Below, piece after piece: positions 1 to 64,000 of a stretch of DNA of 64,000 nt. The position numbers were made by a program, and so were the translations under genes. The stretch comes from an uncultured Conexibacteraceae bacterium. GTDB lineage: Bacteria > Actinomycetota > Thermoleophilia > Solirubrobacterales > Solirubrobacteraceae. Below the pieces are notes generated by a model, which was not told where the DNA came from, did no database searches, and was given only the letters and a program-made list of their open reading frames with translations. The stretch is taken from the NCBI GenBank assembly GCA_963832195.1, contig CAWHTH010000006.1:331974-395973 (forward strand), written 5' to 3'. Each line of letters opens with the position of its first letter. Within the stretch, counting starts at the first letter, position 1.

Positions 1-1199
1 CCCTGGACGCCGGAGTGCCCGCGGATCGGCATCAGGCCGCAGCGCTCGCGCCCGACGAAGCCGCGGGTGAGCGCGAGGTTGACGATCGCGCGCACGTTGT
101 CCTCGCCGCAGACGTGCTGCGTGGTGCCCATCGACCAGACGAAGACCGCCGTCCGCGCGTCGCCGACGAGCTCCGCGAACTCCTCCATCTCGCGCCGCGA
201 CGTTCCCGCGCCCCGCTCGAGCTCCTCCCACCCAACCGCCAGCACCGCGGCCGACACCTCCTCGAAGCCGGTCGTATGTGCATCGACGAACGCCTGGTCC
301 ACCCCGCCGCGCTCGACGAGCGCGCGCAACGCGCCGGTGAAAAAGGCCACGTCGCCGCCGGTGTCGACGGCGAAGAACCGATCCGTTATGCGCGTGCCGA
401 AGAGCGCAGACTCCGGCACGGACGGGATCCAGTAGCGCGCCATGCCCGGCTCGCGATACGGGTTGATGCAGACGACGCGCGTGCCGGCCTTCTTCGCGTA
501 GTGGAGGTACTTCATCGCCACCGGCTGGTTGTTCGCCGGGTTGGCGCCGACGAAGACGATGAGATCCGTCCCGATCCAGTCGCTGTACGAGCACGTCGAG
601 GCGCCGACGCCGAGCGCCTCGCGCAGCCCGTACGTCGACGGCGAGTGGCAGACCCGCGCGGCGTTGTCGATCGAGCCGCAGCCGATCGCGCGCATCGCCT
701 TCTGTGCGGCGTAATAGGACTCGTTCGGCATTCCGCGGCTGGTCAGGAACGCCGCGACGCGATCCGGCGTCGTCGCGCCGATGCGCGCGGCGATCAGGTC
801 CAGCGCGGCGTCCCACTCCAGCGGCTCGAAGCCGGGCTCTCCGCGGCGGCGGAGTGCCGGCCGGGGCAGGCGGCCGAGCCCGCGCAACCCGGCGGCGGTC
901 TTCGATCGCAGCGCCTCGGCGTCCGCGAGCAGGCCGGGGTCGAACGCCCGCATCGTGTTGAGCTCCAAGAGCCGCAGGCGCACGTTGCACAGATGGACCC
1001 CGTCGAGCGTCCAGTCGCGCATGCCGGTCGTGCCCAGCGCGCAGCCGTCGCAGACGCCGTGGCGCAGGATCCGCCACGCGTAGCGCGGCCGGCGGCGGCT
1101 GCGCCACGCCGCGCGCGCCACCTCCGCGTAGTTGTTGGGGCGCTGCTCGCCCAGGCCGAACGGGCGCCGGCTCGCCCACAGGGACGGGGTCCAGCCCAT
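1..1199 (-). CDS. FdhF/YdeP-family molybdopterin oxidoreductase (formate dehydrogenase-like). N-terminal ~400 aa only; the gene continues past the window start.
   Basis: Absent from the ORF track because it runs off the window. My reverse translation from the ATG at 1199 gives MGWTPSLWASRRPFGLGEQRPNNYAEV..CDGCALGTTGMRDW..SRGMPNESYYAAQKAMRAIGCGSIDNAARVCHSPS..IVFVGANPANNQPV..INPYREPG..MGTTQH..MPIRGHSGVQG. This collinear pattern matches YdeP/FdhF-type MopB enzymes. fdhD is divergent from it. Confidence 0.85.
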   Translation of the reverse strand, partial: MGWTPSLWASRRPFGLGEQRPNNYAEVARAAWRSRRRPRYAWRILRHGVCDGCALGTTGMRDWTLDGVHLCNVRLRLLELNTMRAFDPGLLADAEALRSKTAAGLRGLGRLPRPALRRRGEPGFEPLEWDAALDLIAARIGATTPDRVAAFLTSRGMPNESYYAAQKAMRAIGCGSIDNAARVCHSPSTYGLREALGVGASTCSYSDWIGTDLIVFVGANPANNQPVAMKYLHYAKKAGTRVVCINPYREPGMARYWIPSVPESALFGTRITDRFFAVDTGGDVAFFTGALRALVERGGVDQAFVDAHTTGFEEVSAAVLAVGWEELERGAGTSRREMEEFAELVGDARTAVFVWSMGTTQHVCGEDNVRAIVNLALTRGFVGRERCGLMPIRGHSGVQ

Positions 1200-1219
1200 G
1201 GGCTGACGATACTTGCGCC

Positions 1220-1969
1220 ATGCAGATGCACCGCGCTGTGTTGCGCGACGGCGGCGTGAGCGATCGCGTCGCCGTGGAGGAGCCACTCGAGATCCGGGTC
1301 TGCGGCGAGCCGGTCGCCGTAACCATGCGGACCCCCGGGCACGACGAGGAGCTCGCCTGCGGGTTCCTGCACGGCGAGGGCCTGCTGCCCCAGCCGCCGC
1401 GCGCTGTCGGCCCGACCGCGGACCTCGCGGCGAACATCGTCGAGGTCGACGCGGAGCTCCCCCGCACCGTCGCGCAGCGACGCTTCTACACCACGTCGTC
1501 GTGCGGCGTCTGCGGCAAGGGCGCGCTGGAGGAGGTCGCGGTGCACGCGCCGCCGCTGCCGCCGGGGCCGGTCGTGGCGCGCGAGCTGCTCGCATCGCTC
1601 CCCGAGCGGCTGACGCAACCCGCGTTCGCGGCCACCGGAGGGTTGCACGCGACCGGGCTGTTCGACGTGCTTGGTGAATCACTCTGCGTGCGCGAGGACG
1701 TCGGTCGCCACAACGCGCTCGACAAGGTGGTCGGCTGGGCGCTGCTCGGCGGCGCGCTGCCGCTGCACGATCGCGTGCTCTGTGTCTCGGGGCGGCTCGC
1801 GTTCGAGCTCGTGCAGAAGGCCGCCGTCGCGGGCTGCCCGATCCTGGTCGGAGTGGGCGCGCCGACATCGCTGGCGGTCGACCTGGCAGTCGACCGCGGG
1901 ATGACTTTGTGCGGCTTCGCCCGCGCCGGCTCGCTCAACGTTTACGCTGGCGCGGACCGGATCGCCTGA
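1220..1969 (+). CDS. fdhD: Formate dehydrogenase accessory sulfurtransferase FdhD
   Basis: 249 aa ORF with SSCGVCGKGALEEV, REDVGRHNALDKVVGWALL and SGRLAFELVQKAAVAGCPILVGVGAPTSLAV, the hallmark FdhD motifs. Divergent from the molybdoenzyme gene. Confidence 0.92.
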   Translation: MQMHRAVLRDGGVSDRVAVEEPLEIRVCGEPVAVTMRTPGHDEELACGFLHGEGLLPQPPRAVGPTADLAANIVEVDAELPRTVAQRRFYTTSSCGVCGKGALEEVAVHAPPLPPGPVVARELLASLPERLTQPAFAATGGLHATGLFDVLGESLCVREDVGRHNALDKVVGWALLGGALPLHDRVLCVSGRLAFELVQKAAVAGCPILVGVGAPTSLAVDLAVDRGMTLCGFARAGSLNVYAGADRIA

Positions 1970-1979
1970 GGAGGCGGAT

Positions 1980-2765
1980 GTGACGCAGATCGTCTTCGAC
2001 GAGAACATGGCCGCGGGGCTGGAGGTCATCTACAGCAAGCGCGACGTGCTGCGACGCCGCCGGCTGGTCCGCGAGGCGCTCGCCGCGCAGCCCGGCGAGC
2101 GGATCGTCGACGTCGGGTGCGGGCCGGGTTTCTACGTCGCCGAGCTCCTCGAGGAGGTGGGCCCCGACGGCGCAGTCACCGGCATCGACAGCAGCGCGCC
2201 GATGCTCACCATCGCCGCAAAGCGCACGGAGGGCGCGGCCAACGCCGCGCTGCACGAGGGCGCGGCGACGTCGCTGCCCGTGGGCGACGGCGAGTTCGAG
2301 GCGGCGTTGTCGGTGCAGGTTCTCGAGTACGTCGACGATGTGACCGCTGCGCTGAAGGAGATCCACCGCGCGCTGCGACCCGGCGGGCGCGTCGTCATCT
2401 GGGACGTCGACTGGGCGACGGTGTCCTGGCAGTCGGCGGACCAGGAGCGGATGGCAAGGGTGCTGGCGGCGTGGGACAAGCACCTCATCCATCCCTCGCT
2501 TCCCCGCACGCTTGCGGCGCGCCTGCGCAGCGCGGGGTTCGAGGACGTGCGCGCCGAAGGCCACGTGTTCGCGACGATCGAGGCGACCGACGAGTCCTAC
2601 GGCGGTGCGTTCCTGGGCATCATCGAGGGTTACGTGCGCGACCTCGGGGACCCAGAGGCGGCCGTCGTCGACGCCTGGGCGGCCGAGCAGCAAGAGCTCG
2701 CAGGGCGCAACGAGTTCTTCTTCACCGTCACGCAGTTTTGCTTCGCGGCGCGCAAGCCCGGCTAG
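1980..2765 (+). CDS. Class I SAM-dependent methyltransferase
   Basis: 261 aa ORF with SAM-binding motif I IVDVGCGPGFY and post-I/II motifs (LRPGGRVVIWDVDW). Confidence 0.8.
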   Translation: MTQIVFDENMAAGLEVIYSKRDVLRRRRLVREALAAQPGERIVDVGCGPGFYVAELLEEVGPDGAVTGIDSSAPMLTIAAKRTEGAANAALHEGAATSLPVGDGEFEAALSVQVLEYVDDVTAALKEIHRALRPGGRVVIWDVDWATVSWQSADQERMARVLAAWDKHLIHPSLPRTLAARLRSAGFEDVRAEGHVFATIEATDESYGGAFLGIIEGYVRDLGDPEAAVVDAWAAEQQELAGRNEFFFTVTQFCFAARKPG

Positions 2766-3511
2766 AGCGCGGCGACGAGCGCCTCGAGCTCGGCCACTAC
2801 GTCCCCGTCGAGCTTGACCGCGGCGTGCGAGTCCCACGGCGTCGGGCCCGCCGTCACGATCGCGACTTGGCCGCCGGCCTGGCGCGTGACGCCTGGCAGC
2901 TGCGCGATCGGGTGGACCTCGAGCGACGAGCCGACGCACAGGAGCAGGTCGGCGGCCGCCGCCAGACCGTAAGCGCGCTCGAGCGCGTCCTCGGGCAGCC
3001 ACTCGCCGAAGAGCACGACATCCGGTTTCAGCGGCTCCCCGCAGTCGCAGCCCGGCACGCTGATCTCCGACTCTGCAAAGCGCGCACGCACCTCATCGAG
3101 CGGGTATCGCGAGCCGCAGTCGAGGCACGACGACGTCTCGATCGTCCCGTGCACCTCGATCAGCTCGCGCGTGCCGGCCTTGCGGTGCAGGCGGTCGATG
3201 TTCTGCGTGATGACGGCGTCGAGTTTGCCGCGCTGCTCGAGCTCTACCAGCGCGAAGTGCGCGCCGTTGGGCTCCTTGGCCTCGAGCGACTGGAAGCGCG
3301 AGCCGTAGAAGTGCCAGAAGCGCTCGGGGTCGGCGCGCCAGGCATCGATGTGCGCGACCTCCATCGGGTCGACGTTCTCCCACAGGCCGCTCCCGGGCGA
3401 GCGGAAGTCGGGGATGCCCGACGGCACCGAGATGCCGGCGCCCGTCAGGGCGACGACCGAGTCTGCGGCGCGAACGAGGTCCGCGAGTTCCTCGACCCGC
3501 GCCGCGATCAC
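2762..3511 (-). CDS. Sir2-family NAD-dependent protein deacylase
   Basis: C-terminal 250 codons of ORF 2762..4225 read GAGISVPSGIPDFRS, QNIDRLHRKAG, HGT..SSCLDCG..CDCGEPLKPDVVLFGE (Zn ribbon). The GTG at 3511 is in frame and overlaps the upstream stop as GTGA. The N-terminal remainder of the listed ORF is Arg/Ala-rich shadow sequence. Confidence 0.88.
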   Translation of the reverse strand: MIAARVEELADLVRAADSVVALTGAGISVPSGIPDFRSPGSGLWENVDPMEVAHIDAWRADPERFWHFYGSRFQSLEAKEPNGAHFALVELEQRGKLDAVITQNIDRLHRKAGTRELIEVHGTIETSSCLDCGSRYPLDEVRARFAESEISVPGCDCGEPLKPDVVLFGEWLPEDALERAYGLAAAADLLLCVGSSLEVHPIAQLPGVTRQAGGQVAIVTAGPTPWDSHAAVKLDGDVVAELEALVAAL

Positions 3512-5508
3512 TTCCCCTTCCACTCCGGCTTGCGCTTCGCCAGGAACGCGCCGATCCCCTCGCGGCCGTCCTCGCTGAAGAACACCGTCGCGAAGCCCTG
3601 CTTCTCGGCCTCGATGCCGGCGTCGAGGTCGCCGTTGCCGCTGACCTGCTTGATCTGCTGGACGGCGAGCGGCGCCTGCTCGGCGAGCTTGCGCGCCCAC
3701 GCCAGCGCGGTGTCGAGCAGCTCGTGATCGTCGACCACAGCGTTGACGAGGCCGAACTCGTAGGCCTCCTCGGCCGCGACCGGGTCGCCGACGAGGTTCA
3801 TCTCGAGGGCCTTGTTGTGGCCGACGAGCCGCGGCAGGCGCTGCGTGCCACCGAAGCCGGGGATGATCCCCAGCTTGATCTCGGGCTGGCCGAACAGGGC
3901 CGAGCGCGCGGCGATGCGCACATCGCACGCCATCGCCAGCTCGCAGCCGCCGCCGAACGCGAGGCCGTTGACCGCCGCGATCGTCACGACGCTGCTGCCG
4001 CCGAAGTCGCGCAGGAGCGCGTGGCACTTGTCGATCAGCTCGGCGCCGCCCGCCTCGTCCATCTGGGTGAACGCCTTGATGTCGGCGCCCGCCGAGTAGA
4101 GGAACGGATTGGACGACGCGATCACGAGCGCGCGCGCGCCGTCGGCCTGCACCTTCTCCCAGACCTTGTGGAGATCCCTCACCACGTCGGGGGAGATCGC
4201 GTTCATCTGGCCATTGGCAAGCCACGCGATCGCGATGTCGCCACGGGACTCGAGCTTGATCACCTCGCCGGGCTGCTCGTCGTCGGCCTGCGGGTAGGCG
4301 TAGAAGCCCTGACCGCTCTTCTGACCGAGCCGTCCCTGGGCGACCAGGCGCTTGAGCACCGTCGGCGGCGCGAAGTGCTCGCCGTGCTTCTCATGGGCGT
4401 TCTCGAGCCGCTCGAGCACGCCGTCCAGGCCCTCGGTGTCGGCGCGCAGGAACGGCGGCAGGAGGCCGCGGCGAGGGTCGAGCCCGGCGCCGGCCATCAT
4501 CCCGAAGTCGATGTCGCGGTGGGTGGCGACGCCCTCCTCGAGCACCAGGCAGGCCTCGACGAACGTCTTGAGCATCATCATCTCGACGAGCTCGTCGATG
4601 TCCGGGTCGGCGTCGCCCTCGATGTTGGAATTCCCCTCGGGGTCGTAGAACCCGTCGCCGCCCGTCTTGGCGCCGAGCTTGCCCTCCTCGACGAGCTTCT
4701 GCATCCCCTTCGGCACGTAGAAGCGGTCGCCGTAAGCCTCCTCGAGATGCTCGGCGACGTGGAGCACCGTGTCGAGCCCGAGCAGGTTGATCAGGAAGTA
4801 CGGGCCCATCGGCAGGACGTTCTTGCCGCCGATCCCCTCGTCGATCTTCTTGATCGAGAGGCCCTTCTCTTCCTGCTCGCGCCAGATCTCGGCGCTGCCC
4901 GAGTTGAGGATCCGGTTGACGACGAACCCCGGGACCTCGGCGCACGTGATCGGCTGCTTGCGGATCGCCTGCGCGAACGTGATCGCCGCCTGCAGGGTCT
5001 CGCCCGACGTCTCGTCGCCCTCGACGATCTCGATGAGCGGCATGATCGACGCCGGATAGAAGTAGTGGAAGCCGACGACCTTGTCGGGGCGGAGCGTCGC
5101 GTCGCCGATCTCGGTGATCGACAGCGACGACGTGTTCGACGCCAGGATCGCGTGGCCGGGCGTGGCCGCGTCGAGCTCCGCGAAGACTGCCTGCTTGATC
5201 TCCATGCGCTCGGGCACGGCCTCGATCACGAAGTCGACGTCGCCGAAGCCGTCGTACGTGGTCGTGGGCTTGATGCGCCCGACGATCTCCGCGACCTCCT
5301 TCTCGCCGTCCTCCTCGGACAGCTTGCCCTTCTCGACGAGCTTGCCGACCTGGCCCTTCGTGACGTTCGTGGCCTCCTCGATGCCGGCGTCGACGAACTT
5401 CTGCTCGACGTCCTTGAGGACGACATCGAATCCAGCGGCGGCGATCGTCTGCGCGATCTGGCCGCCCATAGTTCCGGCGCCGACGACGGCGGCCTTGAAG
5501 ACGAACAT
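3508..5508 (-). CDS. Fused 3-hydroxyacyl-CoA dehydrogenase (N-terminal) / enoyl-CoA hydratase (C-terminal)
   Basis: 666 aa. Rossmann motif VVGAGTMGGQIAQ at the N-terminus. Crotonase motif AAVNGLAFGGGCELAMACDVRIAA..FGQPEIKLGIIPGFGGTQRLPRLVG in the C-terminal third. Confidence 0.93.
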   Translation of the reverse strand: MFVFKAAVVGAGTMGGQIAQTIAAAGFDVVLKDVEQKFVDAGIEEATNVTKGQVGKLVEKGKLSEEDGEKEVAEIVGRIKPTTTYDGFGDVDFVIEAVPERMEIKQAVFAELDAATPGHAILASNTSSLSITEIGDATLRPDKVVGFHYFYPASIMPLIEIVEGDETSGETLQAAITFAQAIRKQPITCAEVPGFVVNRILNSGSAEIWREQEEKGLSIKKIDEGIGGKNVLPMGPYFLINLLGLDTVLHVAEHLEEAYGDRFYVPKGMQKLVEEGKLGAKTGGDGFYDPEGNSNIEGDADPDIDELVEMMMLKTFVEACLVLEEGVATHRDIDFGMMAGAGLDPRRGLLPPFLRADTEGLDGVLERLENAHEKHGEHFAPPTVLKRLVAQGRLGQKSGQGFYAYPQADDEQPGEVIKLESRGDIAIAWLANGQMNAISPDVVRDLHKVWEKVQADGARALVIASSNPFLYSAGADIKAFTQMDEAGGAELIDKCHALLRDFGGSSVVTIAAVNGLAFGGGCELAMACDVRIAARSALFGQPEIKLGIIPGFGGTQRLPRLVGHNKALEMNLVGDPVAAEEAYEFGLVNAVVDDHELLDTALAWARKLAEQAPLAVQQIKQVSGNGDLDAGIEAEKQGFATVFFSEDGREGIGAFLAKRKPEWKGK

Positions 5509-5551
5509 GCGGCTCCTTCGTGACGGAGGGGAGGGCGCGGAACTCTAGCCG

Positions 5552-6010
5552 TCACCAGCCCTCGGCGTCCGCCTGCAGCTCGCGGCGGAAGCGCGTGAGC
5601 GTGCGCCGCAGCGAGTCGCGCATCGGGCGGCGCACGAAGAGGAAGTCGACGACGGGCTTCACGCCGCGGTCCTGCTTGATCTCGTACTCGAGCGTGAGCG
5701 TGATGCGACAGCCCTCGTCGCGCGGCTCGAATGCGACGCGCTGGGTCCCGCGCATGCGCTCATCCTCGACCGCGACCGTCTGGCCGGCGCGCGGCTCGTA
5801 GGCGAGCACCTGCTCGATCACGCGGCCGCGGCCCCCGGGCTTCGAATCCCACAGCAGCCGCGCGCCCTCTTCCTGGGGCCAGCCCTCCTCGATCTTCGAG
5901 ACGTGCGCGAGGCCGTCGACGAACGCCGGCCAGCGGCGCGTGTCATACCAGAGCGCCTCCGCCGTGCTTGCGAGCTGCGCGACCGTGACGCTGACCTGGA
6001 CCCGGCCCAT
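5552..6010 (-). CDS. SRPBCC-family (polyketide cyclase/dehydrase-like) protein
   Basis: In-frame ATG at 6010 gives MGRVQVSVTV..ALWYDTRRWPAFVDGLAHV.., typical of SRPBCC proteins. It lies 2 nt downstream of the PadR stop, a common PadR/SRPBCC pairing. Confidence 0.7.
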   Translation of the reverse strand: MGRVQVSVTVAQLASTAEALWYDTRRWPAFVDGLAHVSKIEEGWPQEEGARLLWDSKPGGRGRVIEQVLAYEPRAGQTVAVEDERMRGTQRVAFEPRDEGCRITLTLEYEIKQDRGVKPVVDFLFVRRPMRDSLRRTLTRFRRELQADAEGW

Positions 6011-6012
6011 GG

Positions 6013-6456
6013 CTAGAGCCCAAGCTCGTCGCGCACACGTTCGAGCGCCGTTGCGATCGCATCCAGGCGCGGGGCGATCTCCGCGCGCAGTCGCTCGCAT
6101 TCGCCGCGCCCGCCTGGGGTCAGCCGGTAGAAGCGCCGCGATCGCCGCTCCGGATGCTCCCACTCCCCCGCGATCAGGCCTTCGGACTCGAGGCGGCGCA
6201 GCAGCGGGTACATCGTGTTCGGGTTGACCGCGAGCTGCCCGCCGCTGATCTGGGCGACGCGCTCCATCAGCTGGTTGCCGTACGAGGGGTCCTTCGCGAG
6301 CAGGTGCAGCACGAGCAGCCGCAGCAGGCCGGCACGGCGTAGCTCGCCGATCACCGGGTCTGCGGACCCGGGACCCGGCGGCGCCCCGGCCGCTGCGCGC
6401 GCCGCATCGAGCGGCGCGGCCTCGGCGACGGCCTCCTCCGTGCGTCGGCGCTCCAC
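6013..6456 (-). CDS. PadR-family transcriptional regulator
   Basis: 147 aa with LLRLLVLHLLAKDPSYGNQLMERV..NPNTMYPLLRRLESEGLI..RRFYRLTPGG, the PadR winged-helix signature. Confidence 0.88.
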   Translation of the reverse strand: MERRRTEEAVAEAAPLDAARAAAGAPPGPGSADPVIGELRRAGLLRLLVLHLLAKDPSYGNQLMERVAQISGGQLAVNPNTMYPLLRRLESEGLIAGEWEHPERRSRRFYRLTPGGRGECERLRAEIAPRLDAIATALERVRDELGL

Positions 6457-6473
6457 CTGCCTAGTATGGCTGC

Positions 6474-6884
6474 GTGCTCAGTCGTGTCGCGCTGCTCGCC
6501 GCCGTGGTGCTCGTCGGGTGCGGCTCCGACGACGATAAGCAGACCACGCCGGCGCCGGCGCCGCGGGTCGTGTCGGGGACGCTCGACCTCGAGCGGCCGC
6601 CGCCGGGCGCGCCGGATGCGGGAACGGCCGGCGGGCACCAGGCGCCGGATGCGGTCGCGACGACCGCGCGCTCGACGTTGCGCTTCCGTGGCCGGCTGCG
6701 ACCGCCGGACGCGATCGTGTGGATGCGCCATCGCGGCGGCGGCCGGGTCGTGATGGAGGAGGACGGCCGCTTCACGGTCGAGCTGCGCGGGCTGCGGCCG
6801 GGCGCGAACCGCGTGCTGCTCGAGGGCCGCCTGCGCGGCCTGCGCCGCTGGCGCGCCGAGGTCAGCGTGACCCGGACGCGCTGA
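6474..6884 (+). CDS. Putative lipoprotein, unknown function
   Basis: 136 aa. Signal peptide with lipobox (MLSRVALLAAVVLVGC). No recognisable domain. Confidence 0.55.
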   Translation: MLSRVALLAAVVLVGCGSDDDKQTTPAPAPRVVSGTLDLERPPPGAPDAGTAGGHQAPDAVATTARSTLRFRGRLRPPDAIVWMRHRGGGRVVMEEDGRFTVELRGLRPGANRVLLEGRLRGLRRWRAEVSVTRTR

Positions 6885-7665
6885 GCTGCGCGGCCACGGC
6901 GCGCGCCTCGGCCTCGTCGAGGAACGCGCGCAGCGCGACGGCGCGATGGTCGTCGTCGAACGTCCAGACCTGGAAGACCTCGATCTCCGCGGGGACCTCG
7001 CCGCGCCGGCCCCGCCCGGCGATCCGGTAGCGGACGAACACGCCGTCGCCCGCGGGCTCGCACTCCAGCGACTCGAACTGAATGCCCTCGAAGTCGTCGA
7101 ACCAGCGCCGGACGACCTCGGATCCACGGGCCGTGCCCCGCAGCACGCCGATGTCGGGCATCACCCCGCGGTAGTCCACCTCGATGTCGGGGTCCATCAT
7201 CGCGTTCGACGCTTCGTAGTCACGGCGCTGGAACGCTCGCTGATGCGCCTCGACGAGCGCCACGTTCAGCGTCGGGTGGCCGAGGGCCTGCGCGGCCTCG
7301 TCGAGCGTCTCGTGGAACGAATAGGCGGCGATCAGACCGTCCCGAACGCGGGTGGCCTGCGCGCCACGCCACTCGACGTCGGCTCCGCTCAGCTGGCCTC
7401 GCAGTCTCAACGTCACGTCGGCGACCGCGCCCGCGTCGACCACGAACACCCGCTCCACGTCGGCGGAGAACTCGGACCACCGCTCGACCGACTCGGTCGC
7501 CCAGCGGCGAACACCCTCGTGGCCCGTATACGAATCGTTCGGATCCGCGATGCGAGAGACGATCGTGAACTCGACGTCGTCGGTGCACAAGGGAATGAAG
7601 TCCTCGGCATTGCGCGAAGCTGCAATCGCCCAGGCGCGACGGATGAGCTCCTCGGTCGGGTGCAT
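6862..7665 (-). CDS. Tandem NTF2-like (SnoaL/ketosteroid-isomerase-like) domain protein
   Basis: 267 aa. Two consecutive roughly 125-aa units, each with the pattern ..F....DDVEF.......Y.GHEGVRRW....... of SnoaL-like domains. Confidence 0.7.
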   Translation of the reverse strand: MHPTEELIRRAWAIAASRNAEDFIPLCTDDVEFTIVSRIADPNDSYTGHEGVRRWATESVERWSEFSADVERVFVVDAGAVADVTLRLRGQLSGADVEWRGAQATRVRDGLIAAYSFHETLDEAAQALGHPTLNVALVEAHQRAFQRRDYEASNAMMDPDIEVDYRGVMPDIGVLRGTARGSEVVRRWFDDFEGIQFESLECEPAGDGVFVRYRIAGRGRRGEVPAEIEVFQVWTFDDDHRAVALRAFLDEAEARAVAAQLSASGSR

Positions 7666-7667
7666 GC

Positions 7668-9002
7668 CTACAACCCCAGCGGCGCCCGTTCCGGGCGCGC
7701 CACGCCCTCGGCAACCGCGGCGTCGCGGACCGCGATCGCGACCTGCTCGTGCACGTTGCGGTCCAGGGCGTCCGGCACGAGCGTGGACTCCAATGTCAAA
7801 TTTGCGATCGCATTCGCCGCGGCGAGCTTCATCCCGGTCGTGATCTGGTCGGCGCCTGCCATCAGCGCGCCGCGGAAGATGCCGGGGTAGCCGAGCACAT
7901 TGTTGACGGATGTGCCGTCCGCCGCGAACGCCGCGCCCGCGGCGACCGCCGCGGCGGGCTCGATCTCGGGGTACGGGTTCGTCAGCGCGAGGATCACCTG
8001 GCCCGCGCGTATCTGCGCCGGCTCGATCAGCCCGGCGCGGCCGGTGGTTGCCACGAGCACGTCCGCCTGCGCGATCACGTCGTCAAGCGCGGCCACGTCG
8101 ATCCCGTGCGCGAGCGCGCGCGCGTGGCTGCGCTCGTCGGGGTCGAACGCGACGACGCGCGCGGCGCCGCCGTCGCGCATCAGCGCGGCGATGCCGAAGC
8201 CCGCCGCGCCGAGGCCGAGCTGGCCGACCGTCGCCTCACCGAACGCGCGGCCGACCTGGCGGCAGGCTGCCAGCGCCGCTGCGAGCGTGACCACCGCCGT
8301 CCCGTGGACGTCGTCGTGCATCACGGGCTGCGGAAGCGCGTCGATCAGGCGCCGCTCGATGTCGAAGCACGCCGGCGCCGATATGTCCTCGAGGTGGATG
8401 CCCGCGAACGTCGGCGCGATGCGGGTGACGGTGTCGACGAACTCGTCCGGGTCCTCGGTGTCGACGAGCAGCGGCATGGCCGAGATGCCGGCGAACTGCC
8501 GGTAGAAGACCGCCTTGCCCTCCATGACCGGCATCGAGGCGACCGCGCCGATGTTGCCGAGGCCGAGCACGCGCGTCCCGTTCGTGACGACCGCGACCGT
8601 GCGTCCGATCAGCGTGTAGCGCGAAGCGAGGTCGGGGTTCTCGGCGATCGCGGTGCAGATGCGCGCCACGCCGGGCGTGTACACGTCGCGCATCTCCTGC
8701 ACCGTCGAGACGGGACTGATCGCGTTGATGATCAGCTTGCCGCCCTCGTGGCGCATGAATGCGCGGTCGTGATGCCACAGCACCTTCACGCCTTCTAGCT
8801 CGTTCAGGTCGCTCGCGATGTCCCAGGCCTGCGAGAGGTCCACGACCTCGACGGTGATCTCGCGCAGCGATGCGTCGGGCCCGAGGCTGACCGTGGTGAT
8901 GTCGCCGATCAGCCCCTGGTGCTCCGCGATCGCACCCGCGACGCGGGCCAGCTGCCCGGGCCGGTGCGGGATCTGAACGCGGTACGTGACATCGAGCGGC
9001 AT
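7668..9002 (-). CDS. NAD(P)-dependent malic enzyme with N-terminal ACT domain
   Basis: 444 aa. ACT-like N-terminus (VQIPHRPGQLARVAGAIAEH), then malic enzyme motifs VVTNGTRVLGLGNIG, PVMEGKAVFY, HDDVHGTAVV, GLGAAGFG. Confidence 0.9.
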   Translation of the reverse strand: MPLDVTYRVQIPHRPGQLARVAGAIAEHQGLIGDITTVSLGPDASLREITVEVVDLSQAWDIASDLNELEGVKVLWHHDRAFMRHEGGKLIINAISPVSTVQEMRDVYTPGVARICTAIAENPDLASRYTLIGRTVAVVTNGTRVLGLGNIGAVASMPVMEGKAVFYRQFAGISAMPLLVDTEDPDEFVDTVTRIAPTFAGIHLEDISAPACFDIERRLIDALPQPVMHDDVHGTAVVTLAAALAACRQVGRAFGEATVGQLGLGAAGFGIAALMRDGGAARVVAFDPDERSHARALAHGIDVAALDDVIAQADVLVATTGRAGLIEPAQIRAGQVILALTNPYPEIEPAAAVAAGAAFAADGTSVNNVLGYPGIFRGALMAGADQITTGMKLAAANAIANLTLESTLVPDALDRNVHEQVAIAVRDAAVAEGVARPERAPLGL

Positions 9003-9029
9003 GCCGTGGCGAGCCTATCCGGGGAGCGC

Positions 9030-9728
9030 CTAGCCGATCACGAGATGCGCGGCGATCGCGAGCACGGCGATGCGGCCGCCGATCGCCAGGCCGCGCTGCA
9101 CGCGCGGCGTGATCCAGCGCCCGGCCTGGCCGGCGGCGAGTGTGAGAACCGCGTGCCAGCCCGCCGACGCGATGCCTACGCCGGCCGCGAACGCGACCGC
9201 GGCGCCGGCACCGTCGAGCGACAGTCCGGCCGCCACCGCCGCGAACGACACGATCGTCAGCGGGTTCACGGCGGTAATCGCGAGAAAGCGGGCGTACAGC
9301 ACCCGCACGTGCCCACCCCCAGGGGTGTCACCCCCAGGGGTGTCACCCCCAGGGGTGTCAGTCGCCGTGCGAGCACCCCTCGGGGTGTCACCCCCAGGGG
9401 TGACAGTCGCCGTGCGGGCCGCGTTCGAGCGCGCGGCGTGGATCAGGCCGTGGACGGCGATGGCCGCGAGGACAGCCGCCGCAACCGCCTTGATCGCGCC
9501 CTCGTGTGCCGCGAGCGCCGCGCCGACCGCTCCGCCCGCCGCCGCGGCCACGGCCGCGAAGACGAGGTCGACGGTCGCCACACCCATGCCCGCGGCGACC
9601 CCGGCCCGTGGCCCGACGGTCATCGACGTCTCGACCAGCAGCAGGCTGACGGCGCCGAACTGCATCGCGATCGCGAGCCCGGCGATGAGGCCCGCGAGAG
9701 CTGCAGCGGTCGGGTCCATTCGCGGCAT
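9030..9728 (-). CDS. LysE/RhtB-family amino-acid exporter with a repeat-encoded central loop
   Basis: 232 aa, multi-TM Ala/Gly/Val-rich protein with LysE-type topology. The central loop contains TPGGDTPRGARTATDTPGGDTPGGDTPGG. Divergent Lrp/AsnC regulator next door. Confidence 0.75.
   Translation of the reverse strand: MPRMDPTAAALAGLIAGLAIAMQFGAVSLLLVETSMTVGPRAGVAAGMGVATVDLVFAAVAAAAGGAVGAALAAHEGAIKAVAAAVLAAIAVHGLIHAARSNAARTATVTPGGDTPRGARTATDTPGGDTPGGDTPGGGHVRVLYARFLAITAVNPLTIVSFAAVAAGLSLDGAGAAVAFAAGVGIASAGWHAVLTLAAGQAGRWITPRVQRGLAIGGRIAVLAIAAHLVIG
9316..9420. repeat. 15-nt tandem repeat array (7 units: CCCCCAGGGGTGTCA x3, variants, and GTCGCCGTGCGRGC units) inside the LysE gene
   Basis: Read directly: units start at 9316, 9331, 9346, 9361, 9376, 9391 and 9406. 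The array is in frame and encodes TPGGD-type pentapeptides on the minus strand. Each unit contains a GGGG-N5-CCCC mini-palindrome. Confidence 0.9.
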
Positions 9729-9827
9729 GGTTCCGCGGAACCGCGTAAACGCAACCGATTGCGGATGTAGACTGCGCTAATCGCAGTTTTAGACGATCTT
9801 AACCGAGAAATCCTCAGGCTACTCCGC

Positions 9828-10226
9828 GTGGACGGGCGCGTCAGCTGGCGCGACCTCGGCGCGTCGCTCGGCCTCAGCGCCAATGCCGCGGCCGACCGCG
9901 TCCGCCGCCTTCAGCGGGCCGGGGTCATCACCGGGTTCACGGCGACGATCGACCCCGCGGCAGGCGGCACCCGCCTCGAGGCACTCGTCGGCGTCACCCT
10001 CGCACCGGGCACCGACTCCGACGACTTCGCGACCGCGGCGGCGCAGCTACCGCAGGTCACCGAGGTCCTCCACCTCACCGGCGCGCCCGACTACCAGCTG
10101 CGCATCGGCTGCCGCGACACCGCGGAGCTCGACGCGCTGCTGCGGGCGCTGCGTCTGCGCCTCGGGGCCGCGGACACCGAGACGACGATCGTCCTGCGCT
10201 CCGGTCCGCCGGTGGCGCCCGCCTGA
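9828..10226 (+). CDS. Lrp/AsnC-family transcriptional regulator (listed GTG start; homology extends upstream to about 9789)
   Basis: 132 aa with DGRVSWRDLGASLGLSANAAADRVRRLQRAGVITGF (HTH) and a RAM/ACT-like C-terminus. The in-frame upstream codons read LDDLNREILRLLRV, the canonical Lrp N-terminus, but have no ATG/GTG/TTG before them. Confidence 0.85.
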   Translation: MDGRVSWRDLGASLGLSANAAADRVRRLQRAGVITGFTATIDPAAGGTRLEALVGVTLAPGTDSDDFATAAAQLPQVTEVLHLTGAPDYQLRIGCRDTAELDALLRALRLRLGAADTETTIVLRSGPPVAPA

Positions 10227-10247
10227 CGGCTAGGCGATACTCGCCGC

Positions 10248-11138
10248 ATGGTGTCGGCGCATCCGTCGGCGGCTCACCGCGAAGCGGTCGACTCGTGGTT
10301 CGAGGACTTCAATGAAGTGGTCCGCACCGAAGGCGACGTGCTGACCTGGGTGCACAGGCACTTCGACCCGCACGCCGAGTATCGCCCGATCGAGGACGAC
10401 GACTGGTTTCGGGATCCCGAGGCGATCGCGCGCTCACTAGAGCGCTGGATCGAGGTCTGGGGCGTCGGCCAGTTCCGTGTCACCGTCGAAGCGCTCGACG
10501 AGGTCGGCGACGATGTCCTGCTGATCACGGCCCGCAACCGCGGCGTCGGACGTGTCAGCGGCGTGCCGATTGAGGCCACGACGTACTTCGCGCAGGTCCG
10601 GCGCGGCCGCAAGATCCAGTGGTCCGACGAGTACCTGGACCGCGAAGCCGCGCTCGCGGCGGCACGTGCGAAGGCGGCGCCCGCGGAACGGACTGAGCCG
10701 GACGTTGCGGCCACGCGTGTGGCGCGGCTGATGAACCTCGGCCAGGCCGCGTTTGGCGCGTTCGTACGACGGCGCAGCGACCGCCAGCTCGAGCGCCTGT
10801 TCGGCTCCGCCCCTGCGCTGCGAGCGCTAATGAAGGCCCTGGAGCTGCGCTTCCAACCGGCGAAAGCTGCCGGCTTCACGGGCGAGGTCCAGATCGAGCT
10901 CGTCGGCCCGGATGACACGAAGCGGTGGGTGGTGCAAATCGATCGCGATCGGGCGACCGCTCGGCCCGGAATCGCGCGCGACCCTGCGACGACTCTCACC
11001 GCGCCGATCGCGCCCTTCATCCGGGTCGCCGCGGGCCAGGTGCACCCTGTTGCGGCCTACCGGGAGGGCCTGCTCGACGTCAGTGGCGACTTCCAGCTCG
11101 GGGCCAGCTTCGGCGTGATGTTCGGACTGACGCAGTAA
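10248..11138 (+). CDS. NTF2-like domain fused to an SCP2 sterol-carrier-like domain
   Basis: 296 aa. N-terminal SnoaL-like unit. The C-terminal region (FTGEVQIELVG..WVVQIDRDRATARPG....LTAPIAPFIRVAAGQVHPVAAYREGLLDVSGDFQL) follows the SCP2/alkyl-sulfatase C-terminal pattern. Confidence 0.65.
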   Translation: MVSAHPSAAHREAVDSWFEDFNEVVRTEGDVLTWVHRHFDPHAEYRPIEDDDWFRDPEAIARSLERWIEVWGVGQFRVTVEALDEVGDDVLLITARNRGVGRVSGVPIEATTYFAQVRRGRKIQWSDEYLDREAALAAARAKAAPAERTEPDVAATRVARLMNLGQAAFGAFVRRRSDRQLERLFGSAPALRALMKALELRFQPAKAAGFTGEVQIELVGPDDTKRWVVQIDRDRATARPGIARDPATTLTAPIAPFIRVAAGQVHPVAAYREGLLDVSGDFQLGASFGVMFGLTQ

Positions 11139-11142
11139 GCGG

Positions 11143-11550
11143 ATGTCGCAAGAGAACGTCGACTTCGTGCGCGGGGGGTATGAGGCGCTGAAGGCCGGGG
11201 ACCTTGAGCGGGCACTTTCGGGCTTCCATCCCGACGCGTAGATCCGGCCGGGCGAGGACGTTCAAGACATGGACATGCGCGACGTGTACCGGGGACCCGA
11301 GGGTGTGCTGCAGTTCTTCGGCGTCATGTCCGAGGCGTTCGCGGAGTTCCGATGGGAGCCCGAGGACTACATCGACGCCGGCGATGATGTGGTCGTGCTC
11401 ATCCAGATGACCGCAGTCGGGCGGGGCAGCGGCGCAACGGTCGAGCAACCTATCGCGCATGTCTGCACCGTCGAGGAGGGGCAGGTTGGTCGGCTGGTCG
11501 CGTACTTGGATCGCCAGAGCGCGCTCGACTCGGTCGGCCGAGCTGATTAG
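11143..11550 (+). pseudogene. NTF2-like (SnoaL-like) gene interrupted by an in-frame TAG
   Basis: The ATG at 11143 gives MSQENVDFVRGGYEALKAGDLERALSGFHPDA. A TAG follows at 11239-11241. The same frame then continues IRPGEDVQDMDMRDVYRGPEGVLQFF.. into ORF 11269..11550. The stop sits where paralogs have Glu (..PD.E..). Confidence 0.7.
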
Positions 11551-11609
11551 GGAACGCGAACGGGCCGCCCGAAGGCGGCCCGTTCGAACGACTGCGCGGA
11601 AGAGCGCGC

Positions 11610-12782
<1,173 letters not shown>

Positions 12783-12801
12783 TGGTCTGGTTTCTCCTTA
12801 G

Positions 12802-12819
12802 ATTGACTGGTCAGTCAAT
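12802..12819. promoter_or_regulatory. Candidate operator: inverted repeat ATTGACTG-GT-CAGTCAAT just upstream of the acyl-CoA dehydrogenase RBS
   Basis: Perfect 8+8 nt palindrome read directly, 20 nt upstream of the GTG start at 12782. Its size and position fit a TetR/FadR-type fatty-acid regulator site. No such regulator gene is adjacent. Confidence 0.45.
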
Positions 12820-12869
12820 GACCGTGGACAGAGTACCCCACTCCCTGGCGCAGGCAACACGGTTACCGG

Positions 12870-13004
12870 TCAGAAGACAACGCGAGCAGCCATGTAGATC
12901 CCGCCCGCCACGGCCGCGAGCGTGACGAGCACGAGCCCCCACTGCTCGGGGAACACGGCCGGGCGGCGGGGAGCGAAGGTCTTACGGCGTACGCGTCGCC
13001 ACAT
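12870..13004 (-). CDS. Possible 44-aa single-TM small protein (below the ORF-track cutoff)
   Basis: My translation: MWRRVRRKTFAPRRPAVFPEQWGLVLVTLAAVAGGIYMAARVVF. Basic N-terminus plus one hydrophobic helix. No RBS checked and no homology claim. Confidence 0.25.
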   Translation of the reverse strand: MWRRVRRKTFAPRRPAVFPEQWGLVLVTLAAVAGGIYMAARVVF

Positions 13005-13028
13005 GCCCACGAGCGTACGCTGTGGACC

Positions 13029-13442
13029 GTGGAAGACGCCTTCGGTCCCGTGCTGTTCGGCGTGGTGGCCGTCGGGGTGGTCTGCGCCTTCATCGCGATC
13101 CTCGGCGTCGGGAAGGCCTACAAGCAGATCGGGCGCGGCGGCCTCTCGCTCAACGAGGACCTCCCGCCGCGGGCGCCGACCGGCGCGGCCGCCCTGCGCG
13201 AGCGCGACGAGGAGATCCGCCAGATGCTCGACGCGCGCAACGCCCGCCGCCGCGCCCGTGGCGAGCCGGAGGTCGACGTCGAGGCCGAGCTCGCCGCATT
13301 GGTCAAACCCGCAGTCGACCCGGAGCTGGCGCTGGAGATCCGGCAGCTCGTCGAGGCCCGCAACGAGCGGCGCATGCGCCAGGGCAAGGAGCCGCTCGAC
13401 GTCGAGGCGGAAATCGCGCGCCAGCTACGCGAGCTGACCTGA
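13029..13442 (+). CDS. Membrane-anchored hypothetical protein with an internal duplicated motif
   Basis: 137 aa. N-terminal TM helix (VLFGVVAVGVVCAFIAILGV). Two copies of EIRQ[ML][LV][DE]ARN[AE]RR..[RQ]G[EK].[EP].DVEAE[LI]. Confidence 0.5.
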   Translation: MEDAFGPVLFGVVAVGVVCAFIAILGVGKAYKQIGRGGLSLNEDLPPRAPTGAAALRERDEEIRQMLDARNARRRARGEPEVDVEAELAALVKPAVDPELALEIRQLVEARNERRMRQGKEPLDVEAEIARQLRELT

Positions 13443-13454
13443 TACAAACGCCAC

Positions 13455-13778
13455 ATGGCGATCCGCCGCTTCGAGATCGACGACATCCTCAACCGCCCGG
13501 GCACCTACTTCAACCCGCAGCTCGAGGTGCTCATGGTCATCGACGACTCGCCCGAGCTCGACGGCGAGATCTTCAACATGGAGGAGTTCGAGGGCGCGGA
13601 CTGGGTGCTGATCTCGGAGGACTCGCCGATCGAGGAGCACGTCCGCGACGAGCTGCTGGAGCGCTTCCAGTCGCGCCACGGCCCCGTCGCGTCGGGTGCG
13701 ATCCCGGCCAACGAGGACGACGAGGACGAGATCGACGAGATCGAGCCCGACGAGGACGACGAGGTCGAGGAGCTCTAG
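13455..13778 (+). CDS. Acidic hypothetical protein
   Basis: 107 aa, coding-like composition with a poly-acidic tail (NEDDEDEIDEIEPDEDDEVEEL). Starts 12 nt after the preceding gene. Confidence 0.5.
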   Translation: MAIRRFEIDDILNRPGTYFNPQLEVLMVIDDSPELDGEIFNMEEFEGADWVLISEDSPIEEHVRDELLERFQSRHGPVASGAIPANEDDEDEIDEIEPDEDDEVEEL

Positions 13779-13784
13779 CCGGCG

Positions 13785-14897
13785 CTAGCCGGCGAAGAAG
13801 AACGCGATCCCGAGGACGAGGTAGACGGCCAGCAGCTGCACGCCCTCGTACCAGGTGGACTCGCCCTCCTGTGTGACCTGCATGGCGATCAGCGCGGCCA
13901 GGAACACGGCCCCGAGCTCGAAGCCGTTGAGGACGAGCGGCATCGGGTGCGGCCCCAGGAAGAACGAGGCCAGCACGAGGATCGGCGTCGCGAAGATCGC
14001 AATCTGCGCGGCCGACCCGATCGCGATGTTCACCGCGAGGTCCATCTTGTTCTTGAACGCCACCAGCACGGCGACCCAATGCTCGGCGGCGTTGCCGACG
14101 ATGGCCACCACGATCACGCCGATGAAGAACTCGCTCAGCCCGACCGTCTCCGCTGCTTCGGAGATCGAGCCCACAAGGATCTCGGACATGATGCCGACCG
14201 CGACGCCCGCCAGCGCGAGCATCGCGACCGAGCGTCGCACGGACCAGGGCTCGTGGCCCTCCTCGTGCTCCTGCTCGGGGTTGAACAGGTCGCGATGGGT
14301 GCGCAGCGAGAAGACCAGTCCCAGCACGTAGGACACGATCAGGATGATCGCCACGAACAGCGAGAGCTGTTCGACATCGCTGCCGAAGTTCTGGCGCTCG
14401 ATCTCGGGTGACGGCAGGGAGCCGGCGTCGACGAGCTGGAAGATCGCCGGCATCGCCATCGCGGCGACCGCCAGCAGCAACATCGACGCCTGCGCCGATG
14501 CAGCGGTGTGGTTGAACACCTGCTTGTCGCGGCCGAGGCCGCCGACGAGCATCGCGGCGCCGAGCACGAGCAGCACGTTGCCGAGGATCGACCCGATGAG
14601 CGAGGCCTTGACCACCTCGTGGAGCCCCTCGTGCAGTGCAAACAGGGCGATGATGATCTCGGGCGCGTTGCCGAACGTGACGTTCAGCAGGCCGCCGATG
14701 CCGGGGCCTGACCGGGCCGCCAGCTCCTCCGTCGCGCGGCCCATCAGCGCCGCGGTCGGGATCACGCCGAGCGCGGACGCGAAGAAGATGACCGCGGCAT
14801 CGGCATGCCCGATCTCGAGCGCGACCGCGCCCGGGATGAACGGGACGAGTAGGTACGGCCAGCCCTGCGGGCTAAAGAGGAAGCGGCTCAGCGCCAA
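13785..14897 (-). CDS. Ca2+/H+ antiporter (CaCA/CAX family)
   Basis: 370 aa, about 11 TM segments. Both alpha-repeat signatures are present: GNAPEIIIA and GNAAEHWVAV. Confidence 0.9.
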   Translation of the reverse strand: MALSRFLFSPQGWPYLLVPFIPGAVALEIGHADAAVIFFASALGVIPTAALMGRATEELAARSGPGIGGLLNVTFGNAPEIIIALFALHEGLHEVVKASLIGSILGNVLLVLGAAMLVGGLGRDKQVFNHTAASAQASMLLLAVAAMAMPAIFQLVDAGSLPSPEIERQNFGSDVEQLSLFVAIILIVSYVLGLVFSLRTHRDLFNPEQEHEEGHEPWSVRRSVAMLALAGVAVGIMSEILVGSISEAAETVGLSEFFIGVIVVAIVGNAAEHWVAVLVAFKNKMDLAVNIAIGSAAQIAIFATPILVLASFFLGPHPMPLVLNGFELGAVFLAALIAMQVTQEGESTWYEGVQLLAVYLVLGIAFFFAG

Positions 14898-14924
14898 GGG
14901 CGGCGGACGATACCCAGCGCGCGC

Positions 14925-16019
14925 TCAGCTCAGCAGCGCCGCGCACTTCTGGATCTCAGCGATCTCCGCGCCGGCACGCTCGAGGCAGTCGAGGTACTCG
15001 CGCGGGGCGTTGGGCGCAACCGGCTGCTGCGGCGTCGTCTGCGTGCCGCCGCCGGACTGCGAGCCGCCGCCGGCAGCGCCGGTGATGTCGCCGAAGCCGA
15101 GCGCCTGCAGCGCTTGGGCCAGCTCGGTGAACGGGCGCGCGCCCTTCGGCGCTGCGATGCCTTGGCCCTTGTTGAGGTCAGCGAACGTCATGTCGAATCT
15201 GATGCGGCCGCCCTGCAGCCCACCGACGTCGCGGCGCGCGTCCTGCGGCACGTCGAGCACGATGTCGAGCGCGAGCCGGCGCATCGTCGTATCGCTCTTC
15301 CCGGTCCAGACATCGATCTTGGCCGTCCGCACCGAGCGCTCTATCTGGCCGCGCTGCTTCGCGGTCAGCTGTGCGACCTCGGCGCGGCCGGGCAGGTTCA
15401 GGCGCCGCGCGCGGTCGAGCAGGCGGCTGACGTCGGTCAGGAAGCGCGGCACGTCGACGCCCGCGGTCAAGTGGACCGTGTCCGCCCCGCCGACCTGCTC
15501 CTCGCCGCTGCGGCGCGCGCCCTTGAGCCAGCCGACCGGCTTGATGCCGAGGGTCGAGAGCGTGTCGTCGTCCTTGTCCTGCTTCTCGGACTCCTTCTGC
15601 GCCTGCTCGTAGCTCGAGCGGAATTGCTCGTAGATCGCCTTCCCGAGCTCGTACGTGCGGCCCTGGAGCTTCACGAAGCCGTTCTCGCCGGTGGACACGG
15701 CGCCGGCGCTGAAGCCCTCGCCGCCGGCGTCGAGGTTCAGCGTGAAGTCGAAGTGCGGAAGCTTCTTGACGTCCTCGGTCTCGAACGGGCCGCGGATGCG
15801 CACGGCGACCGGTCCCTCGAGGCTGCGCAGGCCGCGCAGGTCCAGGCGCAGGTTCAAGTCCAGCTTGCCCGACTTGAGCGACTTGCGGCCGCCGAACGTC
15901 TCCGACAGCAGCTCGCTCGCACTGCGATCCGAGTTGTCGTCGTCGCCGCATGCGATCAGCCCCGCGGACGGCAGGAGCAGGGAAAAAGCGAGCAGGGCGG
16001 GAACGAGGCGGCGGGGCAC
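14925..16019 (-). CDS. Lipoprotein, unknown function
   Basis: 364 aa. Signal peptide with lipobox LIAC (MPRRLVPALLAFSLLLPSAGLIACG). Gly/Gln-rich linker near the C-terminus. Confidence 0.65.
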   Translation of the reverse strand: MPRRLVPALLAFSLLLPSAGLIACGDDDNSDRSASELLSETFGGRKSLKSGKLDLNLRLDLRGLRSLEGPVAVRIRGPFETEDVKKLPHFDFTLNLDAGGEGFSAGAVSTGENGFVKLQGRTYELGKAIYEQFRSSYEQAQKESEKQDKDDDTLSTLGIKPVGWLKGARRSGEEQVGGADTVHLTAGVDVPRFLTDVSRLLDRARRLNLPGRAEVAQLTAKQRGQIERSVRTAKIDVWTGKSDTTMRRLALDIVLDVPQDARRDVGGLQGGRIRFDMTFADLNKGQGIAAPKGARPFTELAQALQALGFGDITGAAGGGSQSGGGTQTTPQQPVAPNAPREYLDCLERAGAEIAEIQKCAALLS

Positions 16020-16046
16020 GCGGTCGGCGAGGGTACCATCGGCTGG

Positions 16047-17504
16047 GTGCGCCGCACGCCGGTCGCCCTGCTCCTAATCACTCTTGCCGCCCCCGCTCAG
16101 GCGTCCGCCGAGACGGTCCTGAAGATGGACCATCGGGGGCACGTCAGCGCGCGCGAAGACCGCTTTCTGGGAGCGCCCGATCCGCTGCCGCGGCGCGCGG
16201 CGCCGCGCGCGTCGGCGGCCCAGGAGCAGCCGCGTAGAACAGTGGTCTCGGAGCTGCGGGCGTTGCTCGACGCCGGCCTGATCGACCAGGCGACGCACGA
16301 TCGCCATCTCGACACCTACGACCGCGCCCGCGACACGCTGCGCAAGCTCAAAGGCACCCGCTTCACGCTGCTCAAGGCGGTGATCAAGAACGTAGAGGGC
16401 ATCGCCGGCAACGGCCAGCTCTCGCCGACGCGCCTGTCGGGTCTGTTCCTGACGATCGAGCGCAACCGCGCCTGGTGGGCGGGCGGCCCGCTCCTCGCCG
16501 GCGGGCGCCGCGTGACGTTCGCGGGCAGCAGGCTCGTGTGGCAGTTCTATCCGGGCGAGGGGCTGCATGTGCAGTGGCTGGGGACGTTCGGCAAAGCCAA
16601 CGGCTTCTTCCTCTCTGGCGAGCACGACGTCGAGCTGCGGGAGCTGCTGGACGAGGCCATCGGCCTGGCCGCCGAGCGCGCGGGCGGGATCGCGTGGGAG
16701 TACATGTTCACGTTCAACGGCGGGCGCCCACCGTGGGCGAGCGGGCTGGCGCAGGGGACCGCGATCCAGGCGTTGTCGCGCGCCGCGGCGCGGCTGGCCG
16801 AGCCGCGCTACTTCGAGGTCGCGCGCGCCGCGCTGGGCGTCTTCCGCACGGAGCCGCCCGCGGGCGTTCGGGTCGCAACGCCGCTCGGGGCCCACTACCT
16901 GATCTACTCGTTCGCGCCCGGCCTGCACGTTCTCAACGGCTTCGTGCAGGCGCTCAACGGCCTGTACGACTTCGCCAAGTTCGCCAACGACGAGGAGGGG
17001 CGGGTGCTGTTCGCTGCCGGCGAGGCGCAGCTGCGCGACGAGCTGCCGCGCTTCGACACCGGCGCGTGGTCGATGTACTCGCAGCGCCGCGAGTCGGACC
17101 TCGGCTACCACAAGCTCGTGCGCGACTTCCTGCGCAACTTGTGCAACCGGCTGCTCGAGGCGCCCGCGCAGGACCCCACGCCGTATTGCGACGCGGCGGA
17201 GCGGTTCACGGGCTACCTTCACGAGCCGCCGCGCCTCGAGCTGCGCTCGACGACGGCGCGCGCCGGGTCGCGCGGCCCGCTGCGGTTCAGGGTGTCGAAG
17301 ATCTCGACCGTGACGGTGAGCGTGCTGCGGCGCGGCCGGATCGTGTTCACGCGGACCGCGCGCTTCGGTGGCGGCCGGCATGTGCTCGCGTTCAAGCCCG
17401 CGACCGGCGGGCCTCACACCGTGCGGCTGTTCGCCGTTGACCTGGCCGGGAACCGCGGCAGCGGCGCCGGCACGCTGCGCGTGCGGCCCGCGCGCCGCAA
17501 ATAG
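16047..17504 (+). CDS. Secreted D-glucuronyl C5-epimerase-like protein with a C-terminal Ig-like domain
   Basis: In-frame GTG at 16047 gives the signal peptide VRRTPVALLLITLAAPAQASAE. The core contains GGRPPWASGLAQGTAIQALSRAA and HVLNGFVQALNGLYDF, the pattern of the C5-epimerase C-terminal domain family. The upstream part of listed ORF 15114..17504 is shadow sequence. Confidence 0.7.
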   Translation: MRRTPVALLLITLAAPAQASAETVLKMDHRGHVSAREDRFLGAPDPLPRRAAPRASAAQEQPRRTVVSELRALLDAGLIDQATHDRHLDTYDRARDTLRKLKGTRFTLLKAVIKNVEGIAGNGQLSPTRLSGLFLTIERNRAWWAGGPLLAGGRRVTFAGSRLVWQFYPGEGLHVQWLGTFGKANGFFLSGEHDVELRELLDEAIGLAAERAGGIAWEYMFTFNGGRPPWASGLAQGTAIQALSRAAARLAEPRYFEVARAALGVFRTEPPAGVRVATPLGAHYLIYSFAPGLHVLNGFVQALNGLYDFAKFANDEEGRVLFAAGEAQLRDELPRFDTGAWSMYSQRRESDLGYHKLVRDFLRNLCNRLLEAPAQDPTPYCDAAERFTGYLHEPPRLELRSTTARAGSRGPLRFRVSKISTVTVSVLRRGRIVFTRTARFGGGRHVLAFKPATGGPHTVRLFAVDLAGNRGSGAGTLRVRPARRK

Positions 17505-17514
17505 GCTTGTCGCA

Positions 17515-18705
17515 GTGGTTCCGCGGACGATCCTGTACACGGGCAAGGGCGGCGTCGGCAAGACGTCGGTCGCCGCGGCGACCGCGCGCCGCTGCGCCGC
17601 CGCCGGCCTGCGCACGATCGTGCTGAGCACGGACCCGGCGCACAGCCTCGCCGACGCGCTCGAGACACCGGTCGGATCGCAGCCGGCCCCGGCCGGCGAC
17701 GGGCTGTGGGCGCAGCAGGTCTCCGCGCAGGAGGAGATGGAGCACAACTGGTCCGCGGTGCAGGACTGGCTCGGGCAGATGCTCGTCGAGCGCGGGGTCG
17801 ACCTGATCAGCGCCGAGGAGCTCACGGTGCCGCCGGGACTGGACGAGCTGTTCAGCCTGCTGCAGCTCAAGCGCCACCACGACGAGGAGCAGTTCGAGGT
17901 CATCGTGGTCGACTGCGCCCCGACCGGCGAGACGCTGCGCCTGTTGTCGTTCCCCGACGTCGCGCGCTGGTGGCTCGAGAAGGTTTTCCCGCAGCAGGGC
18001 CGGATCATGGACGCGGCGCGCCCGCTGGCGCGCATGATGCTCGACGTCGCGCTCCCCGGCGAGGACGTCCTCGATGACGTCAACCGCCTCGTCCGCAACC
18101 TGATCGCGATGAACGAGATCCTGCGCGACAACGAGCGCGCATCGGTGCGGCTCGTGATGACGCCGGACCGCATGGTGATCGACGAGGCGCGGCGCACGTT
18201 CACGTACCTGAACCTCTACGGGTACCTGACCGACGCGGTCGTGGTGAACCGGGTCTTCCCGGCGGAGGTGGGCGCGTACTTCGCGGGCTGGCGCGAGCGC
18301 CAGCAGGAGCATCTGCTCGCGGTCGACGAGGCGTTCGGGCCGGTTCCGGTCCTGCGCGCGGCGTACTTCGAGGAGGAGGTCGTCGGGCCGGCGATGCTGG
18401 ATCGCCTGGGCGACGACCTGTTCGGCGAGACCGACGCCGCGGCGGTGCTGCACCAGTCGGTTTCGCAGCGGCTCGTGATGGGGCGTGACGAAGCGACGCT
18501 CCACCTCGACCTGCCGCTCGCCGACAAGGGCGACATCTCGCTGAAGAAGCTCGGCCTCGAGCTGATCGTGCGCGTCGACGGCTACAAGCGCACGCTCGTG
18601 CTGCCGGCGGCGCTCGGCGACTATCGTCCGACGGGCGCCACGTTCGCGGACGGCGCCCTCACCGTGAGCTTCGATCGCCCCGTGCCCGCCGATGCCCGCT
18701 CCTGA
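17515..18705 (+). CDS. ArsA/Get3-family ATPase with a C-terminal HSP20-like domain
   Basis: In-frame GTG at 17515. P-loop YTGKGGVGKTSVAAA, LSTDPAHSL, VVDCAPTGETLRLLSFP. The C-terminal beta-sandwich-like tail reads LHLDLPLADKGDISLKKLGLELIVRVDGYKRTLVLP. Confidence 0.88.
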   Translation: MVPRTILYTGKGGVGKTSVAAATARRCAAAGLRTIVLSTDPAHSLADALETPVGSQPAPAGDGLWAQQVSAQEEMEHNWSAVQDWLGQMLVERGVDLISAEELTVPPGLDELFSLLQLKRHHDEEQFEVIVVDCAPTGETLRLLSFPDVARWWLEKVFPQQGRIMDAARPLARMMLDVALPGEDVLDDVNRLVRNLIAMNEILRDNERASVRLVMTPDRMVIDEARRTFTYLNLYGYLTDAVVVNRVFPAEVGAYFAGWRERQQEHLLAVDEAFGPVPVLRAAYFEEEVVGPAMLDRLGDDLFGETDAAAVLHQSVSQRLVMGRDEATLHLDLPLADKGDISLKKLGLELIVRVDGYKRTLVLPAALGDYRPTGATFADGALTVSFDRPVPADARS

Positions 18706-19024
18706 CCCCCTCGACGAGCTCCGCGCCCGCGTACGCGCCACGCAGGAGGCCGCCGAGCGGCTGGCCGGCGAGTGGCACCCGCCGGGCAAGGGCTGGAGCT
18801 CGCACGAGCGCGACGACACGGTGCGCGAGATCCAGGCGCTCGCCGGGCTCGTCACGGCGCTGCGCGACCTCGTCCCGCCCGAGCTCTTCGACCAGCTCAA
18901 GGAGATCGTCCGTCAGCTGCTGCTGCTTGTGCGCGCGATCATCGACTGGTGGGTGGAGCGGATCGAGGCCGCGCCGGCACGCGGCTCGCGGCCACCGGAC
19001 GTGCAGGACATCCCGATCGCATGA
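18692..19024 (+). CDS. Hypothetical protein (110 aa), coupled to the ArsA-like gene
   Basis: Overlaps the ArsA-like stop by 14 nt and the next start by ATGA. Helical, non-shadow composition. No recognisable domain. Confidence 0.5.
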   Translation: MPAPDPLDELRARVRATQEAAERLAGEWHPPGKGWSSHERDDTVREIQALAGLVTALRDLVPPELFDQLKEIVRQLLLLVRAIIDWWVERIEAAPARGSRPPDVQDIPIA

Positions 19025-19626
19025 TCGGGCGCCTGCGCGCCGCGTTCAACGCCCTGCGCGCCGAGCAGCGGCAGGCGGCGGCAGCAGCGGTTGCGCTGTT
19101 CCTCTCGATGCTGCTGCCCTGGTACACGCGCGACAGCACCTACGTCGTGAAGGAGCGCCTCGTCACGACGGACACCGGGCTGAACGCGTTCGAGTCCTTC
19201 TCGTTCGTCGAGCTCGCGATCCTGCTCGTGGGGATCGGCGTGCTGGTCCTGCTCTTCTTCCGCGCCGATGGGCGGGCCTTTCATCTGCCGGGCGGCGACG
19301 GCACCGTGATCGGATGGGCCGGCATCTGGGCGTGCGTGCTGGTCTTCTACCGCTTCGTCGACAACAAGGACGGCCAAGAGGACCCCGCGCGCACCGTCGA
19401 CTACGGCGTCACGTGGGGGATCTTCGTGACGTTCCTCGTCGCCGCGTTCCTGGCGTACTCCGGCTGGCGCATCCGGGCAGCGCACATGGCTGAGCCGCCG
19501 CTGCCGGGCGACCCGCGGCCGCACGAGCATGAGCCGCCGCCGACGGTGCGCGCGCAGGCGGCCACCCGCCCGCGCCGGCCGCGGATCGATGGCGGCGAGC
19601 AGCTGACGTTCGACGAGCAGGAGTAG
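19021..19626 (+). CDS. Integral membrane protein (about 4 TM), unknown function
   Basis: In-frame ATG at 19021 (ATGA overlap). MIGRLRAAFNALRAEQRQAAAAAVALFLSMLLPWY.. with several hydrophobic segments and a Pro-rich tail. Confidence 0.6.
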   Translation: MIGRLRAAFNALRAEQRQAAAAAVALFLSMLLPWYTRDSTYVVKERLVTTDTGLNAFESFSFVELAILLVGIGVLVLLFFRADGRAFHLPGGDGTVIGWAGIWACVLVFYRFVDNKDGQEDPARTVDYGVTWGIFVTFLVAAFLAYSGWRIRAAHMAEPPLPGDPRPHEHEPPPTVRAQAATRPRRPRIDGGEQLTFDEQE

Positions 19627-19630
19627 CGCG

Positions 19631-20902
19631 GTGCACGCGCGCGTCGCAGGGTTCCTCGAGCAGGCGCGCACGCTGACGGCGGCGCGCCGCTTCGCCGAGG
19701 CGGAGGGCTTCGAGCGTCAAGCCCGATCCGTCGCCGAGGAGCTGCCGCAGCCGGCTGTCGACATGGCCGAGATCCTCGAGCAGACCGCCGAGCGCCTGAC
19801 CCGGCAGGGCGATGCGGATGGTGCCGATGCCGCGCTCAGCCAGGCGATCGAGGTCCACGAACGGCTCGGCACGACGACCCGCGAGGTCTACGAGCTGCAC
19901 TACATGCGCGCGCTGCTCTCGTTCGTTGCGGAGCGTCGCGACCGTGCCCTGAGCCAGGTCGACGCCGCGATCGCATTCGCCGAGCTCCACCTCGGCCAGT
20001 CATTCCAGCCGCTCGCGCGCGCCCACGAGCTGCGCGAGCGCTGTGTCACTGAGGGGACAGTCCCCTCAGTGACAACGCCGGCGTTCGAGGACGTGCTTGC
20101 CGAGCTCGACGAGCTGATCGGCCTCGCCGCGGTCAAGGAGCAGGTGCGCGCGTACGCGAGCTTCGTGCGGATCCAGAAGCTCCGCGCAGCCGCCGGCCAC
20201 CGGACGCCGGAGCTGACCTTTCATCTTTCTTTCGAGGGCCCGCCGGGCACCGGCAAGACGACCGTCGCCCGCCTGTTCGGGAAGCTGCTGCACTCGCTCG
20301 GCGCGCTCGAGCGCGGCCATCTCGTGGAGACGTCGCGCTCCGGGCTGGTCGCTGGCTACGTCGGCCAGACCGCGCCGCTGGTCGACAAGGTCGCGGACTC
20401 CGCGCTGGACGGCGTGCTGTTCATCGACGAGGCCTATGCCCTCGCTCCCGCGGGCAGCGCCGAGGACTTCGGCGACGAGGCGGTCAGCCAGCTGCTCGTG
20501 CGGATGGAGAACGACCGCGAGCGCCTGGCGGTCGTGCTCGCCGGCTATCCGGAGCCGATGGAGCAGCTGCTGTCCTCGAACCCCGGCCTCGAGAGCCGGA
20601 TCGCGGAGCGCATCCCGTTCCCGCACTACGAGCCGGCCGAGCTGGCGGCGATCTTCCGCCACTTCGTCGAGGAGTCCGATTACGACTTGTCCGAGGCGGC
20701 GTCACGGCGCGTCGACGAGATCGCGGCGCAGCTGCACGCGAACCGCGACGAGCGCTTCGGCAACGCCCGCGCGATGCGCAACCTGTTCGACGACGCGGTC
20801 GCCGCCCACGCATCGCGGCTCGTCGCCGCCGGCGTCGAGTCGGGCCCGGCGCTCAATCTGCTCGAGCCGGCCGACCTCGATGCGGCAGCATCCGAGCAGT
20901 GA
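19631..20902 (+). CDS. TPR-like N-domain plus single CbbX/SpoVK/EccA-type AAA+ ATPase
   Basis: 423 aa. Walker A GPPGTGKTTVARLFG, Walker B VLFIDEAYAL, LAGYPEPM, and the SpoVK/CbbX-type spacing. The 31-nt palindrome is embedded in the interdomain linker. Confidence 0.88.
   Translation: MHARVAGFLEQARTLTAARRFAEAEGFERQARSVAEELPQPAVDMAEILEQTAERLTRQGDADGADAALSQAIEVHERLGTTTREVYELHYMRALLSFVAERRDRALSQVDAAIAFAELHLGQSFQPLARAHELRERCVTEGTVPSVTTPAFEDVLAELDELIGLAAVKEQVRAYASFVRIQKLRAAAGHRTPELTFHLSFEGPPGTGKTTVARLFGKLLHSLGALERGHLVETSRSGLVAGYVGQTAPLVDKVADSALDGVLFIDEAYALAPAGSAEDFGDEAVSQLLVRMENDRERLAVVLAGYPEPMEQLLSSNPGLESRIAERIPFPHYEPAELAAIFRHFVEESDYDLSEAASRRVDEIAAQLHANRDERFGNARAMRNLFDDAVAAHASRLVAAGVESGPALNLLEPADLDAAASEQ
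20044..20074. repeat. 31-nt perfect palindrome TGTCACTGAGGGGACAGTCCCCTCAGTGACA (element copy a), in frame within the AAA+ gene
   Basis: Read directly. Encodes VTEGTVPSVT. Related copies at 24992-25022 (26/31 identical) and 37237-37267 (27/31 identical). Confidence 0.9.
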
Positions 20903-21309
20903 GCGACGCAGACCTCGAGGTCGTGAACCGGGTGTGGGAGGTGTACGAGCGCCTCGGCACCCTCGGAATGGTCGACTTGATCGCCCCAGACGCCGTCTTC
21001 GAGGAATACGGCGGCGGTCCGGAGGCCGCGACCTACGCCGGTCCCGACGGCTTTTTGCAGATGGCCGCCAAATGGGAGACCGACTTCGTCGGCTTGCGCT
21101 TCGTGCGGGTAGGCGACCACGTTGCCCTCGGCAGCGGATTCGTCGCGACGCCCGTGCGGATGGTGGGCAGCGGTCGCGCCAGCGGAGCCGTGGTCGAATG
21201 GGAATTGGTCCAGGGCAACCGCGTGCAGGATGGGCTGCTCACGAACCAGTTCTACGGCGACGACCTCGACGCGATCCGCGCGCGGATGGCCGAGCTACTC
21301 GCCGGCTAG
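20899..21309 (+). CDS. NTF2-like (SnoaL-like) protein
   Basis: 136 aa. GTGA overlap with the AAA+ stop. Pattern VVNRVWEVYE....MVDLIAPDAVFEE... Confidence 0.65.
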   Translation: MSDADLEVVNRVWEVYERLGTLGMVDLIAPDAVFEEYGGGPEAATYAGPDGFLQMAAKWETDFVGLRFVRVGDHVALGSGFVATPVRMVGSGRASGAVVEWELVQGNRVQDGLLTNQFYGDDLDAIRARMAELLAG

Positions 21310-22083
21310 GCGCGCGGCGCCGTCGTGAGGCCGCCGTCGGCGATGAGGCACTGGCCGGTCACATACGACGCTTCCGCCGACAGGAGAAACAGCGCCGCGC
21401 TGGCGACCTCCCATGCGGTGCCCTGGCGTCCGAGCGGGATCTTCACCTGCTCGCGCCGGGCACTTAATCGAGAGGCGGCACGGCCGAGGGGCGTGTCGAT
21501 CAGGCCGGGGTGCAGGACGTTCACGCGGACGCCCGGTGCACCCTCGGCGGCCGCCTGGCGACAGAGCGACTCCAGCGCGGCCTTCGACGCGCCGTATGCG
21601 GGCCAGGGCATCACCTCCCGCGCCGCGACCGAGCCGATCAGGACGATCGCGCCGCCCTCGGCCATCGCCACAAGGCCGTGCTTGCAGCCGGGGAAATGCG
21701 ACCTCAGGTTGACGGCCAACACGCGGTCCCAGTCCTCCACGCTGGTGCCCCGCAGCGCGAAGCCCGCCCCGACGCCGACGTTGAGCACGACGCCGTCGAT
21801 TCCGCCGAGCGCCTCCTGCGCGCCCGCGAACATCGCCTCCGAGGCGGCCGCGTCGGGCGGCGTCGGCGACGAGCACGACAGCTCGTCCGCCTTCCTCCTC
21901 GACGAGGTCCGCCGTGGCCCGCGCGCTCGCCTCGTCGATGTCCGCGACCGCCACCCCGGCGCCCTCGCGCGCGAACAGGACGCACATCGCCCGGCCGTTG
22001 CCGATCGGCGGGTCGTCGAGCCCGTAGTCCTGCTGGCCACCTCCGACGACGAGGATGCACCGCCCCTCGAGACGTCCCGGCAT
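21306..22083 (-). pseudogene. Short-chain dehydrogenase/reductase with an apparent +1 frameshift (or sequencing indel)
   Basis: N-terminal 75 aa are in the frame of ORF 21295..22083 (ILVVGGGQ..GNGRAMCVLFAREGAGVAVADID..AVVLVADAA). The rest is in the frame of ORF 21306..22040 (DAAASEAMFAGAQEALGGIDGVVLNVGVG..YGASKAALESL..). Removing one G from the GGG at 21855-21857 joins them. Confidence 0.8.
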
Positions 22084-23822
22084 CAGTCCTCGAACAGCGC
22101 GTAGCCGTAGGCGCCGCGCTTGTACGCCAGGCGCGCGATCGAGTGCTGGCGGTCGTCGTCGTTGTCCGACAGACGGCGCAGCTCCGACCGCACGCGCCCC
22201 GCCGCGCGTGTGCAGAACGTGTCCGCGATGTAGCGCTCCTGGCCGCTGGCCTCGACGCCCTGGTCCTCGAAGATCGCCGTGACGCGCGAGAGGACGGCGA
22301 TCTGGGCCAGGATGTCGCTCAGCGCGCTCGAGTAGCGCTTGTGCGACAGGCCCTGGTTGATGACGTCCTTGCCGTGCCTGCGCAGCAGCGCCTCGCCGCA
22401 GTCGCGCAGCTGCTTGACCTGGTCGCCGACGGCGTCGGCCAGCTTGTCTACCTCAGGGTGCGCCTTGCTGATGCGATCCGGCCGCACCTCGCGCTTGACG
22501 CGCCCGAACGCGTACTCGGCGATCGTCCCGAGCGCCCCGATCGGGTTCGTCAAGTCCAGATCGCCGAGCTCCTTGAGCTCCTCCCCCAGCGGCTTGAGCG
22601 CGGTCAGCGCGATGTACGAGCGCATCACGTCGTTGGCGCCCTCGAAGATCGGGAAGATGCGGATGTCGCGGACGATCTGCTCGTACGGCTCGTCGCGCAT
22701 GTAGCCCTTGCCGCCCGCGAGCTGGAGCGCACGATTCGCCGCGTACCAGACGAACTCGGTGCCGGTGACCTTGCAGATCGCCGACTCGATCGCGTAGTCC
22801 TCGATGCCGGCGTCGACCATGCCGGTCGTCATGTAGGCCATCGACTCGAGGCCGAACAGGTAGCTCACCATCCAGGCGATCTTGTCCTCGACCATGTCGA
22901 AGTCCGCGAGCGGCTTGCCGAACTGGCGCCGCGTCGTGACGTGGTCGATCGTGAGGTCGATCAGCCGCTTGGCGAGGCCGACCGAGCCCGTCCCGAGGCC
23001 GATGCGCCCGTTGTTGAGGACATGCATCGCGATCTTGAAGCCATCGCCGGGCTCGCCGAGGACGTTCTCGGGCGGCACGCGCACGTCGTTGAAGCGCACC
23101 GGGCAGAGGTGGTTGCCGCGCAGCCCCATCGTGTCGTAGCGCGGGCCGGATTGGTCGAGGCCGTCCATCCCCTTCTCGAGGATCAGCGCGATGTGGCTGT
23201 CCTTGCCGTCGATCTCGCAGCGCGCGAACGTGCACAGCACGTGGCCGCGGCAGCCGTTGCCGATCCACCGCTTCTCGCCGTTGAGGACCCAGGACCCGTC
23301 CGGCTGCTTCACCGCGCGGCTTTGGATGTTGTAGGCGTCCGACCCCGCCTCGGGCTCGGTCAGCGCGAAGGCCGCCAGCTTGCGGCCGCTCACGAGGTCC
23401 GGCAGGAACCGCTCCTTCTGCTCGTCCGTGCCATACAGCGAGATGCCCTTGAGGCCGATCGACTGGTGCACCCCCAGCGCGATCGTCAGCGAGCCGTCGA
23501 CCTGGCCGATCGCCTCGAAAACGCGCGCGTAGCCGGTCTGGCTGAGGCCCTGGCCCCCGTACTGCTCGTCGACGTACAGGCCCATCACGCCGATCTCGCC
23601 GAGGTCGCGGAAGACCTTGTCGTCGATCTTTCCTGTCTCGTCGATCTCGCGGGAGTTGATGTTCGCGGCCGCGTACGCGCGGAAGTCCTTGATCAGGCGC
23701 CGGACCTTCTCGGCCTCCTCGCCGCGCGGGATCGGATAGGGGAAGACGATGTCCTCGTGGATCTCGCCGAGCGCGAGAGCCTTGGAGAAACTCGAGACAG
23801 CGGTGGGGGCATCGACGCTCAT
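22083..23822 (-). CDS. Long (VLCAD/ACAD9-like) acyl-CoA dehydrogenase
   Basis: 579 aa with ALTEPEAGSDA, EKRWIGNG, IFPIFEGANDV and an extra C-terminal helical domain. The stop overlaps the SDR start by 1 nt. Confidence 0.92.
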   Translation of the reverse strand: MSVDAPTAVSSFSKALALGEIHEDIVFPYPIPRGEEAEKVRRLIKDFRAYAAANINSREIDETGKIDDKVFRDLGEIGVMGLYVDEQYGGQGLSQTGYARVFEAIGQVDGSLTIALGVHQSIGLKGISLYGTDEQKERFLPDLVSGRKLAAFALTEPEAGSDAYNIQSRAVKQPDGSWVLNGEKRWIGNGCRGHVLCTFARCEIDGKDSHIALILEKGMDGLDQSGPRYDTMGLRGNHLCPVRFNDVRVPPENVLGEPGDGFKIAMHVLNNGRIGLGTGSVGLAKRLIDLTIDHVTTRRQFGKPLADFDMVEDKIAWMVSYLFGLESMAYMTTGMVDAGIEDYAIESAICKVTGTEFVWYAANRALQLAGGKGYMRDEPYEQIVRDIRIFPIFEGANDVMRSYIALTALKPLGEELKELGDLDLTNPIGALGTIAEYAFGRVKREVRPDRISKAHPEVDKLADAVGDQVKQLRDCGEALLRRHGKDVINQGLSHKRYSSALSDILAQIAVLSRVTAIFEDQGVEASGQERYIADTFCTRAAGRVRSELRRLSDNDDDRQHSIARLAYKRGAYGYALFED

Positions 23823-23837
23823 ACGCCGACCCTACCC

Positions 23838-24086
23838 CTAGAACGGCGTGTCGAAGTCCTCCTTCGGGCGCGGGTCCGTCTCGTCGCCCTGGAACGCCGC
23901 GAGGCCGCCGAGGATCATCAGCAGCGTGGCCAGAAAAAGGATCGCGATCCCGGTCGCGACCACGCGCGGGCTGCGGGCGATGTGGCCCATGATCGCGACG
24001 ACGACGCCCATCGCCATCAGGCCGAGCACGGGCGCGGCGGGCACGTCCCCGGAGGCGGCGATCACGAGCGCCGCATCGATGACCAT
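23838..24086 (-). CDS. Small two-TM membrane protein
   Basis: 82 aa with two clear hydrophobic helices. 15 nt upstream of the acyl-CoA dehydrogenase start. Confidence 0.45.
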   Translation of the reverse strand: MVIDAALVIAASGDVPAAPVLGLMAMGVVVAIMGHIARSPRVVATGIAILFLATLLMILGGLAAFQGDETDPRPKEDFDTPF

Positions 24087-24112
24087 CGCGGCATCCTAGA
24101 ATTCCGCGCCCG

Positions 24113-24994
24113 ATGCCCGTCGAGCCCGCATCCGTCGAGGAAGTCGCCGCAGGCCTGCGCGCCACCGGCTACCTGCCTGGTGAATCGACCGCGCTCGTCA
24201 GCTTCCTGGCCGCGAAGCTCGGCAAGCCGATCCTCGTCGAGGGTCCCGCGGGCGTTGGGAAGACCGAGCTGGCCAAGGCGCTGGGCCGTTACCTGAAGCG
24301 CACCGTCATTCGCCTGCAGTGCTACGAGGGCCTCGACGAGGCGAAGGCCCTGTACGAGTGGAACTACCGCAAGCAGCTGCTGCGCATCCAGGCCGAGCGC
24401 GAGGGCACCGGCTGGGACGAGGTCCAGGACGACATCTTCGGCGAGGAGTTCCTGCTCCAGCGCCCGCTGATGACCGCGATCTCGTCCGCCGAGCCCGTCG
24501 TCCTGCTGATCGACGAGATCGACAAGACGGACCAGGAGTTCGAGGCGATGCTCCTGGAGGTCCTCAGCGACTTCCAGATCTCGATCCCGGAGCTCGGCCG
24601 GATCGAGGCGCGCACGCAGCCGGTCGTGCTGCTCACCTCGAACAACACGCGCGAGCTGACCGAGGCGCTCAAGCGCCGCTGCCTCTACCTCTGGCTCGAC
24701 TACCCCTCGCTGGAGCACGAGCTCGCGATCGTGCGGCTGCACACACCCGAGCTGCCCGACACCGTCGCGCGCAAGCTTGTCGAGGTGATCGCGATGGTGC
24801 GCGACCTCGACCTCAAGAAGCCGCCGAGCATCGCCGAGTCGATCGACTGGGCGCGCGCGCTGCTGCTCCTCGGCGCCCAGGACATCGATGCCCAGATGTT
24901 CACCGACACGATGTCGCTCATCGTCAAGCACCGAACCGACCTCGACGTCGTCGCCGAGCGGGTCGGAGTAAAGCTCGGTGCCCCCCTCGTCTGA
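24113..24994 (+). CDS. MoxR-family (CoxD-like) AAA+ ATPase
   Basis: 293 aa. Walker A LVEGPAGVGKTELAKA, Walker B VVLLIDEIDK, LTSNNTRELTEALKRRC. Confidence 0.92.
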   Translation: MPVEPASVEEVAAGLRATGYLPGESTALVSFLAAKLGKPILVEGPAGVGKTELAKALGRYLKRTVIRLQCYEGLDEAKALYEWNYRKQLLRIQAEREGTGWDEVQDDIFGEEFLLQRPLMTAISSAEPVVLLIDEIDKTDQEFEAMLLEVLSDFQISIPELGRIEARTQPVVLLTSNNTRELTEALKRRCLYLWLDYPSLEHELAIVRLHTPELPDTVARKLVEVIAMVRDLDLKKPPSIAESIDWARALLLLGAQDIDAQMFTDTMSLIVKHRTDLDVVAERVGVKLGAPLV

Positions 24995-25022
24995 CACTCA
25001 GGGGCCTGTCCCCCCAGTGACA
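24992..25022. repeat. 31-nt palindromic element copy b (TGACACTCAGGGGCCTGTCCCCCCAGTGACA)
   Basis: Begins on the MoxR TGA stop. Same length as copy a and 26/31 identical to it. In the frame of ORF 24978 it encodes DTQGPVPPVT. Confidence 0.8.
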
Positions 25023-25128
25023 CGGGGGCTGGCCGCCCGCCTGCTCGAGTTCGGCGAGGAGCTGCGCGCGCGAGGGCGTCGCGCTCGGCACCAGCGAGCT
25101 GCTCGACGCGTTCCAGGTCCTCGAGCAC

Positions 25129-26382
25129 GTGCCCTGGGCGATACCCGAGGACTTCCGCGAAGCCCTGTCGGCGACGCTCGCCAAGTCGCCCGAGGACCGG
25201 CGCGTCTTCGAGCTCGTGTTCGACCGCTTCTTCTTCCGCGCCGCCGAGCTGGCGGCCGTGCGCGAGGGTGTCCAGGAGGGCGGCGGGATATCCCCCGAGG
25301 ACGCCGGCCAGCTCAACATCGAGGAGCTCAAGCGCCAGATCGCGGCAGCGATCCGCGACGGCAACGAGGGCGCCATGCGCGACCTCGCGCGGCTGGCGAT
25401 CGCGGCGTTCGGGCGTCAGGGCGAGGGGTCGGGCGTCATCGGCGTCGACGTGCAGCGCATCCGGCGCGCACTGCAGCTGCGCGGCGACCCGCAGCCGGAC
25501 CTCTCGCCCGAGGATCCGCGCCGCGACGGACTTCCGCGCGACGAGATCCGCCGCTTCGAGGCGATGCTGCGACAGGAGCTCGAGCGCTCTCAGATCGAGC
25601 GCACCGAGACGCTTCCGCCCGCCCGCCCGCTGAACGAGCTCGACCGCGCGCTGCCCTCAGGGCCGCTGCAGGACCTGGCCGCGGTGCACCGCGTCGTGGC
25701 GCAGCTCAAGCGCAGGCTCAAGACGCAGGGCCAGGAGCAGCGCGGGCGCAAGCGCCGCGCCGCCGTCGACATGCGCAAGACGATGCGCGCGTCGCTCGAG
25801 TACGGCGGCGTCCCCGTGGTCATCAAGTCCAAGCCGATCCGCCCGCGGCGGCCGGAGATCTTCGTCCTCTGCGACGTGTCGACCTCGGTGACCAGCGCTT
25901 CGGTCTTCTTCCTGAGCGTGCTCCACGCGCTCCACGACGCGTTTCGCAAGATGCGCTCCTTCGTGTTCATCGAGCGCATCAGCGAGGTCACCGACATCTT
26001 CGAGAAGGAGCGCGACTTCAAGGCCGTCTCGGAGGCGATCGGCCGCGACGCGGGCGTCGCCGACATCAGCGGATACACCGACTACGGACGCGTCTGGAGC
26101 GAGTTCCGCGAGCAGGTGGAGGACGAACTGCACCCGCGCGCGACGGTGATCGTGCTCGGTGACGCGCGCACGAACGGCCGCGACCCGCGCGCCGACATCT
26201 TCGCCCAGGTCGCCGAGAAGGCCGGCCGCACGTTCTGGCTCAATCCCGAACCACGGCTGTACTGGAACTACGGTGACTCCGTGATCGCGGCCTACGAACA
26301 GCACTGCGAGGCCTACGAGTGCTGGACGACGAGCCACCTCGAGGAGTTCGTCAAGGCGCTCACGCGGCCGATCCACCGCTAG
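25129..26382 (+). CDS. VWA-domain (CoxE-like) partner of the MoxR ATPase. The conserved N-terminus lies upstream in another frame.
   Basis: 417 aa listed ORF. MIDAS motif FVLCDVSTSVTSAS. Upstream, the frame of ORF 24978 reads GLAARLLEFGEELRARG and this frame continues VALGTSELLDAFQVLEHV. Together they form the usual CoxE-like N-terminus (see finding). Confidence 0.85.
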   Translation: MPWAIPEDFREALSATLAKSPEDRRVFELVFDRFFFRAAELAAVREGVQEGGGISPEDAGQLNIEELKRQIAAAIRDGNEGAMRDLARLAIAAFGRQGEGSGVIGVDVQRIRRALQLRGDPQPDLSPEDPRRDGLPRDEIRRFEAMLRQELERSQIERTETLPPARPLNELDRALPSGPLQDLAAVHRVVAQLKRRLKTQGQEQRGRKRRAAVDMRKTMRASLEYGGVPVVIKSKPIRPRRPEIFVLCDVSTSVTSASVFFLSVLHALHDAFRKMRSFVFIERISEVTDIFEKERDFKAVSEAIGRDAGVADISGYTDYGRVWSEFREQVEDELHPRATVIVLGDARTNGRDPRADIFAQVAEKAGRTFWLNPEPRLYWNYGDSVIAAYEQHCEAYECWTTSHLEEFVKALTRPIHR

Positions 26383-26397
26383 GATCGCCAAAAGTCG

Positions 26398-26490
26398 AAT
26401 CAGGGGGGCTCGCGGAAGCGGGCTGAGATAGCGCCTCCGGATCCCGGCGCTGACCCTTCGAACCTGTGCGGTAATGCGCGCGGAGGGAGC
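26398..26490 (+). promoter_or_regulatory. TPP (THI-box) riboswitch
   Basis: CAGGGGGGCUCGCGGAAGCGGGCUGAGAUAGCGCC...GCGCUGACCCUUCGAACCUGUGCGGUAAUGCGCGCGGAGGGAG contains the conserved CUGAGA, ACCCUU.GAACCUG and GGUAAUGC...GGAGGGA blocks. The GGAGGGAG RBS is part of the 3' end. Downstream is a thiamine-precursor-type ABC importer. Confidence 0.85.
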
Positions 26491-26491
26491 G

Positions 26492-27193
26492 ATGACGGCA
26501 GTGCAGATGGACGGAGTGCGCCGGGCCTACGGCCCGGTCCTCGCCGTCGACGGCGTCTCGCTGCACGCTCGCGAGGGAGAAGTCGTCGCGGTCGTCGGGC
26601 CGTCCGGCTGCGGCAAGTCGACCCTGCTGGACCTCGTGTGCGGCCTCCAGCGGCCCGACGCCGGCACCGTGGAGGCGGACCGCGCCGTGCTCATGCCACA
26701 GCGGGACCTGCTGCTCCCCTGGCTGACGGCGCTCGACAACGCGGCCCTGCCGCTGCGGATCGCCGGGCTGGCCCGTGACGCGGCGCGCGAGCTCGCCCAT
26801 CCGGTGATGAGCGAGCTCGGCCTCGGCGGCTTCGAGCACGCCCGGCCGTACGAGCTGTCAGGAGGCATGCGCCAGCGCGTGGCCTTCGTCCGCACGCTCC
26901 TGGCCGGCGCGCCGGTCCTGTGCCTCGACGAGCCGTTCGGGGCGCTCGACGCGATCACGCGCGGCGAGGCGCAGAGCTGGCTCGCGGGCGCGCTCGAGCG
27001 CGAGCCGAGAACCGTGGTGTTCGTGACGCACGACGTCGAGGAGGCGGCGCTCCTCGCCGACCGCGTTCTCGTGCTCTCCGCGCGCCCAGGGCGCGTCGTC
27101 GGGAGCATCGACGTCGACCTACCCCGCCCCCGCGTCGCCACGGATGCGGACGTCGTGCAGACGCGCGCACGGGTGCTGGAGGCGATGCGCTGA
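26492..27193 (+). CDS. thiZ: ABC transporter ATP-binding protein (NitT/TauT family, ThiZ-like)
   Basis: The ATG at 26492 follows the GGAGGGAG RBS. GPSGCGKSTLL, LSGGMRQRVAF, LCLDEPFGALD. Confidence 0.85.
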   Translation: MTAVQMDGVRRAYGPVLAVDGVSLHAREGEVVAVVGPSGCGKSTLLDLVCGLQRPDAGTVEADRAVLMPQRDLLLPWLTALDNAALPLRIAGLARDAARELAHPVMSELGLGGFEHARPYELSGGMRQRVAFVRTLLAGAPVLCLDEPFGALDAITRGEAQSWLAGALEREPRTVVFVTHDVEEAALLADRVLVLSARPGRVVGSIDVDLPRPRVATDADVVQTRARVLEAMR

Positions 27194-27936
27194 TGCTCGC
27201 CGCCCTGCTGCTGCTCGCGCTGCTCGGCGCCTGGGAGGCATACGCGCAGCTCGGCGACCTCGACGACTTCATCCTTCCCGCCCCGACGGAGATCGGCGAC
27301 GCGCTCTGGCGGGACCGCGACCTGCTCTGGGACAACGCGGTCGTGACCGGCCAGGAGATCGTGCTCGGGCTCGCCCTCGCCCTGGCCGCGGGCGCGACGC
27401 TGGCGGTCGCGCTGCACTTCTCCGGGCTGCTGCGCCGCGCCTCGATGCCGCTGCTGATCTCGACCCAGGCGGTGCCGATCGCGGTCCTGGCGCCCGTCCT
27501 GGTCGCCTGGTGGGGGTTCGGGATCTTCCCCAAGCTCGTCGTGGTCGCGCTGGTCTGCTTCTTCCCGGTCGTCGTCACGACGCTCGACGGCCTGCGGGCC
27601 GTCGACCCCGACCTGCACAAGCTGCTGCGAACGCTCGGGGCTTCGCGCTGGCAGCGCTTCCGCTTCGCCGAGGCCCCAGCGGCGCTGCCGGCCGCGCTCA
27701 GCGGCGCGAAGATCGCGGTCGCGGTCGGCGGGATCGCGGCCGTGTTCGCCGAGTACACGGGCTCCAGCGAGGGGCTCGGCCACCTGCTGCTTCAGTCCGT
27801 CCCGCAACTCGAGACCGCGCGCGCCTGGGCCGCGGTCGTCGTGCTCGCGGCGATCAGCATCGCCTGCTTCTACGCCCTGGCCCTGGCCGAACGCAGCCTC
27901 GCGCCCTGGGCCCACCGACGAAAGGACCCCGCATGA
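27193..27936 (+). CDS. thiX: ABC transporter permease (ThiX-like)
   Basis: In-frame ATG at 27193 (TGATG overlap). About 6 TM segments and the EAA-like loop LLRTLGASRWQRFRFAEAPAALP. Confidence 0.85.
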   Translation: MLAALLLLALLGAWEAYAQLGDLDDFILPAPTEIGDALWRDRDLLWDNAVVTGQEIVLGLALALAAGATLAVALHFSGLLRRASMPLLISTQAVPIAVLAPVLVAWWGFGIFPKLVVVALVCFFPVVVTTLDGLRAVDPDLHKLLRTLGASRWQRFRFAEAPAALPAALSGAKIAVAVGGIAAVFAEYTGSSEGLGHLLLQSVPQLETARAWAAVVVLAAISIACFYALALAERSLAPWAHRRKDPA

Positions 27937-28931
27937 AGCGCCTGCTCGCGCTGCTCCTGCTCCCCCTCACGCTCGCGGCATGCGGCGAGAAGGAAGAGCC
28001 CACGAACGCGCGGCCGCCGGTGCAGCGGCTGACGCTGATGCTCGACTACTTCCCGAACGCCGATCACGCCGGTATCTACGCGGCCGAGGCGACGGGCGCG
28101 TTCCGCCAGGCCGGGCTCGACGTCGACATCAAGGCCCCGTCGGATCCCGCACAGCCGCTCAAGCTGGTCGCGGCCGGCAGGGCGGACCTCGCGATCTCCT
28201 ACGAGCCCGAGGTTCTGCTCGCGCGCGACAAGGGCCTGCGGGTCGCGTCGGTTGCCGCGCTCGTGCAGAAGCCGCTGACGTCGATCATGGCACTCGGCAG
28301 CGCGAAGGTGCGCACCGTCGCGGACCTCGAGGGCAAGACGGTCGGCACCGCGGGGATCCCGTATCAGTCGGCCTACCTCAAGACGATCCTGACGCAGGCC
28401 GGCGTCGATCCCGAACGCGTCAAGGAGGTCAACGTCGGCTTCAACCTCGTCCCCGCGATGCTGACCAAGAAGGTCGACGCCACGCTGGGGTCGTTCTGGA
28501 ACTACGAGGGCGTCGAGCTGCGCCTCAAGCGCAAGCGCCCCGTCGTGATCCGGATGGAGCGCGTCGGCCTCCCGGTCTACAACGAGCTCGTCGTCGTCGC
28601 GCGGGAGGAGGACCTGCGGCGGCGCGGGGCGATCGTGCGCCGCTTCCTGCTGGCGCTCGCGCGCGGGCACGAGGCCCTGCGCCGCGACCCCGAGACCGGC
28701 ATCGCGCCGCTCCTGGCCGCCAACCGCGACCTCGACCGCAAGCTGCAGGAGACCAGCGTGCGCGAGACGCTTCCGGTCTTCTTCCCCGAGGCGAAGGACC
28801 TCCCCTGGGGGTGGCAGGAGCCGCGCGAGTGGGAGGCCTACGGACGCTGGATGGTCGAGAACGACGTGCTCTCAAAGCCCCCGGCGCCGACATCGCTCAC
28901 GAACGAGTTCCTGCCCGGCCAGGGCGTCTGA
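27933..28931 (+). CDS. thiY: NMT1/THI5-like substrate-binding lipoprotein (ThiY-like)
   Basis: In-frame ATG at 27933 (ATGA overlap). Lipobox LTLAAC. LMLDYFPNADHAGIY, typical of NMT1/THI5-like binding proteins. Confidence 0.85.
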   Translation: MKRLLALLLLPLTLAACGEKEEPTNARPPVQRLTLMLDYFPNADHAGIYAAEATGAFRQAGLDVDIKAPSDPAQPLKLVAAGRADLAISYEPEVLLARDKGLRVASVAALVQKPLTSIMALGSAKVRTVADLEGKTVGTAGIPYQSAYLKTILTQAGVDPERVKEVNVGFNLVPAMLTKKVDATLGSFWNYEGVELRLKRKRPVVIRMERVGLPVYNELVVVAREEDLRRRGAIVRRFLLALARGHEALRRDPETGIAPLLAANRDLDRKLQETSVRETLPVFFPEAKDLPWGWQEPREWEAYGRWMVENDVLSKPPAPTSLTNEFLPGQGV

Positions 28932-29819
28932 CTAGGCCGCAGCTGCGAAGCGGGTCGCCGTGCCGGCCGTGCCGATCGCATGGCAGCCGGCAAGGCCCTG
29001 CCACTCGCCGTAGGGCGCGAACAGGGCCCGCACCTCGTCCTCGTCGGCGCGTGCGTGCGGGCTGCCTGTCTGCATCCGGCCGACGAGCTTGAGGTAGCCG
29101 AGGTCGCCCGCCGGGATCTGGTCGTAGCGGCCCTGGCCGTGGAGCGCGAGGACATCGAGCGTCCAGCGGCCGATCCCGGGAATCGTCTCGAGGCGGCGCC
29201 AGGCACGCTCGTGGTCGGGGGCGTGGAGGTCCGCGCGGCCGCTGGCGACCTCGCGCGACGCCCTGACCAGAGCGAGGGCGCGACCGGCACTGAGGTCGAA
29301 GGACTCCAGCCGCGCCGGCGCCTGGGCAGCGAGCGTGGCGGCGTCGGGCAGGTCGCGCAGGCCCGTGTCCGCGCAGCGGCGTCCGAGCCGGACCACTATT
29401 CGCCGCTCGATCTCGAGCGCGCGGCCGTACTCGATCAGCTGCTCGCAGATCGCCCACACCAGCACCTCGAACGGCTCCGGCCGCCGCAGTGCGCGCAGCC
29501 ACGGCTTGGCGCGGACCGAGGCGCCGATCAGCGGGTCGTCGCGGAAGCGCTCGTAGAACGGCCGCAGGTCGTCGTCGACGCCGAGCGCGAAGCGCATGCG
29601 CGCGATCGCTTCCTCGGCGACGTCGCTGCGCTGGGCCCAGGCGCCGAACACCACGCGCTGCGGCGCGGGCTGGGCGACGCGGACGATCGCCGCGGCGCCC
29701 TCGACGTGCAGCAGCCGCTCGAGCACGCCGCCGCGCCGTCTCAGCACCCAGTCGCCGCCACCGCCCCGCGGCAGCCTGAACGCCCACTTCGGCTCCACCT
29801 CGCGGCGCACTTCGACCAT
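28932..29819 (-). CDS. alkA: DNA-3-methyladenine glycosylase II (AlkA-like, HhH-GPD)
   Basis: 295 aa. HhH-GPD region LETIPGIGRWTLDVLALHGQGRYDQIPAGDLGYLK with the catalytic Asp context. Confidence 0.82.
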   Translation of the reverse strand: MVEVRREVEPKWAFRLPRGGGGDWVLRRRGGVLERLLHVEGAAAIVRVAQPAPQRVVFGAWAQRSDVAEEAIARMRFALGVDDDLRPFYERFRDDPLIGASVRAKPWLRALRRPEPFEVLVWAICEQLIEYGRALEIERRIVVRLGRRCADTGLRDLPDAATLAAQAPARLESFDLSAGRALALVRASREVASGRADLHAPDHERAWRRLETIPGIGRWTLDVLALHGQGRYDQIPAGDLGYLKLVGRMQTGSPHARADEDEVRALFAPYGEWQGLAGCHAIGTAGTATRFAAAA

Positions 29820-29836
29820 CGAGTATCCCGCAGCCG

Positions 29837-30154
29837 CTAGTCGCGCCCGCCGAGCAGGTGCACGTCGACGAGGAACGAGCGGCTCGCGACGACGGTGCCC
29901 AGCGCACTGCGCGCCCGGCTGCTGCGCTTCAGCGCCTTCTTGGCGCGGTGCCGGCGTACGACGGCGACCGTCACGGCGCCCGCGGCAAAGCCGCTCGCGG
30001 CCAGGACGGCCGCCTGCGCAGTGAACGGGACGAGCGGCGGCGGCTCGTAGACCGCCTCGGGCGCGGGGGCGCCCGCGGGAACAAGCAGGGCGTCGACGAT
30101 CTCGACGTCGTCGTCGCTCGTCGCAGCCGGGTCGTCAGCGTGCAGTTCGGTCAC
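29837..30154 (-). CDS. Hypothetical single-TM protein
   Basis: 105 aa. Acidic N-terminus, one TM (AAVLAASGFAAGAVTVAVV), basic tail. Confidence 0.4.
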   Translation of the reverse strand: MTELHADDPAATSDDDVEIVDALLVPAGAPAPEAVYEPPPLVPFTAQAAVLAASGFAAGAVTVAVVRRHRAKKALKRSSRARSALGTVVASRSFLVDVHLLGGRD

Positions 30155-30166
30155 CGAAGCCGGATG

Positions 30167-30793
30167 CTACCCGGCTCCTCCGGCGCCACGACGCCGCGGG
30201 GCTGTCCGGAAGACGTGGTCCCAGTACGGCGCGCTGACGCCGAAGCCGCGCTCGTCGTCCTGGAAGTGGTGGCGCATGTGCAGCTCGCGCAGCGCCCTGC
30301 CCATGGGCGTGCGCGGCGTGTGGTGATGCAAGTGGTAATGCAGCATGTCGTAGGCCAGGTACCCGACCAGGAACCCGCCGCCGAACGCCACGGCGGCGTC
30401 GTAGCCGAGCACCGCCCAGAACAGGCCCAGGAACGCCAGCGCCAGTGGGATCGACGCCGACGGCGGCATGACGAGCCTCAGCGGGTCGTTCGGGTGGTCA
30501 TGGTGGACGCCGTGGATCATCCAGTGCATCCGCGCGCCGACGCCGTCGTCGGGCTCGAAGTGGAAGACGACCCGGTGCAGCCAGTACTCGGTCAGGGTCC
30601 AGAAGACGTAGCCCGCGAGAGCGACGGCGATGCCCACCTGCGTGCCGAGGCGCTCCATGCCGGTGACCAGCAGGACTGCGATCGCCGGGCTGAAAAGGAC
30701 CAGCGGGACGGCTGGATGCACACGCGTGAAACGGTCAAGGACGACCGAGTCGAACATGGGCGGCGAAGCCCGCAGTTGCTCCGAGCGACGCAT
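30167..30793 (-). CDS. Fatty acid hydroxylase superfamily protein (FA2H/Scs7-like)
   Basis: 208 aa with the four His boxes in FA2H arrangement: HRVVFH, HGVHHDHPNDPLRLVMPP, YDMLHYHLHHH, HMRHHFQDDERGFGVSAPYWDHVF. Confidence 0.85.
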   Translation of the reverse strand: MRRSEQLRASPPMFDSVVLDRFTRVHPAVPLVLFSPAIAVLLVTGMERLGTQVGIAVALAGYVFWTLTEYWLHRVVFHFEPDDGVGARMHWMIHGVHHDHPNDPLRLVMPPSASIPLALAFLGLFWAVLGYDAAVAFGGGFLVGYLAYDMLHYHLHHHTPRTPMGRALRELHMRHHFQDDERGFGVSAPYWDHVFRTAPRRRGAGGAG

Positions 30794-30840
30794 CGTTGCC
30801 CAACTCTACCGCCCCTGCGGACAGTCCTGTTAGGGCTGCC

Positions 30841-31962
30841 TTAGAGCCCGCGTTCGTACATCCGGTAGCGCTTGACGATGCGGCCGTTCATCGCCTCCAT
30901 GCCCCGGTTCATCGCCTCGTTGGTCTCCAGGATCCAGCCCATCTCGCCGCCCTTTATGCGGGCATGGCGAGCGGCCGTGTCGAAGTGCTCGGCGTACAGG
31001 AGCGCCGCGACGCCGGTGTGCTGGTGCTCGGGCTTGACGCCGAGGAAGCCGACCCGCACGCGGTCGATGATCTTCGCCCTGCGCAGGAAGTGCCACCAGC
31101 CGAACGGGAGCAGCCGCCCCCGCATCCGCTCGAGCACCTGGTTTATGTCCGGCACGGTGATCGCGATCCCCACGGGCTCGCCATCGCTCTCGGCGACCAT
31201 GAACCAGTTGCGGTCGAAGACGAGCTGCAGCTCCTGGGCGTACGCGTCGAGGTCCTCCTTCGAATACGGCACGAAGCCCCAGTTCCGGCGCCAGGCGCGG
31301 TTGTAGATCTCGCCGAACAGGTCGAGGTCGCGGCGCAGGCGCCGGCGCGACATCCGCCGCAGCGTGACGCCGTGCTGCGACTGGGCCTGCTCGGCCAGCT
31401 CGAAGAGAATCGGTAGCGCCTGCTCGCGGTCAGCGACCTCCAGGTTCCACATGTACAGGTCCACCACCTTTTCGAGGCCCGCCTCCTCGCAGCGGCGCTG
31501 GTAATAGGGCGGATGCCAGGGCTGGCGCACCATCGGCCGCAGGTCGTGGCCGTCGATCACGATGCCGCTCTCGTCGTTCATCGCGAAGTCCGCCGGGCCG
31601 ACCATCCGCTGCATCCCACGCTCGCGCAGCCAGGCCTCGGCGGCGGCCAGGAGCGGCTCCAGCACGTCGGACTCGTCCTCGAGCTCCAGGAACCCGAACC
31701 AGCCCCAGCGCTCGCCGTGGTGCTCGTTGTAGGCGTGGTCGACGTGCGCGCTGATGCGCCCGACGACGCGCCCGGCGCGACGCGCCAGGAACAGCTGCGC
31801 CTCGCCGTGCTTGAAGAACGGCCCGAGCCGTCGGCTCAAAAAGATCCGGCGCTCGAGCCGCAGCGGCGGCACCCACGGCGTGCCCTCGTGGAGGCGGAAC
31901 GGCAGGTCGATGAACGCCCGGCGATCGCGGCCGCTCGCGACCGGAGTGACCTCGATGGGCAT
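30841..31962 (-). CDS. Large (373 aa) GNAT-family N-acyltransferase
   Basis: N-terminal FIDLPFRLHEGTPWVPPL..FFKHGEAQLFLARR.GRVVGRISAHVD. C-terminal GNAT motif A region GFLGVKPEHQHTGVAALLY. Confidence 0.75.
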   Translation of the reverse strand: MPIEVTPVASGRDRRAFIDLPFRLHEGTPWVPPLRLERRIFLSRRLGPFFKHGEAQLFLARRAGRVVGRISAHVDHAYNEHHGERWGWFGFLELEDESDVLEPLLAAAEAWLRERGMQRMVGPADFAMNDESGIVIDGHDLRPMVRQPWHPPYYQRRCEEAGLEKVVDLYMWNLEVADREQALPILFELAEQAQSQHGVTLRRMSRRRLRRDLDLFGEIYNRAWRRNWGFVPYSKEDLDAYAQELQLVFDRNWFMVAESDGEPVGIAITVPDINQVLERMRGRLLPFGWWHFLRRAKIIDRVRVGFLGVKPEHQHTGVAALLYAEHFDTAARHARIKGGEMGWILETNEAMNRGMEAMNGRIVKRYRMYERGL

Positions 31963-31989
31963 GGGCGGGGCACCCTATAGGGTGTCCAC

Positions 31990-33264
31990 GTGGCCCAGCG
32001 TGCCGCCGTCGATGTCTTCGAGAAGGCCCGCACGCACGAGCGCGCCGAGATCCTGCGCGCCGCCCGCGAGGCCGACGTGGTGCCCTATTTCCGCCTCCTC
32101 GAAGGTCCCGCGCGGCCGGTCGTAGAGATGGAGGGAGCCCAGCGGATCATGCTCGGCTCCAACAACTACCTCGGGCTCACGGCCGACGAGCGCGTCATCA
32201 ACGGCGCCCGCGAGGCGCTCGAGCGCTACGGCACCGGCCTGACCGGCTCGCGGCTCCTGAACGGCACGATCCCGCTGCACCTCGAGCTCGAGGCCGAGAT
32301 CGCGGACTGGATGGGCACCGAGGACGCGATCGTGTTCACGACGGGCCACCAGGCCAACATCGGGACGCTCGGCACGATCCTGCAGCCGGGCGACACCGTC
32401 GTGGCGGACTCCGGCGACCACGCCTCGATCCTCGATGGCTGCCTGCTGTCGCGCGCAAAGCTGCGGCCGTTCCGCCACAACCGGCTCGACAAGCTCGAGC
32501 GGGCGCTGGAGCGCGCTGCGGACGACGGCGGCGGCGTCCTCGTCGTCGTCGACGGCGTCTTCTCGATGGAGGGGGACATCGCCCCGCTGCGCGAGATCGC
32601 CGATCTGGCTCAGGCCCACGGCGCGCGGCTGATGGTCGACGAGGCTCACGGCGCCGGGGTCCTCGGCGCGCGCGGGGCCGGGACCGCCGAGCTGCTCCGG
32701 GTCGAGGACCGCGTCGACCTGCGGATGGGGACGTTCTCGAAGTCCCTGGCCTCGTGTGGAGGCTTCATCGCCGGCAGCGCCGAGGTGGTCGAGTTCCTAC
32801 GGATCCAGTCGCGCGCGTTCCTATTCACCGCCGCGGCCGTGCCGGCCGCCGTCGGCGCAGCGCTGGCGGCGCTGCGCGTAGTCCGCAGCGACGACGGCCG
32901 CGAGCTGATGGCGCGCGTGCTCGACAACGCGCGCTACCTGCGCGATGGCCTCGAGGAGCGTGGCTTCGCGGTGGTGGCACCGCAGCCGATCGGCGACGGC
33001 GGCGACATCGTCACGCCGATCGTGCCCGCGCTCGTCGGCGACGACTGGAAGGCCGCCCTGCTCTGGAAGGCGCTCTACGACGAGGGCGTCTTCGTCAACA
33101 CCGCGCTGCACCCCGCGGTGCCGCCCGGCGGGGCGCTTCTCCGCACCAGCGTCATGGCGACCCACGACCGCGCAACGCTCGAGGAGGCGCTCGATCGCTT
33201 CGCGTCGGTGAAGGCCCGCTTCGAGTCGGAGCACGGACCGTTGCCGGCTCCCGGTGCACACTGA
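31990..33264 (+). CDS. Alpha-oxoamine synthase, serine-palmitoyltransferase-like (PLP-dependent)
   Basis: 424 aa. YFRLLEG, MLGSNNYLGLT, YGTGLTGSRLLNGT, DSGDHASILDG, VVVDGVFSMEGDIAPL, MVDEAHGAGVLG, GTFSKSLASCGGF (PLP Lys). The GTFSKS and YF..E features fit SPT/ALAS-type enzymes better than BioF/KBL. Confidence 0.85.
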   Translation: MAQRAAVDVFEKARTHERAEILRAAREADVVPYFRLLEGPARPVVEMEGAQRIMLGSNNYLGLTADERVINGAREALERYGTGLTGSRLLNGTIPLHLELEAEIADWMGTEDAIVFTTGHQANIGTLGTILQPGDTVVADSGDHASILDGCLLSRAKLRPFRHNRLDKLERALERAADDGGGVLVVVDGVFSMEGDIAPLREIADLAQAHGARLMVDEAHGAGVLGARGAGTAELLRVEDRVDLRMGTFSKSLASCGGFIAGSAEVVEFLRIQSRAFLFTAAAVPAAVGAALAALRVVRSDDGRELMARVLDNARYLRDGLEERGFAVVAPQPIGDGGDIVTPIVPALVGDDWKAALLWKALYDEGVFVNTALHPAVPPGGALLRTSVMATHDRATLEEALDRFASVKARFESEHGPLPAPGAH

Positions 33265-33352
33265 TCGCCGACGTTGTTGCGCACTATCTGAGCTCTCGCG
33301 CGGCCGCCTCAAAAAAAGGGCGCTCTGAGCGAATCTTGCACTCGTTTACCAG

Positions 33353-33382
33353 TTGACCACAACTAGCCGCCTCGCGTAGCTT
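33353..33382 (+). promoter_or_regulatory. Candidate housekeeping-sigma promoter (TTGACC-N18-TAGCTT)
   Basis: Read directly in the lower-GC part of the 300-nt intergenic region. It would give a roughly 180-nt leader for the gene at 33565. Confidence 0.3.
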
Positions 33383-33564
33383 GCGCACCGCGTCGCAGGC
33401 ACTGCCGGGGAATGCAATCCGGCCCAGAGGGAGCGGGAGAAGTGGGAGGTCGCTCCAGGGTCGAATTGGCTTGTCGGGGATCCACCGGTCACGCGTCTGC
33501 GTCCGCATGCACGCACTAATCGAGAGGGAGCTGCTCGCCGTCCGGCGGGCGGTCAGGAGGACAG

Positions 33565-33951
33565 ATGACTGCAGTCGCGACGATTGCCCCCGGCCCGCAG
33601 TACATGCGGGCGCTTGCACGCGCCAACGAGGTTCGCCTCGCCCGCGCCGAGCTCAAGCGCCGAGTGGCCGACGGGGAGATCACCGCCGCGAGCGTAGTCC
33701 TGGAGTGCCCGTGGGAGGCGGAGTCGATGACCGTCGCCGACCTGCTCACGAGCCAGCGCCGCTGGGGCACGACCAGGTGCCGGAAGTTCCTCCAGTGCAT
33801 TCCCATGTCCGAGAACAAGACGATCGGCTCGATGACCGAGCGCCAGCGGCTGGCCATGTCCCAGCTGCTGGCGACCGTCTCGAGCGGTGCGCCGGCACGG
33901 GCCGACGTGCAGCCGGCGTTCGGGGTTTCGTTCGCGGGGATGCCTGCTTAG
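33565..33951 (+). CDS. Actinobacterial IHF-like (mIHF/sIHF-type) DNA-binding protein
   Basis: 128 aa. GGAGGA RBS. ARANEVRLARAELKRRVADGEI....MTVADLL.S....G....RKFL...MSENKTIGSMTERQR is collinear with mIHF. Family call is from memory of the motif pattern. Confidence 0.5.
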   Translation: MTAVATIAPGPQYMRALARANEVRLARAELKRRVADGEITAASVVLECPWEAESMTVADLLTSQRRWGTTRCRKFLQCIPMSENKTIGSMTERQRLAMSQLLATVSSGAPARADVQPAFGVSFAGMPA

Positions 33952-33994
33952 AGGGAGCGTCCGCGCGCTGGGGCCGGCATTTCGATGGCCGGCC

Positions 33995-34390
33995 TCAGCG
34001 CGTCGCGATCTCCAGCAGGTGTCCGTCGGGATCCCGGAAGTAGATCGAGCGGAAGCGCCCGCGCTCGAAGACCTCTGAGCAGGGCACGCTGCGCGAGTTG
34101 AGGTAGTCGCGCCAGGCCGCCTGCTCTGCCGCCGAGTCCACGGCGAACGCGAAGTGGTGGGTCGCGCCGCGCCCCTGGCGGCCCTCCTCCATCTGCGGGT
34201 ACTCCATGAACGACACGAGCGTCCCCGCCGCGCCCTGGGCGTCGCCGAACCAGAAGTGGCGCGCGCCGGGGTCGTCGTCGTTGGCGCCCTCCTGCACGAG
34301 CGCCAGCCCCAGGATGTCGCGGTAGAACGCGGTCGTGCGCTCGAGGTCGGCGACGATCGCCGTCACGTGATGCAGGCCGGAGAGCCGCAT
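33995..34390 (-). CDS. VOC-family (glyoxalase/bleomycin-resistance/dioxygenase) protein
   Basis: In-frame ATG at 34390 gives MRLSGLHHVTAIVADLERTTAFYRDILGL...HHFAFAV...IYFRDPDGHLLEIAT. The rest of listed ORF 33995..35053 is shadow sequence. Confidence 0.85.
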   Translation of the reverse strand: MRLSGLHHVTAIVADLERTTAFYRDILGLALVQEGANDDDPGARHFWFGDAQGAAGTLVSFMEYPQMEEGRQGRGATHHFAFAVDSAAEQAAWRDYLNSRSVPCSEVFERGRFRSIYFRDPDGHLLEIATR

Positions 34391-34446
34391 GCGGGGCGGG
34401 TCCGGGTTCTCGGGCGACGCCGGCGGGGGCGGCGTTGGCAGCTGGC

Positions 34447-34932
34447 TCACGCGCGAAAGCCTAGACCGCCGCTGCGGCGCATGAACGCCCTGCGCAAGAG
34501 CGTGAACGCGCCCGCGAACACCGCGACCGCCCACGCGAGGATCACGGCCTGAGGCAGCGACGTCAGGTAGAACAGGGGCAACGCGGCGACGATCGCACAG
34601 ATGCCCGCGAGCAGGCCCGAGTGGGAGCGAAAGCCGGCGAAGTGCTCGCGGACGGCCAGCTCGCCGGCGGAGAGGGAGATGAGCGTGATGCCGCAGGCGA
34701 TCAGGACGCCGCGCCGGTCCCCCGTCACAAGGAAGCCCCAGACCAGCAGCACGAGCGCGATCAGGATGCACAGCTCGTTGAGCGGGAACGGCGACCAGGG
34801 CGCCTGCGGCGCCTCCTCCATCCGCGCTCGGCGGTCCGGGACGCGCGGCGGCGCGGGGCGTGCCGCGGGCGCGGCAGCGGGGTCGCGCGTCGGCGCGGCG
34901 GTGGTCGCGCGCTTGCGCGAGCGTCGGCCCAT
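34447..34932 (-). CDS. Integral membrane protein (4 TM), unknown function
   Basis: 161 aa. Basic/Pro-rich N-terminus followed by four hydrophobic helices. Confidence 0.55.
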   Translation of the reverse strand: MGRRSRKRATTAAPTRDPAAAPAARPAPPRVPDRRARMEEAPQAPWSPFPLNELCILIALVLLVWGFLVTGDRRGVLIACGITLISLSAGELAVREHFAGFRSHSGLLAGICAIVAALPLFYLTSLPQAVILAWAVAVFAGAFTLLRRAFMRRSGGLGFRA

Positions 34933-34943
34933 GGGCGCGGATG

Positions 34944-35351
34944 CTACGAGGTGGCCGCGGCGGCGAGGGCCGCTTCGCGGCTACGGAACCAGACCACGCG
35001 TGTGACCTTGCCGTCTCGCACCGTCCAGAGGCCCCACTGCGGCTCTTCCACATCGGCCCCGCTGGCGCGTCCGCGACCGCGCATCGTCACGACGGAGATC
35101 ACCTGCGGCCCGGCCGCGAAGACCTCCTCGAGGTCATAGCGAACCCCCGCGAACACCTCGTAGATCTCCTGGAAGAAGCGCCGCAGGTCATCGTGTCCGC
35201 GCATCACCCTGCCGCCGGTCACCTGGCCCACCGGCGTGCCGGCCGTGTGCCATTCGATGTCCGGGTCGTAGAGGTCCAAGACGGTCGCCCTGTCCCCGCG
35301 CGCGAGCGCCTCGTACACCCTGCGCACGACGTCGACGGGCTGCCCGGCCAT
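34944..35351 (-). CDS. NTF2-like (SnoaL-like) protein
   Basis: In-frame ATG at 35351: MAGQPVDVVRRVYEALARGDRATVLDLYDPDIEWH..GHDDLRRFF.. This is the canonical SnoaL-like N-terminus. Confidence 0.75.
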   Translation of the reverse strand: MAGQPVDVVRRVYEALARGDRATVLDLYDPDIEWHTAGTPVGQVTGGRVMRGHDDLRRFFQEIYEVFAGVRYDLEEVFAAGPQVISVVTMRGRGRASGADVEEPQWGLWTVRDGKVTRVVWFRSREAALAAAATS

Positions 35352-35371
35352 GCCGAGAAGGCTACGAGGTG

Positions 35372-35848
35372 TCAGGTGGCTAACGGGCAGCCCGACGAGA
35401 GCTTCACGTGCCACCACCCGGCGAGCATCCCGATGATGCCGAGGCGGGGCTTGACCTGCCAGACGCCGCAGCCGCCCTCGCCGAGGGCGGAGTTCGGGAG
35501 ACGCTGGAACTTGAAGCGGTGCGGCTCCGCGAGCATCCGCTCGAGCAGCACGCGGTTGTGCTCCCGGGCCTCGCCGCGCTCGTCGAGAACGCGGCGCGCG
35601 TCGGCGACGCGCTCCGACAGCGAGTCGCGCAGCGTCTCGAGCTCGCCGAGCGACAGCAGGCGCGGCCCCCCGGGCCCGGCGACACCGAACTCCAGCGGCG
35701 TGAACGGGAACGCGGAGACGACGCAGTCGGCCAGCTGACGCTCCAGGCGCGCGATCTGGTCGCGCAGCGAGCGGCGCGCCGCACGCAGATCCTCGGTCCC
35801 GACGGGGCCGAGAGAGAGGCCGCCAGCGCGTTCGTGGATCACGACCAT
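35372..35848 (-). CDS. Conserved hypothetical protein with a Cys-containing C-terminal motif
   Basis: 158 aa. Coiled-coil centre. C-terminus GCGVWQVKPRLGIIGMLAGWWHVKLSSGCP. No family assignment. Confidence 0.55.
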   Translation of the reverse strand: MVVIHERAGGLSLGPVGTEDLRAARRSLRDQIARLERQLADCVVSAFPFTPLEFGVAGPGGPRLLSLGELETLRDSLSERVADARRVLDERGEAREHNRVLLERMLAEPHRFKFQRLPNSALGEGGCGVWQVKPRLGIIGMLAGWWHVKLSSGCPLAT

Positions 35849-35872
35849 CTACTACCCGGAGTGTACGCCTGC

Positions 35873-36523
35873 CTAGACGCTGGTCAACGCCTCGGCGGCC
35901 ATCCAGAGCGCCTCCTGCACGTGCACCTCGGGGACACCGGCGACCTGGATGCTCCACAGCTGCATCCGGCGCGTCTGGCCCCCGGGATCGTGAAAGCTCG
36001 ACATCCGCCCGAACAGCTCCGCGACCGGCCCGGCGGCGTCCGCGACCACGAGCCGCCCCACCGGGAGGTCATGGGCGTACTCGTCGGCTCCCAGCCGCTC
36101 CCCCGCGGCCGCCGGCCGGATCCCCAGCGGCCCGTCGAGCCGCTCGCCGTCGACCGCCCAGACGGGGACGCCGGTCTCCGCCACGGCCAGCAGCAGCGAG
36201 TCCGAGAGCCGGTCGCGCGAGCGGAACCCGCCCTGCTTCAGGCGGTTCATCGCGGCCTCCTCGACCGGCGTGCGCGTCGCGTCCGGGTCGAGGCCGACCT
36301 CGCGGTAGAAGATCCGGTAGGCCTGCGGGACGGGCCGCTGGCGCAGCAGGATCGCGTCGGCGCCGCGGAAGCGCGTCGACAGGTAGCCGAGCCGCTCCTT
36401 GAGCGCCTTCGAGCTGCGCCCCGTCCCGGCCTCGATCGGGGCGCCGAGCAGCCGCAGCTCCGGGAACTCCTCGTGGACCCGGTGGTCGACCCAGCCCTCC
36501 TCGAACTCGAGCTCGCCGATCAT
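35873..36523 (-). CDS. Solo B3/B4 (PheRS-beta-like tRNA-binding) domain protein
   Basis: In-frame ATG at 36523 (ATGA overlap with the upstream stop). AYRIFYREVGLDPDATRTPVEEAAMNRL..SLLLAVAETGVPVWAVD matches the B3/4-domain pattern. Confidence 0.65.
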   Translation of the reverse strand: MIGELEFEEGWVDHRVHEEFPELRLLGAPIEAGTGRSSKALKERLGYLSTRFRGADAILLRQRPVPQAYRIFYREVGLDPDATRTPVEEAAMNRLKQGGFRSRDRLSDSLLLAVAETGVPVWAVDGERLDGPLGIRPAAAGERLGADEYAHDLPVGRLVVADAAGPVAELFGRMSSFHDPGGQTRRMQLWSIQVAGVPEVHVQEALWMAAEALTSV

Positions 36524-37308
36524 CGCTCCAGCCGTTTCATCGCTGCCTCGAGCTCCGGCTCGCTCAGCTCGCCGAACGTCGTGTCGACGATACGCCCGCC
36601 CCGCCGCGCGAACGTGATCTGCGGGCAGACCGAGACGCCGTAGACGTTCGACACGCCGCCATCGCGGTCCCAGCCCACGGGGAAACTCCAGCGATGCTCG
36701 CGGATCAGGCCGCGCAGCTTGTCGCGGTCCCCGCGGATCGCCACCGCCGCGGCCTGGACCCGCGGATGGCGGCGCTGGACGCGCTCGAGCACGTCGAGCT
36801 GGCGGACGCACTGCGACCCGCGGTCCGCGAAGAACACGAGCACGACCGGGCCGCGCTCTCTGAGCTCGCACGAGTTCAGGATGTCCGCGCCCCGGACGTC
36901 GCAGGCCGGGCGGCGCCCGACCTCCTTGCTCTCCCCCTCGCGGCCCGTGGCCAGGTTGGCGTCGCCCTCGAGCGACGACAGCACGAGCGGCGCGGCGAAC
37001 GGCGCCAGGTCACCCCCGCTCGTCGGCGCCCGCACGCCGCCATTGGAGATCGCGTTGACCATCGCGACGATGATGACCAGCAGGAACACCACGCCGACGA
37101 ACCACACGTAGCGCGACGAGCCCGGCGGGCGCGGCACCGGTACGGGATCGCCCGGCTTCCGCCCTGGCGTTGGCTCGAAGTCGGGATCGCGGCGGTGCGC
37201 CCAGCGCCGGCGCTGCTCGGCGGCGTCGTCCTCGCGTGTCACTGAGGGGTCTGTCCCCTCGGTGTCATCGGGCTCGAAGTCGAGTGGCCCGCGCGGGTCG
37301 TCGCTCAT
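36520..37308 (-). CDS. Membrane-anchored TlpA/redoxin-like protein with a degenerate active site
   Basis: In-frame ATG at 37308 (ATGA overlap with the MMPL stop). TM helix YVWFVGVVFLLVIIVAMV. Thioredoxin-fold region VVLVFFADRGSQCVRQLD has a single Cys where CxxC is expected. The N-terminal tail contains element copy c. Confidence 0.7.
   Translation of the reverse strand: MSDDPRGPLDFEPDDTEGTDPSVTREDDAAEQRRRWAHRRDPDFEPTPGRKPGDPVPVPRPPGSSRYVWFVGVVFLLVIIVAMVNAISNGGVRAPTSGGDLAPFAAPLVLSSLEGDANLATGREGESKEVGRRPACDVRGADILNSCELRERGPVVLVFFADRGSQCVRQLDVLERVQRRHPRVQAAAVAIRGDRDKLRGLIREHRWSFPVGWDRDGGVSNVYGVSVCPQITFARRGGRIVDTTFGELSEPELEAAMKRLER
37237..37267. repeat. 31-nt palindromic element copy c (TGTCACTGAGGGGTCTGTCCCCTCGGTGTCA), in frame in the redoxin-like gene
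   Basis: 27/31 identical to copy a. On the coding (minus) strand it encodes TEGTDPSVT. Confidence 0.85.
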
Positions 37309-39928
37309 GCGGCCGGGGCGCGCGCGGGCGCGCCGGGGCGGCGCGGCAGCCTGACGCGCAGGAGGTGGCCGCGCTCGGCGAGCACGAGCACGGAGGGCAG
37401 CACGACCAGCACGCCGATCAGGGAGACGGTGAGGTCGACGACGGTGACCGCGCCGAAGTCGCGCAGCATGCGGATGTCGCTCAGGACGAGCACAGCGAAG
37501 CCGGCGATCGCGGTCGCGCCCGAAGCCAGCACTGCCGCCCCGGTCGAGCGATAGGTGCGCTCCAGCGCCTCCTGCGGCTCGTGGCCGGCCGCGCGCTCGC
37601 GCCGGTAGCGCTCGGCCAGCAGGACGGAGAACTCGGTCGAGATCGCGATCACGAGCGCGCCCAGGGTGACCGACATCGGGTTCAGCGGGATCTGGAGGCA
37701 GAAGAGCACGAGCGCCGACCAGCCGGTGGCCAGCGCGATCGGGATCAGCGGGACCACGGCGCGCTGCCACGAGCGCAGCGCTGCCAGCAGCACCAGCCCG
37801 ACCACCGCGAGGCCGGCGAGCAACAGCACCATCCGCCGCCACGTGGACGCGACGCGGTCGTTGGCTTCGGCCGCCAGCACCGGCAGCCCCGCGAGCTCGG
37901 CGCGCACGCCCGCCGGCGGCCGCAGCCGGGCGCGCATCGCCTCGATCACCTCCTGCTGGCGGTCGAGCGGCATCAGGCGGATGCCGAACGCGAGCGTCGC
38001 GGTCTTGCGGTCCGGCGTGATCACGCCCTGCGAGAAGTAGGCGGGTACGGCGTCGAGCAGGTCGTCGATCTGGTCCTTCGTGCGCGTCGACTGCTCGGAG
38101 CGGAACAGGTCCGGCAGCGAGAACGCCGGGCAGAGCTCGGCCTTCCCGCACCCGCGGGTGGAGCTGTAGCCGAAGCGCTTGAGGAGATCCCCCTGGTAGC
38201 GCGTCATCCAGCGCACGACCGCCGGCTCGGTCAGCCGGTCCGACGTCACGGTCACGTCGATCTGCCCGCCGACGCCGGTCGACTCCTGCAGCGCCTCGAG
38301 GTCGCGCAGCGCGCTCAGGTCCTGCGGCACGAGCTTCTGGATGTCGGACTCGACCTCGGTCTGGGTGTCGAGCGCCAAGGCCGATGACCGCCAGCGCCGC
38401 GCCGATCGCGAGCACCCGGGTAGGCCGGACCTGCGCGGCGCGCAGCGCACCGCCGCGCACGCGGGCGCCCACGGCGCCGAGCCGCCGCGCGACCGGGTTG
38501 TTGCGCAGCAGCTCCTCCGCGCCGCGCCCCGCGGGGGCGAACCGCTCAAGCGGGTTGCGCAGCCGGCCCGCAGCCGCTGAGCGCGGCGACGCCCAGCGTG
38601 AGCGCGCACAGCAGCGCCAGCGCGATGCCGCCGACGAGCAGGAACCCGAACGCCCGCACCATCGGCACCGGCGACAGCGCCAGCACCAGGAAGCCCGCCG
38701 CGGTCGCCGCGGCCGCGATCGCCACCGTCGGCGCCCCGTCGGCGGCCACCCCGTCGACCGCCGCGGCGAATGTCGGCGCCCGCCGCTCCTGTATTCGCGC
38801 CTGGAGCTGGATCGCGTAGTCGACCGCGAGGCCGATCAGCACCGGCAGCACGCCGATCGAGGCCATCGTCAGCTCTGCGCCGAGCAGCGACAGCACCCCG
38901 AACGTGAGGCCGGCCGCGGCCACGGCCACGCCCAGCGGCAACAGCCGCGCGGGCGCCCTGAACACCACCGCGAGCGTCAGCGCCATCACGATCAGCGCCG
39001 CGACCAGCAGCAGGAGGATCGACGAGCTGATCGAGTCCGTGAGGTCGGCGACCACCACGGGCGCGCCGGTCACCACGTACGTGCCGCCGTTGCGCAGCCG
39101 CCAGTCGGACATCGCGACCGCGCCGCGCACTAGCTCGATCGCCTCGCGGCGCCGGCTCTCGCTCAGGCCCGGCTTGAGCCGCACCTGCACGAGCGCGCTG
39201 TTGCGGTTCGGGAACAGGTAGGCGAAGCGCGCCTTCGGCGTCCCCGCCCGCTTCGTGTTGTCGAAGACGAGCTGCGCCACGAAGTCCGGGTCGTTGAGCT
39301 TCGGGATCGAGCGGATCCCGTAGCGCAGCGCGAGCTGCAGCGAGTCGCGCAGGAACTCGTTGTAGACCAGCTGCTCGGCCTGCTTGCCGAACTGGCGCGA
39401 GCGCTGCTTCGAGTAGCCGCGCCCGCGCGCGAGCTTGTACGCGGCGTCGGAGGCGCGCTTGGCCTGCTCGGCCTTCGCGCGCGTGCGCGCGCCGAACTGG
39501 TCGGAGATCTGGCGTACGGACTCGTTGATGAACGTCCCGGGCCCGAACACGACCTTGACCGGCTTCTCGCGCGCGAGGCGGCCGCACGGGCCGTTCGCCC
39601 CGCCCCGGATCTTGGCGCCCTTCGGCGCGTTGCCCGAGATGCAGCCCTCGAGCCCCAGTAGGCGCTCGATGTCCGAGGTCAGCACCAGCTTCGACAAGTC
39701 GCCGCGCACGAGCACGATGACAGCGTCCTCACCGAAGCGCTGGTGGTAGCGGTCGGTGGCCTTGAAGCTGTCGGTCCCGCGGCCCACGAGCGTGTCCGTC
39801 GCCGCGCTCGGCTCCAGGCGCAGCGCGAGCCCGCCGCCGACTGCCGCCAGCAGCCCGACGGCCAGCCCGACGGCCAGCGGCCGGCGCGCGGCGCTGCCCA
39901 TCAGCGCCTTCAGGACGGAGACCAGCAT
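37305..39928 (-). pseudogene. MMPL/RND-family transporter split over three frames (two +1 shifts, or sequencing indels)
   Basis: N-terminal half = ORF 38546..39928 (TM bundle ..VDYAIQLQARI..). The linker GRLRNPLERFAPAGRGAEELLRNNPVARRLGAVGARVRGGALRAAQVRPTRVLAIGAALAVIGL is in the frame of ORF 36520..38472. The C-terminal half, from LDTQTEVESDIQKLVPQD.., is in the frame of ORF 37305..39587. Confidence 0.8.
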
Positions 39929-39950
39929 GGGCGTGCTGGTCCGCCTGGCC

Positions 39951-41033
39951 CTACTCCATGCCGAGCGGGCCCTGGGACTCGCCGGAGAGGAACTGCCGCA
40001 CGAACGCGTTGTCCGAGTTGAACAGTTCCTCGGCGGGGCCTGACTCGACGATGCGGCCCTTCCACAGCACCGAGATGTGCTCGGCGACGCGGCGGGCGCT
40101 CATGATGTCGTGTGTGATGACCACGTAGGCGCCGCCGTTCTCCTCGTGGATCTCCTGGATGAGCTCGCACAGGAGGGCGGTGCGGACGGGGTCGAGCCCG
40201 GAGTCGGGCTCGTCGAAAAGGACGATGTCGGGGTCGAGCACGAGCGCGCGCGCGAACCCGGCGCGCTTGCGCATGCCGCCCGACAGCTCGTTGGGCATCT
40301 TGTCGCCGGAGTCCGCCAAGCCGACCTCGCGCAGGCGGCCGTTGCAGATCTCGGCGATCTCGTCCTCGCCCTTGTCGGTGTGCTGGCGCAGCGGGAAGGC
40401 GACGTTGTCGTACAGGTTCATCGAGCCGAACAGCGCGCCGTCCTGGAACAGCACGCCGAACTTCTTGCGCATCTCGAACAGCTCGTCGTCCTGCATGTTC
40501 GGGACGGACTCGCCGTGCACGAGCACGTCGCCCTCGTCGGGGTACAGCAGGCCGACCATGTGCTTGATGCAGACGCACTTCCCGGTGCCCGAGGGGCCAA
40601 GGATCATCGAGATCTTGCCCTCGGGGATGCCCATGTTCAGGCCGCGCAGGATCTTGTTGCGCCCGAACGCCTTGTGGACGTCGACGAACTCGACCGCATC
40701 CGGCACGCCCGTCGGGCGGTTCAGGCCGGTGTGCCACTTGTACTCGTCGTCGGCGTCCGGCGCGGCCTCCTGGACGACGCTGACGCGCCCTCTCTCCTGC
40801 TCTTCCTTCGCGGCCGATGGCTCCTCCGCTGAGGCCTCGGCGGCCGCGTCCTGCTCCTGAGCCCGGACCTCCTCGGGCTGGTCCTCCACATCTTCACGCG
40901 TCGGCTGGTCCTCGAACGGCGCCGGCTCGTCGGACGGCAGCCACTCCGAGGACTTGCCCTCGTCCTTCTTCTTGGCCGCGGGCTTCTTGGCCTTGTCCTT
41001 GTCGTCCTTCGGCTCACGCGGGATCCGCGGCAT
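39951..41033 (-). CDS. MlaF/Mkl-type ABC ATPase with a 110-aa charged N-terminal extension
   Basis: In-frame ATG at 41033. GPSGTGKCVCIKHM, LSGGMRKRAGFARAL, VLFDEPDSGLDP. The N-terminus is MPRIPREPKDDKDKAKKPAAKKKDEGK.. followed by an acidic stretch. Confidence 0.88.
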   Translation of the reverse strand: MPRIPREPKDDKDKAKKPAAKKKDEGKSSEWLPSDEPAPFEDQPTREDVEDQPEEVRAQEQDAAAEASAEEPSAAKEEQERGRVSVVQEAAPDADDEYKWHTGLNRPTGVPDAVEFVDVHKAFGRNKILRGLNMGIPEGKISMILGPSGTGKCVCIKHMVGLLYPDEGDVLVHGESVPNMQDDELFEMRKKFGVLFQDGALFGSMNLYDNVAFPLRQHTDKGEDEIAEICNGRLREVGLADSGDKMPNELSGGMRKRAGFARALVLDPDIVLFDEPDSGLDPVRTALLCELIQEIHEENGGAYVVITHDIMSARRVAEHISVLWKGRIVESGPAEELFNSDNAFVRQFLSGESQGPLGME

Positions 41034-41035
41034 GC

Positions 41036-41833
41036 TCAACCTCCGATCGGGGCGCGCGGGTTCGCGCCCCAGAACAGCTGGGTCCCGAGCATCCCGATGA
41101 GATGCACGAGGACGATGTTCAAGACCATTGACTTGGCGGTCGCGGTACCCACCCCGACGGGACCACCGCCCGCGTTGTAGCCGTAGTAACAGCCCACTAG
41201 GACGATGGCGGTCGCCATCGCCATGCCCTTGATGACGCTGTACAACAGGTCGGGCGGGTTCTGGAACATCCAGAAGATCAGGAAGAACCCGCCGGACGAG
41301 ACCTCGCCTATCTGTTCGACCACCGCCAGGTAGCTGGCGAAGAACCCGGCGCCGACGGCGGCGAGGTACATGAACGGCAGCACGAGCCACGCGGCCAGCA
41401 GGCGGGTGGCGCACAGGAACGTGATCGAGTTGATGCCCATGACCTCGAGGGCGTCGATCTCGTCCGAGATGCGCATCGAGCCGAGCTCGGCGACGATGCC
41501 GGTGCCGACCTTCGCGGACATCATGTAGCCGAAGGCGTAGGGCACCAGCTCGCGCAGGTCGCACCAGGCCGCGAACACGCCCGCGTACGCGGGAGCGCCG
41601 ACCGCGCGGTTGAAGTACGCGCCCTCGATGCCGCACTGGAGGCCGATGATGAACACCAGGCCCCAGATCACGATCGTCGAGGAGAGGATCAGGATGCCCG
41701 ACTGGCGCAGCGCCTCGCCGAAGAAGCGGAAGACGCGCAGCCCGTAGACGTGCCCGAGCACGCGCCCGCAGAACTTCGCGATCTCGCCGGCCGAGGCGAT
41801 CCAGTCGCGCGGGACTGCGAACCAGCCGCCCAT
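41036..41833 (-). CDS. MlaE/YrbE-family ABC permease (second copy)
   Basis: 265 aa. MRISDEIDALEVMGINS and the GG.GVG.A...S motifs of MlaE/YrbE permeases. Confidence 0.88.
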   Translation of the reverse strand: MGGWFAVPRDWIASAGEIAKFCGRVLGHVYGLRVFRFFGEALRQSGILILSSTIVIWGLVFIIGLQCGIEGAYFNRAVGAPAYAGVFAAWCDLRELVPYAFGYMMSAKVGTGIVAELGSMRISDEIDALEVMGINSITFLCATRLLAAWLVLPFMYLAAVGAGFFASYLAVVEQIGEVSSGGFFLIFWMFQNPPDLLYSVIKGMAMATAIVLVGCYYGYNAGGGPVGVGTATAKSMVLNIVLVHLIGMLGTQLFWGANPRAPIGG

Positions 41834-42639
41834 CAGCGGATCACCTGGATCTCGGGATGGGTGGCAAGCAGCGTCTGGGTGAACACGTAGTTGAACGCGA
41901 ACACGCCGAGGAAGGCGATCACCACCGCCTGGTTGACGGCTCTACCCACCCCCTCCGCGCCACCGGAGGCGGTCATGCCCTTGTAACAGCAGACGATCGC
42001 GATGATCGCGCCGAACAAGGTGCATTTGAGGACCGACCCCCAGAGGTCCGTAGTAGAGGCGTTCGTGAAGAAGGTGGCCCAGAACGGGCCCAGCGGGGCG
42101 CCGTTCACAAGGGTTGCGATGACGCCGCCGAAGATGCCGAACAGCAGCGCGTAGACGTCGAACAGGCCGGTGACGAGCATCAGCGCCAGGAAGCGCGGCA
42201 CGACGAGGTTCTTGACAGGGTCGACGCCGAGGACCTGCAGGGCGTCGAGCTCCTCGCGGATCTTGCGGGCGCCGAGGTCCGCGGTGATGGCGGTGCCGGC
42301 GACGCCGGCGAGCACGATCGCGTCGACGAACGGCGCGAACTCTCTAATAGACGCGAGCACGAAGAAGCCGCCGAGCCGGTCCAGCGCGCCGAACAGGACG
42401 AGGAAGTTGGCGGCCTGCAGCCCGGGCGCGCCGTAGCCGAACGCCACGGTCGAGACCAGCAGCGGGAACCAGCACAGGCGCAGCGCGAACAGGAACTGCG
42501 ACACGAACTCGCCGCCGTACGGGTACGGCGGGCGAAGCGCAGAGACAATCGTCTTGCCGGTCAGGATCATCATGTCCCCGACCTCTTCGAGGACGCCCTT
42601 CGTCGGCAGGAAGACTCGATCAGCGGCGCTGCGGACCAC
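41833..42639 (-). CDS. MlaE/YrbE-family ABC permease (first copy)
   Basis: 268 aa. KIREELDALQVLGVDP, SGGAEGVGRAVNQAVV. Its stop overlaps the next start by 1 nt. Confidence 0.88.
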   Translation of the reverse strand: MVRSAADRVFLPTKGVLEEVGDMMILTGKTIVSALRPPYPYGGEFVSQFLFALRLCWFPLLVSTVAFGYGAPGLQAANFLVLFGALDRLGGFFVLASIREFAPFVDAIVLAGVAGTAITADLGARKIREELDALQVLGVDPVKNLVVPRFLALMLVTGLFDVYALLFGIFGGVIATLVNGAPLGPFWATFFTNASTTDLWGSVLKCTLFGAIIAIVCCYKGMTASGGAEGVGRAVNQAVVIAFLGVFAFNYVFTQTLLATHPEIQVIR

Positions 42640-42807
42640 GGTGTTGGGGTGCCTCTCCTCTGGCTGTGGGGACCGCCGCGAACGACGGCCGACTCCCTCG
42701 AGGCTGAGTCTATGCGAGCGTTATCGCGGCTGCCAAGCGGCAACCGTCGGCCCAACATGGCCTTCATTTGCGGGCGGAACCTCCCCTTCGCCGCGTGGCC
42801 CTTGTAT

Positions 42808-43416
42808 ATGCTCGCGCGCGTGAAGCTGACCGGGAGGAGCACGGCCTTTGCGCTCGTCGCCGTCCTCGGTTCGACGACGCTCGTCGCGGGCTGCGGCGGC
42901 GGCGATCGGCAGGACAAGGACGAGAAGGCCGGCAGCTACGAGGTCGAGGTCGTCGACGCGAAGTTCCCGGCCAAGCAGACGCTCGCCAAACAGGTCGAGT
43001 TCTCGGTCCAGGTCAAGAACACCGGCCGCGAGGACGTCCCGAACATCGCCGTCACGCTCGACTCGTTCGCGGCCCGCTCCGAGCAGCCCGGCCTCGCCGA
43101 CCCGGAGCGCCCGGTCTGGATCATCGACTCGGGCCCGCGCGGCGGCACGACCGCTTACACGAACACATGGGCACTCGGCGCCCTGCGCCCGGGCGAGATG
43201 CAGACGTTCACCTGGCGCGTGACCGCGGTCCGTCCCGGCACGCACAAGGTCAACTGGCAGGTCGCAGCCGGCCTCGACGGCAAGGCCAAGGCCGTTCCAG
43301 CCTCGGGCAGCGAGCTCGAAGGCTCTTTCACGGTCGACATCGCGCGCGAGCCGGCGCAATCGCGCGTCGATCCGGACACGGGCGACGTCATCCGCGAGGG
43401 CGACGAGTCCTCGTAG
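42808..43416 (+). CDS. Lipoprotein with an Ig-like/CARDB-like beta domain
   Basis: In-frame ATG at 42808. Lipobox LVAGC. FSVQVKNTGREDVPNIAVTL is reminiscent of CARDB-type domains. Confidence 0.6.
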   Translation: MLARVKLTGRSTAFALVAVLGSTTLVAGCGGGDRQDKDEKAGSYEVEVVDAKFPAKQTLAKQVEFSVQVKNTGREDVPNIAVTLDSFAARSEQPGLADPERPVWIIDSGPRGGTTAYTNTWALGALRPGEMQTFTWRVTAVRPGTHKVNWQVAAGLDGKAKAVPASGSELEGSFTVDIAREPAQSRVDPDTGDVIREGDESS

Positions 43417-43431
43417 CCCTCGGGCCGCCGG

Positions 43432-43734
43432 TCAGGCCGTAGCGGCGCCGGGATCGATGTGGTCGATCCGGTCGATGAGGCGCATGATCGCGTCGATCAC
43501 CGCCCGGCGCTCCTCACGCTCTTCGATCATCTCGACGCGGCGCTCGGCGCGCCACTGCCGCATCTCGGCGTGGTCCTCGTCGATGCGTGCGAGCGCCTTC
43601 TCGATGACCGCGTCGTTTCGCGCGAACGCGCGCTCCATCCGGTCGATCACACGGCTGTTCTCGCGGATGATCCGATCGCTGCGCGCGGCGAATGCCTGAA
43701 TGAAGGCGCGGAGATCGTCTTCGCGATCGGCCAT
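43432..43734 (-). CDS. Hypothetical coiled-coil protein (100 aa)
   Basis: In-frame ATG at 43734: MADREDDLRAFIQAFAARSDRIIRENSRVIDRMERAF.. Helical, charged, non-shadow composition. Confidence 0.4.
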   Translation of the reverse strand: MADREDDLRAFIQAFAARSDRIIRENSRVIDRMERAFARNDAVIEKALARIDEDHAEMRQWRAERRVEMIEEREERRAVIDAIMRLIDRIDHIDPGAATA

Positions 43735-43822
43735 TACCGCCGATTTTCGCAGGCGGACTGCGACGGAACCACCCCAACTCGCGCGTAGACTCGCGCCGAG
43801 GAAATGCGCATCAGGCTGCTGG

Positions 43823-44101
43823 GAGGGCAGCTGCGCGGCCCACTGCGTCGAGTCGATCGCCGCCGTGAGCTGCACCGGCGACGCGGCGCCCGCAGCTGCC
43901 GAGCTGCTCTCCGCCGCGGAGCGCATCCGCGAGGACCTCGGCTTCGACTCGACGGTGCCGCCCGAGCGCATCGTCAAGGACCGAGCTCACGCCGCTGCGG
44001 CGGCCGCGCTCGACGAGAACGAGCTGGCGGCCGCGCTGGAGCGCGGCCGCCAGTTGACCTTCGATCAGGCCGTCGCCCGTGCGCTGGAGGCGACGGCCTG
44101 A
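43823..44101 (+). pseudogene. C-terminal remnant of a STAND/TPR regulator paralogous to 44862..47480
   Basis: EGSCAAHCVESIAAVSCTGDAAPAAAELLSAAERIREDLG...ERGRQLTFDQAVARALE aligns by eye with the last ~85 aa of the 890-aa protein (NRNCGAHCLETTAGLVARMGEAEAGSELLGTAERLREVLG...ERGRSLAFEAAMARALE). No upstream ATPase part is present. Confidence 0.5.
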
Positions 44102-44132
44102 CCTGCTGGGCCGACGGCGCGTCACGAAGGCC

Positions 44133-44783
44133 TCAGGCCGCTGTGACCGCCCAGTCGCCGAGCACCTGCCAGATACCCGCGACGGACGAGTGGGTCACGA
44201 CATTGAAGCCGTGCCGGGTGGTGCTCACCACGTTCGGGGCCCCTTCGGAGCCTCCCGTCCCGCTGTGTGTAACGCACAGGTGCCCGGGCGACGGCGTGAG
44301 CAAGCCTGCCGTAGTCTGGCAGTCGGGATGGGTTTCGCCGATCCGCACGACGTGAGCCTGGGGCACCGTCGCAAGAGTGAAGACAAACGAAACCATGTCC
44401 AGGTCGAAGTCGTTCCCGGCGCCCACGTTGGCCCACCGCCCGCGCAGCGTCTTCCCGCTTGGCAGCACGTCGGGGAACTCCCCTGCCGGGCCCGGTGCCC
44501 CAGTGTCGCCCGTCGGTCCCCGGGGACCAGTCGGCCCAGTAGGTCCGGGGCGGCCTCGCTGGTCCCAGTTCAGCGCCGTCTCGTTCGAGCTGCACTTGCG
44601 CACCGCATCGTCGATCACGCGCAGCGTGCCGCCCGACTTGGTGTAACACGCGTGAATCACGCCGTCTGAACCCGGGATCGCGGCGACCGCGAGCCCGGCG
44701 GCGGCAACAGCGGCCGCCACCGACGCGGCGATCACCGGCGACGACAGCCGACGGCCGGAACGGATGATGCGGGTAAAGAACAT
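44133..44783 (-). CDS. Secreted protein with a conserved N-module and collagen-like G-X-Y repeats
   Basis: 216 aa. Signal/anchor, IPGSDGVIHACYTKSGGTLRVIDDAVRKCSSNETALNWDQRG, then GRPGPTGPTGPRGPTGDTGAPGPAG. Paralog of 52156..52647. Confidence 0.75.
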   Translation of the reverse strand: MFFTRIIRSGRRLSSPVIAASVAAAVAAAGLAVAAIPGSDGVIHACYTKSGGTLRVIDDAVRKCSSNETALNWDQRGRPGPTGPTGPRGPTGDTGAPGPAGEFPDVLPSGKTLRGRWANVGAGNDFDLDMVSFVFTLATVPQAHVVRIGETHPDCQTTAGLLTPSPGHLCVTHSGTGGSEGAPNVVSTTRHGFNVVTHSSVAGIWQVLGDWAVTAA

Positions 44784-44829
44784 TTCGGTCCTCCCTCGAG
44801 GTGAAGTAGTGGCACCTGCTTCACCCGAA

Positions 44830-44856
44830 GACGCGCGCCCGCGGCGGTTTTCTCCC
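44830..44856 (-). promoter_or_regulatory. ECF-type promoter motif copy P3: GGGAGAAA-N15-CGTC
   Basis: Minus strand reads GGGAGAAA ACCGCCGCGGGCGCG CGTC. It lies 46 nt upstream of the ATG at 44783. Confidence 0.6.
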
Positions 44857-44861
44857 GCAGA

Positions 44862-47480
44862 TCAGGAGATGTGCTCGAGCGCTCGCGCCATCGCCGCTTC
44901 GAACGCGAGCGACCGCCCGCGCTCACGCGCGGCTTCGCGGGTGTCGTCGTCGAGGCTCGCGCCAACCATGGCCTCGCTTCGCGCACGAACGAACGCCTCG
45001 TAAGCCGGCGCCGCGCCGCCGAGAACCTCGCGCAGGCGCTCGGCGGTGCCGAGGAGCTCTGAGCCCGCTTCGGCTTCGCCCATTCGGGCGACCAGGCCGG
45101 CCGTGGTCTCCAGGCAATGCGCACCGCAGTTGCGGTTGTCCATCTGGTGGTAGAGAGGAAGCGCCTTGGCGAGGCATTCGCGGGCCACGTGGAGATCGCC
45201 GCGGGCCTCCGCGCCGATGGCGCGGAACTCCCAGATGTGGGCCTGCCAGTTCGGCGCGGGGATCTGATCGATCAGCACGGCCGCTTCCTCCAACATGGCC
45301 CATGCGCGGTCGACGTCGCGGTCGACCCACCACAGCGCGCACAGCGCCACCGTGAGGCCGACCATCAGAGGATCCTCGGATCGCCGAGCCACCTCGATCC
45401 CGTCCTCGATCAGGCCGCTGAGCTCAGCCTCCGTGATTCCCCCGCCGACGTGAACGCCCCAGGCATTGATCACCAACCAGAGATATGCAGCGGCCTGCGC
45501 GACGGTGTCGCCGGTCGCGCGCGCGATCTCGAGGCTCGCCGTGCAAAGCCGGGTGCCCTCCTCCCATACTCCGCTCTGGAAGCACAACCGCCCCGCCGCG
45601 AGCAGCCCCGCGGCGCGAACCGCATCTGAAACGTCGCCGGGGGCGGCGAGCAACCGCTCCATCATCGGCTGTGCTTCGCGCATGTGCCCGCGCCAGAGCC
45701 AGAACCCGGCGACGCTGATTGATGCGATCTTCAGGCCGGCCTCGGGATTGCCGGAGGCCAGCGACCACTCGAGCGCCGCGCGGGTGTTGTCGAGCTCGGT
45801 CTCGAGCAGGTCGAGGCAGCGCGCCTGCGCCAGACCGCTGAGTCCCGGCTCGACCTGTTGCGCGAAGGCGACCATCCAGTCCAAATGCGCGTCGCGGACC
45901 TCCTTCGCGCGCCCCGTTTCTTGGAGGCGATCGCGGCCGTACTGGCGCAGCGTTTCGAGCAACCGGTAGCGGACTACACCGTCGCGCGCCTCGTCGCGAA
46001 CCACGAGCGACTTGTCCACGAGCGTGCCGAGCCCCGCGAGGACCTCCCGCCGCTCCATCCCGCACGAAGCGCAGACGTCGGCCGCCGCATCCACCGTCCA
46101 GCCGCCGACGAAGACGGAGAGGCTGTCGAACAGGGTGCGGTGTCGGTCGTCGAGCAGGTCATAGCTCCACGCGACGGTGGCCTCGAGCGTGCGCTGGCGC
46201 GGCAGCGCCGTGCGTGCGCCGCCAGTCAGCAGCGTGAAGCGATCGTCGAGGTGAGCCGCCAGGTCGGCGAGCGAGAAGGAAGCTGTACGCGCGGCGGCGA
46301 GCTCGATCGCCAGCGGCAGGCCGTCGAGCCGCCGACACAGTTGCGTCACGAGCGGTTCCGACTCGCCCTCGAAATCGACACCTGGCTGCGCGTCGCGCGC
46401 ACGGTCGGTGAATAGCGCGACGGCGTCCGGGTCGGGGAGCGATGCGGTGCGGAACACGACCTCCCCGGGAATTCCGAGCGGCTCCCTGCTCGTGGCGAGG
46501 ACACGCAGGTTCGCCGCCTCCTGGAGCAGATCCTGCGCCACCCGTGCGGACTCGTCCACGAGGTGCTCGCAGTTGTCGACGACCAGGAGGAGCATCTCCG
46601 CGTCGCGCACGCGCGCGAGCACGTCGTCGCGCAGCGGGGTGTCCGGACGCTCGCGGACCCCGAGCGCCTGTGCGAAGGCCTTGATCACCAGGCCCGGATC
46701 GGCGACCGGGGCAAGGTCGACCAGCCAGGCGCCGCCTGACAGGTCCTCTGCACGGCGAGCCGCAAGCTCGAGCGCGAGGCGCGTCTTCCCCGTGCCACCG
46801 GCGCCGGTGAGAGTGACGAGACGCGCGTCGGTGAGGAGCGCGCCGATCTCCTCGAGCTCATGCTCGCGGCCTACGAACGTCGTCAGCTGGAGCGGCAGGT
46901 TGGTGCTCGGCGCGTCCGCCCTGCGCCCGGGGGTCGTGGGAGGTCCGGCGAGCAACGGGAAGGGGTTCTCGGGCTCCGGGGAATAGGTGCAGAACGCGCC
47001 TGTCTTCACAGCGCGCTCGAGATGGACACCGAGCTGCGGCAGCTCGTCCGCGATGTGGCGGACCGCCTTGCGGATCGCGCGGCCGACGCTCTGCCGCGCG
47101 CGCTCGGCCTGAGAGGCGGCCGGCCGGTCACGACCACCGAGTCCCACGGCCTGCGCCAGCTCGCGGCCGATGAAGTCGAGCTCCTCTTGGGCGCGCGCGG
47201 CACGCTCGTCGTCGTTCCAGGTCCGCGCCTCCTCCAGCTCTTCGCGCAGCCCCTGTACACGTGCGCGGTACTCGGACTTGGCCTGCTCGTCCAGCACCGG
47301 CGCCGCGCTCTCGGCCACCGTCGCCTCGGGAGCCGCGAGCTCGAGCACGTGCAGCTCCGCGCCGGGGTGCGCCAGCAGCGTCGCCAGATATTCGAGTCCC
47401 TTCGACGACTTCAGGCGCACCTCGGCCCCGCCGTGGCACACAGCCCAGTAGTCGCCCTCCCGCCACAGCCCTTGGTCCAT
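44862..47480 (-). CDS. STAND (NB-ARC-like) NTPase with a C-terminal TPR array and an N-terminal domain of unknown function
   Basis: P-loop LTGAGGTGKTRLALE, LLVVDNCEHL, GLPLAIELAA, then a TPR-like region. N-terminus has GDYWAVCHGGAEVRLKSSKGLEYLATLLAHPG. The ATG at 47480 has a GGGAGG RBS. The listed alternative start is 47534. Confidence 0.85.
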   Translation of the reverse strand: MDQGLWREGDYWAVCHGGAEVRLKSSKGLEYLATLLAHPGAELHVLELAAPEATVAESAAPVLDEQAKSEYRARVQGLREELEEARTWNDDERAARAQEELDFIGRELAQAVGLGGRDRPAASQAERARQSVGRAIRKAVRHIADELPQLGVHLERAVKTGAFCTYSPEPENPFPLLAGPPTTPGRRADAPSTNLPLQLTTFVGREHELEEIGALLTDARLVTLTGAGGTGKTRLALELAARRAEDLSGGAWLVDLAPVADPGLVIKAFAQALGVRERPDTPLRDDVLARVRDAEMLLLVVDNCEHLVDESARVAQDLLQEAANLRVLATSREPLGIPGEVVFRTASLPDPDAVALFTDRARDAQPGVDFEGESEPLVTQLCRRLDGLPLAIELAAARTASFSLADLAAHLDDRFTLLTGGARTALPRQRTLEATVAWSYDLLDDRHRTLFDSLSVFVGGWTVDAAADVCASCGMERREVLAGLGTLVDKSLVVRDEARDGVVRYRLLETLRQYGRDRLQETGRAKEVRDAHLDWMVAFAQQVEPGLSGLAQARCLDLLETELDNTRAALEWSLASGNPEAGLKIASISVAGFWLWRGHMREAQPMMERLLAAPGDVSDAVRAAGLLAAGRLCFQSGVWEEGTRLCTASLEIARATGDTVAQAAAYLWLVINAWGVHVGGGITEAELSGLIEDGIEVARRSEDPLMVGLTVALCALWWVDRDVDRAWAMLEEAAVLIDQIPAPNWQAHIWEFRAIGAEARGDLHVARECLAKALPLYHQMDNRNCGAHCLETTAGLVARMGEAEAGSELLGTAERLREVLGGAAPAYEAFVRARSEAMVGASLDDDTREAARERGRSLAFEAAMARALEHIS

Positions 47481-47565
47481 CGGTCCTCCCTCGCGGCCAA
47501 GTCTATGTCTGCAAGTCGTGAATTCCGCGTGCACATCGTGACGGCCGAATTCGCGCCTTCAGGGC

Positions 47566-48384
47566 ATGACGACGACAACCACAAACGACATCTACGCGAC
47601 GATCACCACCACCCCGCCCGAGGTCCAGGAGCTGATCGCGGGAGTGATGGAGCTACGCGCGGCACAGCCGGCCCAGCGAGAGATGCTCGAGTCCTACTTG
47701 GCCGAGCTTCCCCTGCCGGACGGCGCCCGCGTGCTGGAAGTGGGCTGCGGTACGGGCGCGGTCGCGCGCGTCATTGCCGCGGACCCGCGCGTCGGCGAGG
47801 TTGTCGGCGTCGATCCCTGCGCGCGGTTCGTCGAGCTTGCCCGCGAGCGCGTGAACGGCGGCGCGCCACAGTCGTTCCTCGTGGCAGACGGGCGTGTGCT
47901 CCCCGATCCCGACGAGACGTACGACGCCGTGGTCCTCCACACGGTTCTCTGCCACACGCCGCAGCCCGAGGAGCTCCTAGCCGAAGCGCACCGCGTCCTG
48001 CGCCCGGGCGGCTCGCTCGCCGTCTTCGACAACGACCCGGTCACCGCCACCGTCGCCAACGGGCCGCACGACCCGCTCCAGGTCTGCATCGACGCCGCCC
48101 TGGACGCGCTCGTGCACGACCCGTACCTCGCGCGCAAGCTGACGGGCCTAGTCCGCGCGGCTGGATTCGAGCCGGCGCAACAGCGCAGCCACGGCTACGC
48201 CGAGAGCGGCGAGTCGGCCTACCTGCTGTCCGTCTTGGACCGCGGGGCGGACGCGCTCGCCGCCACGGGCCGCATCGGGCCTGGTCTCGCCGAGGCACTC
48301 AAGGCCGAAGCGCGCGAGCGCATCGAGCAGGGGACGTTCGCCGCGCAGGCGGCCTACGCGAGCGTCATCGGCCGCAAGCGCTGA
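47566..48384 (+). CDS. Class I SAM-dependent methyltransferase
   Basis: 272 aa. Motif I VLEVGCGTGAVARV, LRPGGSLAVFD. Confidence 0.8.
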   Translation: MTTTTTNDIYATITTTPPEVQELIAGVMELRAAQPAQREMLESYLAELPLPDGARVLEVGCGTGAVARVIAADPRVGEVVGVDPCARFVELARERVNGGAPQSFLVADGRVLPDPDETYDAVVLHTVLCHTPQPEELLAEAHRVLRPGGSLAVFDNDPVTATVANGPHDPLQVCIDAALDALVHDPYLARKLTGLVRAAGFEPAQQRSHGYAESGESAYLLSVLDRGADALAATGRIGPGLAEALKAEARERIEQGTFAAQAAYASVIGRKR

Positions 48385-48486
48385 GCGCGGCGACAACCGG
48401 TTTCACGCATGGCTCGCGCTCGCCTCGCGGTGGCTTAGCGGTCGCCGCAGAGGCTGCGGAGCAGTCGATCTGGGAGGAGGCAGGAC

Positions 48487-49020
48487 ATGAGCACAGTTGC
48501 GATCCGCGTCCCGCTGCGAACGGCGCCGGGACGACGGCTACGGCTCGACGAGGAGGTCGTCGGGACCCACTTCGGGAGGCTCTTTCGGGCAGCGCTCGCG
48601 CTCACCGGCTCGCGGCCGGACGCCGAGGACCTCGTGCAGGACACGTTCGCACGGGTGCTGGCACGGCCGCGCTTTGTGCGCGGCGAGTCCGACCTGGGCT
48701 ATCTGCTTCAGGTGCTGCGCAACACATGCGTGTCGCGCCACCGCGCGGCATTGTGCCGCCCGCAGACAACCTGCTGGCCCGACGACGGCGAATACGCCGC
48801 AACCGACCGCTGCTACGACCCGCAGCTCGCGGCCGAGCGCCTCGACATCGCCGCCGCGCTGGCCAAGCTGCCGGCACCGATGCGTGACGCGGTCGTCGCG
48901 GTCGACGTGATGGACCTCGACTACCGCAGCGCCGCAAAGGCACTCAACGTCAGCGAAGGCACGATCCGCAGCCGCGTCTGGCGCGGCCGCGAACGGCTTG
49001 CGGGGCTGATCGAGCGTTGA
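48487..49020 (+). CDS. ECF-family RNA polymerase sigma factor
   Basis: 177 aa. Region 2 (AEDLVQDTFARVL..YLLQVLRN) and region 4 HTH (PMRDAVVAVDVMDLDYRSAAKALNVSEGTIRSRVWRGRERL). Confidence 0.88.
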   Translation: MSTVAIRVPLRTAPGRRLRLDEEVVGTHFGRLFRAALALTGSRPDAEDLVQDTFARVLARPRFVRGESDLGYLLQVLRNTCVSRHRAALCRPQTTCWPDDGEYAATDRCYDPQLAAERLDIAAALAKLPAPMRDAVVAVDVMDLDYRSAAKALNVSEGTIRSRVWRGRERLAGLIER

Positions 49021-49023
49021 AGG

Positions 49024-49050
49024 CGGAGAAAAACATGCGCGCTGCGCGTC
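49024..49050 (+). promoter_or_regulatory. ECF-type promoter motif copy P4: CGGAGAAA-N15-CGTC
   Basis: CGGAGAAA AACATGCGCGCTGCG CGTC starts 4 nt after the sigma-factor stop codon. Confidence 0.5.
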
Positions 49051-49141
49051 GTCAGACACAAGACCCAAGCCTGGCCGCGAGCGGCGCGGCGGGCCGCAAG
49101 GCCCGCGGTCGGTCCTCCCAGACACTCGCGGCCTGATCAAC

Positions 49142-49179
49142 GGCCGGGCGCGGGCACAGCGACCCGCCCGCGCCCGGCC
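49142..49179 (+). terminator. Strong GC hairpin (13-bp stem GGCCGGGCGCGGG/CCCGCGCCCGGCC, 12-nt loop) without a U-tract
   Basis: Read directly. Flanked by TGATCA/GATCA. Lies between promoter motif P4 and the 49297 ORF. It could be an I-shaped terminator, an attenuator or a protein site. Confidence 0.3.
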
Positions 49180-49296
49180 TCGATCAGCGCGCGTCTGCGC
49201 CGGTTCCAGCAGCTCATGAGTTCACGCCGGTGTCGCGGAGCTTTCACGGATGCGGGCGAGCCTCTCCCCACCCGACAACCACTCGACGGAGGGGAC

Positions 49297-49743
49297 ATGA
49301 ACACCATCCACACAGGGCGTAAGCGGTCATCTTGCGTCGCCGCAACCGCTGCGCTCGCGGCGTGCTTGTCGCTCACCACCGCCGGGACCGGTGTGCGGCA
49401 GCGCTACGAGCGGTATGCGTCGACGCTGGCGGATCGTCGTGCGAACCCCGTCGCGGCCGCGGCTGCGGCAGCGCACGAGGTGCCCAGCTGCCTGTTCCCC
49501 GACAACCAGGAGGCATTCGACGCCGCGCTCGCCGAGTCGCTCGCCGCGGTGCCGGACGGTCGGGCGGAGGTCGCCGGCGTGGCGCTCGGGCGGGCCGTCC
49601 TCTTCCGCCGTGGCGCGAGTGTGAATCGGACGCGAAACCCACCTCGCCGCGCGCGGGCTCAGCGCGCACGGACCGTCCGGGTCGTCGCGCGCACGCGGCG
49701 CCCGGCGGCGTCGGTGACCGAGCCGGAGATGCGGACCCGGTAG
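49297..49743 (+). pseudogene. Truncated N-terminal fragment of a PAP2/vanadium-haloperoxidase-like secreted protein
   Basis: GGAGGGG RBS and the ATG at 49297. Signal peptide. Then AAAAAAHEVPSCLFPDNQEAFDAALAESLAAVPDGRAEVAGVALGRAV, which resembles the N-terminal helices of that family. The reading frame degenerates where it overlaps the convergent 49659..52055 gene. Confidence 0.35.
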
Positions 49744-52055
49744 CGCTGGCCGCGGCGGATGCGCGGGCTTCGCATCGTGACGACGCGGCCGGTGAAATGC
49801 CGGGTCACGCGGGCGTCGATCGCGCTGCCGCGACCATCGCCGACGGTCACGGAACGAGGCCCGACCCCCGTCACGAACTTAGAGAAACGAATCTCGACAC
49901 GGCCGCTACGCGCACGGATGCTGCGGACGCGGGGAGCGCCCCGGCCGGCGGGGCCGGGGCGGACGACGATGAGCACCTGTGCAGTGCTCGACGCACCGGA
50001 CGCGTCGCGCGCCGTCAGCGTCACGGTGTGCGTGCCGACCGACGCCGTAGCCCACTGGATCCCTCCGCCCGAGGCGATGACACCGTCCCGGCTCGAGGTC
50101 CACGTCAGATTGTCGCCAGCACTGGAGCCGTCTTCGGAGTCGAACGCGGCGCCCTGGAGGTTGATGGGATTGCCGGCAGTCGCGACCAGTGCCGTTCGCC
50201 CGGGGGCGGGTGCAACGGGCACCTCGATCGCAACATGCGGGGCCTTGTTCGGCACGGGGAAGACCCGGTCGGATTCATCGACCGCCGTATGGAACCCGTC
50301 GCTCGCCAATACCCGGAACCGCCCCTTGTCCGTGCCTTCGAGATTCGCCATGTCGAGTGGATACGCGAGGTCGGGAATGTCCGAATCGATCGTCCGCCAC
50401 GTCGTTCCGCCGTCCTGGCTGTACTGGAGCACGTAGGTGAGCGTGTCGTTGTCACCGTCGACGGCGGTCCAGCTCACGTTGCGGGTGCCGGCCGTTTCGA
50501 GCGGCCTAGGCTCGGGCGGATCGGTCCAGTGCACTGTGGGGGCGTTCGCGGAGGCCGAGCGCGACGCCAGCACTGTGTCGCCGCGTCGCAGCTCGATACG
50601 AACGGCCCCTTCGACGATCGGGAGAATGACCCTGAAGTGATCTGTCCCGTCCGAATGGGCGATCTGGGGCGAGAACTCGCGCGTCACGAGGGCATTCCCG
50701 GAGCCGTCGAGCACGACGATCGAGTAAGGACCCGTCGTCGGTAGCGAGTCGCGCCCCTTCGCAACGGACTGATAGACCGTGGTCAGCTCTCCTCCCGTCG
50801 AGCTCACCACACCGGCGACCAGCAGACGCGGGCCGGGCGGGGGCTCAGGATCCGGGCTTGCCTGTGATGCCGATGCCAGGCCGTTAGCGGGACGGTGCTC
50901 CGCGTGCGTGCGCAGATAGTCGAGAATTTCCACGTAGCGCGCGCGCGAAATCCAATGGTCACCGTTCACCGTGTTCATGAAGATCGTCGCGCGATCGGGG
51001 ATCGCCCGGACGGCGTATGTGTCGAATCCCTTGATTCCGTCCTCCATCAGGCCGTCGTCGTGGCCGCCCAGGATCCCGACCATGCCGATGTTGTGTCCCA
51101 GCTCATGCGCGGGGGCGACCCCATCGCGTATTGCCACGAAGTCCTCGCCACGAATCTCCCCCCGGCCACCGATGGTCTCGCCGCCGTTGTTCACCCACGA
51201 CACAGTCGACGGTAAAACCCCCACGAACGACGTCTGGCCGGTGTATTCGACGACCGGGATGCCGGCGAGCGAGCTATTGGCATCCAGCGCCGCGAGGATC
51301 GACTGCGCATTGTTGGTGTTGCTGCGCAGCGTGCCCCAGAAGTCGCTCATGAGCAGCCGCTCGTCGGCCACCGGCCACAGCGACTTGATCGACGGCAGGA
51401 TCCGCGTCGGGTCGCTGACCGTCACCCCGGTCGGGTTATAGACCACGCGCCAGGGGAGCAGTGTGACTCCGCCGGAGCGCTGGAAGACCACGCGGACGTT
51501 CGCGGTATTCGCGTAGTCGTCGCAGCCCGGGCATTCCGGTAGCCGGAACGTCGCTCCCGACACATTGATCTGTACCTCGAACTGGACGTCGCCACGCTCC
51601 CAGTCGTCCGGGAGGATGAAATTCCACGTCAGGTGTGCGCCGTCGCGGGCGCGCTCACGTAACTGGTCGGTCGTGCCGACGCGCGTCGTCTCGACGTTGA
51701 GTCCTCCGCTGGTCCTTCTGCCCAGGAAGACACCGCTGCGACGCGCCGCCATGGAGGCGTACACCGGACCGACCGTGTTCGTCGTCGCGCCTTCGGCGGC
51801 AGCGGAGATCCGCACAGCCGTCTGCTTGCCCTCGATGAGAGGGACGGCCGTGGAGCCCGTCCCGGGGTAGTCGATGACCGAGCGTACGGTGCTCCGGCGC
51901 GTGTCGTTGTAGATGGCGCGCGGGCCCTGGATGGCCTGAGTGACCTCCACGCTTGTCACGTACAGGTTGAGGCTCTGCGCCGAGCCGACGCTGGGCACGG
52001 CCAGGCCGGCGAGCAGAGCGATGAGAACCGGGATGCGGAGAGCTGAGGGCTTCAT
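49659..52055 (-). CDS. Large secreted HEXXH zinc-metalloprotease-like protein with several Ig-like/PKD-like domains
   Basis: In-frame ATG at 52055 gives the signal peptide MKPSALRIPVLIALLAGLAVPSVGSAQS. HELGHNIG near the middle. C-terminal beta-rich repeats (e.g. VSWTAVDGDNDTLTYVLQYSQDGG, GTHTVTLTARDASG). The upstream part of the listed ORF is shadow sequence. Confidence 0.8.
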   Translation of the reverse strand: MKPSALRIPVLIALLAGLAVPSVGSAQSLNLYVTSVEVTQAIQGPRAIYNDTRRSTVRSVIDYPGTGSTAVPLIEGKQTAVRISAAAEGATTNTVGPVYASMAARRSGVFLGRRTSGGLNVETTRVGTTDQLRERARDGAHLTWNFILPDDWERGDVQFEVQINVSGATFRLPECPGCDDYANTANVRVVFQRSGGVTLLPWRVVYNPTGVTVSDPTRILPSIKSLWPVADERLLMSDFWGTLRSNTNNAQSILAALDANSSLAGIPVVEYTGQTSFVGVLPSTVSWVNNGGETIGGRGEIRGEDFVAIRDGVAPAHELGHNIGMVGILGGHDDGLMEDGIKGFDTYAVRAIPDRATIFMNTVNGDHWISRARYVEILDYLRTHAEHRPANGLASASQASPDPEPPPGPRLLVAGVVSSTGGELTTVYQSVAKGRDSLPTTGPYSIVVLDGSGNALVTREFSPQIAHSDGTDHFRVILPIVEGAVRIELRRGDTVLASRSASANAPTVHWTDPPEPRPLETAGTRNVSWTAVDGDNDTLTYVLQYSQDGGTTWRTIDSDIPDLAYPLDMANLEGTDKGRFRVLASDGFHTAVDESDRVFPVPNKAPHVAIEVPVAPAPGRTALVATAGNPINLQGAAFDSEDGSSAGDNLTWTSSRDGVIASGGGIQWATASVGTHTVTLTARDASGASSTAQVLIVVRPGPAGRGAPRVRSIRARSGRVEIRFSKFVTGVGPRSVTVGDGRGSAIDARVTRHFTGRVVTMRSPRIRRGQRYRVRISGSVTDAAGRRVRATTRTVRAR

Positions 52056-52064
52056 GCCCCCAAT

Positions 52065-52091
52065 GACGCCGCGCGCTTCCGTTTTTCTCCC
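52065..52091 (-). promoter_or_regulatory. ECF-type promoter motif copy P2: GGGAGAAA-N15-CGTC
   Basis: Minus strand reads GGGAGAAA AACGGAAGCGCGCGG CGTC. The CGTC ends 9 nt before the ATG at 52055, implying a leaderless or near-leaderless mRNA. Confidence 0.6.
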
Positions 52092-52118
52092 GGGAGAAAT
52101 CCTCCCGCGCGCGGCGTC
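52092..52118 (+). promoter_or_regulatory. ECF-type promoter motif copy P1: GGGAGAAA-N15-CGTC
   Basis: GGGAGAAA TCCTCCCGCGCGCGG CGTC, 37 nt upstream of the ATG at 52156 (GGGAGG RBS at 52143-52148). Confidence 0.6.
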
Positions 52119-52155
52119 GTCAAGAGCAACCAAGCAACCACTGGGAGGCTCTCTC

Positions 52156-52647
52156 ATGAAGGTCACGACCAGGATCAGTCGCTTCCGGCCCAGCCGCACG
52201 ACGGCAGTCGCCGTCGCGGCACTCGTCGTCGCCACGGGCGGCATCGCGTTCGCGACGATCCCCGCGTCCGACGGCGTCATCCATGCCTGCTTCTTGAAGT
52301 CGGGCGGCACGCTGCGCGTCATCGACAGCGCGACCGGCAAGTGCAAGTCGACCGAGCAGTCGCTCAGCTGGAACCAGCGGGGCATTCCCGGAGCGCCGGG
52401 CGGCCTGTCGGGCTATCAGCGCGTGTCCGAACGCTTCGCCAACACGCAGCGAGGCGTCGCCCGCTGCCCCGAGGGCAAGATGGCGGTGGGCGGTGGGTAC
52501 AGCGTCACCCTTCCCACCTCGACGCCAGGGCTCCGTAAGAGCCTGTCAGGGCAGGACGGGAACGGCATCCAGCTCTGGCTCGTGGAGTTCGACGAGCCCG
52601 TCGAAGATTTTGCCGTCGAGGTGATCTGCGCGAACGGGAGCGAGTAG
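52156..52647 (+). CDS. Secreted protein sharing the N-module of 44133..44783
   Basis: In-frame ATG at 52156. MKVTTRISRF..VVATGGIAFATIPASDGVIHACFLKSGGTLRVIDSATGKCKSTEQSLSWNQRGIPGAPG, then an unrelated Cys-containing C-domain. Confidence 0.75.
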   Translation: MKVTTRISRFRPSRTTAVAVAALVVATGGIAFATIPASDGVIHACFLKSGGTLRVIDSATGKCKSTEQSLSWNQRGIPGAPGGLSGYQRVSERFANTQRGVARCPEGKMAVGGGYSVTLPTSTPGLRKSLSGQDGNGIQLWLVEFDEPVEDFAVEVICANGSE

Positions 52648-52684
52648 CAACTCGAGGAGAGCGCCTTCGGGCGCTCTCCCCGCA

Positions 52685-53794
52685 TCACCGCGGCAGGCGC
52701 GGCGCGATGATCCGGTACGCCTTGAGCCCGAGCCCGAGCCGCTCGCGGTCCTCGGACAGCATCGGGTCCAGGCCGCTGAGCTCCTTCACCCGCTCGAGCC
52801 GGTAGGCGACCGTGTGGCGGTGGGCGTAGATCGCCGCCGCCGTCGCGTTCATGTTGCAGTCGTTCTCCAGGTACGAGGAGAGCGTGTCCACCAAAGACGT
52901 CCGGTACTGGTCGTCGTAGCGGACGATCGCCGCAACGGTGTCCTCGAAGAACGAGCGGATCTCCTCGGGGTGCGACGCCAGCACGCGGAACAGGAGCCGA
53001 TAGGTCCCGGTCCCGATGTCCTGCGCGGAGATCGGCGCACCCGACACGGTGAGCACGTCCAAAACGAGCTCGGCCTCCTGCACCGCCCGCCCGAAGCCCG
53101 CCGGGTCGGCGTGGAACGTCGACAGCCCGACCGTCCCGTGACGCTGCAGCCGTGCGGCCAGCTGCCCCGCCCGCTGCAGCGTCTTCTCGGGCGCATCGTC
53201 ACCACCGGTCGCCGGCAGCAGCGCGTACACGCGCCCGTCGAGGTCCTGCGCCAGCGCGCCCGTCCATTCGCCGGCGATCGTCGCCACCACGTGGCGCGGG
53301 CGGTCGGTGGTCAGCGCCGCGCACATCACGACCGCGCCCCGCGACAAGTCACAGCCCAGCCGCGCCGCGCGGCGCATGAGCTCGCGCGGGTCGATGTCGG
53401 TCTTGGCCCGCAGCTCCTCGAGCAGCGAGCCGCGGAGGTTCTGCTCGACCTCCTCCTTGGCCTCCGTGATCGCCAACTCGGTCAGCGAGGCGACCGCCGC
53501 GAGGTGCAACACCTCCAGCGCGTCGGGCCCGCCCTTGCCGAGCAGGACGACCTCGCCGACCTCGTCGTCGCCGGAGAGGATCGGCTCGCGCGCGACCGCG
53601 CCGTCGGTGTCGGGCTCGAGCCCGAGCCGCGGCACGGAGATCGCGACGGGTGCGCCAGCCACCTCAGCTGCCAGCTCTGCGACCCGGCCCAGCCCGTCCC
53701 CGCCCAGCACGGCGTCCACCATTCGCATGTGGACGTCGCGCAGGCGGGCGACGAGCGGGGCGGCGTCGTCGCTGCGGTTCGCCGCCCCGCCCAT
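52685..53794 (-). CDS. PucR/CdaR-family transcriptional regulator
   Basis: 369 aa. C-terminal PucR HTH LSSYLENDCNMNATAAAIYAHRHTVAYRLERVKELSGLDP. Starts 9 nt after the glnK stop. Confidence 0.85.
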   Translation of the reverse strand: MGGAANRSDDAAPLVARLRDVHMRMVDAVLGGDGLGRVAELAAEVAGAPVAISVPRLGLEPDTDGAVAREPILSGDDEVGEVVLLGKGGPDALEVLHLAAVASLTELAITEAKEEVEQNLRGSLLEELRAKTDIDPRELMRRAARLGCDLSRGAVVMCAALTTDRPRHVVATIAGEWTGALAQDLDGRVYALLPATGGDDAPEKTLQRAGQLAARLQRHGTVGLSTFHADPAGFGRAVQEAELVLDVLTVSGAPISAQDIGTGTYRLLFRVLASHPEEIRSFFEDTVAAIVRYDDQYRTSLVDTLSSYLENDCNMNATAAAIYAHRHTVAYRLERVKELSGLDPMLSEDRERLGLGLKAYRIIAPRLPR

Positions 53795-53803
53795 TGCCAG
53801 TAG

Positions 53804-54178
53804 CTAGGACGTGGCCGCCGCCGCGGCGTCAGGGTGGGCTTGGAGGATCTCCTCCCCCGCCTCACCCGTTCGCACCCGGTAGGCCGCCTCGACCGGCAGC
53901 ACGAACACCTTGCCGTCGCCGACGGCTCCCGTGCGGGCGTGCTTGAGCACCGTGTCCACGATCGTCTGCACGTCCTCGCTGGCGACGACGCACTCGATCT
54001 TGACCTTGGGGCGAAGGTAGTTGGTCACCTCCGCCCCGCGGTAGCGCTCGGTGATGCCCTTCTGCCGGCCCGAGCCCTTCACCTCGCTGATCGACAGCGA
54101 GGGAAAGCCCAGGTCGAGCAGGTCGGTCCGGATCGGCTCGAACGACTCGTGCCGGATATAGGCCACGACCATCTTCAT
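53804..54178 (-). CDS. glnK: P-II nitrogen regulatory protein (amt-linked, GlnK type)
   Basis: 124 aa. MKMVVAYIR, T-loop GRQKGITERYRGAE, DGKVFVLPVE. ATGA overlap with the amt stop. Confidence 0.92.
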   Translation of the reverse strand: MKMVVAYIRHESFEPIRTDLLDLGFPSLSISEVKGSGRQKGITERYRGAEVTNYLRPKVKIECVVASEDVQTIVDTVLKHARTGAVGDGKVFVLPVEAAYRVRTGEAGEEILQAHPDAAAAATS

Positions 54179-55719
54179 GTTGCGGGCACCTCCGTGCTGG
54201 TCGGGATGGGCTGCGCCGCCGATGCCCTGACCGGGGCGGAGGCGGGAGTCGCACCGTAGCCCACCAGCTCGGGCGCCGGGATGAACTGCTCCGGATAGCC
54301 GTACATGCCGTGCTCGGAGATGTCGAGACCGGCGTCCTCTTCGTCCTCGCTCACGCGGAGGCCGTACGTCTTCTTGATCGCCCAGAACGTGCCATAGGAC
54401 ATCGCGAACACGAACGCGAACGCGATCGAGAAGCCGACGATCTGCGCAGCCAGCTGCTTGAAGTCAGCCAGGTCCACGCCGTTACCGAGCTTGTACACGA
54501 GCCCACCCTCGGGATCACCGAAGGCGTTATACGTGGCCAGTCGCGGCGACGTGAAGATGCCGCATGCGACCGTTCCCCAGATGCCCGCGATGCCGTGTGC
54601 GCTCAGCGCGCCGACGGGGTCGTCGAGGTACTTGTCGATCGCGATGATCGACAGCACCACGATCACGCCGGCGATGAAGCCGATGATCGGCGCCGTCCAC
54701 AGCTCCACGTACCCGGAGGGAGCGGTGATCGCGACCAGCGCGGCGATCGCGCCGTTGCCGGTCATGCCGATGTCGAACGCCTTCTGGCGCACCTTGCTGG
54801 TGAGCGCCGCGCCCAGGACGCCGGCGGCCGCAGCCAGCTGCGTGACTATCAGGACCTCGGCGAAGCGACCGTCACCGGTGCCCAGCGCGGAGCCGGGGTT
54901 GAACCCGAACCAGCCGAGCCACAGGATCAGGACGCCCAGGCCGAACAGCGGCATGCTGTGGCCGGGGATGGCCCGCGGCTTGCCATCCCTGTCGTACTTG
55001 CCCTTGCGGGCACCGAGCAGGAGCAGCGCCGCGAAGGCACCGGTCGCGCCGATCAGGTGGACCGCCGTCGAGCCGGCGAAGTCCTGCATGCCCCACGACG
55101 GATCGCCGAACAGCTCGCCCATCTGGAGGAACCCGCCGCCGAACACCCAGTGCGAGGCGATCGGGTAGATGATCGTCGAGAAGACGATCGCGTAGATGAT
55201 GTAGACGCCGAACTTGATGCGCTCGAGCGTCGTGCCCCACACGATCGCCAGCGAGACGGCGCAGAAGACGAACTGGAAGAACCACTTCGACTCGATCGTG
55301 GCGTTGGACAGCCCCATCACGGGGAAGTTGGCCGCCGAGTCGCCGATGCCGTTCAGGAAGAACCCCTTGGTTCCCCAGAGGTTGAGGCCGGCGACCTCGT
55401 TGCCGAGGCCGAACGCCAGACCGAAGCCCACGGCCCAATAGCCGAGCGCCGCGATCGAGAAGTTCGTGAGGATTTTCGCCACCACGGTGCCGGCGTTCTT
55501 CGCGCGCGAGAAGCCAATTTCCAGGAAGGCGAAGCCGGCCTGCATGAACATGACCAGGCAGCCCGCTATGACCAGCCACAGCGTGTTCAGCTGAGCGGAC
55601 TGCGGGAACGGGGAGGCCGAGCCGTCGGGGTTGATGAGGTCCGCGGACGCGAGGCCGGGCACGGCCAGGCTGACCAGGACCGCCACCACGAAGGCACGGC
55701 GGAGCAGGGTTCGTGTCAT
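54175..55719 (-). CDS. amt: Ammonium transporter (Amt family)
   Basis: 514 aa. FMQAGFAFLEIGF, AGSTAVHLIGA, WFGFNPGSAL, AHGIAGIWG. Signal peptide and a C-terminal extension. Confidence 0.93.
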   Translation of the reverse strand: MTRTLLRRAFVVAVLVSLAVPGLASADLINPDGSASPFPQSAQLNTLWLVIAGCLVMFMQAGFAFLEIGFSRAKNAGTVVAKILTNFSIAALGYWAVGFGLAFGLGNEVAGLNLWGTKGFFLNGIGDSAANFPVMGLSNATIESKWFFQFVFCAVSLAIVWGTTLERIKFGVYIIYAIVFSTIIYPIASHWVFGGGFLQMGELFGDPSWGMQDFAGSTAVHLIGATGAFAALLLLGARKGKYDRDGKPRAIPGHSMPLFGLGVLILWLGWFGFNPGSALGTGDGRFAEVLIVTQLAAAAGVLGAALTSKVRQKAFDIGMTGNGAIAALVAITAPSGYVELWTAPIIGFIAGVIVVLSIIAIDKYLDDPVGALSAHGIAGIWGTVACGIFTSPRLATYNAFGDPEGGLVYKLGNGVDLADFKQLAAQIVGFSIAFAFVFAMSYGTFWAIKKTYGLRVSEDEEDAGLDISEHGMYGYPEQFIPAPELVGYGATPASAPVRASAAQPIPTSTEVPAT

Positions 55720-55947
55720 GCGCGGAAGCTTGGAGACGGCCAGTTACGACCGGCATTCGACCGCTGTCGAAAGATCCGGGCCCGCGTTTAGCCATCCGGT
55801 CGGGTGCCCTGACATCAGGGAGCAACGAGGGCGTCCTGGCTTTGGACATCGGGATAAAGTGAGCGTGCCGCCCGCGTCCTACTCTGGGACGCGCCCGCTT
55901 CCGCAGCGGGTTCTCTCGCTTTGTTCACAGGAGGACACAGCCCGCAA

Positions 55948-58107
55948 ATGGCTCGTACCCGTCAGCACAATGTCTCGGCCACCCAGTGGTCGGTGAACGG
56001 AGGCGCCATCGGCGCCATCGACCTCACCGAGCCCGGCGCCAACGTCTTCGGCTCCAACGTCTTCACGCTCGAAGAACAGCGTCAGCGGCTCCCCAAGCAC
56101 GTCTTCAAGCAGCTCCAGTCGACGCTCGAGGCGGGTGCGCTGCTCGAGGCCAGCCTCGCCGACGCCGTCGCCCAGGCGATGAAGGAGTGGGCGCTCGAGC
56201 GCGGAGCCACGCACTACACACACTGGTTCCAGCCGCTCACCGGCCTGACCGCCGAGAAGCACGACTCGTTCTACGCGCCCGCGGGCGACGGCAAGGCGAT
56301 CGCCGACTTCTCCGGCAAGGAGCTGATCCAGGGCGAGCCCGACGCGTCCTCGTTCCCGACCGGCGGCGTGCGCGCGACGTTCGAGGCACGCGGCTATACG
56401 GCCTGGGACCCGACCTCGCCGGCGTTCATCTGGGAGAACCCCAACGGCGCCGTCCTGACCATCCCGACCGCCTTCGTGTCGTGGACCGGGGAGGCACTCG
56501 ATGCCAAGGTCCCGCTACTGCGCTCGATGGACGCGCTGAGCCAGTCGGCGATCCGCGCGCTGCGGCTGTTCGGCGACGACGAGGCGCGCCGCGTCTTCAC
56601 CACGGTCGGCCCCGAGCAGGAGTACTTCCTGATCGACGAGCAGTACTACTTCGAGCGCCCCGACCTCTACACGACCGGGCGCACGCTGTTCGGCGCCAAG
56701 CCGCCGAAGGGTCACGAGCTCGACGACCACTACTTCGGGTCGATCCCCGAGCGGATCCTCGCCTGCATGCTCGAGACCGAGCGCGAGCTGCAGAAGCTCG
56801 GCGTGCCGGTCAAGACGCGCCACAACGAGGTCGCACCGAACCAGTACGAGATCGCCCCGATCTTCGAGAACTCGAACGTCGGGACCGATCACCAGCAGCT
56901 GACGATGCAGATGATGCAGAACGTCGCCCGCCGTTACGGGCTCGTCTGCCTGCTGCACGAGAAGCCCTACGCGGGCGTCAACGGCTCCGGCAAGCACAAC
57001 AACTGGTCGATGGGGACCGACTCCGGCTCCAACCTGCTCGAGCCCGGTGACACGCCGGCCGACAACGCGCAGTTCCTGTTCTTCTGCGCGGCCGTCATCC
57101 AGGCCGTCAACAAGCACCAGGCGCTGCTGCGCGCCTCAGTGGCCAACGCCGGCCAGGACCACCGCCTCGGCGCGAACGAGGCCCCGCCGGCGATCATCTC
57201 TATCTTCCTCGGCGCGGAGCTCAATGCCGCGTTCGAGAAGACCGCGACCGGCAAGGGCGGCACGAAGAAGGCCGGGACGATGAACCTGGGGACGCCGGTG
57301 CTGCCGCAGCTGCCGATGCACGGAGGCGACCGCAACCGCACCTCGCCGTTCGCGTTCACCGGCAACAAGTTCGAGTTCCGCACGCTGGGCTCCAGCGGGT
57401 CGCTGTCGCTGCCCAACACGGTGCTGAACACGATCGTGGCGGAGTCGATCGACGAGCTCGCCGGCGAGCTCGAGAAGAAGCTCAAGACGGCGCGCGGCGA
57501 CCTCAACAAGGCAGTCGCTGCCGTGGTCAAGCAGGTCTGGACCCAGAACAAGAAGATCGTCTTCGACGGCGACAACTACGACGAGGCGTGGCACGCCGAG
57601 GCGGAGAAGCGCGGCCTGGCGAACCTGAGCACGACCGTGGACGCGCTGCCGTGGCTGACGAACAAGCAGACGGTCGCGACGTTCAAGAAGTACGGGGTCC
57701 TCTCCAAGCGCGAGCTCGAGTCACGGCTCGAGGTGATGACGGAGCAGTACTCGACCAAGATCAACATCGAGGCCGAGACCGCCGCGTCGATCGCCCGCAC
57801 CATGATCCTGCCCGCCGCCCTGCGCCAGCGCGAGCTGATCGATGACGCCGGCGAGAGCGCCGGAGTCGGGCAGCTCGCCGAGGAGCTGGATGGCCTGCTC
57901 GACGAGCTGGTCGAGCGGATCTTCGCGCTCGAGAAGGCGAACGCCGACCACCCCGACGTCGAGGGCATCAAGCACGCGACCTACACGCGCGACAAGGTGA
58001 TCCCGGCGATGGAGGCGGTGCGCGAGACGGCCGACCGGCTGGAGCGCATCGTGGCCGACGACCTGTGGCCGCTGCCCAAGTACTCGGAGATGCTGTTCAT
58101 CAAGTAG
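55948..58107 (+). CDS. glnN: Type III glutamine synthetase
   Basis: About 720 aa. [87 protein letters not shown]. The ATG at 55948 follows AGGAGGA. The listed alternative start is 55921. Confidence 0.92.
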
Positions 58108-58135
58108 CACCTCCCGACGCCCGTGCCGGGGCGGA

Positions 58136-58942
58136 TCAGGCCTTTCGCGCAGCGAGCCAGTTGTGCATGCTCGGGCCCATCCCGACCATGCCGCCCGCGT
58201 ACCTGCCGAGCTGCCAGAGAAGGCTCGCGGGGCGTGCGGCGGCGGGAGAGACCGGCTGGACGAAGCGTTTGGCGTCCTTGAACCCGGCGCGCGCGAGGTC
58301 GCGCCGCAGAGCACGGATGCCGATGCCCCGCTCGACCCACCCCAGCTCCCGCGTGACCTTGCGCGCACCGGGGCTGATCACGTGCAGCAGCCCGGGTTCG
58401 CCCAGCACGAGCCAGCCTCCCGGCCGGACGTGCCTGGCGATGCCGTCGAGTACGTCCCGCTGCCGCAGCGAGTGGTGGAGCGCGTCGACGACCAACGCGT
58501 GGTCGAATAGGCGGTCCAGCGCGAGGTCGTCCATGTCGGCAAGCGCGAATTCGGCTTTGTTGCCCCACCGCGCCGCGCGTTTCGAGGACAGCTCGATGTT
58601 CGCGGGCACGATGTCCACGCCGAGGACCTCGTAGCCCGATTCGGCGAGCAGCAGGCTGGTCCACCCGGGCCCGACGCCGACGTCGAGGACGCTCGTCCCC
58701 GGGCGCACTCCGAGCGAGGCGAAGATGCTCGCGACGGTCGCCCACGCGAGCCATGGCTCGGCTCCGCTGTAGAAGGGCTTCCCCGCGTCGAGGCGGATGA
58801 ACTCGGGCGTCCTGCTATCGATCTCCGCCTGCTTGTTGGCTTCGAGCACGAGGCGGGAGGTTATCCGCGACCGGGGTGCGACCGTCACCTTTGCCGCGAT
58901 GGACTCGGGCGGCAAGACGGCGAGCCGGAGCCGGTCGCTCAC
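58136..58942 (-). CDS. Class I SAM-dependent methyltransferase
   Basis: VLDVGVGPGWTSLLLAESGYEVLGVD, VRPGGWLVLGEP. The GTG at 58942 overlaps the upstream stop (GTGA), which I prefer over the listed start at 59008. Confidence 0.75.
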   Translation of the reverse strand: MSDRLRLAVLPPESIAAKVTVAPRSRITSRLVLEANKQAEIDSRTPEFIRLDAGKPFYSGAEPWLAWATVASIFASLGVRPGTSVLDVGVGPGWTSLLLAESGYEVLGVDIVPANIELSSKRAARWGNKAEFALADMDDLALDRLFDHALVVDALHHSLRQRDVLDGIARHVRPGGWLVLGEPGLLHVISPGARKVTRELGWVERGIGIRALRRDLARAGFKDAKRFVQPVSPAAARPASLLWQLGRYAGGMVGMGPSMHNWLAARKA

Positions 58943-59542
58943 GCTCCGGAGATAGCGAGGCGCTCCGCGAGCCAGCCGTCGATCTGGTCCGGCGACGCGC
59001 TCGACCACTGCCGCACGACCACGCCGTCCTGGAACTCGTACAGGTTCACGTTTTCAGCCCCCGCCTGGGCCCCTGTCGACGGACTCTTCATGGTCATCGA
59101 AACACGGGCCGCGCAGAACGGGCCACCCAGGTCGATGAGCTCGTGCGGGACGTAGTGCGAGATCATGAACTCGAAGACGTCCCCAAGTTCTGCGCGCACA
59201 TGCGGCCAACCCTCGATGACGGCGGAAACGTCGAGGGGGATGCCCTCTCCGAACATCAGGACGATGTCAGCGGCCGTAGACGCGCTCGAGGTAGTCCCAG
59301 TCACGCTTGTCGAGGGCGGCAAAGCCGGCGGCCAGGGCGCGGCTGATCAGCCAGCGCCGGCGCGGCGAGCCGGCGGGCTCCGCCATCAGGCGGTTCGACA
59401 GCCGCTGGAAGAGCGCCGGGATGCGCGCGACGAACCGGTCGCTCATCCGCAGCCGCAGGCCCTCGCCATCGATCGGATAGACGACACCGTCGGCCAGAGA
59501 CGCCGCAACCCCCCGTGTCTCGACGCTCATGGCGGCAAGCAT
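58939..59542 (-). pseudogene. NTF2-like protein split by an apparent +1 frameshift (or sequencing indel)
   Basis: ORF 59267..59542 ends ..AAGFAALDKRDWDYLERVYGR*. ORF 58939..59322 continues in the next frame with ..AADIVLMFGEGIPLDVSAVIEGWPHVRAEL.. Together they form one SnoaL-like domain. Dropping one base at 59273-59275 joins them. Confidence 0.7.
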
Positions 59543-59631
59543 ATGAGTGAGCGACTGCAGAGCGAAGGCCCCGCGGCGCGGGGCCTTCGCGTGTTTTCCA
59601 GGGCGCGAACGCGCCCTGCCGATCGTGCGGC

Positions 59632-59994
59632 TTAGCGCCGCTTACGGTTTATGCGAGCCCGGCGCGACGCTCGCAGCGCGTGGCCGTTGCGCAGTGCCGC
59701 GCCGCCCGGCCGAACTGCGGCCACCCCGCCGACTGTCAGGTGCGCGACGTCCACGCACGTCCCGAGGCGAAGGCGCAGGATGTTCAGGATGTTGATTGTG
59801 TTCGTCGTCTGGCAGCCGCTCGGGACCGCCGCCAGGCAGTAGTTGACGTCCACAGCACCCAGGGCGATCGTGCCCGACCCGAGAATCGAGTGGCATGTCG
59901 CGCCGACGTCGATTGCCTGCGCGCTGCTGGTCGCCGGCGCGGCCATCAAGGCTGCCGTGACCGCCACTGCGGCGACCATCACCTTGAGTCTCAT
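59632..59994 (-). CDS. Small secreted Cys-containing protein (distantly chaplin-like?) with a basic tail
   Basis: 120 aa. Signal peptide MRLKVMVAAVAVTAALMAAPATSSAQA. Mature part contains AVDVNYC....GCQTTNTINILNILRLRLGTC. Locally lower GC. Confidence 0.55.
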   Translation of the reverse strand: MRLKVMVAAVAVTAALMAAPATSSAQAIDVGATCHSILGSGTIALGAVDVNYCLAAVPSGCQTTNTINILNILRLRLGTCVDVAHLTVGGVAAVRPGGAALRNGHALRASRRARINRKRR

Positions 59995-60080
59995 CCGTTC
60001 CCCCTTTTGCCTGCGTGAAGCACCCTCCGAGTGCTCCCTTCCCTGTCAGGCAGAGACGGTACGCCGCCGCGCCTCCGTCG

Positions 60081-61733
60081 TCAACGGCGCGGGCTGTTTC
60101 CGCGGCGCGCGCCGTAGCGCGCGGCGACCGCGCAGGCGAAGTCCAACAGCTGCGCGCCGGCATGCTCGAAGCGGCCGGAGGCAACCGCCGCGGCCGGGTC
60201 GAGCAGGCGCCGCGGGCCGACGCCGAGCCACCCGTGCTCGACTTCCGGATGCCGCTCGCTGAGCCATGGCGTGCCGCCGCCGTAGCGCGCGTATTGCCTC
60301 ATCAACGCGCGCAGCGACGCGCGGTGCTCGTGGACGACGGCCGCGCGCGGGCGGTGCTCGAGCGTCCAGCCGGCCTCCTGCAGCCGCCAGCAGAGGTCGG
60401 CGTCGCCGCCCGACCGGATGCCCTCCGCGAACCCGCCCGCCTGCTCGAGCGCCTCGCGGCGTACGAGCAGGTTCGCGGTCACACCGAACGGCATGTACGG
60501 GTGCTCGAGCAGGCGTGACTGGCTCATGATCGACACCGCCTCGGAGTAGCGGCCGACGCGGTTCGTGGCGTCGAGCGGGTCGAGCAGGTCGCCGACGACG
60601 ACACCGCAGCGCGCGTCCGGCGGCGGGGCGAAGTAGGCATCGAGGATCCACGGCGCCGGGATGCAGTCGGCGTCGGTGAAGAGGATCCAGGGCGCCGTCG
60701 TGGCCGCGACGCCGCGGTTGCGCGCGTAGTACGACGACGACTGCTCGGCGGCACGGACAACGGTGATCCCCGAGCGCTCGGGTACGACGGCCGCGCGGCT
60801 GTTGTCCACGACCACGAGCTCGTCGCCCGAGCCGCGCTCCACGCGATCGAGCACGTCCAGTAGTCCCTCCGCCCCGTGCGGTGAGCCGGCGAACGGGACG
60901 ACGACGGCGACCGCGGGGCGCTGCTCCGCGCGCGGCGGCCGTGGCCCCGGACCTCCGCGCCCGGATGGGCCTGTCAGCAGCGGCGGCCGCCCGCGGCCGC
61001 GCGCGAATGCCGCACGCACCCGCGCGCGCTCGCCGCGGAGAAGCGGCGCGGCCCAGCGCGAGCCGCTGCCGGAGACGCGCTCCTCACCAGCAAGTGCGGT
61101 GAGTGCCTGCGCCGCGCGACCGGCGTCGCGCGCCTTGCGCCGCGGATCCTCGCCCGCCCAACCTTCGGCGACGATGTCGGGGCGCGGGACGACGGCGGGT
61201 TCGAGCCGCGCCAGGAGGTCGATCACCGCGACGTCGAGGTCGCGCAGGCGCTCGTCGAGACCACCGGCCACGAGCAACTGCTCGCGGCTCACGGCCGCGA
61301 ACCGTCCACCCTCGAGCGCCGCGCCGGCGGGCCGTGACCCGACCCACGCGTCGGAGACGGCGTCCACGTGCCCCGGCCGCCGCAACCGTCCGCTAGCCGC
61401 CGTCCCCGCGCTCGCCACCCGCGCGAGCTCCGCGACGGCGCCGGCCCCAGGGATGTCGCCGGCGCCCAGCAGTACGACGACGTCCGCCTCGACCAGCCCG
61501 AGTGCCGCGTTCGCCGCAGCCGCGCCACAGTTGGTCGCGACGTCGAGCGTGGAGGCCCGGCCGGCAACGGGCGTGTCCGGTGCAACGGCCGGCCAGCACC
61601 GGGAGACGATGACTTCCGAGGCCTCATCGCCGGCTGCGGCGACGGTCGCGGCGGCATCCTGGGCGGGGTCGTCCTGGACGACTACCAGCGCGATGGCCAC
61701 CGCCGCGTAGCCTAGCCAGGCGCCAACCCTCAA
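60081..61733 (-). CDS. Membrane-anchored double glycosyltransferase-family-2-like protein
   Basis: 550 aa, TTG start. The C-terminal GT2 domain has VAVVVPFAGS, ARNRG, FTDADCIP, GGFAEGIRSGGDADLCWR. The N-terminal half looks like a degenerate GT-A fold. Confidence 0.75.
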   Translation of the reverse strand: MRVGAWLGYAAVAIALVVVQDDPAQDAAATVAAAGDEASEVIVSRCWPAVAPDTPVAGRASTLDVATNCGAAAANAALGLVEADVVVLLGAGDIPGAGAVAELARVASAGTAASGRLRRPGHVDAVSDAWVGSRPAGAALEGGRFAAVSREQLLVAGGLDERLRDLDVAVIDLLARLEPAVVPRPDIVAEGWAGEDPRRKARDAGRAAQALTALAGEERVSGSGSRWAAPLLRGERARVRAAFARGRGRPPLLTGPSGRGGPGPRPPRAEQRPAVAVVVPFAGSPHGAEGLLDVLDRVERGSGDELVVVDNSRAAVVPERSGITVVRAAEQSSSYYARNRGVAATTAPWILFTDADCIPAPWILDAYFAPPPDARCGVVVGDLLDPLDATNRVGRYSEAVSIMSQSRLLEHPYMPFGVTANLLVRREALEQAGGFAEGIRSGGDADLCWRLQEAGWTLEHRPRAAVVHEHRASLRALMRQYARYGGGTPWLSERHPEVEHGWLGVGPRRLLDPAAAVASGRFEHAGAQLLDFACAVAARYGARRGNSPRR

Positions 61734-61764
61734 CCACCCTCAAGGGGTCTGACCCTCGGGACAT

Positions 61765-61795
61765 TGACAAGGTTGTGTCAAGGTTGCGATAGGCT
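61765..61795 (+). promoter_or_regulatory. Candidate promoter TTGACA-N19-TAGGCT with a 10-nt-phased direct repeat CAAGGTTG x2
   Basis: TTGACA at 61765-61770. CAAGGTTG at 61769-61776 and 61779-61786. TAGGCT at 61790-61795, 6 nt before the metH ATG, suggesting a leaderless or very short leader. Confidence 0.3.
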
Positions 61796-61801
61796 TACCC
61801 C

Positions 61802-64000
61802 ATGCGCGACTTCCTGGCCGCCACGCGTGAGCGTGTCGTCGTCTTCGACGGCGGCATGGGCGCCACGCTCGAGCAGTTCGACTTGACGCAGGCCGACTAC
61901 GGCGGGCTCGAGGGCAAGTGCCACGAGGCACTCATCCTGCAACCGCCCCGACGTCATCCAGGGCGTGCACGAGTCGATGGTCGAGGCCGGCGCCGAGGTC
62001 GTTGAGACCGACACGTTCCAGGCCAGCCGCCTCAAGCTCGAGGAGTGGGGTCTCGGCGAGCACACGCTCGAGATCAACCGAAGGCAGCAGAAATTGCGCG
62101 CAAGGCCGTCGGCGAGGACCGCTTCGTCGCGGGCTCGATCGGCCCGACGGGCCACCTCCCCGCCTCCGACGACCCGACACTCGGCAGGATCACGTTCGCC
62201 GAGCTCGTCGAGGTCTTCACGCAGCAGTCCCAGGGCCTGCTCGAGGGCGGCGCCGACCTGCTGATCATCGAGACCGCGCAGGACATCCTCGAGGTCAAGG
62301 CTGCGGTGTTCGGCGCGCGCGAGGCGTTCAGGATCACCGGCCGCAGCGTGCCGATCCAGACCTCGGTGTCGCTGCTGCCCAACGGCGGCAAGATGCTGCT
62401 CGGCACCGACATCAGCGCGGTGCTGGCGACGCTCGAGGCGCTGAACGTCGACGTCATCGGCCTCAACTGCTCGACGGGCCCCGAGGACATGCGCGATGCG
62501 ATCCGGTTCCTCGGGGAGTTCTCTCCCCTTGCCGGTCCACTGCATCCCGAACGCCGGCCTGCCGCTGCAGGGACCGCGCGGCGAGACGATCTTCCCCGAA
62601 GAGCCGGAGCCGCTGGCCGCGACGCTCGGCGAATTCGTCGAGCGCTACGGCGTCTCGATCGTCGGCGGCTGCTGCGGCACTACGCCCGACCACATCCGCG
62701 CGATCGCCGAGCGCTGCCGCGGCGCGCGCGACGACTTCACCCGTCCCGCCCGGCGCGAGCCGTTCGTCTCCTCGATGATCGCCGCGACGCCGCTCGTGCA
62801 GGAGCCACGGCCGACGCTCGTCGGCGAGCGCGTCAACTCGCAGGGCTCGCGCAAGGCGAAGGAGCTGCTGCTCGCCGACGACTACGACGGCCTCCAGCAG
62901 ATCGCCGAGGATCAGGTCGAGGGCGGCGCGCACGTGCTCGACGTCTGCGTCGCGCTGACCGAGCGCGTCGACGAGGACGAGCAGATGCGCCAGGTCGTCA
63001 AGCGGGTCTCGCTGTCGCAGCCGGCCCCGATTCAAGTCGACTCCACCGAGCCCGACGTGATCAAGATGGCACTCGAGCAGATCCCCGGGCGCGCGATCGT
63101 CAACTCGATCAACCTCGAGGCCGGCACCGGCAAGCTCGACGTCGTCGTGCCGCTCGCCGTGGAGCACGGCGCGTTCGTGATCGCGCTGACGATCGACGAG
63201 GTCGGGATGGCGAAGACCGCCGACCGCAAGGTCGAGATCGCCCGCCGCATCACCGAGCTCTGCGAGGACCATGGGCTCGAGCGCGAGTCGCTGATCTTCG
63301 ACGTCCTGACGTTCACGCTCACCACGGGCGACGACGAGTGGAAGCCGAGCGCTGTCGAGACGATCGCGGGCATCCGCCAGGTCAAAGAGGCGCTGCCCGG
63401 CGTGAAGACGTCGCTGGGCGTCTCGAACGTGAGCTTCGGCGTGTCGCCGCCGGCGCGCGCGGTCCTGAACTCGGTCTTCCTGCACCACTGCGTCGAGGCC
63501 GGGCTGGACCTCGCGATGGTCAACCCGAACCACATCACGCCCTACTCGGAGATCTCTGACGAGGAGCGCGAGCTGGCGGACGACCTCGTCTTCAACCGCC
63601 GCGAGGACGCGCTCGAGCGCTTCATCGCGCACTTCGAGTCGCGGGGCGAGGAGGCCCAGGAAGAGCAGGGCGACCCGACCGAGGGCATGGAGCCGGAGGA
63701 GGCCCTGCACTGGCACATCCTGCGCCGCAAGAAGGACGGCGTCGAGGCGCAGATCGACGCGTCGGTCGAGAAAATCGGCGCGGTCCCCACCCTCAACGAC
63801 GTGCTGCTGCCGGCGATGAAGGAGGTCGGCGACAAGTTCGGCGCCGGCGAGCTCATCCTGCCGTTCGTCCTGCAGTCGGCCGAGGTCATGAAGCGCGCCG
63901 TCGCGCAGCTCGAGAACTACCTCGACCGCATCGAGGGCTACACGAAGGGCACGGTCGTGATCGCGACCGTGTTCGGCGACGTACACGACATCGGCAAGTC
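61802..64000 (+). pseudogene. metH: Cobalamin-dependent methionine synthase MetH. N-terminal region carries three single-base indels. Runs past the window end.
   Basis: Hcy domain VVVFDGGMGATLEQ..KCHEALILQPP | DVIQGVHESMVEAGAEVVETDTF..EIN | KAAEIARKAVGEDRFVAGSIGPTG..LNCSTGPEDM..FLGEFSP | LPVHCIPNAGLP..VGGCCGTTPDHIRA. Then an uninterrupted pterin-binding domain (VGERVNSQGSRK, SINLE, GVSNVSFG) and the B12 domain (DVHDIGK at the window end). Confidence 0.85.

Follow-up and report, generated by a model that had tools for sequence, protein, structure and literature searches.

Genes A and B of the window (the whole stretch of DNA that was analysed, 64,000 nt) very probably belong to a large, uncharacterised family of bacterial collagen-like "lollipop" proteins, in which a predicted signal peptide is followed by a conserved N-terminal module, a collagen-like stalk of G-X-Y triplets and a C-terminal head that varies from member to member. 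The best overall explanation of the locus, to which we assign a probability of roughly 0.6, is a blend of three elements: an exported collagen-like fibre family, a local ECF regulon and a trimeric, lectin-like fibre. The parts of the two proteins are as follows.

44133..44783, minus strand: gene A, 216 aa, with signal peptide, N-module, 8-9 G-X-Y triplets and a beta-sandwich head ending WAVTAA
44682..44783, minus strand: predicted Sec signal peptide, A residues 1-34, putative cleavage after A-V-A34 from the residue pattern
44556..44681, minus strand: N-module of A, residues 35-76, with Cys46 and Cys64 (AIPGSDGVIHACY..GTLRVID..C..E..L.W.Q.)
44475..44555, minus strand: collagen-like G-X-Y run of A, residues 77-103, 8 triplets plus GEF, read from the sequence
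44136..44474, minus strand: conserved C-terminal head of A, residues 104-216, of the LPSGKTLRG...CPGT...PGHLC...WAVTAP family
52156..52647, plus strand: gene B, 163 aa, with signal peptide, N-module, 3 vestigial triplets and a small Cys-bridged head
52255..52380, plus strand: N-module of B, residues 34-75, with Cys45 and Cys63, placed by BLASTP, profile match and AF2 strands

Both genes have coding-type GC3 values (0.82 for A and 0.90 for B). At their N-termini, the encoded proteins have a basic stretch, a hydrophobic helix (residues 15-28 in A and 15-27 in B in the AF2 models) and an A-x-A site right before [A/T]-I-P. The same arrangement is seen family-wide, with A-x-A and then [ATS]-I-P, and 211 of 227 family members carry a signal-peptide pattern directly before the module. 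From these features we infer that the N-termini of A and B are probably signal peptides and not anchors.

An earlier reading of the sequence alone had described A and B as two paralogous secreted proteins that share an N-terminal module and then part company, and this is borne out by BLASTP: beyond the predicted signal peptide, A residues 30-83 align with B residues 29-82 with 36/54 identities (67%, E 8e-23), no similarity is found outside this segment, and the proteins diverge fully after the N-module. In the DNA, the sequences for the two modules are an inverted repeat of 165 nt with 74% identity. The same reading had counted about eight G-X-Y triplets in A, and there are indeed eight full triplets followed by G-E-F. 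Its proposal that these are modular, exported proteins of one family has strong support and can be taken further, to a family with a widespread, uncatalogued cap, collagen-like stalks and swappable heads. The genome encodes four paralogues, A and B included, and 214 homologues of A were found.

The shared module, for which we use the name N-cap, is modelled as a three-stranded beta module of around 42 residues with a conserved Cys pair, probably joined as a disulfide, and would stand first in the mature chain. The predicted strands span residues 42-48, 53-57 and 68-74 in A (pLDDT about 74-89 over residues 41-80) and 41-47, 53-56 and 67-73 in B; both AF2 models are of single chains, with mean pLDDT values of 82.8 for A and 70.7 for B. 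Both cysteines are invariant in 148 aligned modules, the invariant module positions being P4, C13, R22 and C32, and the module profile built on this family matches A at residues 34-77 and B at residues 33-76.

Searches of the N-module against Pfam-A, NCBIfam, PHROGs and PDB sequences returned no match, in agreement with the initial view that it could be assigned to no characterised family, and the module profile gave chance matches only (HicA and MiXBM) when run against PDB sequences. A likeness to the foldon, suggested by eye from IP..DG..Y.K.G, was rejected on an hhalign probability of 1.1% over 3 columns. PF27479 is annotated on one homologue (P0063) but is probably not the N-cap, since it is absent from the clearest N-module proteins.

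The module is abundant. Its profile finds 9,070 cluster representatives at E<=1e-3 (clusters at 50% identity) and 2,295 at E<=1e-10. Among the best 146 representatives, the module begins by residue 45 in 139, and in 121 at least four G-X-Y triplets come directly after it. Its taxonomic spread rests on a survey of 401 genomes of the phylum, 18 of which encode it (10 of the 25 genomes of the genus, this genome counted), and on a few named homologues from Solirubrobacteraceae, Gaiellaceae and Amycolatopsis. A search of public genome contigs recovered two Solirubrobacteraceae MAG loci, the matches being otherwise dominated by a GPTGPTGP pattern.

The stalks are variable in length. The G-X-Y run of A scores 20.5 bits against Pfam Collagen (PF01391), below the cut-off of 27.2, and that of paralogue 3 scores 35.6 bits, above it. 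B has three triplets (G76-L84) and no Pfam Collagen match, and in an alignment of its homologues (A3) most have about 5-10 or more triplets where B is gapped; read from the alignment, B is a derivative that has lost its stalk.

Neither head has a counterpart in the other protein. The head of B reads GLSGY..CPxGKxAVGGG..VICAN and gave no confident fold match with Foldseek. That of A, represented by an alignment of 27 sequences (A2) and modelled with pLDDT mostly above 90, has as its nearest folds phage tailspikes, R-pyocin fibre C-termini and H-type lectins, all weak matches (E 1e-3 to 1e-1, probability about 1). Viral models annotated "H-type lectin domain" match at E about 2e-3, and matches to 2ce6, 2ccv and 4q56 are likewise weak, at E 0.05-0.06 with TM about 0.56-0.59 on the target and rmsd about 4 Å. 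The Pfam H_lectin model (PF09458) does not match A residues 104-216 at E<=1, and there is no C1q or TNF fold among the top 50 Foldseek matches listed for either head.

These folds raise the question of whether A and B are what is left of tail-fibre genes from a prophage or tailocin and not cellular surface proteins, a reading that we consider highly improbable. PHROG tail-fibre families do match A, its head resembles tailspike, tail-fibre and R-pyocin tips, the genes lie within an accessory island (described below) and the swapping of heads is typical of phage fibres. The PHROG matches, however, cover A residues 55-128 and are confined essentially to the G-X-Y stretch, nearly all of them at about 68-128; A has neither a tail-fibre match outside the collagen-like stretch nor a phage context. 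In tblastn searches the N-module was found in none of 50,697 phage records and none of 72,556 plasmids. A and B have predicted Sec-type signal peptides, which tail fibres lack, the island has no capsid, tail, integrase or lysis gene, and the homologues are found among ordinary cellular genes.

The family itself shows head swapping. The heads of the best 146 representatives fall into at least 45 sequence clusters, and two proteins (P0003 and P0269) share 64 of their first 70 residues and have unrelated heads. Two metagenome contigs (L070 and L067) share 83% identity from the leader through the module and stalk, and 87% in a 3' flank with a globin gene, yet the head segment between is unrelated; because everything around the head is shared in this pair, it shows that heads are exchanged at the DNA level.

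How might such proteins work? We suggest that A and B are exported by the Sec pathway and processed by signal peptidase, giving a mature chain with the N-cap first, then a short G-X-Y stalk and then the beta-sandwich head. Three chains would associate as a trimer, whose heads would recognise a ligand; for A this is probably a glycan, since the fold resembles H-type lectins and the tips of phage and pyocin fibres. The N-cap would form the base of the fibre, either stapling the three chains and setting them in register or fixing the fibre to the envelope, and new heads would be acquired by recombination at the end of the G-X-Y-coding stretch. That the product is a trimeric, lectin-like surface fibre is possible, at somewhat below even odds.

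Eight G-X-Y triplets alone are too few for a stable triple helix. A bolder proposal, which we think unlikely, is that the N-cap is an autonomous, disulfide-stapled trimerisation and registration domain that allows stable triple helices to form from no more than 3-10 triplets, and would also be the constant handle of soil-wide, recombining lectin fibres switched by STAND, LAL or ECF regulators.

The other role, in which the N-cap is mainly an attachment device that fastens the fibre by its base to the cell envelope or another surface polymer and trimerisation is driven by the head, is tentative and on balance doubtful, though it has several points in its favour. In the 139 of 146 representatives noted above the mature chain opens with the module, and B keeps it without a stalk. 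The A head family is also found behind a different N-terminal module plus collagen, and that an unrelated module can stand before the same stalk and head suggests an exchangeable base function. The A head is nearest in fold to trimeric fibre tips and H-type lectins, which trimerise on their own. On Bacillus spores, the N-terminal domain of BclA and the Cys-bearing N-terminal connector of L-BclA attach the fibre. The Bcl family is built in the same way, with an N-terminal domain that stays constant, C-terminal domains that vary and a collagen-like region between them (PMC8968730). Against attachment, no conserved partner gene lies beside the N-module genes at the loci examined, the module has no known wall-binding or sorting motif and no Pfam or NCBIfam match, and an even number of cysteines speaks for a disulfide within the protein rather than a covalent bond with a partner.

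A and B lie within an accessory island together with an ECF sigma factor gene, a STAND NTPase gene and a gene for a large secreted protein, and four copies of a promoter-like motif are distributed among them.

42640..52684, no strand: accessory island, about 10 kb long, flanked by the conserved genes yrbE and pucR
44830..44856, minus strand: site PA, GGGAGAAA-N15-CGTC, 46 nt before the ATG of A and 6 nt after the stop codon of the STAND gene
44862..47534, minus strand: STAND NTPase-TPR protein gene directly upstream of A (Pfam AAA_22, nSTAND1 and NB-ARC; partial FxSxx_TPR)
48487..49020, plus strand: ECF sigma factor gene, 177 aa (Pfam Sigma70_r2, PF04542, and Sigma70_r4_2, PF08281), with no anti-sigma neighbour
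49024..49050, plus strand: site PX, CGGAGAAA-N15-CGTC, 4 nt beyond the sigma stop codon, with a gene remnant downstream
49659..52055, minus strand: gene for a 798-aa secreted HExxH protein with Ig-like domains (signal peptide, HELGHNIG motif; weak Big_9 and PKD)
52065..52091, minus strand: site PM, the mirror of PB, ending 9 nt before the ATG of the 798-aa gene
52092..52118, plus strand: site PB, 37 nt upstream of the ATG of B

In two relatives (G007 and G002) a distance of 0.8 kb separates the yrbE orthologues (87-88% identity) from that of pucR, and a third (G024) has 6.9 kb of unrelated DNA in this place. The island borders show no flanking direct repeats, tRNA gene or integrase, the 798-aa protein has no orthologue in 25 relatives, and the locus was not found in public sequencing runs. 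The STAND gene, whose true start is probably at 47480, is divergent from a methyltransferase-sigma gene pair; it has a ribosome-binding context in common with A (repeat D11).

The sigma factor scores 55.1 bits against TIGR02937 (cut-off 42.9) and has regions sigma-2 and sigma-4 only, as expected of an ECF (group 4) factor. Its nearest models are of the SigM/SigE type, at scores under their cut-offs. A search for close orthologues found none above 57% identity, the value of its best homologue anywhere. The genome has only about 32 sigma-70-family genes, and one ECF gene is central in the island.

The motif itself is rare. With one mismatch allowed, GGGAGAAA-N15-CGTC has four sites in the window against 0.27 expected, a number reached in none of 100 shuffles. 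The strict form occurs three times in the 3.7-Mb genome, always in the island, and GGAGAAA-N14-GCGTC occurs four times in the genome, again always in the island, around the lone ECF sigma gene. All four sites point towards downstream genes (A, B, the 798-aa gene and the gene remnant), with 9, 37 and 46 nt to the start codons. They conform, as a pattern, to ECF-type promoters, having -35 and -10 blocks at fixed spacing upstream of genes, and their geometry equals that of the ECF promoter consensus GGAAC-N16/17-CGT. PM ends 9 nt before an ATG, and a transcript from this candidate promoter would therefore be leaderless or nearly so. A scan for sigma-70 promoters and terminators gave nothing useful.

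That the same motif precedes both A and B was correctly seen at the outset, and it is likely, judging from these sites, that the two genes are co-regulated; that the pair is "under one sigma factor", as was then proposed, is plausible on the same grounds. Co-occurrence of the motif with the paralogues holds for A and B but not for paralogues 3 and 4 of the same genome, upstream of which it is absent. Nor was it found at the N-module loci of relatives, at sigma homologues or in metagenome contigs, and because it is absent at all the homologous loci examined elsewhere, the link to sigma is local and not a property of the family.

The 27-nt motif could also be taken as an operator half-site for a DNA-binding regulator and not as an ECF promoter, with the sigma factor a bystander or a further target; the candidate regulators would be the STAND protein, through its N-terminal domain, and the PucR-type protein encoded nearby. 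PB and PM abut as a 54-nt quasi-palindrome whose 27-nt arms are 78% complementary (inverted repeat I7), an arrangement that could suit a dimeric regulator, but PA and PX are single and unpaired. The sigma gene has no upstream motif, and so no autoregulatory copy, and no adjoining anti-sigma-like gene, unlike its ~50%-identical relatives, which themselves have no such motif. Elsewhere, the regulators that recur beside N-module genes are of the LAL, SARP or STAND kind and not sigma factors: large regulators of these types lie no more than two genes away at six loci (L039, L040, L054, L059, L061 and L067). Weighing on the other side, two short conserved blocks at fixed spacing with variable spacers are a -35/-10 signature, the CGTC block fits ECF promoters, as does its distance of 22 nt from GG, the four sites face downstream genes at promoter distances, and pucR is a conserved gene outside the island. 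We judge an operator decidedly unlikely and hold a local ECF regulon in the island to be probable. In such a regulon, A, B and the secreted HExxH multi-Ig protein would form a self-contained set within 10 kb, the four ECF-type promoters GGAGAAA-N14-GCGTC would be read by the island's orphan ECF sigma, and the adjacent STAND-TPR protein would be the likely upstream switch.

The N-cap is common, with at least 9,070 clusters at 50% identity, yet neither the domain libraries searched nor the solved structures include it. It is the defining feature of a large family of collagen-like proteins that uncultured soil Actinomycetota secrete. Were the N-cap to nucleate or staple very short triple helices, work on recombinant bacterial collagens would gain a useful tool, a new compact collagen nucleation domain comparable in use to the foldon or the Scl V domain; were it to anchor fibres, it would mark an unknown surface layer in soil Actinomycetota. 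The exchange of heads at the DNA level suggests diversifying recognition, in adhesion, aggregation or defence against phages or neighbours. The island, for its part, is an unusually clean, small candidate ECF regulon, and because it has one sigma factor and four promoter-like sites with none elsewhere in the genome, it would be a simple system in which to assign a promoter to a sigma factor.

Each element of the locus can be set beside a known system. With SigE/SigM-type ECF regulons the island shares a sigma factor with regions 2 and 4 only, a GGA..-N-CGTC geometry and exported candidate targets; it differs in its -35 block (GGAGAAA against GGAAC), in having no autoregulatory copy or anti-sigma gene, and in a regulon apparently limited to one 10-kb island. 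Phage tail fibres and R-type pyocin fibres (4ru5, 4ru4, 6cxb and 6cl5), with the Helix pomatia agglutinin 2ce6, have the folds nearest to the A head; many tail fibres have collagen-like repeats, and their heads too are swapped by recombination. Here, however, the fold similarity is weak (E 1e-3 to 1e-1, with TM on the target about 0.4-0.6), phage records lack the N-module, and A and B are predicted to be Sec-exported, with no phage context.

The animal defence collagens (collectins, ficolins and C1q) offer a parallel in plan: after the signal peptide come a short N-terminal segment with cysteine, a collagen stalk and a globular head for recognition, that of A being lectin-like by fold, albeit on weak matches. 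This is analogy only, with no sequence or fold relationship in any part; the Cys pair of A and B lies inside a folded beta module and not in an interchain cross-linking segment, and there is no coiled-coil neck.

In the streptococcal proteins Scl1 and Scl2 a non-collagenous N-terminal V domain nucleates trimerisation (PMC8968730), and A and B likewise have a non-collagenous domain N-terminal to the collagen part, nucleation being one of the two roles proposed for the N-cap. The V domain, however, is helical and hypervariable, in proteins with a C-terminal LPXTG anchor, whereas A and B have a conserved beta module as their N-cap and vary in their C-terminal part; matches to the Scl models of NCBIfam are confined to the G-X-Y part.

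Comparable in overall design are the Bacillus Bcl collagen-like glycoproteins (BclA, BclB and relatives), which also combine a constant N-terminal domain with a collagen-like region and varied C-terminal domains (PMC8968730). Neither a Bcl exosporium-targeting sequence nor a C1q/TNF C-terminus was found in A and B, the Pfam and NCBIfam matches falling on the G-X-Y stretch only. In place of the exosporium-targeting motif A and B have a two-Cys beta module of unrelated sequence; their family has a classical signal peptide (predicted) and much shorter stalks (3-20 triplets), their heads are not C1q/TNF-like, and the host is, to judge by named homologues, a soil actinobacterium of Solirubrobacterales type with no spore context known. 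In common they have a short shared domain at the N-terminus, a collagen-like region that varies in length, C-terminal domains that differ in fold and several paralogues per genome; Bcl proteins form a surface fibre, as A and B would. The A/B family is a variant of the bacterial collagen-like fibre proteins with an undescribed N-terminal cap domain and a function that can so far be inferred.

The best-supported reading of A and B, the two paralogous exported-type proteins, is a predicted exported fibre in which the common two-Cys N-terminal domain (the N-module, or N-cap) forms the base, a short collagen-like run of G-X-Y triplets the stalk and the C-terminal part the head. The two genes show the GC3 excess typical of real genes (the genome has 71% G+C):

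Gene A: 44133-44783, minus strand, 216 aa, GC3 0.82
Gene B: 52156-52647, plus strand, 163 aa, GC3 0.90

Both ORFs lie where the sequence-only reading had placed them, with GC3 in support of coding, and its description of a common module followed by divergence held up: the only BLASTP alignment between the two proteins pairs residues 30-83 of A with residues 29-82 of B (36/54 identities, E 8e-23), whilst at the DNA level the modules form a 165-nt inverted repeat of 74% identity. The roughly eight G-X-Y triplets claimed for A are indeed eight (G77-A100), followed by G-E-F; B has three only (G76-L84). At both N-termini a basic stretch is followed by a hydrophobic helix (AF2 models: residues 15-28 of A, 15-27 of B), and A-x-A stands immediately before [A/T/S]-I-P. 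Of 227 family members inspected, 211 show this arrangement, and 141/148 sequences have Ala in the first column of the module profile. This pattern suggests that the N-terminus is a signal peptide, the putative cleavage sites lying behind A34 (protein A) and A33 (protein B), and that the N-module opens the mature protein.

The N-module has no match in Pfam-A, NCBIfam, PHROGs or PDB sequences, where matches to A are confined to its G-X-Y stretch; the earlier failure to assign it to a characterised family is thereby borne out. Besides A and B, two further paralogues, on contig C6, are encoded in this genome, making four:

Paralogue 3: C6:998166, 235 aa, about 18 triplets
Paralogue 4: C6:978433, 177 aa

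A 45-position profile built from the four modules matched, among 1.84 billion, 9,070 representatives of 50%-identity clusters at E<=1e-3 and 2,295 at E<=1e-10, and the family is thus large as well as uncatalogued in the libraries searched. Its signature is A-[ATS]-I-P-x3-G-V-I-[HT]-x-C-Y-x(3-6)-G-x-L-R-V-I-D-x(4-6)-C-x3-E-x2-L-x-[WF]-N-Q-x-G. Across 148 aligned modules Pro4, Cys13, Arg22 and Cys32 never vary, the Cys pair probably forming one internal disulfide, and AF2 models the module of A as three strands (42-48, 53-57 and 68-74; pLDDT 74-89 over residues 41-80). Distribution is patchy. Within the genus the module occurs in 10 of 25 genomes, counting the present one, whose four copies are the highest number; across the phylum it is present in 18/401 genomes scattered over several families, and it was not found in the other families of the order sampled. 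Named homologues come from Solirubrobacteraceae MAGs, Gaiellaceae MAGs and an Amycolatopsis, and the module is absent from 50,697 phage and 72,556 plasmid records.

The architecture of the family was assessed in the best 146 profile matches which, having been retrieved with the module alone, are not biased towards collagen. The module lies within the first 45 residues in 139 of these and is followed immediately by at least four G-X-Y triplets in 121, whilst BLASTP sorts the C-terminal parts into 45 or more clusters, including two large ones, to one of which B belongs. The modular exported family proposed from the sequence is thus well founded. Other members carry precomputed annotations of pentapeptide repeats, Hcp and PF03777, among others. 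The head of A (LPSGKTLRG...CPGT...PGHLC...WAVTAP) is a conserved family in its own right and also occurs where collagen is preceded by another N-terminal module (LPxNSVGxxQLKxxAV repeats). In most homologues of B the module and the head are separated by about five to ten triplets, where B shows a clean gap, indicating that B is a stalk-less derivative. Exceptions to the cap position include P0122 (236 aa), with two tandem N-modules and no collagen in between, and P0179 (743 aa), with an internal module at residues 464-508.

Head swapping is directly visible in two comparisons. Over the first 70 residues, proteins P0003 (A-type head) and P0269 (B-type head) are identical at 64 positions; beyond them no similarity remains. 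In the metagenome contigs L070 and L067, 83% identity runs from 40 nt upstream across leader, module and stalk, and the 3' flank, which contains a globin gene, is 87% identical, but the 240-410 nt encoding the heads are unrelated; the 5' breakpoint coincides with the end of the G-X-Y-coding stretch. The globin gene stands directly 3' of the N-module gene at this locus of A-type/B-type head replacement (L070 1331-1768; L067 4952-5548). Tandem pairs of N-module or collagen-like genes also occur (L066 1000-1701 and 2564-3217; L040 4931-5455 and 5603-5977), the upstream regions of the L066 pair being duplicated too (74% identity over 170 nt).

The AF2 model of A has a pLDDT of 82.8, with the head mostly above 90. 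Its nearest PDB folds are phage tailspike C-terminal domains (4ru5, 4ru4), R-pyocin fibre knobs (6cxb, 6cl5) and H-type lectins (Helix pomatia agglutinin, discoidin, SLL-2), at E 0.01-0.1 and probability about 1; in a viral library the nearest are 'H-type lectin domain' and tail-fibre tip models (E about 1e-3, rmsd 2-4 Å over about 110 columns). These matches between models and folds are consistent yet weak, and Pfam H_lectin does not match the head. For B the model is mediocre (pLDDT 70.7) and no confident structural neighbour was found.

A promoter-like motif, GGGAGAAA-N15-CGTC, precedes both A and B, as had been reported. With one mismatch allowed the window contains four sites against 0.27 expected, a number reached in 0/100 shuffles. 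The whole 3.70-Mb assembly has three copies of the strict motif and four of GGAGAAA-N14-GCGTC, all within 7.3 kb of one another. The sites, and the ECF sigma gene that lies amid them, are:

PA: 44856-44830, minus strand, 46 nt before the ATG of A
PB: 52092-52118, plus strand, 37 nt before the ATG of B
PM: 52091-52065, minus strand, 9 nt before the ATG of the 798-aa gene
PX: 49024-49050, plus strand, 4 nt after the sigma stop codon, ahead of a probable ORF remnant
ECF sigma gene: 48487-49020, 177 aa, Sigma70_r2 and r4_2

Conservation is limited to two blocks, the spacers differing between sites, and the GG-to-CGTC distance is 22 nt; ECF promoters of the form GGAAC-N17-CGT have the same GG-to-CGT spacing. 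Given the 9 nt at PM, the transcript of the 798-aa gene, whose product appears to be a secreted HExxH protein with Ig-like domains, is predicted to be leaderless or nearly so. The ORF after PX (49297-49743, plus strand) has coding-type GC3 at about 49380-49560, a lipoprotein-like N-terminus (…LAAC) and no family match. It is convergent with the 798-aa gene, the last 85 nt or so lying within that gene, and is probably what remains of a gene truncated during island assembly.

The sigma protein scores 55.1 against TIGR02937 (cut-off 42.9) and is one of about 32 of the sigma-70 family in the genome. There is no motif upstream of its gene and no anti-sigma gene beside it, whereas its ~50%-identical homologues in relatives have one. 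No close orthologue was found anywhere (the best match is 57% identical), so that the pairing of sigma and motif cannot be confirmed by comparison. These three absences count against a textbook ECF unit. The suggested co-occurrence of motif and paralogues held for A and B and failed for paralogues 3 and 4, which have no motif upstream; nor is it present at any homologous locus examined. The upstream regions of paralogues 3 and 4 have in common a ~40-nt palindrome, GGGAGAGGGGTGGTGGATTCCACCCCTsTCrTCCCCTCCC, about 70-110 nt before the start codons (C6:998040-998100 and C6:978500-978560, outside the window).

Relatives G007 and G002 have orthologues of yrbE (Mce permease; 87-88% identity to 41036-42639) 0.8 kb from that of pucR. 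In the window the two genes are 10 kb apart (42640-52684), and in G024 the same site holds 6.9 kb of unrelated genes. This variability, together with the lack of an orthologue of the 798-aa protein in 25 relatives, marks the whole block as accessory, an island inserted at a variable site. Neither direct repeats flanking the block nor an integrase or tRNA gene were seen. Directly upstream of A is a STAND NTPase-TPR gene (872-890 aa), divergent from a methyltransferase-sigma gene pair. As A (44785-44807) and the STAND gene (47480-47502) have the same 5' context, CGAGGGAGGACCGA, before ATG, the STAND start is probably 47480 rather than the GTG at 47534, which leaves only 85 nt between the STAND and methyltransferase genes. 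Just downstream of A, the end of a plus-strand ORF (43823-44101) resembles the STAND-TPR C-terminus (…ERGRQLTFDQAVARALEATA vs …ERGRSLAFEAAMARALEHIS); judged by this likeness it would be an isolated piece of another STAND gene, pointing to past rearrangement in the island. On metagenome contigs, large regulators lie within two genes of an N-module gene in L039, L040, L054 and L067 (AAA_16...GerE) and in L059 and L061 (SARP/BTAD). There is no large regulator nearby at one conserved locus (L055, L060) or on the Amycolatopsis contig L056. By informal estimate, adjacency at six of eight informative loci is far above chance.

In the mechanism we propose, the fibre would be trimeric and its head would bind a ligand, both by analogy with all collagen-like and fibre-tip proteins, and the N-cap would either staple the trimer or anchor it; heads are shuffled by recombination. 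A, B and the gene for the HExxH protein may have come under the control of four copies of a single ECF-type promoter, with a sigma factor of its own and a STAND-type sensor both supplied by the island. The cap domain and the N-module family are undescribed in the libraries searched. The kind of protein is already known from bacterial collagen-like proteins of Bcl or Scl type and, by analogy, from animal collectins (PMC8968730).

What the first reader, a model, noticed from the sequence alone, without database searches (positions are those of the whole stretch)
44830..52118. Four copies of a fixed-spacing ECF-type promoter motif (G/C)GGAGAAA-N15-CGTC clustered around an orphan ECF sigma gene
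Seen directly, four copies. (1) 44856-44830 (minus): GGGAGAAA-ACCGCCGCGGGCGCG-CGTC, 46 nt upstream of the 44783 start. (2) 49024-49050 (plus): CGGAGAAA-AACATGCGCGCTGCG-CGTC, 4 nt after the sigma stop. (3) 52091-52065 (minus): GGGAGAAA-AACGGAAGCGCGCGG-CGTC, 9 nt upstream of the 52055 start. (4) 52092-52118 (plus): GGGAGAAA-TCCTCCCGCGCGCGG-CGTC, 37 nt upstream of the 52156 start. The spacer is exactly 15 nt in all four. By eye I found no other GGAGAAA-N15-CGTC in the 64 kb. A conserved -35-like block plus a CGTC -10-like block at fixed spacing is the known architecture of ECF sigma promoters. The only sigma gene in the window (48487-49020) sits in the middle of these sites. Inference: a compact local ECF regulon driving secreted proteins. 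No anti-sigma gene (no zf-HC2 or TM protein directly downstream) is recognisable, so how the sigma factor is controlled is open.
Basis: partly seen in the sequence, partly recalled or inferred. Interest (0 to 1): 0.78.

Follow-up and report, generated by a model that had tools for sequence, protein, structure and literature searches.

The report
Local ECF sigma factor promoter set
Four identical-format promoter sites surround a lone alternative sigma factor gene in a soil actinobacterium and most likely let it switch on a few neighbouring secreted-protein genes, which is a well-supported but fairly ordinary kind of bacterial gene switch.

Summary
GGAGAAA-N15-CGTC occurs exactly four times in 64 kb (0.05 expected), with no one-mismatch copies and no other spacing. 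All four sites are intergenic and point at genes.

The ECF-promoter reading is supported by new comparative evidence. The sigma's own family (Solirubrobacterales homologues, 45-57% identity) carries GGAAGGA-N15-CGTC right next to its sigma genes. The block sizes, the strict 15-nt spacer, the G before CGTC and the T two bases after it are all the same. Family members also show back-to-back divergent pairs, and start codons 7-12 nt after CGTC (leaderless), as at window site 3.

The sigma-2 region and the -10 block are conserved. The sigma-4 recognition helix (EGTIRSRVW versus family EATITTRLH) and the -35 block both differ.

Targets are a putative secreted HExxH metallopeptidase, two paralogous small secreted proteins, and a truncated PAP2-like gene remnant. 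The sigma has no anti-sigma partner (many relatives do) and no copy of the motif upstream of itself.

No orthologous locus exists for footprinting, and transcription starts are unmapped.

Verdict: a new member of a known kind, a local ECF regulon. Side leads are a unique four-cysteine cluster in the sigma linker, and a metagenome contig that is a circular permutation of the whole 8.9-kb module.

The parts
44830..44856 (-). Site 1 (P-sec216): GGGAGAAA-N15-CGTC. It starts 5 nt after the stop codon of the STAND NTPase gene, and its CGTC lies 46 nt before the ATG at 44783.
44133..44783 (-). sec216: a 216-aa secreted protein with a signal peptide, a conserved N-domain with two Cys, and collagen-like Gly-X-Y repeats. 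It is a paralogue of sec163.
44862..47480 (-). STAND-type NTPase with TPR-like repeats, 872-890 aa. The likely start is the ATG at 47480, which has a GGGAGGA Shine-Dalgarno sequence. It is transcribed divergently from the methyltransferase-sigma pair and is a candidate upstream regulator (inference only).
47566..48384 (+). SAM-dependent methyltransferase, 102 nt upstream of the sigma gene on the same strand. It may be co-transcribed with sigma.
48487..49020 (+). ECF sigma factor, 177 aa, with sigma-2 and sigma-4 domains only. Its sigma-4 helix (VSEGTIRSRVWRGRER) is unique. It has four Cys (C81, C90, C96, C109) in the end of region 2.4 and the linker. There is no anti-sigma partner and no motif upstream.
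49024..49050 (+). Site 2: CGGAGAAA-N15-CGTC, 4 nt after the sigma stop codon. Relatives have their anti-sigma promoter in the equivalent position.
49142..49179 (.). Perfect 14-bp GC stem (GGCCGGGCGCGGGC...GCCCGCGCCCGGCC) flanked by CTGATC/GATCAG. It looks like a terminator but has no T-run, and it lies inside the leader of site 2.
49297..49743 (+). Truncated ORF with a lipoprotein-type signal peptide plus about 75 residues that match the N-terminal part of PAP2/vanadium-haloperoxidase-like proteins of about 430 aa. It is cut off by the convergent big798 gene.
49659..52055 (-). big798: a 798-aa secreted protein with a signal peptide, an invariant HExxH motif (H317/E318/H321) and Ig-like/PKD domains. 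It is probably a zinc metallopeptidase. Only 6 homologues were found among 5.8 billion proteins.
52065..52091 (-). Site 3 (P-big798): GGGAGAAA-N15-CGTC with the ATG 9 nt after CGTC, so the transcript is predicted to be leaderless. It forms a back-to-back pair with site 4.
52092..52118 (+). Site 4 (P-sec163): GGGAGAAA-N15-CGTC, 37 nt before the ATG at 52156. The two -35 blocks abut and form the palindrome TTTCTCCC|GGGAGAAA.
52156..52647 (+). sec163: a 163-aa secreted protein and paralogue of sec216 (about 69% identity in the N-domain). Its C-terminal domain is beta-rich with no significant PDB match.
43775..43781 (.). Left copy of the 7-nt direct repeat CAACTCG, at the boundary of the 8.9-kb segment that contig L001 holds in circularly permuted form.
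52648..52654 (.). Right copy of CAACTCG. In L001, window position 52654 is joined to 43779.

Best explanation
The four GGGAGAAA-N15-CGTC elements are promoters of the ECF (group 4) sigma type. They are most likely recognised by the ECF sigma encoded at 48487-49020, which sits among them.

Proposed mechanism. RNA polymerase carrying this sigma reads GGAGA(AA) with sigma-4 as the -35 element and (G)CGTC with sigma-2 as the -10 element. Transcription would start about 9-10 nt after CGTC. Three sites would drive intact genes for exported proteins:
- site 3: big798, a putative HExxH metallopeptidase, on a leaderless mRNA;
- sites 1 and 4: the paralogous small secreted proteins sec216 and sec163, with leaders of about 30-40 nt.

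Site 2 lies just after the sigma stop codon, where relatives keep the promoter of their anti-sigma gene. Here it faces a hairpin-rich 246-nt leader and a truncated gene, so it may be vestigial.

The sigma is a divergent member of a large Solirubrobacterales family whose usual promoter is GGAAGGA-N15-CGTC. It has kept the -10 specificity, changed the -35 specificity along with its sigma-4 helix, lost the membrane anti-sigma partner, and has no promoter of its own type upstream. Its activity is therefore probably set by how much of it is made, perhaps under the neighbouring STAND NTPase, and not by release from an anti-sigma factor.

Shown: the motif statistics, the family motif and its geometry, the protein differences, and the absence of an anti-sigma gene.
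Inferred: that this sigma reads these sites, where transcription starts, and how the sigma is controlled.
For: Motif statistics:
- 4 exact sites against 0.05 expected, no degenerate copies, strict N15 spacing.
- All sites are intergenic and oriented towards ORFs with signal peptides.
- Conservation is limited to the two blocks plus C at spacer position 3, G before CGTC and T at +2.

The sigma:
- It has r2 and r4 domains only and passes TIGR02937.
- It is the only ECF sigma in the window.

Family evidence:
- GGAAGGA-N15-CGTC has 9 exact hits in 591 kb of family loci (0.8 expected from Markov simulations), all next to the sigma gene. There are 0 hits in 728 kb of unrelated loci.
- With <=1 mismatch, 15 of 38 hits lie in the ~5% of sequence around sigma, and 14 of those 15 are co-oriented with it.
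- Near the family sigma genes the spacer is 15 nt in 13 of 13 cases.
- The same G-CGTC-(C/T)-T extension is present. Divergent back-to-back pairs occur in L017 and L027. A start codon lies 7-12 nt after CGTC at 9 or more family sites, matching window site 3.

Co-variation of protein and promoter:
- The sigma-2 motifs are near-identical between the window's sigma and the family.
- The sigma-4 helix is EGTIRSRVWRGR in the window, against EAT(I/V)TTRL(H/Y/F)RAR in members that have GGAAGGA promoters. The window's helix is unique among 120 homologues.

Literature:
- CGTC is a typical ECF -10 element (PMC3426412).
- About 48% of ECF sigmas are predicted to control <=3 promoters, often within 2 kb. 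Leaders of 20-40 nt and leaderless starts are expected (PMC7776599).
Against: - No transcription start, expression or binding data exist.
- Linking the motif to this sigma rests on proximity and on one case of protein/promoter co-variation.
- The sigma has no close orthologue (at most 57% identity).
- No homologous target locus carries the motif. Homologues of sec163 lack it, and so does the only full-length homologue of big798. Phylogenetic footprinting was therefore impossible.
- Only 64 kb of the genome could be scanned, so 'compact' and 'local' are not proven.
- Genomes of this order hold many ECF paralogues, and one encoded elsewhere could read these sites.
- There is no motif upstream of the sigma gene, which is atypical for ECF sigmas (PMC7826278).
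- Site 2 has no intact target.
Confidence: 0.7

Rival explanations
1. The sites are genuine ECF-type promoters, but they are read by a different ECF sigma paralogue encoded elsewhere in the genome. The adjacent sigma would then be a bystander, or would control other genes.
For: The family is very large, with more than 6000 hits at E<=1e-20. Single MAGs carry several members; L031 and L032 come from one MAG. The local sigma has no copy of the motif upstream of itself. Only 64 kb of a contig longer than 1 Mb could be searched.
Against: This is the only ECF sigma in the window, and it lies in the middle of a 7.3-kb cluster that holds all four sites. In relatives the family motif sits directly at the cognate sigma gene. 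The window's sigma has a unique sigma-4 helix, which matches a unique -35 variant. The sigma and all four sites co-occur on the separately assembled 8.9-kb contig L001.
Confidence: 0.17
2. The motif is the operator of a DNA-binding regulator and not a promoter. Candidates are the neighbouring PucR-family protein or the STAND protein. The TTTCTCCC|GGGAGAAA palindrome at 52084-52099 would be a dimer binding site.
For: Sites 3 and 4 together form a 54-nt imperfect palindrome with perfect 8-nt inner arms and 12-nt outer arms. A PucR HTH regulator and a STAND protein are both encoded nearby.
Against: Sites 1 and 2 are single and not palindromic. The element is an asymmetric two-block unit with a strict 15-nt gap, and it always points at the downstream gene. 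The homologous family element sits at promoter distance from start codons, including leaderless distances. The palindrome is explained simply by two abutting divergent promoters, an arrangement also seen in L017 and L027 with a different gap between the pair.
Confidence: 0.06
3. The copies are non-functional: chance matches, or leftovers of local duplications during assembly of the module.
For: The module shows signs of rearrangement: a truncated PAP2-like gene, a duplicated fragment of the STAND C-terminus, paralogous target genes, and a circularly permuted contig. Sites 3 and 4 share 8 spacer bases (GCGCGCGG) next to CGTC.
Against: Chance is excluded: 0.05 expected, and 0 of 100 shuffles gave 4. 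Spacers and flanks are otherwise unrelated while both blocks are perfectly kept, which indicates selection on the blocks. The same architecture is conserved across many distant relatives.
Confidence: 0.04

Closest known systems
Local ECF sigma regulons as defined by Todor et al. 2020 (PMC7776599)
   Same: A small ECF sigma, a two-block -35/-10 promoter with a fixed spacer, about 3-4 promoters all within about 3.6 kb of the sigma gene, leaders of 20-40 nt or none, and a patchy distribution.
   Different: That study found promoters through autoregulation. Here there is no copy upstream of the sigma gene, and no orthologues exist for footprinting.
The sigma's own Solirubrobacterales ECF family with GGAAGGA-N15-CGTC promoters
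   Same: 45-57% protein identity, near-identical sigma-2 motifs, the same promoter geometry (7+15+4), the same G-CGTC-N-T extension, divergent back-to-back promoter pairs, leaderless targets, and a promoter at the 3' end of the sigma gene.
   Different: The -35 is GGAGAAA and not GGAAGGA. The sigma-4 helix is EGTIRSRVW and not EATITTRLH. There is no anti-sigma gene and no promoter upstream of sigma. Four Cys lie in the linker, where relatives have none.
SCO3450 ECF sigma with a self-contained regulon on Genomic Island 6 of Streptomyces coelicolor (bioRxiv 10.1101/247056)
   Same: An actinobacterial ECF sigma whose predicted or observed regulon is contiguous with it on an accessory segment that relatives lack. 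That paper proposes the unit is transferable.
   Different: The SCO3450 regulon has about 26 genes, mostly metabolic enzymes, is flanked by two anti-sigma genes and transposases, and was shown by induction experiments. Here there are about 4 promoters for secreted proteins, no anti-sigma gene, no transposase or integrase, and no expression data.
Orphan ECF sigmas that are not autoregulated: sigma-AntA of the antimycin cluster, and HrpL/ECF32 (cited in PMC7826278; details from my own knowledge)
   Same: No co-encoded anti-sigma, control presumed to act on sigma synthesis, and a few nearby target promoters, including divergent ones.
   Different: There is no sequence relationship. The targets are not a biosynthetic cluster or a secretion system. 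The C-terminal Ala-Ala degron described for sigma-AntA (from memory) is absent; this protein ends in ...GLIER.
ECF41 promoters, TGTCACA-N16-CGTC (PMC3426412)
   Same: The same CGTC -10 element and the same two-block logic, with a sigma that lacks a separate anti-sigma factor and has very few neighbouring targets.
   Different: The -35 and spacer differ. ECF41 sigmas carry a regulatory C-terminal extension, and this 177-aa sigma has none.

Membership tests
ECF (group 4) sigma-70 family | Only the sigma-2 and sigma-4 domains, about 170-200 aa, with no region 1.1 or 3 | tested here: met
   Pfam Sigma70_r2 (residues 27-87) and Sigma70_r4_2 (residues 119-171) in a 177-aa protein. TIGR02937 sigma70-ECF scores 55.1 bits against a cutoff of 42.9.
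ECF (group 4) sigma-70 family | Assignment to a named ECF subgroup (SigM, SigE, SigH and others) | tested here: not met
   Every subgroup or equivalog model scores far below its cutoff, e.g. SigM 81 against 190 and SigE-fam_strep 81 against 141.6. The ECF Hub group number could not be determined with these tools.
ECF-type promoter | A two-block -35/-10 element with a fixed spacer and a CGTC-like -10, upstream of and oriented towards genes | tested here: met
   GGAGAAA-N15-CGTC four times, strict spacing, all intergenic and gene-oriented. CGTC is described as the typical ECF -10 (PMC3426412). Blocks of 7 and 5 nt with a spacer of 15-18 nt are used for ECF motif discovery (PMC7776599).
ECF-type promoter | Transcription starts a few bases downstream of the -10 block and depends on the sigma | not testable with these tools
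   No transcriptome or biochemical data are available. The only indirect support is the CA dinucleotide at +9/+10 after CGTC in sites 2-4 and the start codons 7-12 nt after CGTC in relatives.
Canonical ECF module (sigma + co-transcribed anti-sigma, autoregulated) | An anti-sigma gene next to the sigma gene | tested here: not met
   At least 14 of 32 relatives have an overlapping downstream gene with an anti-sigma-like N-terminus, and 13 of those 14 have a transmembrane helix. In the window no such gene or remnant is found; tblastn gives only noise.
Canonical ECF module (sigma + co-transcribed anti-sigma, autoregulated) | The sigma's own promoter motif upstream of the sigma gene or operon | tested here: not met
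   There is no window-type or family-type motif upstream of 48487 or 47566, even with 2 mismatches.
Solirubrobacterales GGAAGGA-N15-CGTC sigma family (defined here) | Sequence homology together with shared promoter geometry | tested here: met
   45-57% identity. The same 7+15+4 geometry and extended positions.
Solirubrobacterales GGAAGGA-N15-CGTC sigma family (defined here) | The same -35 sequence and the same sigma-4 recognition helix | tested here: not met
   The -35 is GGAGAAA against GGAAGGA. The helix is EGTIRSRVWRGR against EATITTRLHRAR and is unique among 120 homologues. This makes it a specificity variant of the family.
Self-contained ECF regulon on a transferable island (SCO3450 type) | The sigma and its targets are contiguous on an accessory segment | tested here: met
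   All four sites and the sigma lie within 43779-52654, between housekeeping genes: MlaE permeases on the left, and PucR, Amt and GS-III on the right. The module's genes have few or no homologues in relatives.
Self-contained ECF regulon on a transferable island (SCO3450 type) | Evidence of mobility (integrase, transposase, att sites, an empty site in relatives) | tested here: inconclusive
   A separate contig is a circular permutation of exactly this segment, joined next to a 7-nt direct repeat. No integrase or transposase was found. GC content is not atypical. The empty-site scan found nothing.

The most novel reading that the evidence does not exclude
The 8.9-kb segment 43779-52654 may be a self-contained regulatory cassette that can be amplified or excised, carrying a sigma factor together with its whole regulon. 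In this reading the sigma has been naturally rewired to a private -35 sequence (GGAGAAA), which insulates it from its many paralogues. It would be controlled not by an anti-sigma factor but by a newly acquired four-cysteine cluster (C81/C90/C96/C109) in its sigma-2/sigma-4 linker, acting as a built-in redox or metal switch.
Probability: 0.1. Interest if true: 0.7.

Novelty: new member of a known kind. Interest (0 to 1): 0.4.

Why it matters
If confirmed, this is a clean natural example of how an ECF sigma family diversifies. The -10 reading stays fixed, while the sigma-4 helix and the -35 element change together, the anti-sigma partner is lost, and a small private regulon of secreted proteins results. 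This is the 'specificity rewiring' that has so far been shown mainly by engineering.

The work also defines the promoter of an uncharacterised Solirubrobacterales ECF family (GGAAGGA-N15-CGTC, often leaderless). That should help regulon prediction in these abundant but poorly studied soil actinobacteria.

It does not reveal a new regulatory principle.

Tried and rejected
1. Small-RNA idea. The site-2 transcript contains GGTCGGTCCTCCCAGA, which is complementary to the ribosome-binding regions of sec216, the STAND gene (11 nt) and sigma (10 nt). Complementarities of 9-16 nt are abundant by chance in this 70% GC window, so I dropped it.

2. Rfam scan of 43000-54000 at E<=1: no match.

3. Sigma-70 promoter and terminator scan: 0 promoters and 1 weak terminator, no better than shuffles.

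4. Window motif in sigma-homologue loci: absent, and there is no synteny with the target genes.

5. Footprinting upstream of sec163 homologues (about 40% identity, 11 loci): no motif.

6. The only full-length big798 homologue (47% identity, L095): no sigma gene and no motif.

7. Metagenome scans for the double-promoter palindrome and for an empty site lacking the module: nothing found.

8. Look-ups of the flanking PucR and 100-aa proteins: not on record.

9. Literature search for the GGAGAAA motif together with ECF: only irrelevant primer hits.

10. Structures. The sec163 model (pLDDT 74) has no significant PDB match, best E 0.16. The big798 model is too poor in the catalytic region (pLDDT below 50 for residues 192-406), so I ran no fold search on it. 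A PDB sequence search with big798 gave only weak Ig/PKD-like hits.

11. Simple k-mer enumeration for a family motif was swamped by GC-rich background. A search for canonical AAC-type -35 elements found little. The family motif was found by reading the upstream regions and then quantified.


Full report
OBSERVATION

Dinucleotide-preserving shuffles give 0.05 on average and never four.

The set is discrete. One mismatch adds no site. Two mismatches add 8 sites where about 20 are expected. No other spacer length from 11 to 19 nt occurs, apart from the trivial CGTCGTC reading of two of the same sites.

Alignment of the four sites with flanks shows conservation only in the two blocks plus three further invariant positions: GGAGAAA-NN-C-N11-G-CGTC-N-T. 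Spacers and flanks are otherwise unrelated. This is therefore not a duplicated stretch of DNA but four independent copies of a two-block signal.

GENE CONTEXT

The window is about 70% GC, so I called genes from third-position GC and from ORF translations. The source is a Solirubrobacterales bacterium (Thermoleophilia), judging from the best sigma homologues.

The local gene order is:
- sec216 (44783..44133, minus strand)
- site 1
- a STAND-type NTPase of about 880 aa (minus strand)
- a SAM methyltransferase (47566-48384, plus strand)
- the sigma gene (48487-49020, plus strand)
- site 2
- a 246-nt leader with a perfect 14-bp GC hairpin
- a short ORF (49297-49743, plus strand)
- big798 (52055..49659, minus strand)
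- sites 3 and 4, back to back
- sec163 (52156-52647, plus strand)

The flanking genes are housekeeping ones: MlaE permeases on the left, and a PucR regulator, an ammonium transporter and glutamine synthetase III on the right.

The distances from CGTC to the start codons are 46, 246, 9 and 37 nt. All four downstream ORFs begin with signal or lipoprotein-type peptides.

THE SIGMA FACTOR

The sigma is 177 aa and has only the Sigma70_r2 and Sigma70_r4_2 domains. It passes the generic ECF model TIGR02937 but no subgroup model. A profile built from 120 homologues finds no second ECF sigma in any of the six frames of the window.

THE TARGET GENES

- big798 has an HExxH motif that is invariant in all of its homologues, with consensus AHELGHNxGxxH. 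It also has Ig-like/PKD domains. It is probably a secreted zinc metallopeptidase. It is extremely rare: 6 homologues among 5.8 billion proteins.
- sec216 and sec163 are paralogues. They belong to a small family of secreted proteins with a two-cysteine N-domain followed by collagen-like repeats. The predicted fold of sec163 has no significant match in the PDB.
- The ORF after site 2 matches only the N-terminal part of PAP2/vanadium-haloperoxidase-like proteins of about 430 aa. It is cut off by the convergent big798 gene, so it is a gene remnant.

DIRECT COMPARATIVE TESTS THAT FAILED

The sigma has no close orthologue. Its hits plateau at about 57% identity within a very large family. The 33 family loci I fetched have neither the window motif nor any of the target genes nearby. 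Homologues of sec163, and the one full-length homologue of big798, have no such motif upstream. Two metagenome scans also found nothing. Classical phylogenetic footprinting was therefore impossible.

THE KEY RESULT: THE FAMILY'S OWN PROMOTER

Reading the upstream regions of the family's sigma genes revealed a recurrent element, GGAAGGA-N15-CGTC.

- It has 9 exact hits in 591 kb of family loci, against 0.8 expected from Markov simulations. There are none in 728 kb of unrelated loci.
- With one mismatch allowed, 15 of 38 hits fall in the roughly 5% of sequence around the sigma gene, and 14 of those 15 point the same way as sigma.
- Near the sigma genes the spacer is 15 nt in 13 of 13 cases and never anything else.

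Block sizes and spacing are therefore the same as in the window's motif. The extended positions agree too: G before GGA, G before CGTC, and T two bases after CGTC.

The family element appears in two places. One is just upstream of the sigma gene, including back-to-back divergent pairs in L017 and L027 that resemble window sites 3 and 4. The other is inside the last 20-48 nt of the sigma gene, ahead of the downstream anti-sigma-like gene. That second position corresponds to window site 2, which lies 4 nt after the stop codon.

At nine or more family sites a start codon follows CGTC by 7-12 nt. Examples are L002/L003 CGTC-ATGACTGAG-ATG and L007 CGTC-CTTATCAGC-ATG. Window site 3 has the same layout, CGTC-ATTGGGGGC-ATG. 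This supports a leaderless transcript for big798 and a start about 10 nt after CGTC. Sites 2, 3 and 4 all have CA at positions +9/+10.

PROTEIN AND PROMOTER VARY TOGETHER

The sigma-2 motifs (DAEDLVQDT...YLL.VLRNT) are almost invariant between the window's sigma and the family, and so is the -10 block.

Family members with GGAAGGA promoters share the sigma-4 helix EAT(I/V)TTRL(H/Y/F)RAR. The window's sigma has EGTIRSRVWRGR, which is unique among 120 homologues. Its -35 block is GGAGAAA.

This is a single case of co-variation, but it goes in the direction expected if this sigma reads these sites.

HOW THIS FITS WHAT IS KNOWN

- CGTC is described as the typical ECF -10 element (PMC3426412).
- ECF motif discovery uses a 7-nt and a 5-nt block separated by 15-18 nt (PMC7776599).
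- About 48% of ECF sigmas are predicted to control three or fewer promoters, often within 2 kb, with leaders of 20-40 nt or none (PMC7776599).
- ECF sigmas usually autoregulate and are co-encoded with their regulators, but groups that are not autoregulated and orphan sigmas are also known (PMC7826278).
- A Streptomyces genomic island carrying an ECF sigma with its contiguous regulon has been described (bioRxiv 10.1101/247056).

The finding is therefore a new member of a known kind.

WHAT IS ATYPICAL

- At least 14 of 32 relatives have a downstream single-pass anti-sigma-like gene. The window has neither the gene nor a remnant of it.
- No copy of either motif lies upstream of the sigma gene or its possible operon.

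Control of the sigma is therefore open. Transcriptional control is the simplest guess, for example by the divergently encoded STAND NTPase. That is inference only.

RIVAL EXPLANATIONS

- Another ECF paralogue elsewhere in the genome could read these sites. This cannot be excluded with only 64 kb in hand.
- An operator for a dimeric regulator is unlikely, because sites 1 and 2 are not palindromic and the element is an oriented two-block unit.
- Chance, or neutral leftovers of duplication, are excluded by the statistics and by block-only conservation.

SIDE OBSERVATIONS

(a) A separately assembled 8.9-kb metagenome contig (L001) is a circular permutation of window 43779-52654. That segment contains exactly the sigma, all four sites and all the targets. 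The contig joins 52654 to 43779 next to a 7-nt direct repeat, CAACTCG. Tandem duplication, an excised circle and an assembly artefact cannot be told apart here.

(b) The sigma has four cysteines (C81, C90, C96, C109) in the end of region 2.4 and the linker. In those columns, 116 of 119 homologues have none, and C90 replaces an arginine conserved in 113 of 119.

(c) The module shows rearrangement scars: the truncated PAP2-like gene, and a 45%-identical copy of the STAND C-terminus at 43829-44089.

VERDICT

I put the probability that these are ECF-type promoters at about 0.85, and the probability that the adjacent sigma reads them at about 0.7.

The result is solid and tidy but not surprising to a specialist, so I score interest at 0.4. 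The most novel reading still open is a mobile, self-insulated sigma-plus-regulon cassette with a built-in cysteine switch. I give that a probability of about 0.1.

Noticed in passing
window 43779-52654; L001 1-8889: ENA metagenome contig ERZ25039586:contig_2097 (8889 bp) is a circular permutation of this window segment. L001 1-3334 matches window 49321-52654 at 100% identity, and L001 3335-8889 matches window 43779-49321 at 99.5%. Position 52654 is joined to 43779, next to the 7-nt direct repeat CAACTCG (43775-43781 and 52648-52654). The segment holds the sigma, all four motif sites and all the targets. This could be a tandem duplication, an excised circle or an assembly artefact. In L001 the STAND gene is split into ORFs of 601 and 266 aa.
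   Followed up: partly
window 48727-48813 (sigma residues 81-109): The sigma has four cysteines (C81, C90, C96, C109) clustered in the end of region 2.4 and the sigma-2/sigma-4 linker. In those columns, 116 of 119 nearest homologues have no Cys, and none has more than two Cys in the whole protein. C90 replaces an Arg conserved in 113 of 119. This may be an intrinsic redox or metal switch in a sigma that lacks an anti-sigma factor.
   Followed up: partly
window 49297-49743 (+): The ORF downstream of site 2 is a truncated remnant. It has a lipoprotein-type signal peptide plus about 75 residues that match the N-terminal part of PAP2/vanadium-haloperoxidase-like proteins of about 430 aa. It overlaps the 3' end of the convergent big798 gene by about 85 nt.
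   Followed up: yes
window 43829-44089 (+): A short ORF encodes a 45%-identical copy of the C-terminal ~86 residues (802-887) of the STAND NTPase. It lies in inverted orientation on the other side of sec216 and looks like a scar of a local duplication or rearrangement.
   Followed up: no
window 44784-44802 (-) and 47481-47497 (-): The translation-start regions of sec216 and the STAND NTPase share an identical 14-nt stretch, CGAGGGAGGACCGA, just before their ATGs. That is longer than a Shine-Dalgarno sequence alone would explain.
   Followed up: no
L005, L008, L010, L012, L018 (about 40-60 nt upstream of the sigma match start): A subgroup of sigma homologues with the sigma-4 helix EGTIMSRLHRGR lacks the GGAAGGA motif. 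Instead it shares a conserved upstream element, (A/T)TTTGTGAGACTGG. This may be a different promoter type within the same family.
   Followed up: no
L024 7956 (-), L025 7958 (-), L026 7558 (-), L007 13285 (-): About 2-3 kb from the family sigma genes there are further sites with variant -35 blocks (GGAAGCA, GGAAGAA) and the full GGCGTCCTT -10 extension. In L025, L026 and L007 they sit 9-12 nt before the ATG, and the L025 and L026 genes encode signal-peptide proteins. These are likely additional leaderless regulon members in relatives.
   Followed up: partly
window 49142-49179 and 52656-52680: Two perfect GC-rich hairpins without T-runs lie at the ends of convergent genes. One has a 14-bp stem and sits after sigma and before big798. 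The other is GGAGAGCGCC-TTCG-GGCGCTCTCC, between sec163 and the PucR gene. They are probably bidirectional terminators lacking a U-tract. The second lies just outside the 8.9-kb segment.
   Followed up: partly
window 33065-33090 (+): A one-mismatch copy of the family-type motif, GGAAGGC-N15-CGTC-TT, lies inside the 3' end of the gene at 31981-33264. It may be chance: the window has 5 one-mismatch hits against 2 expected.
   Followed up: no
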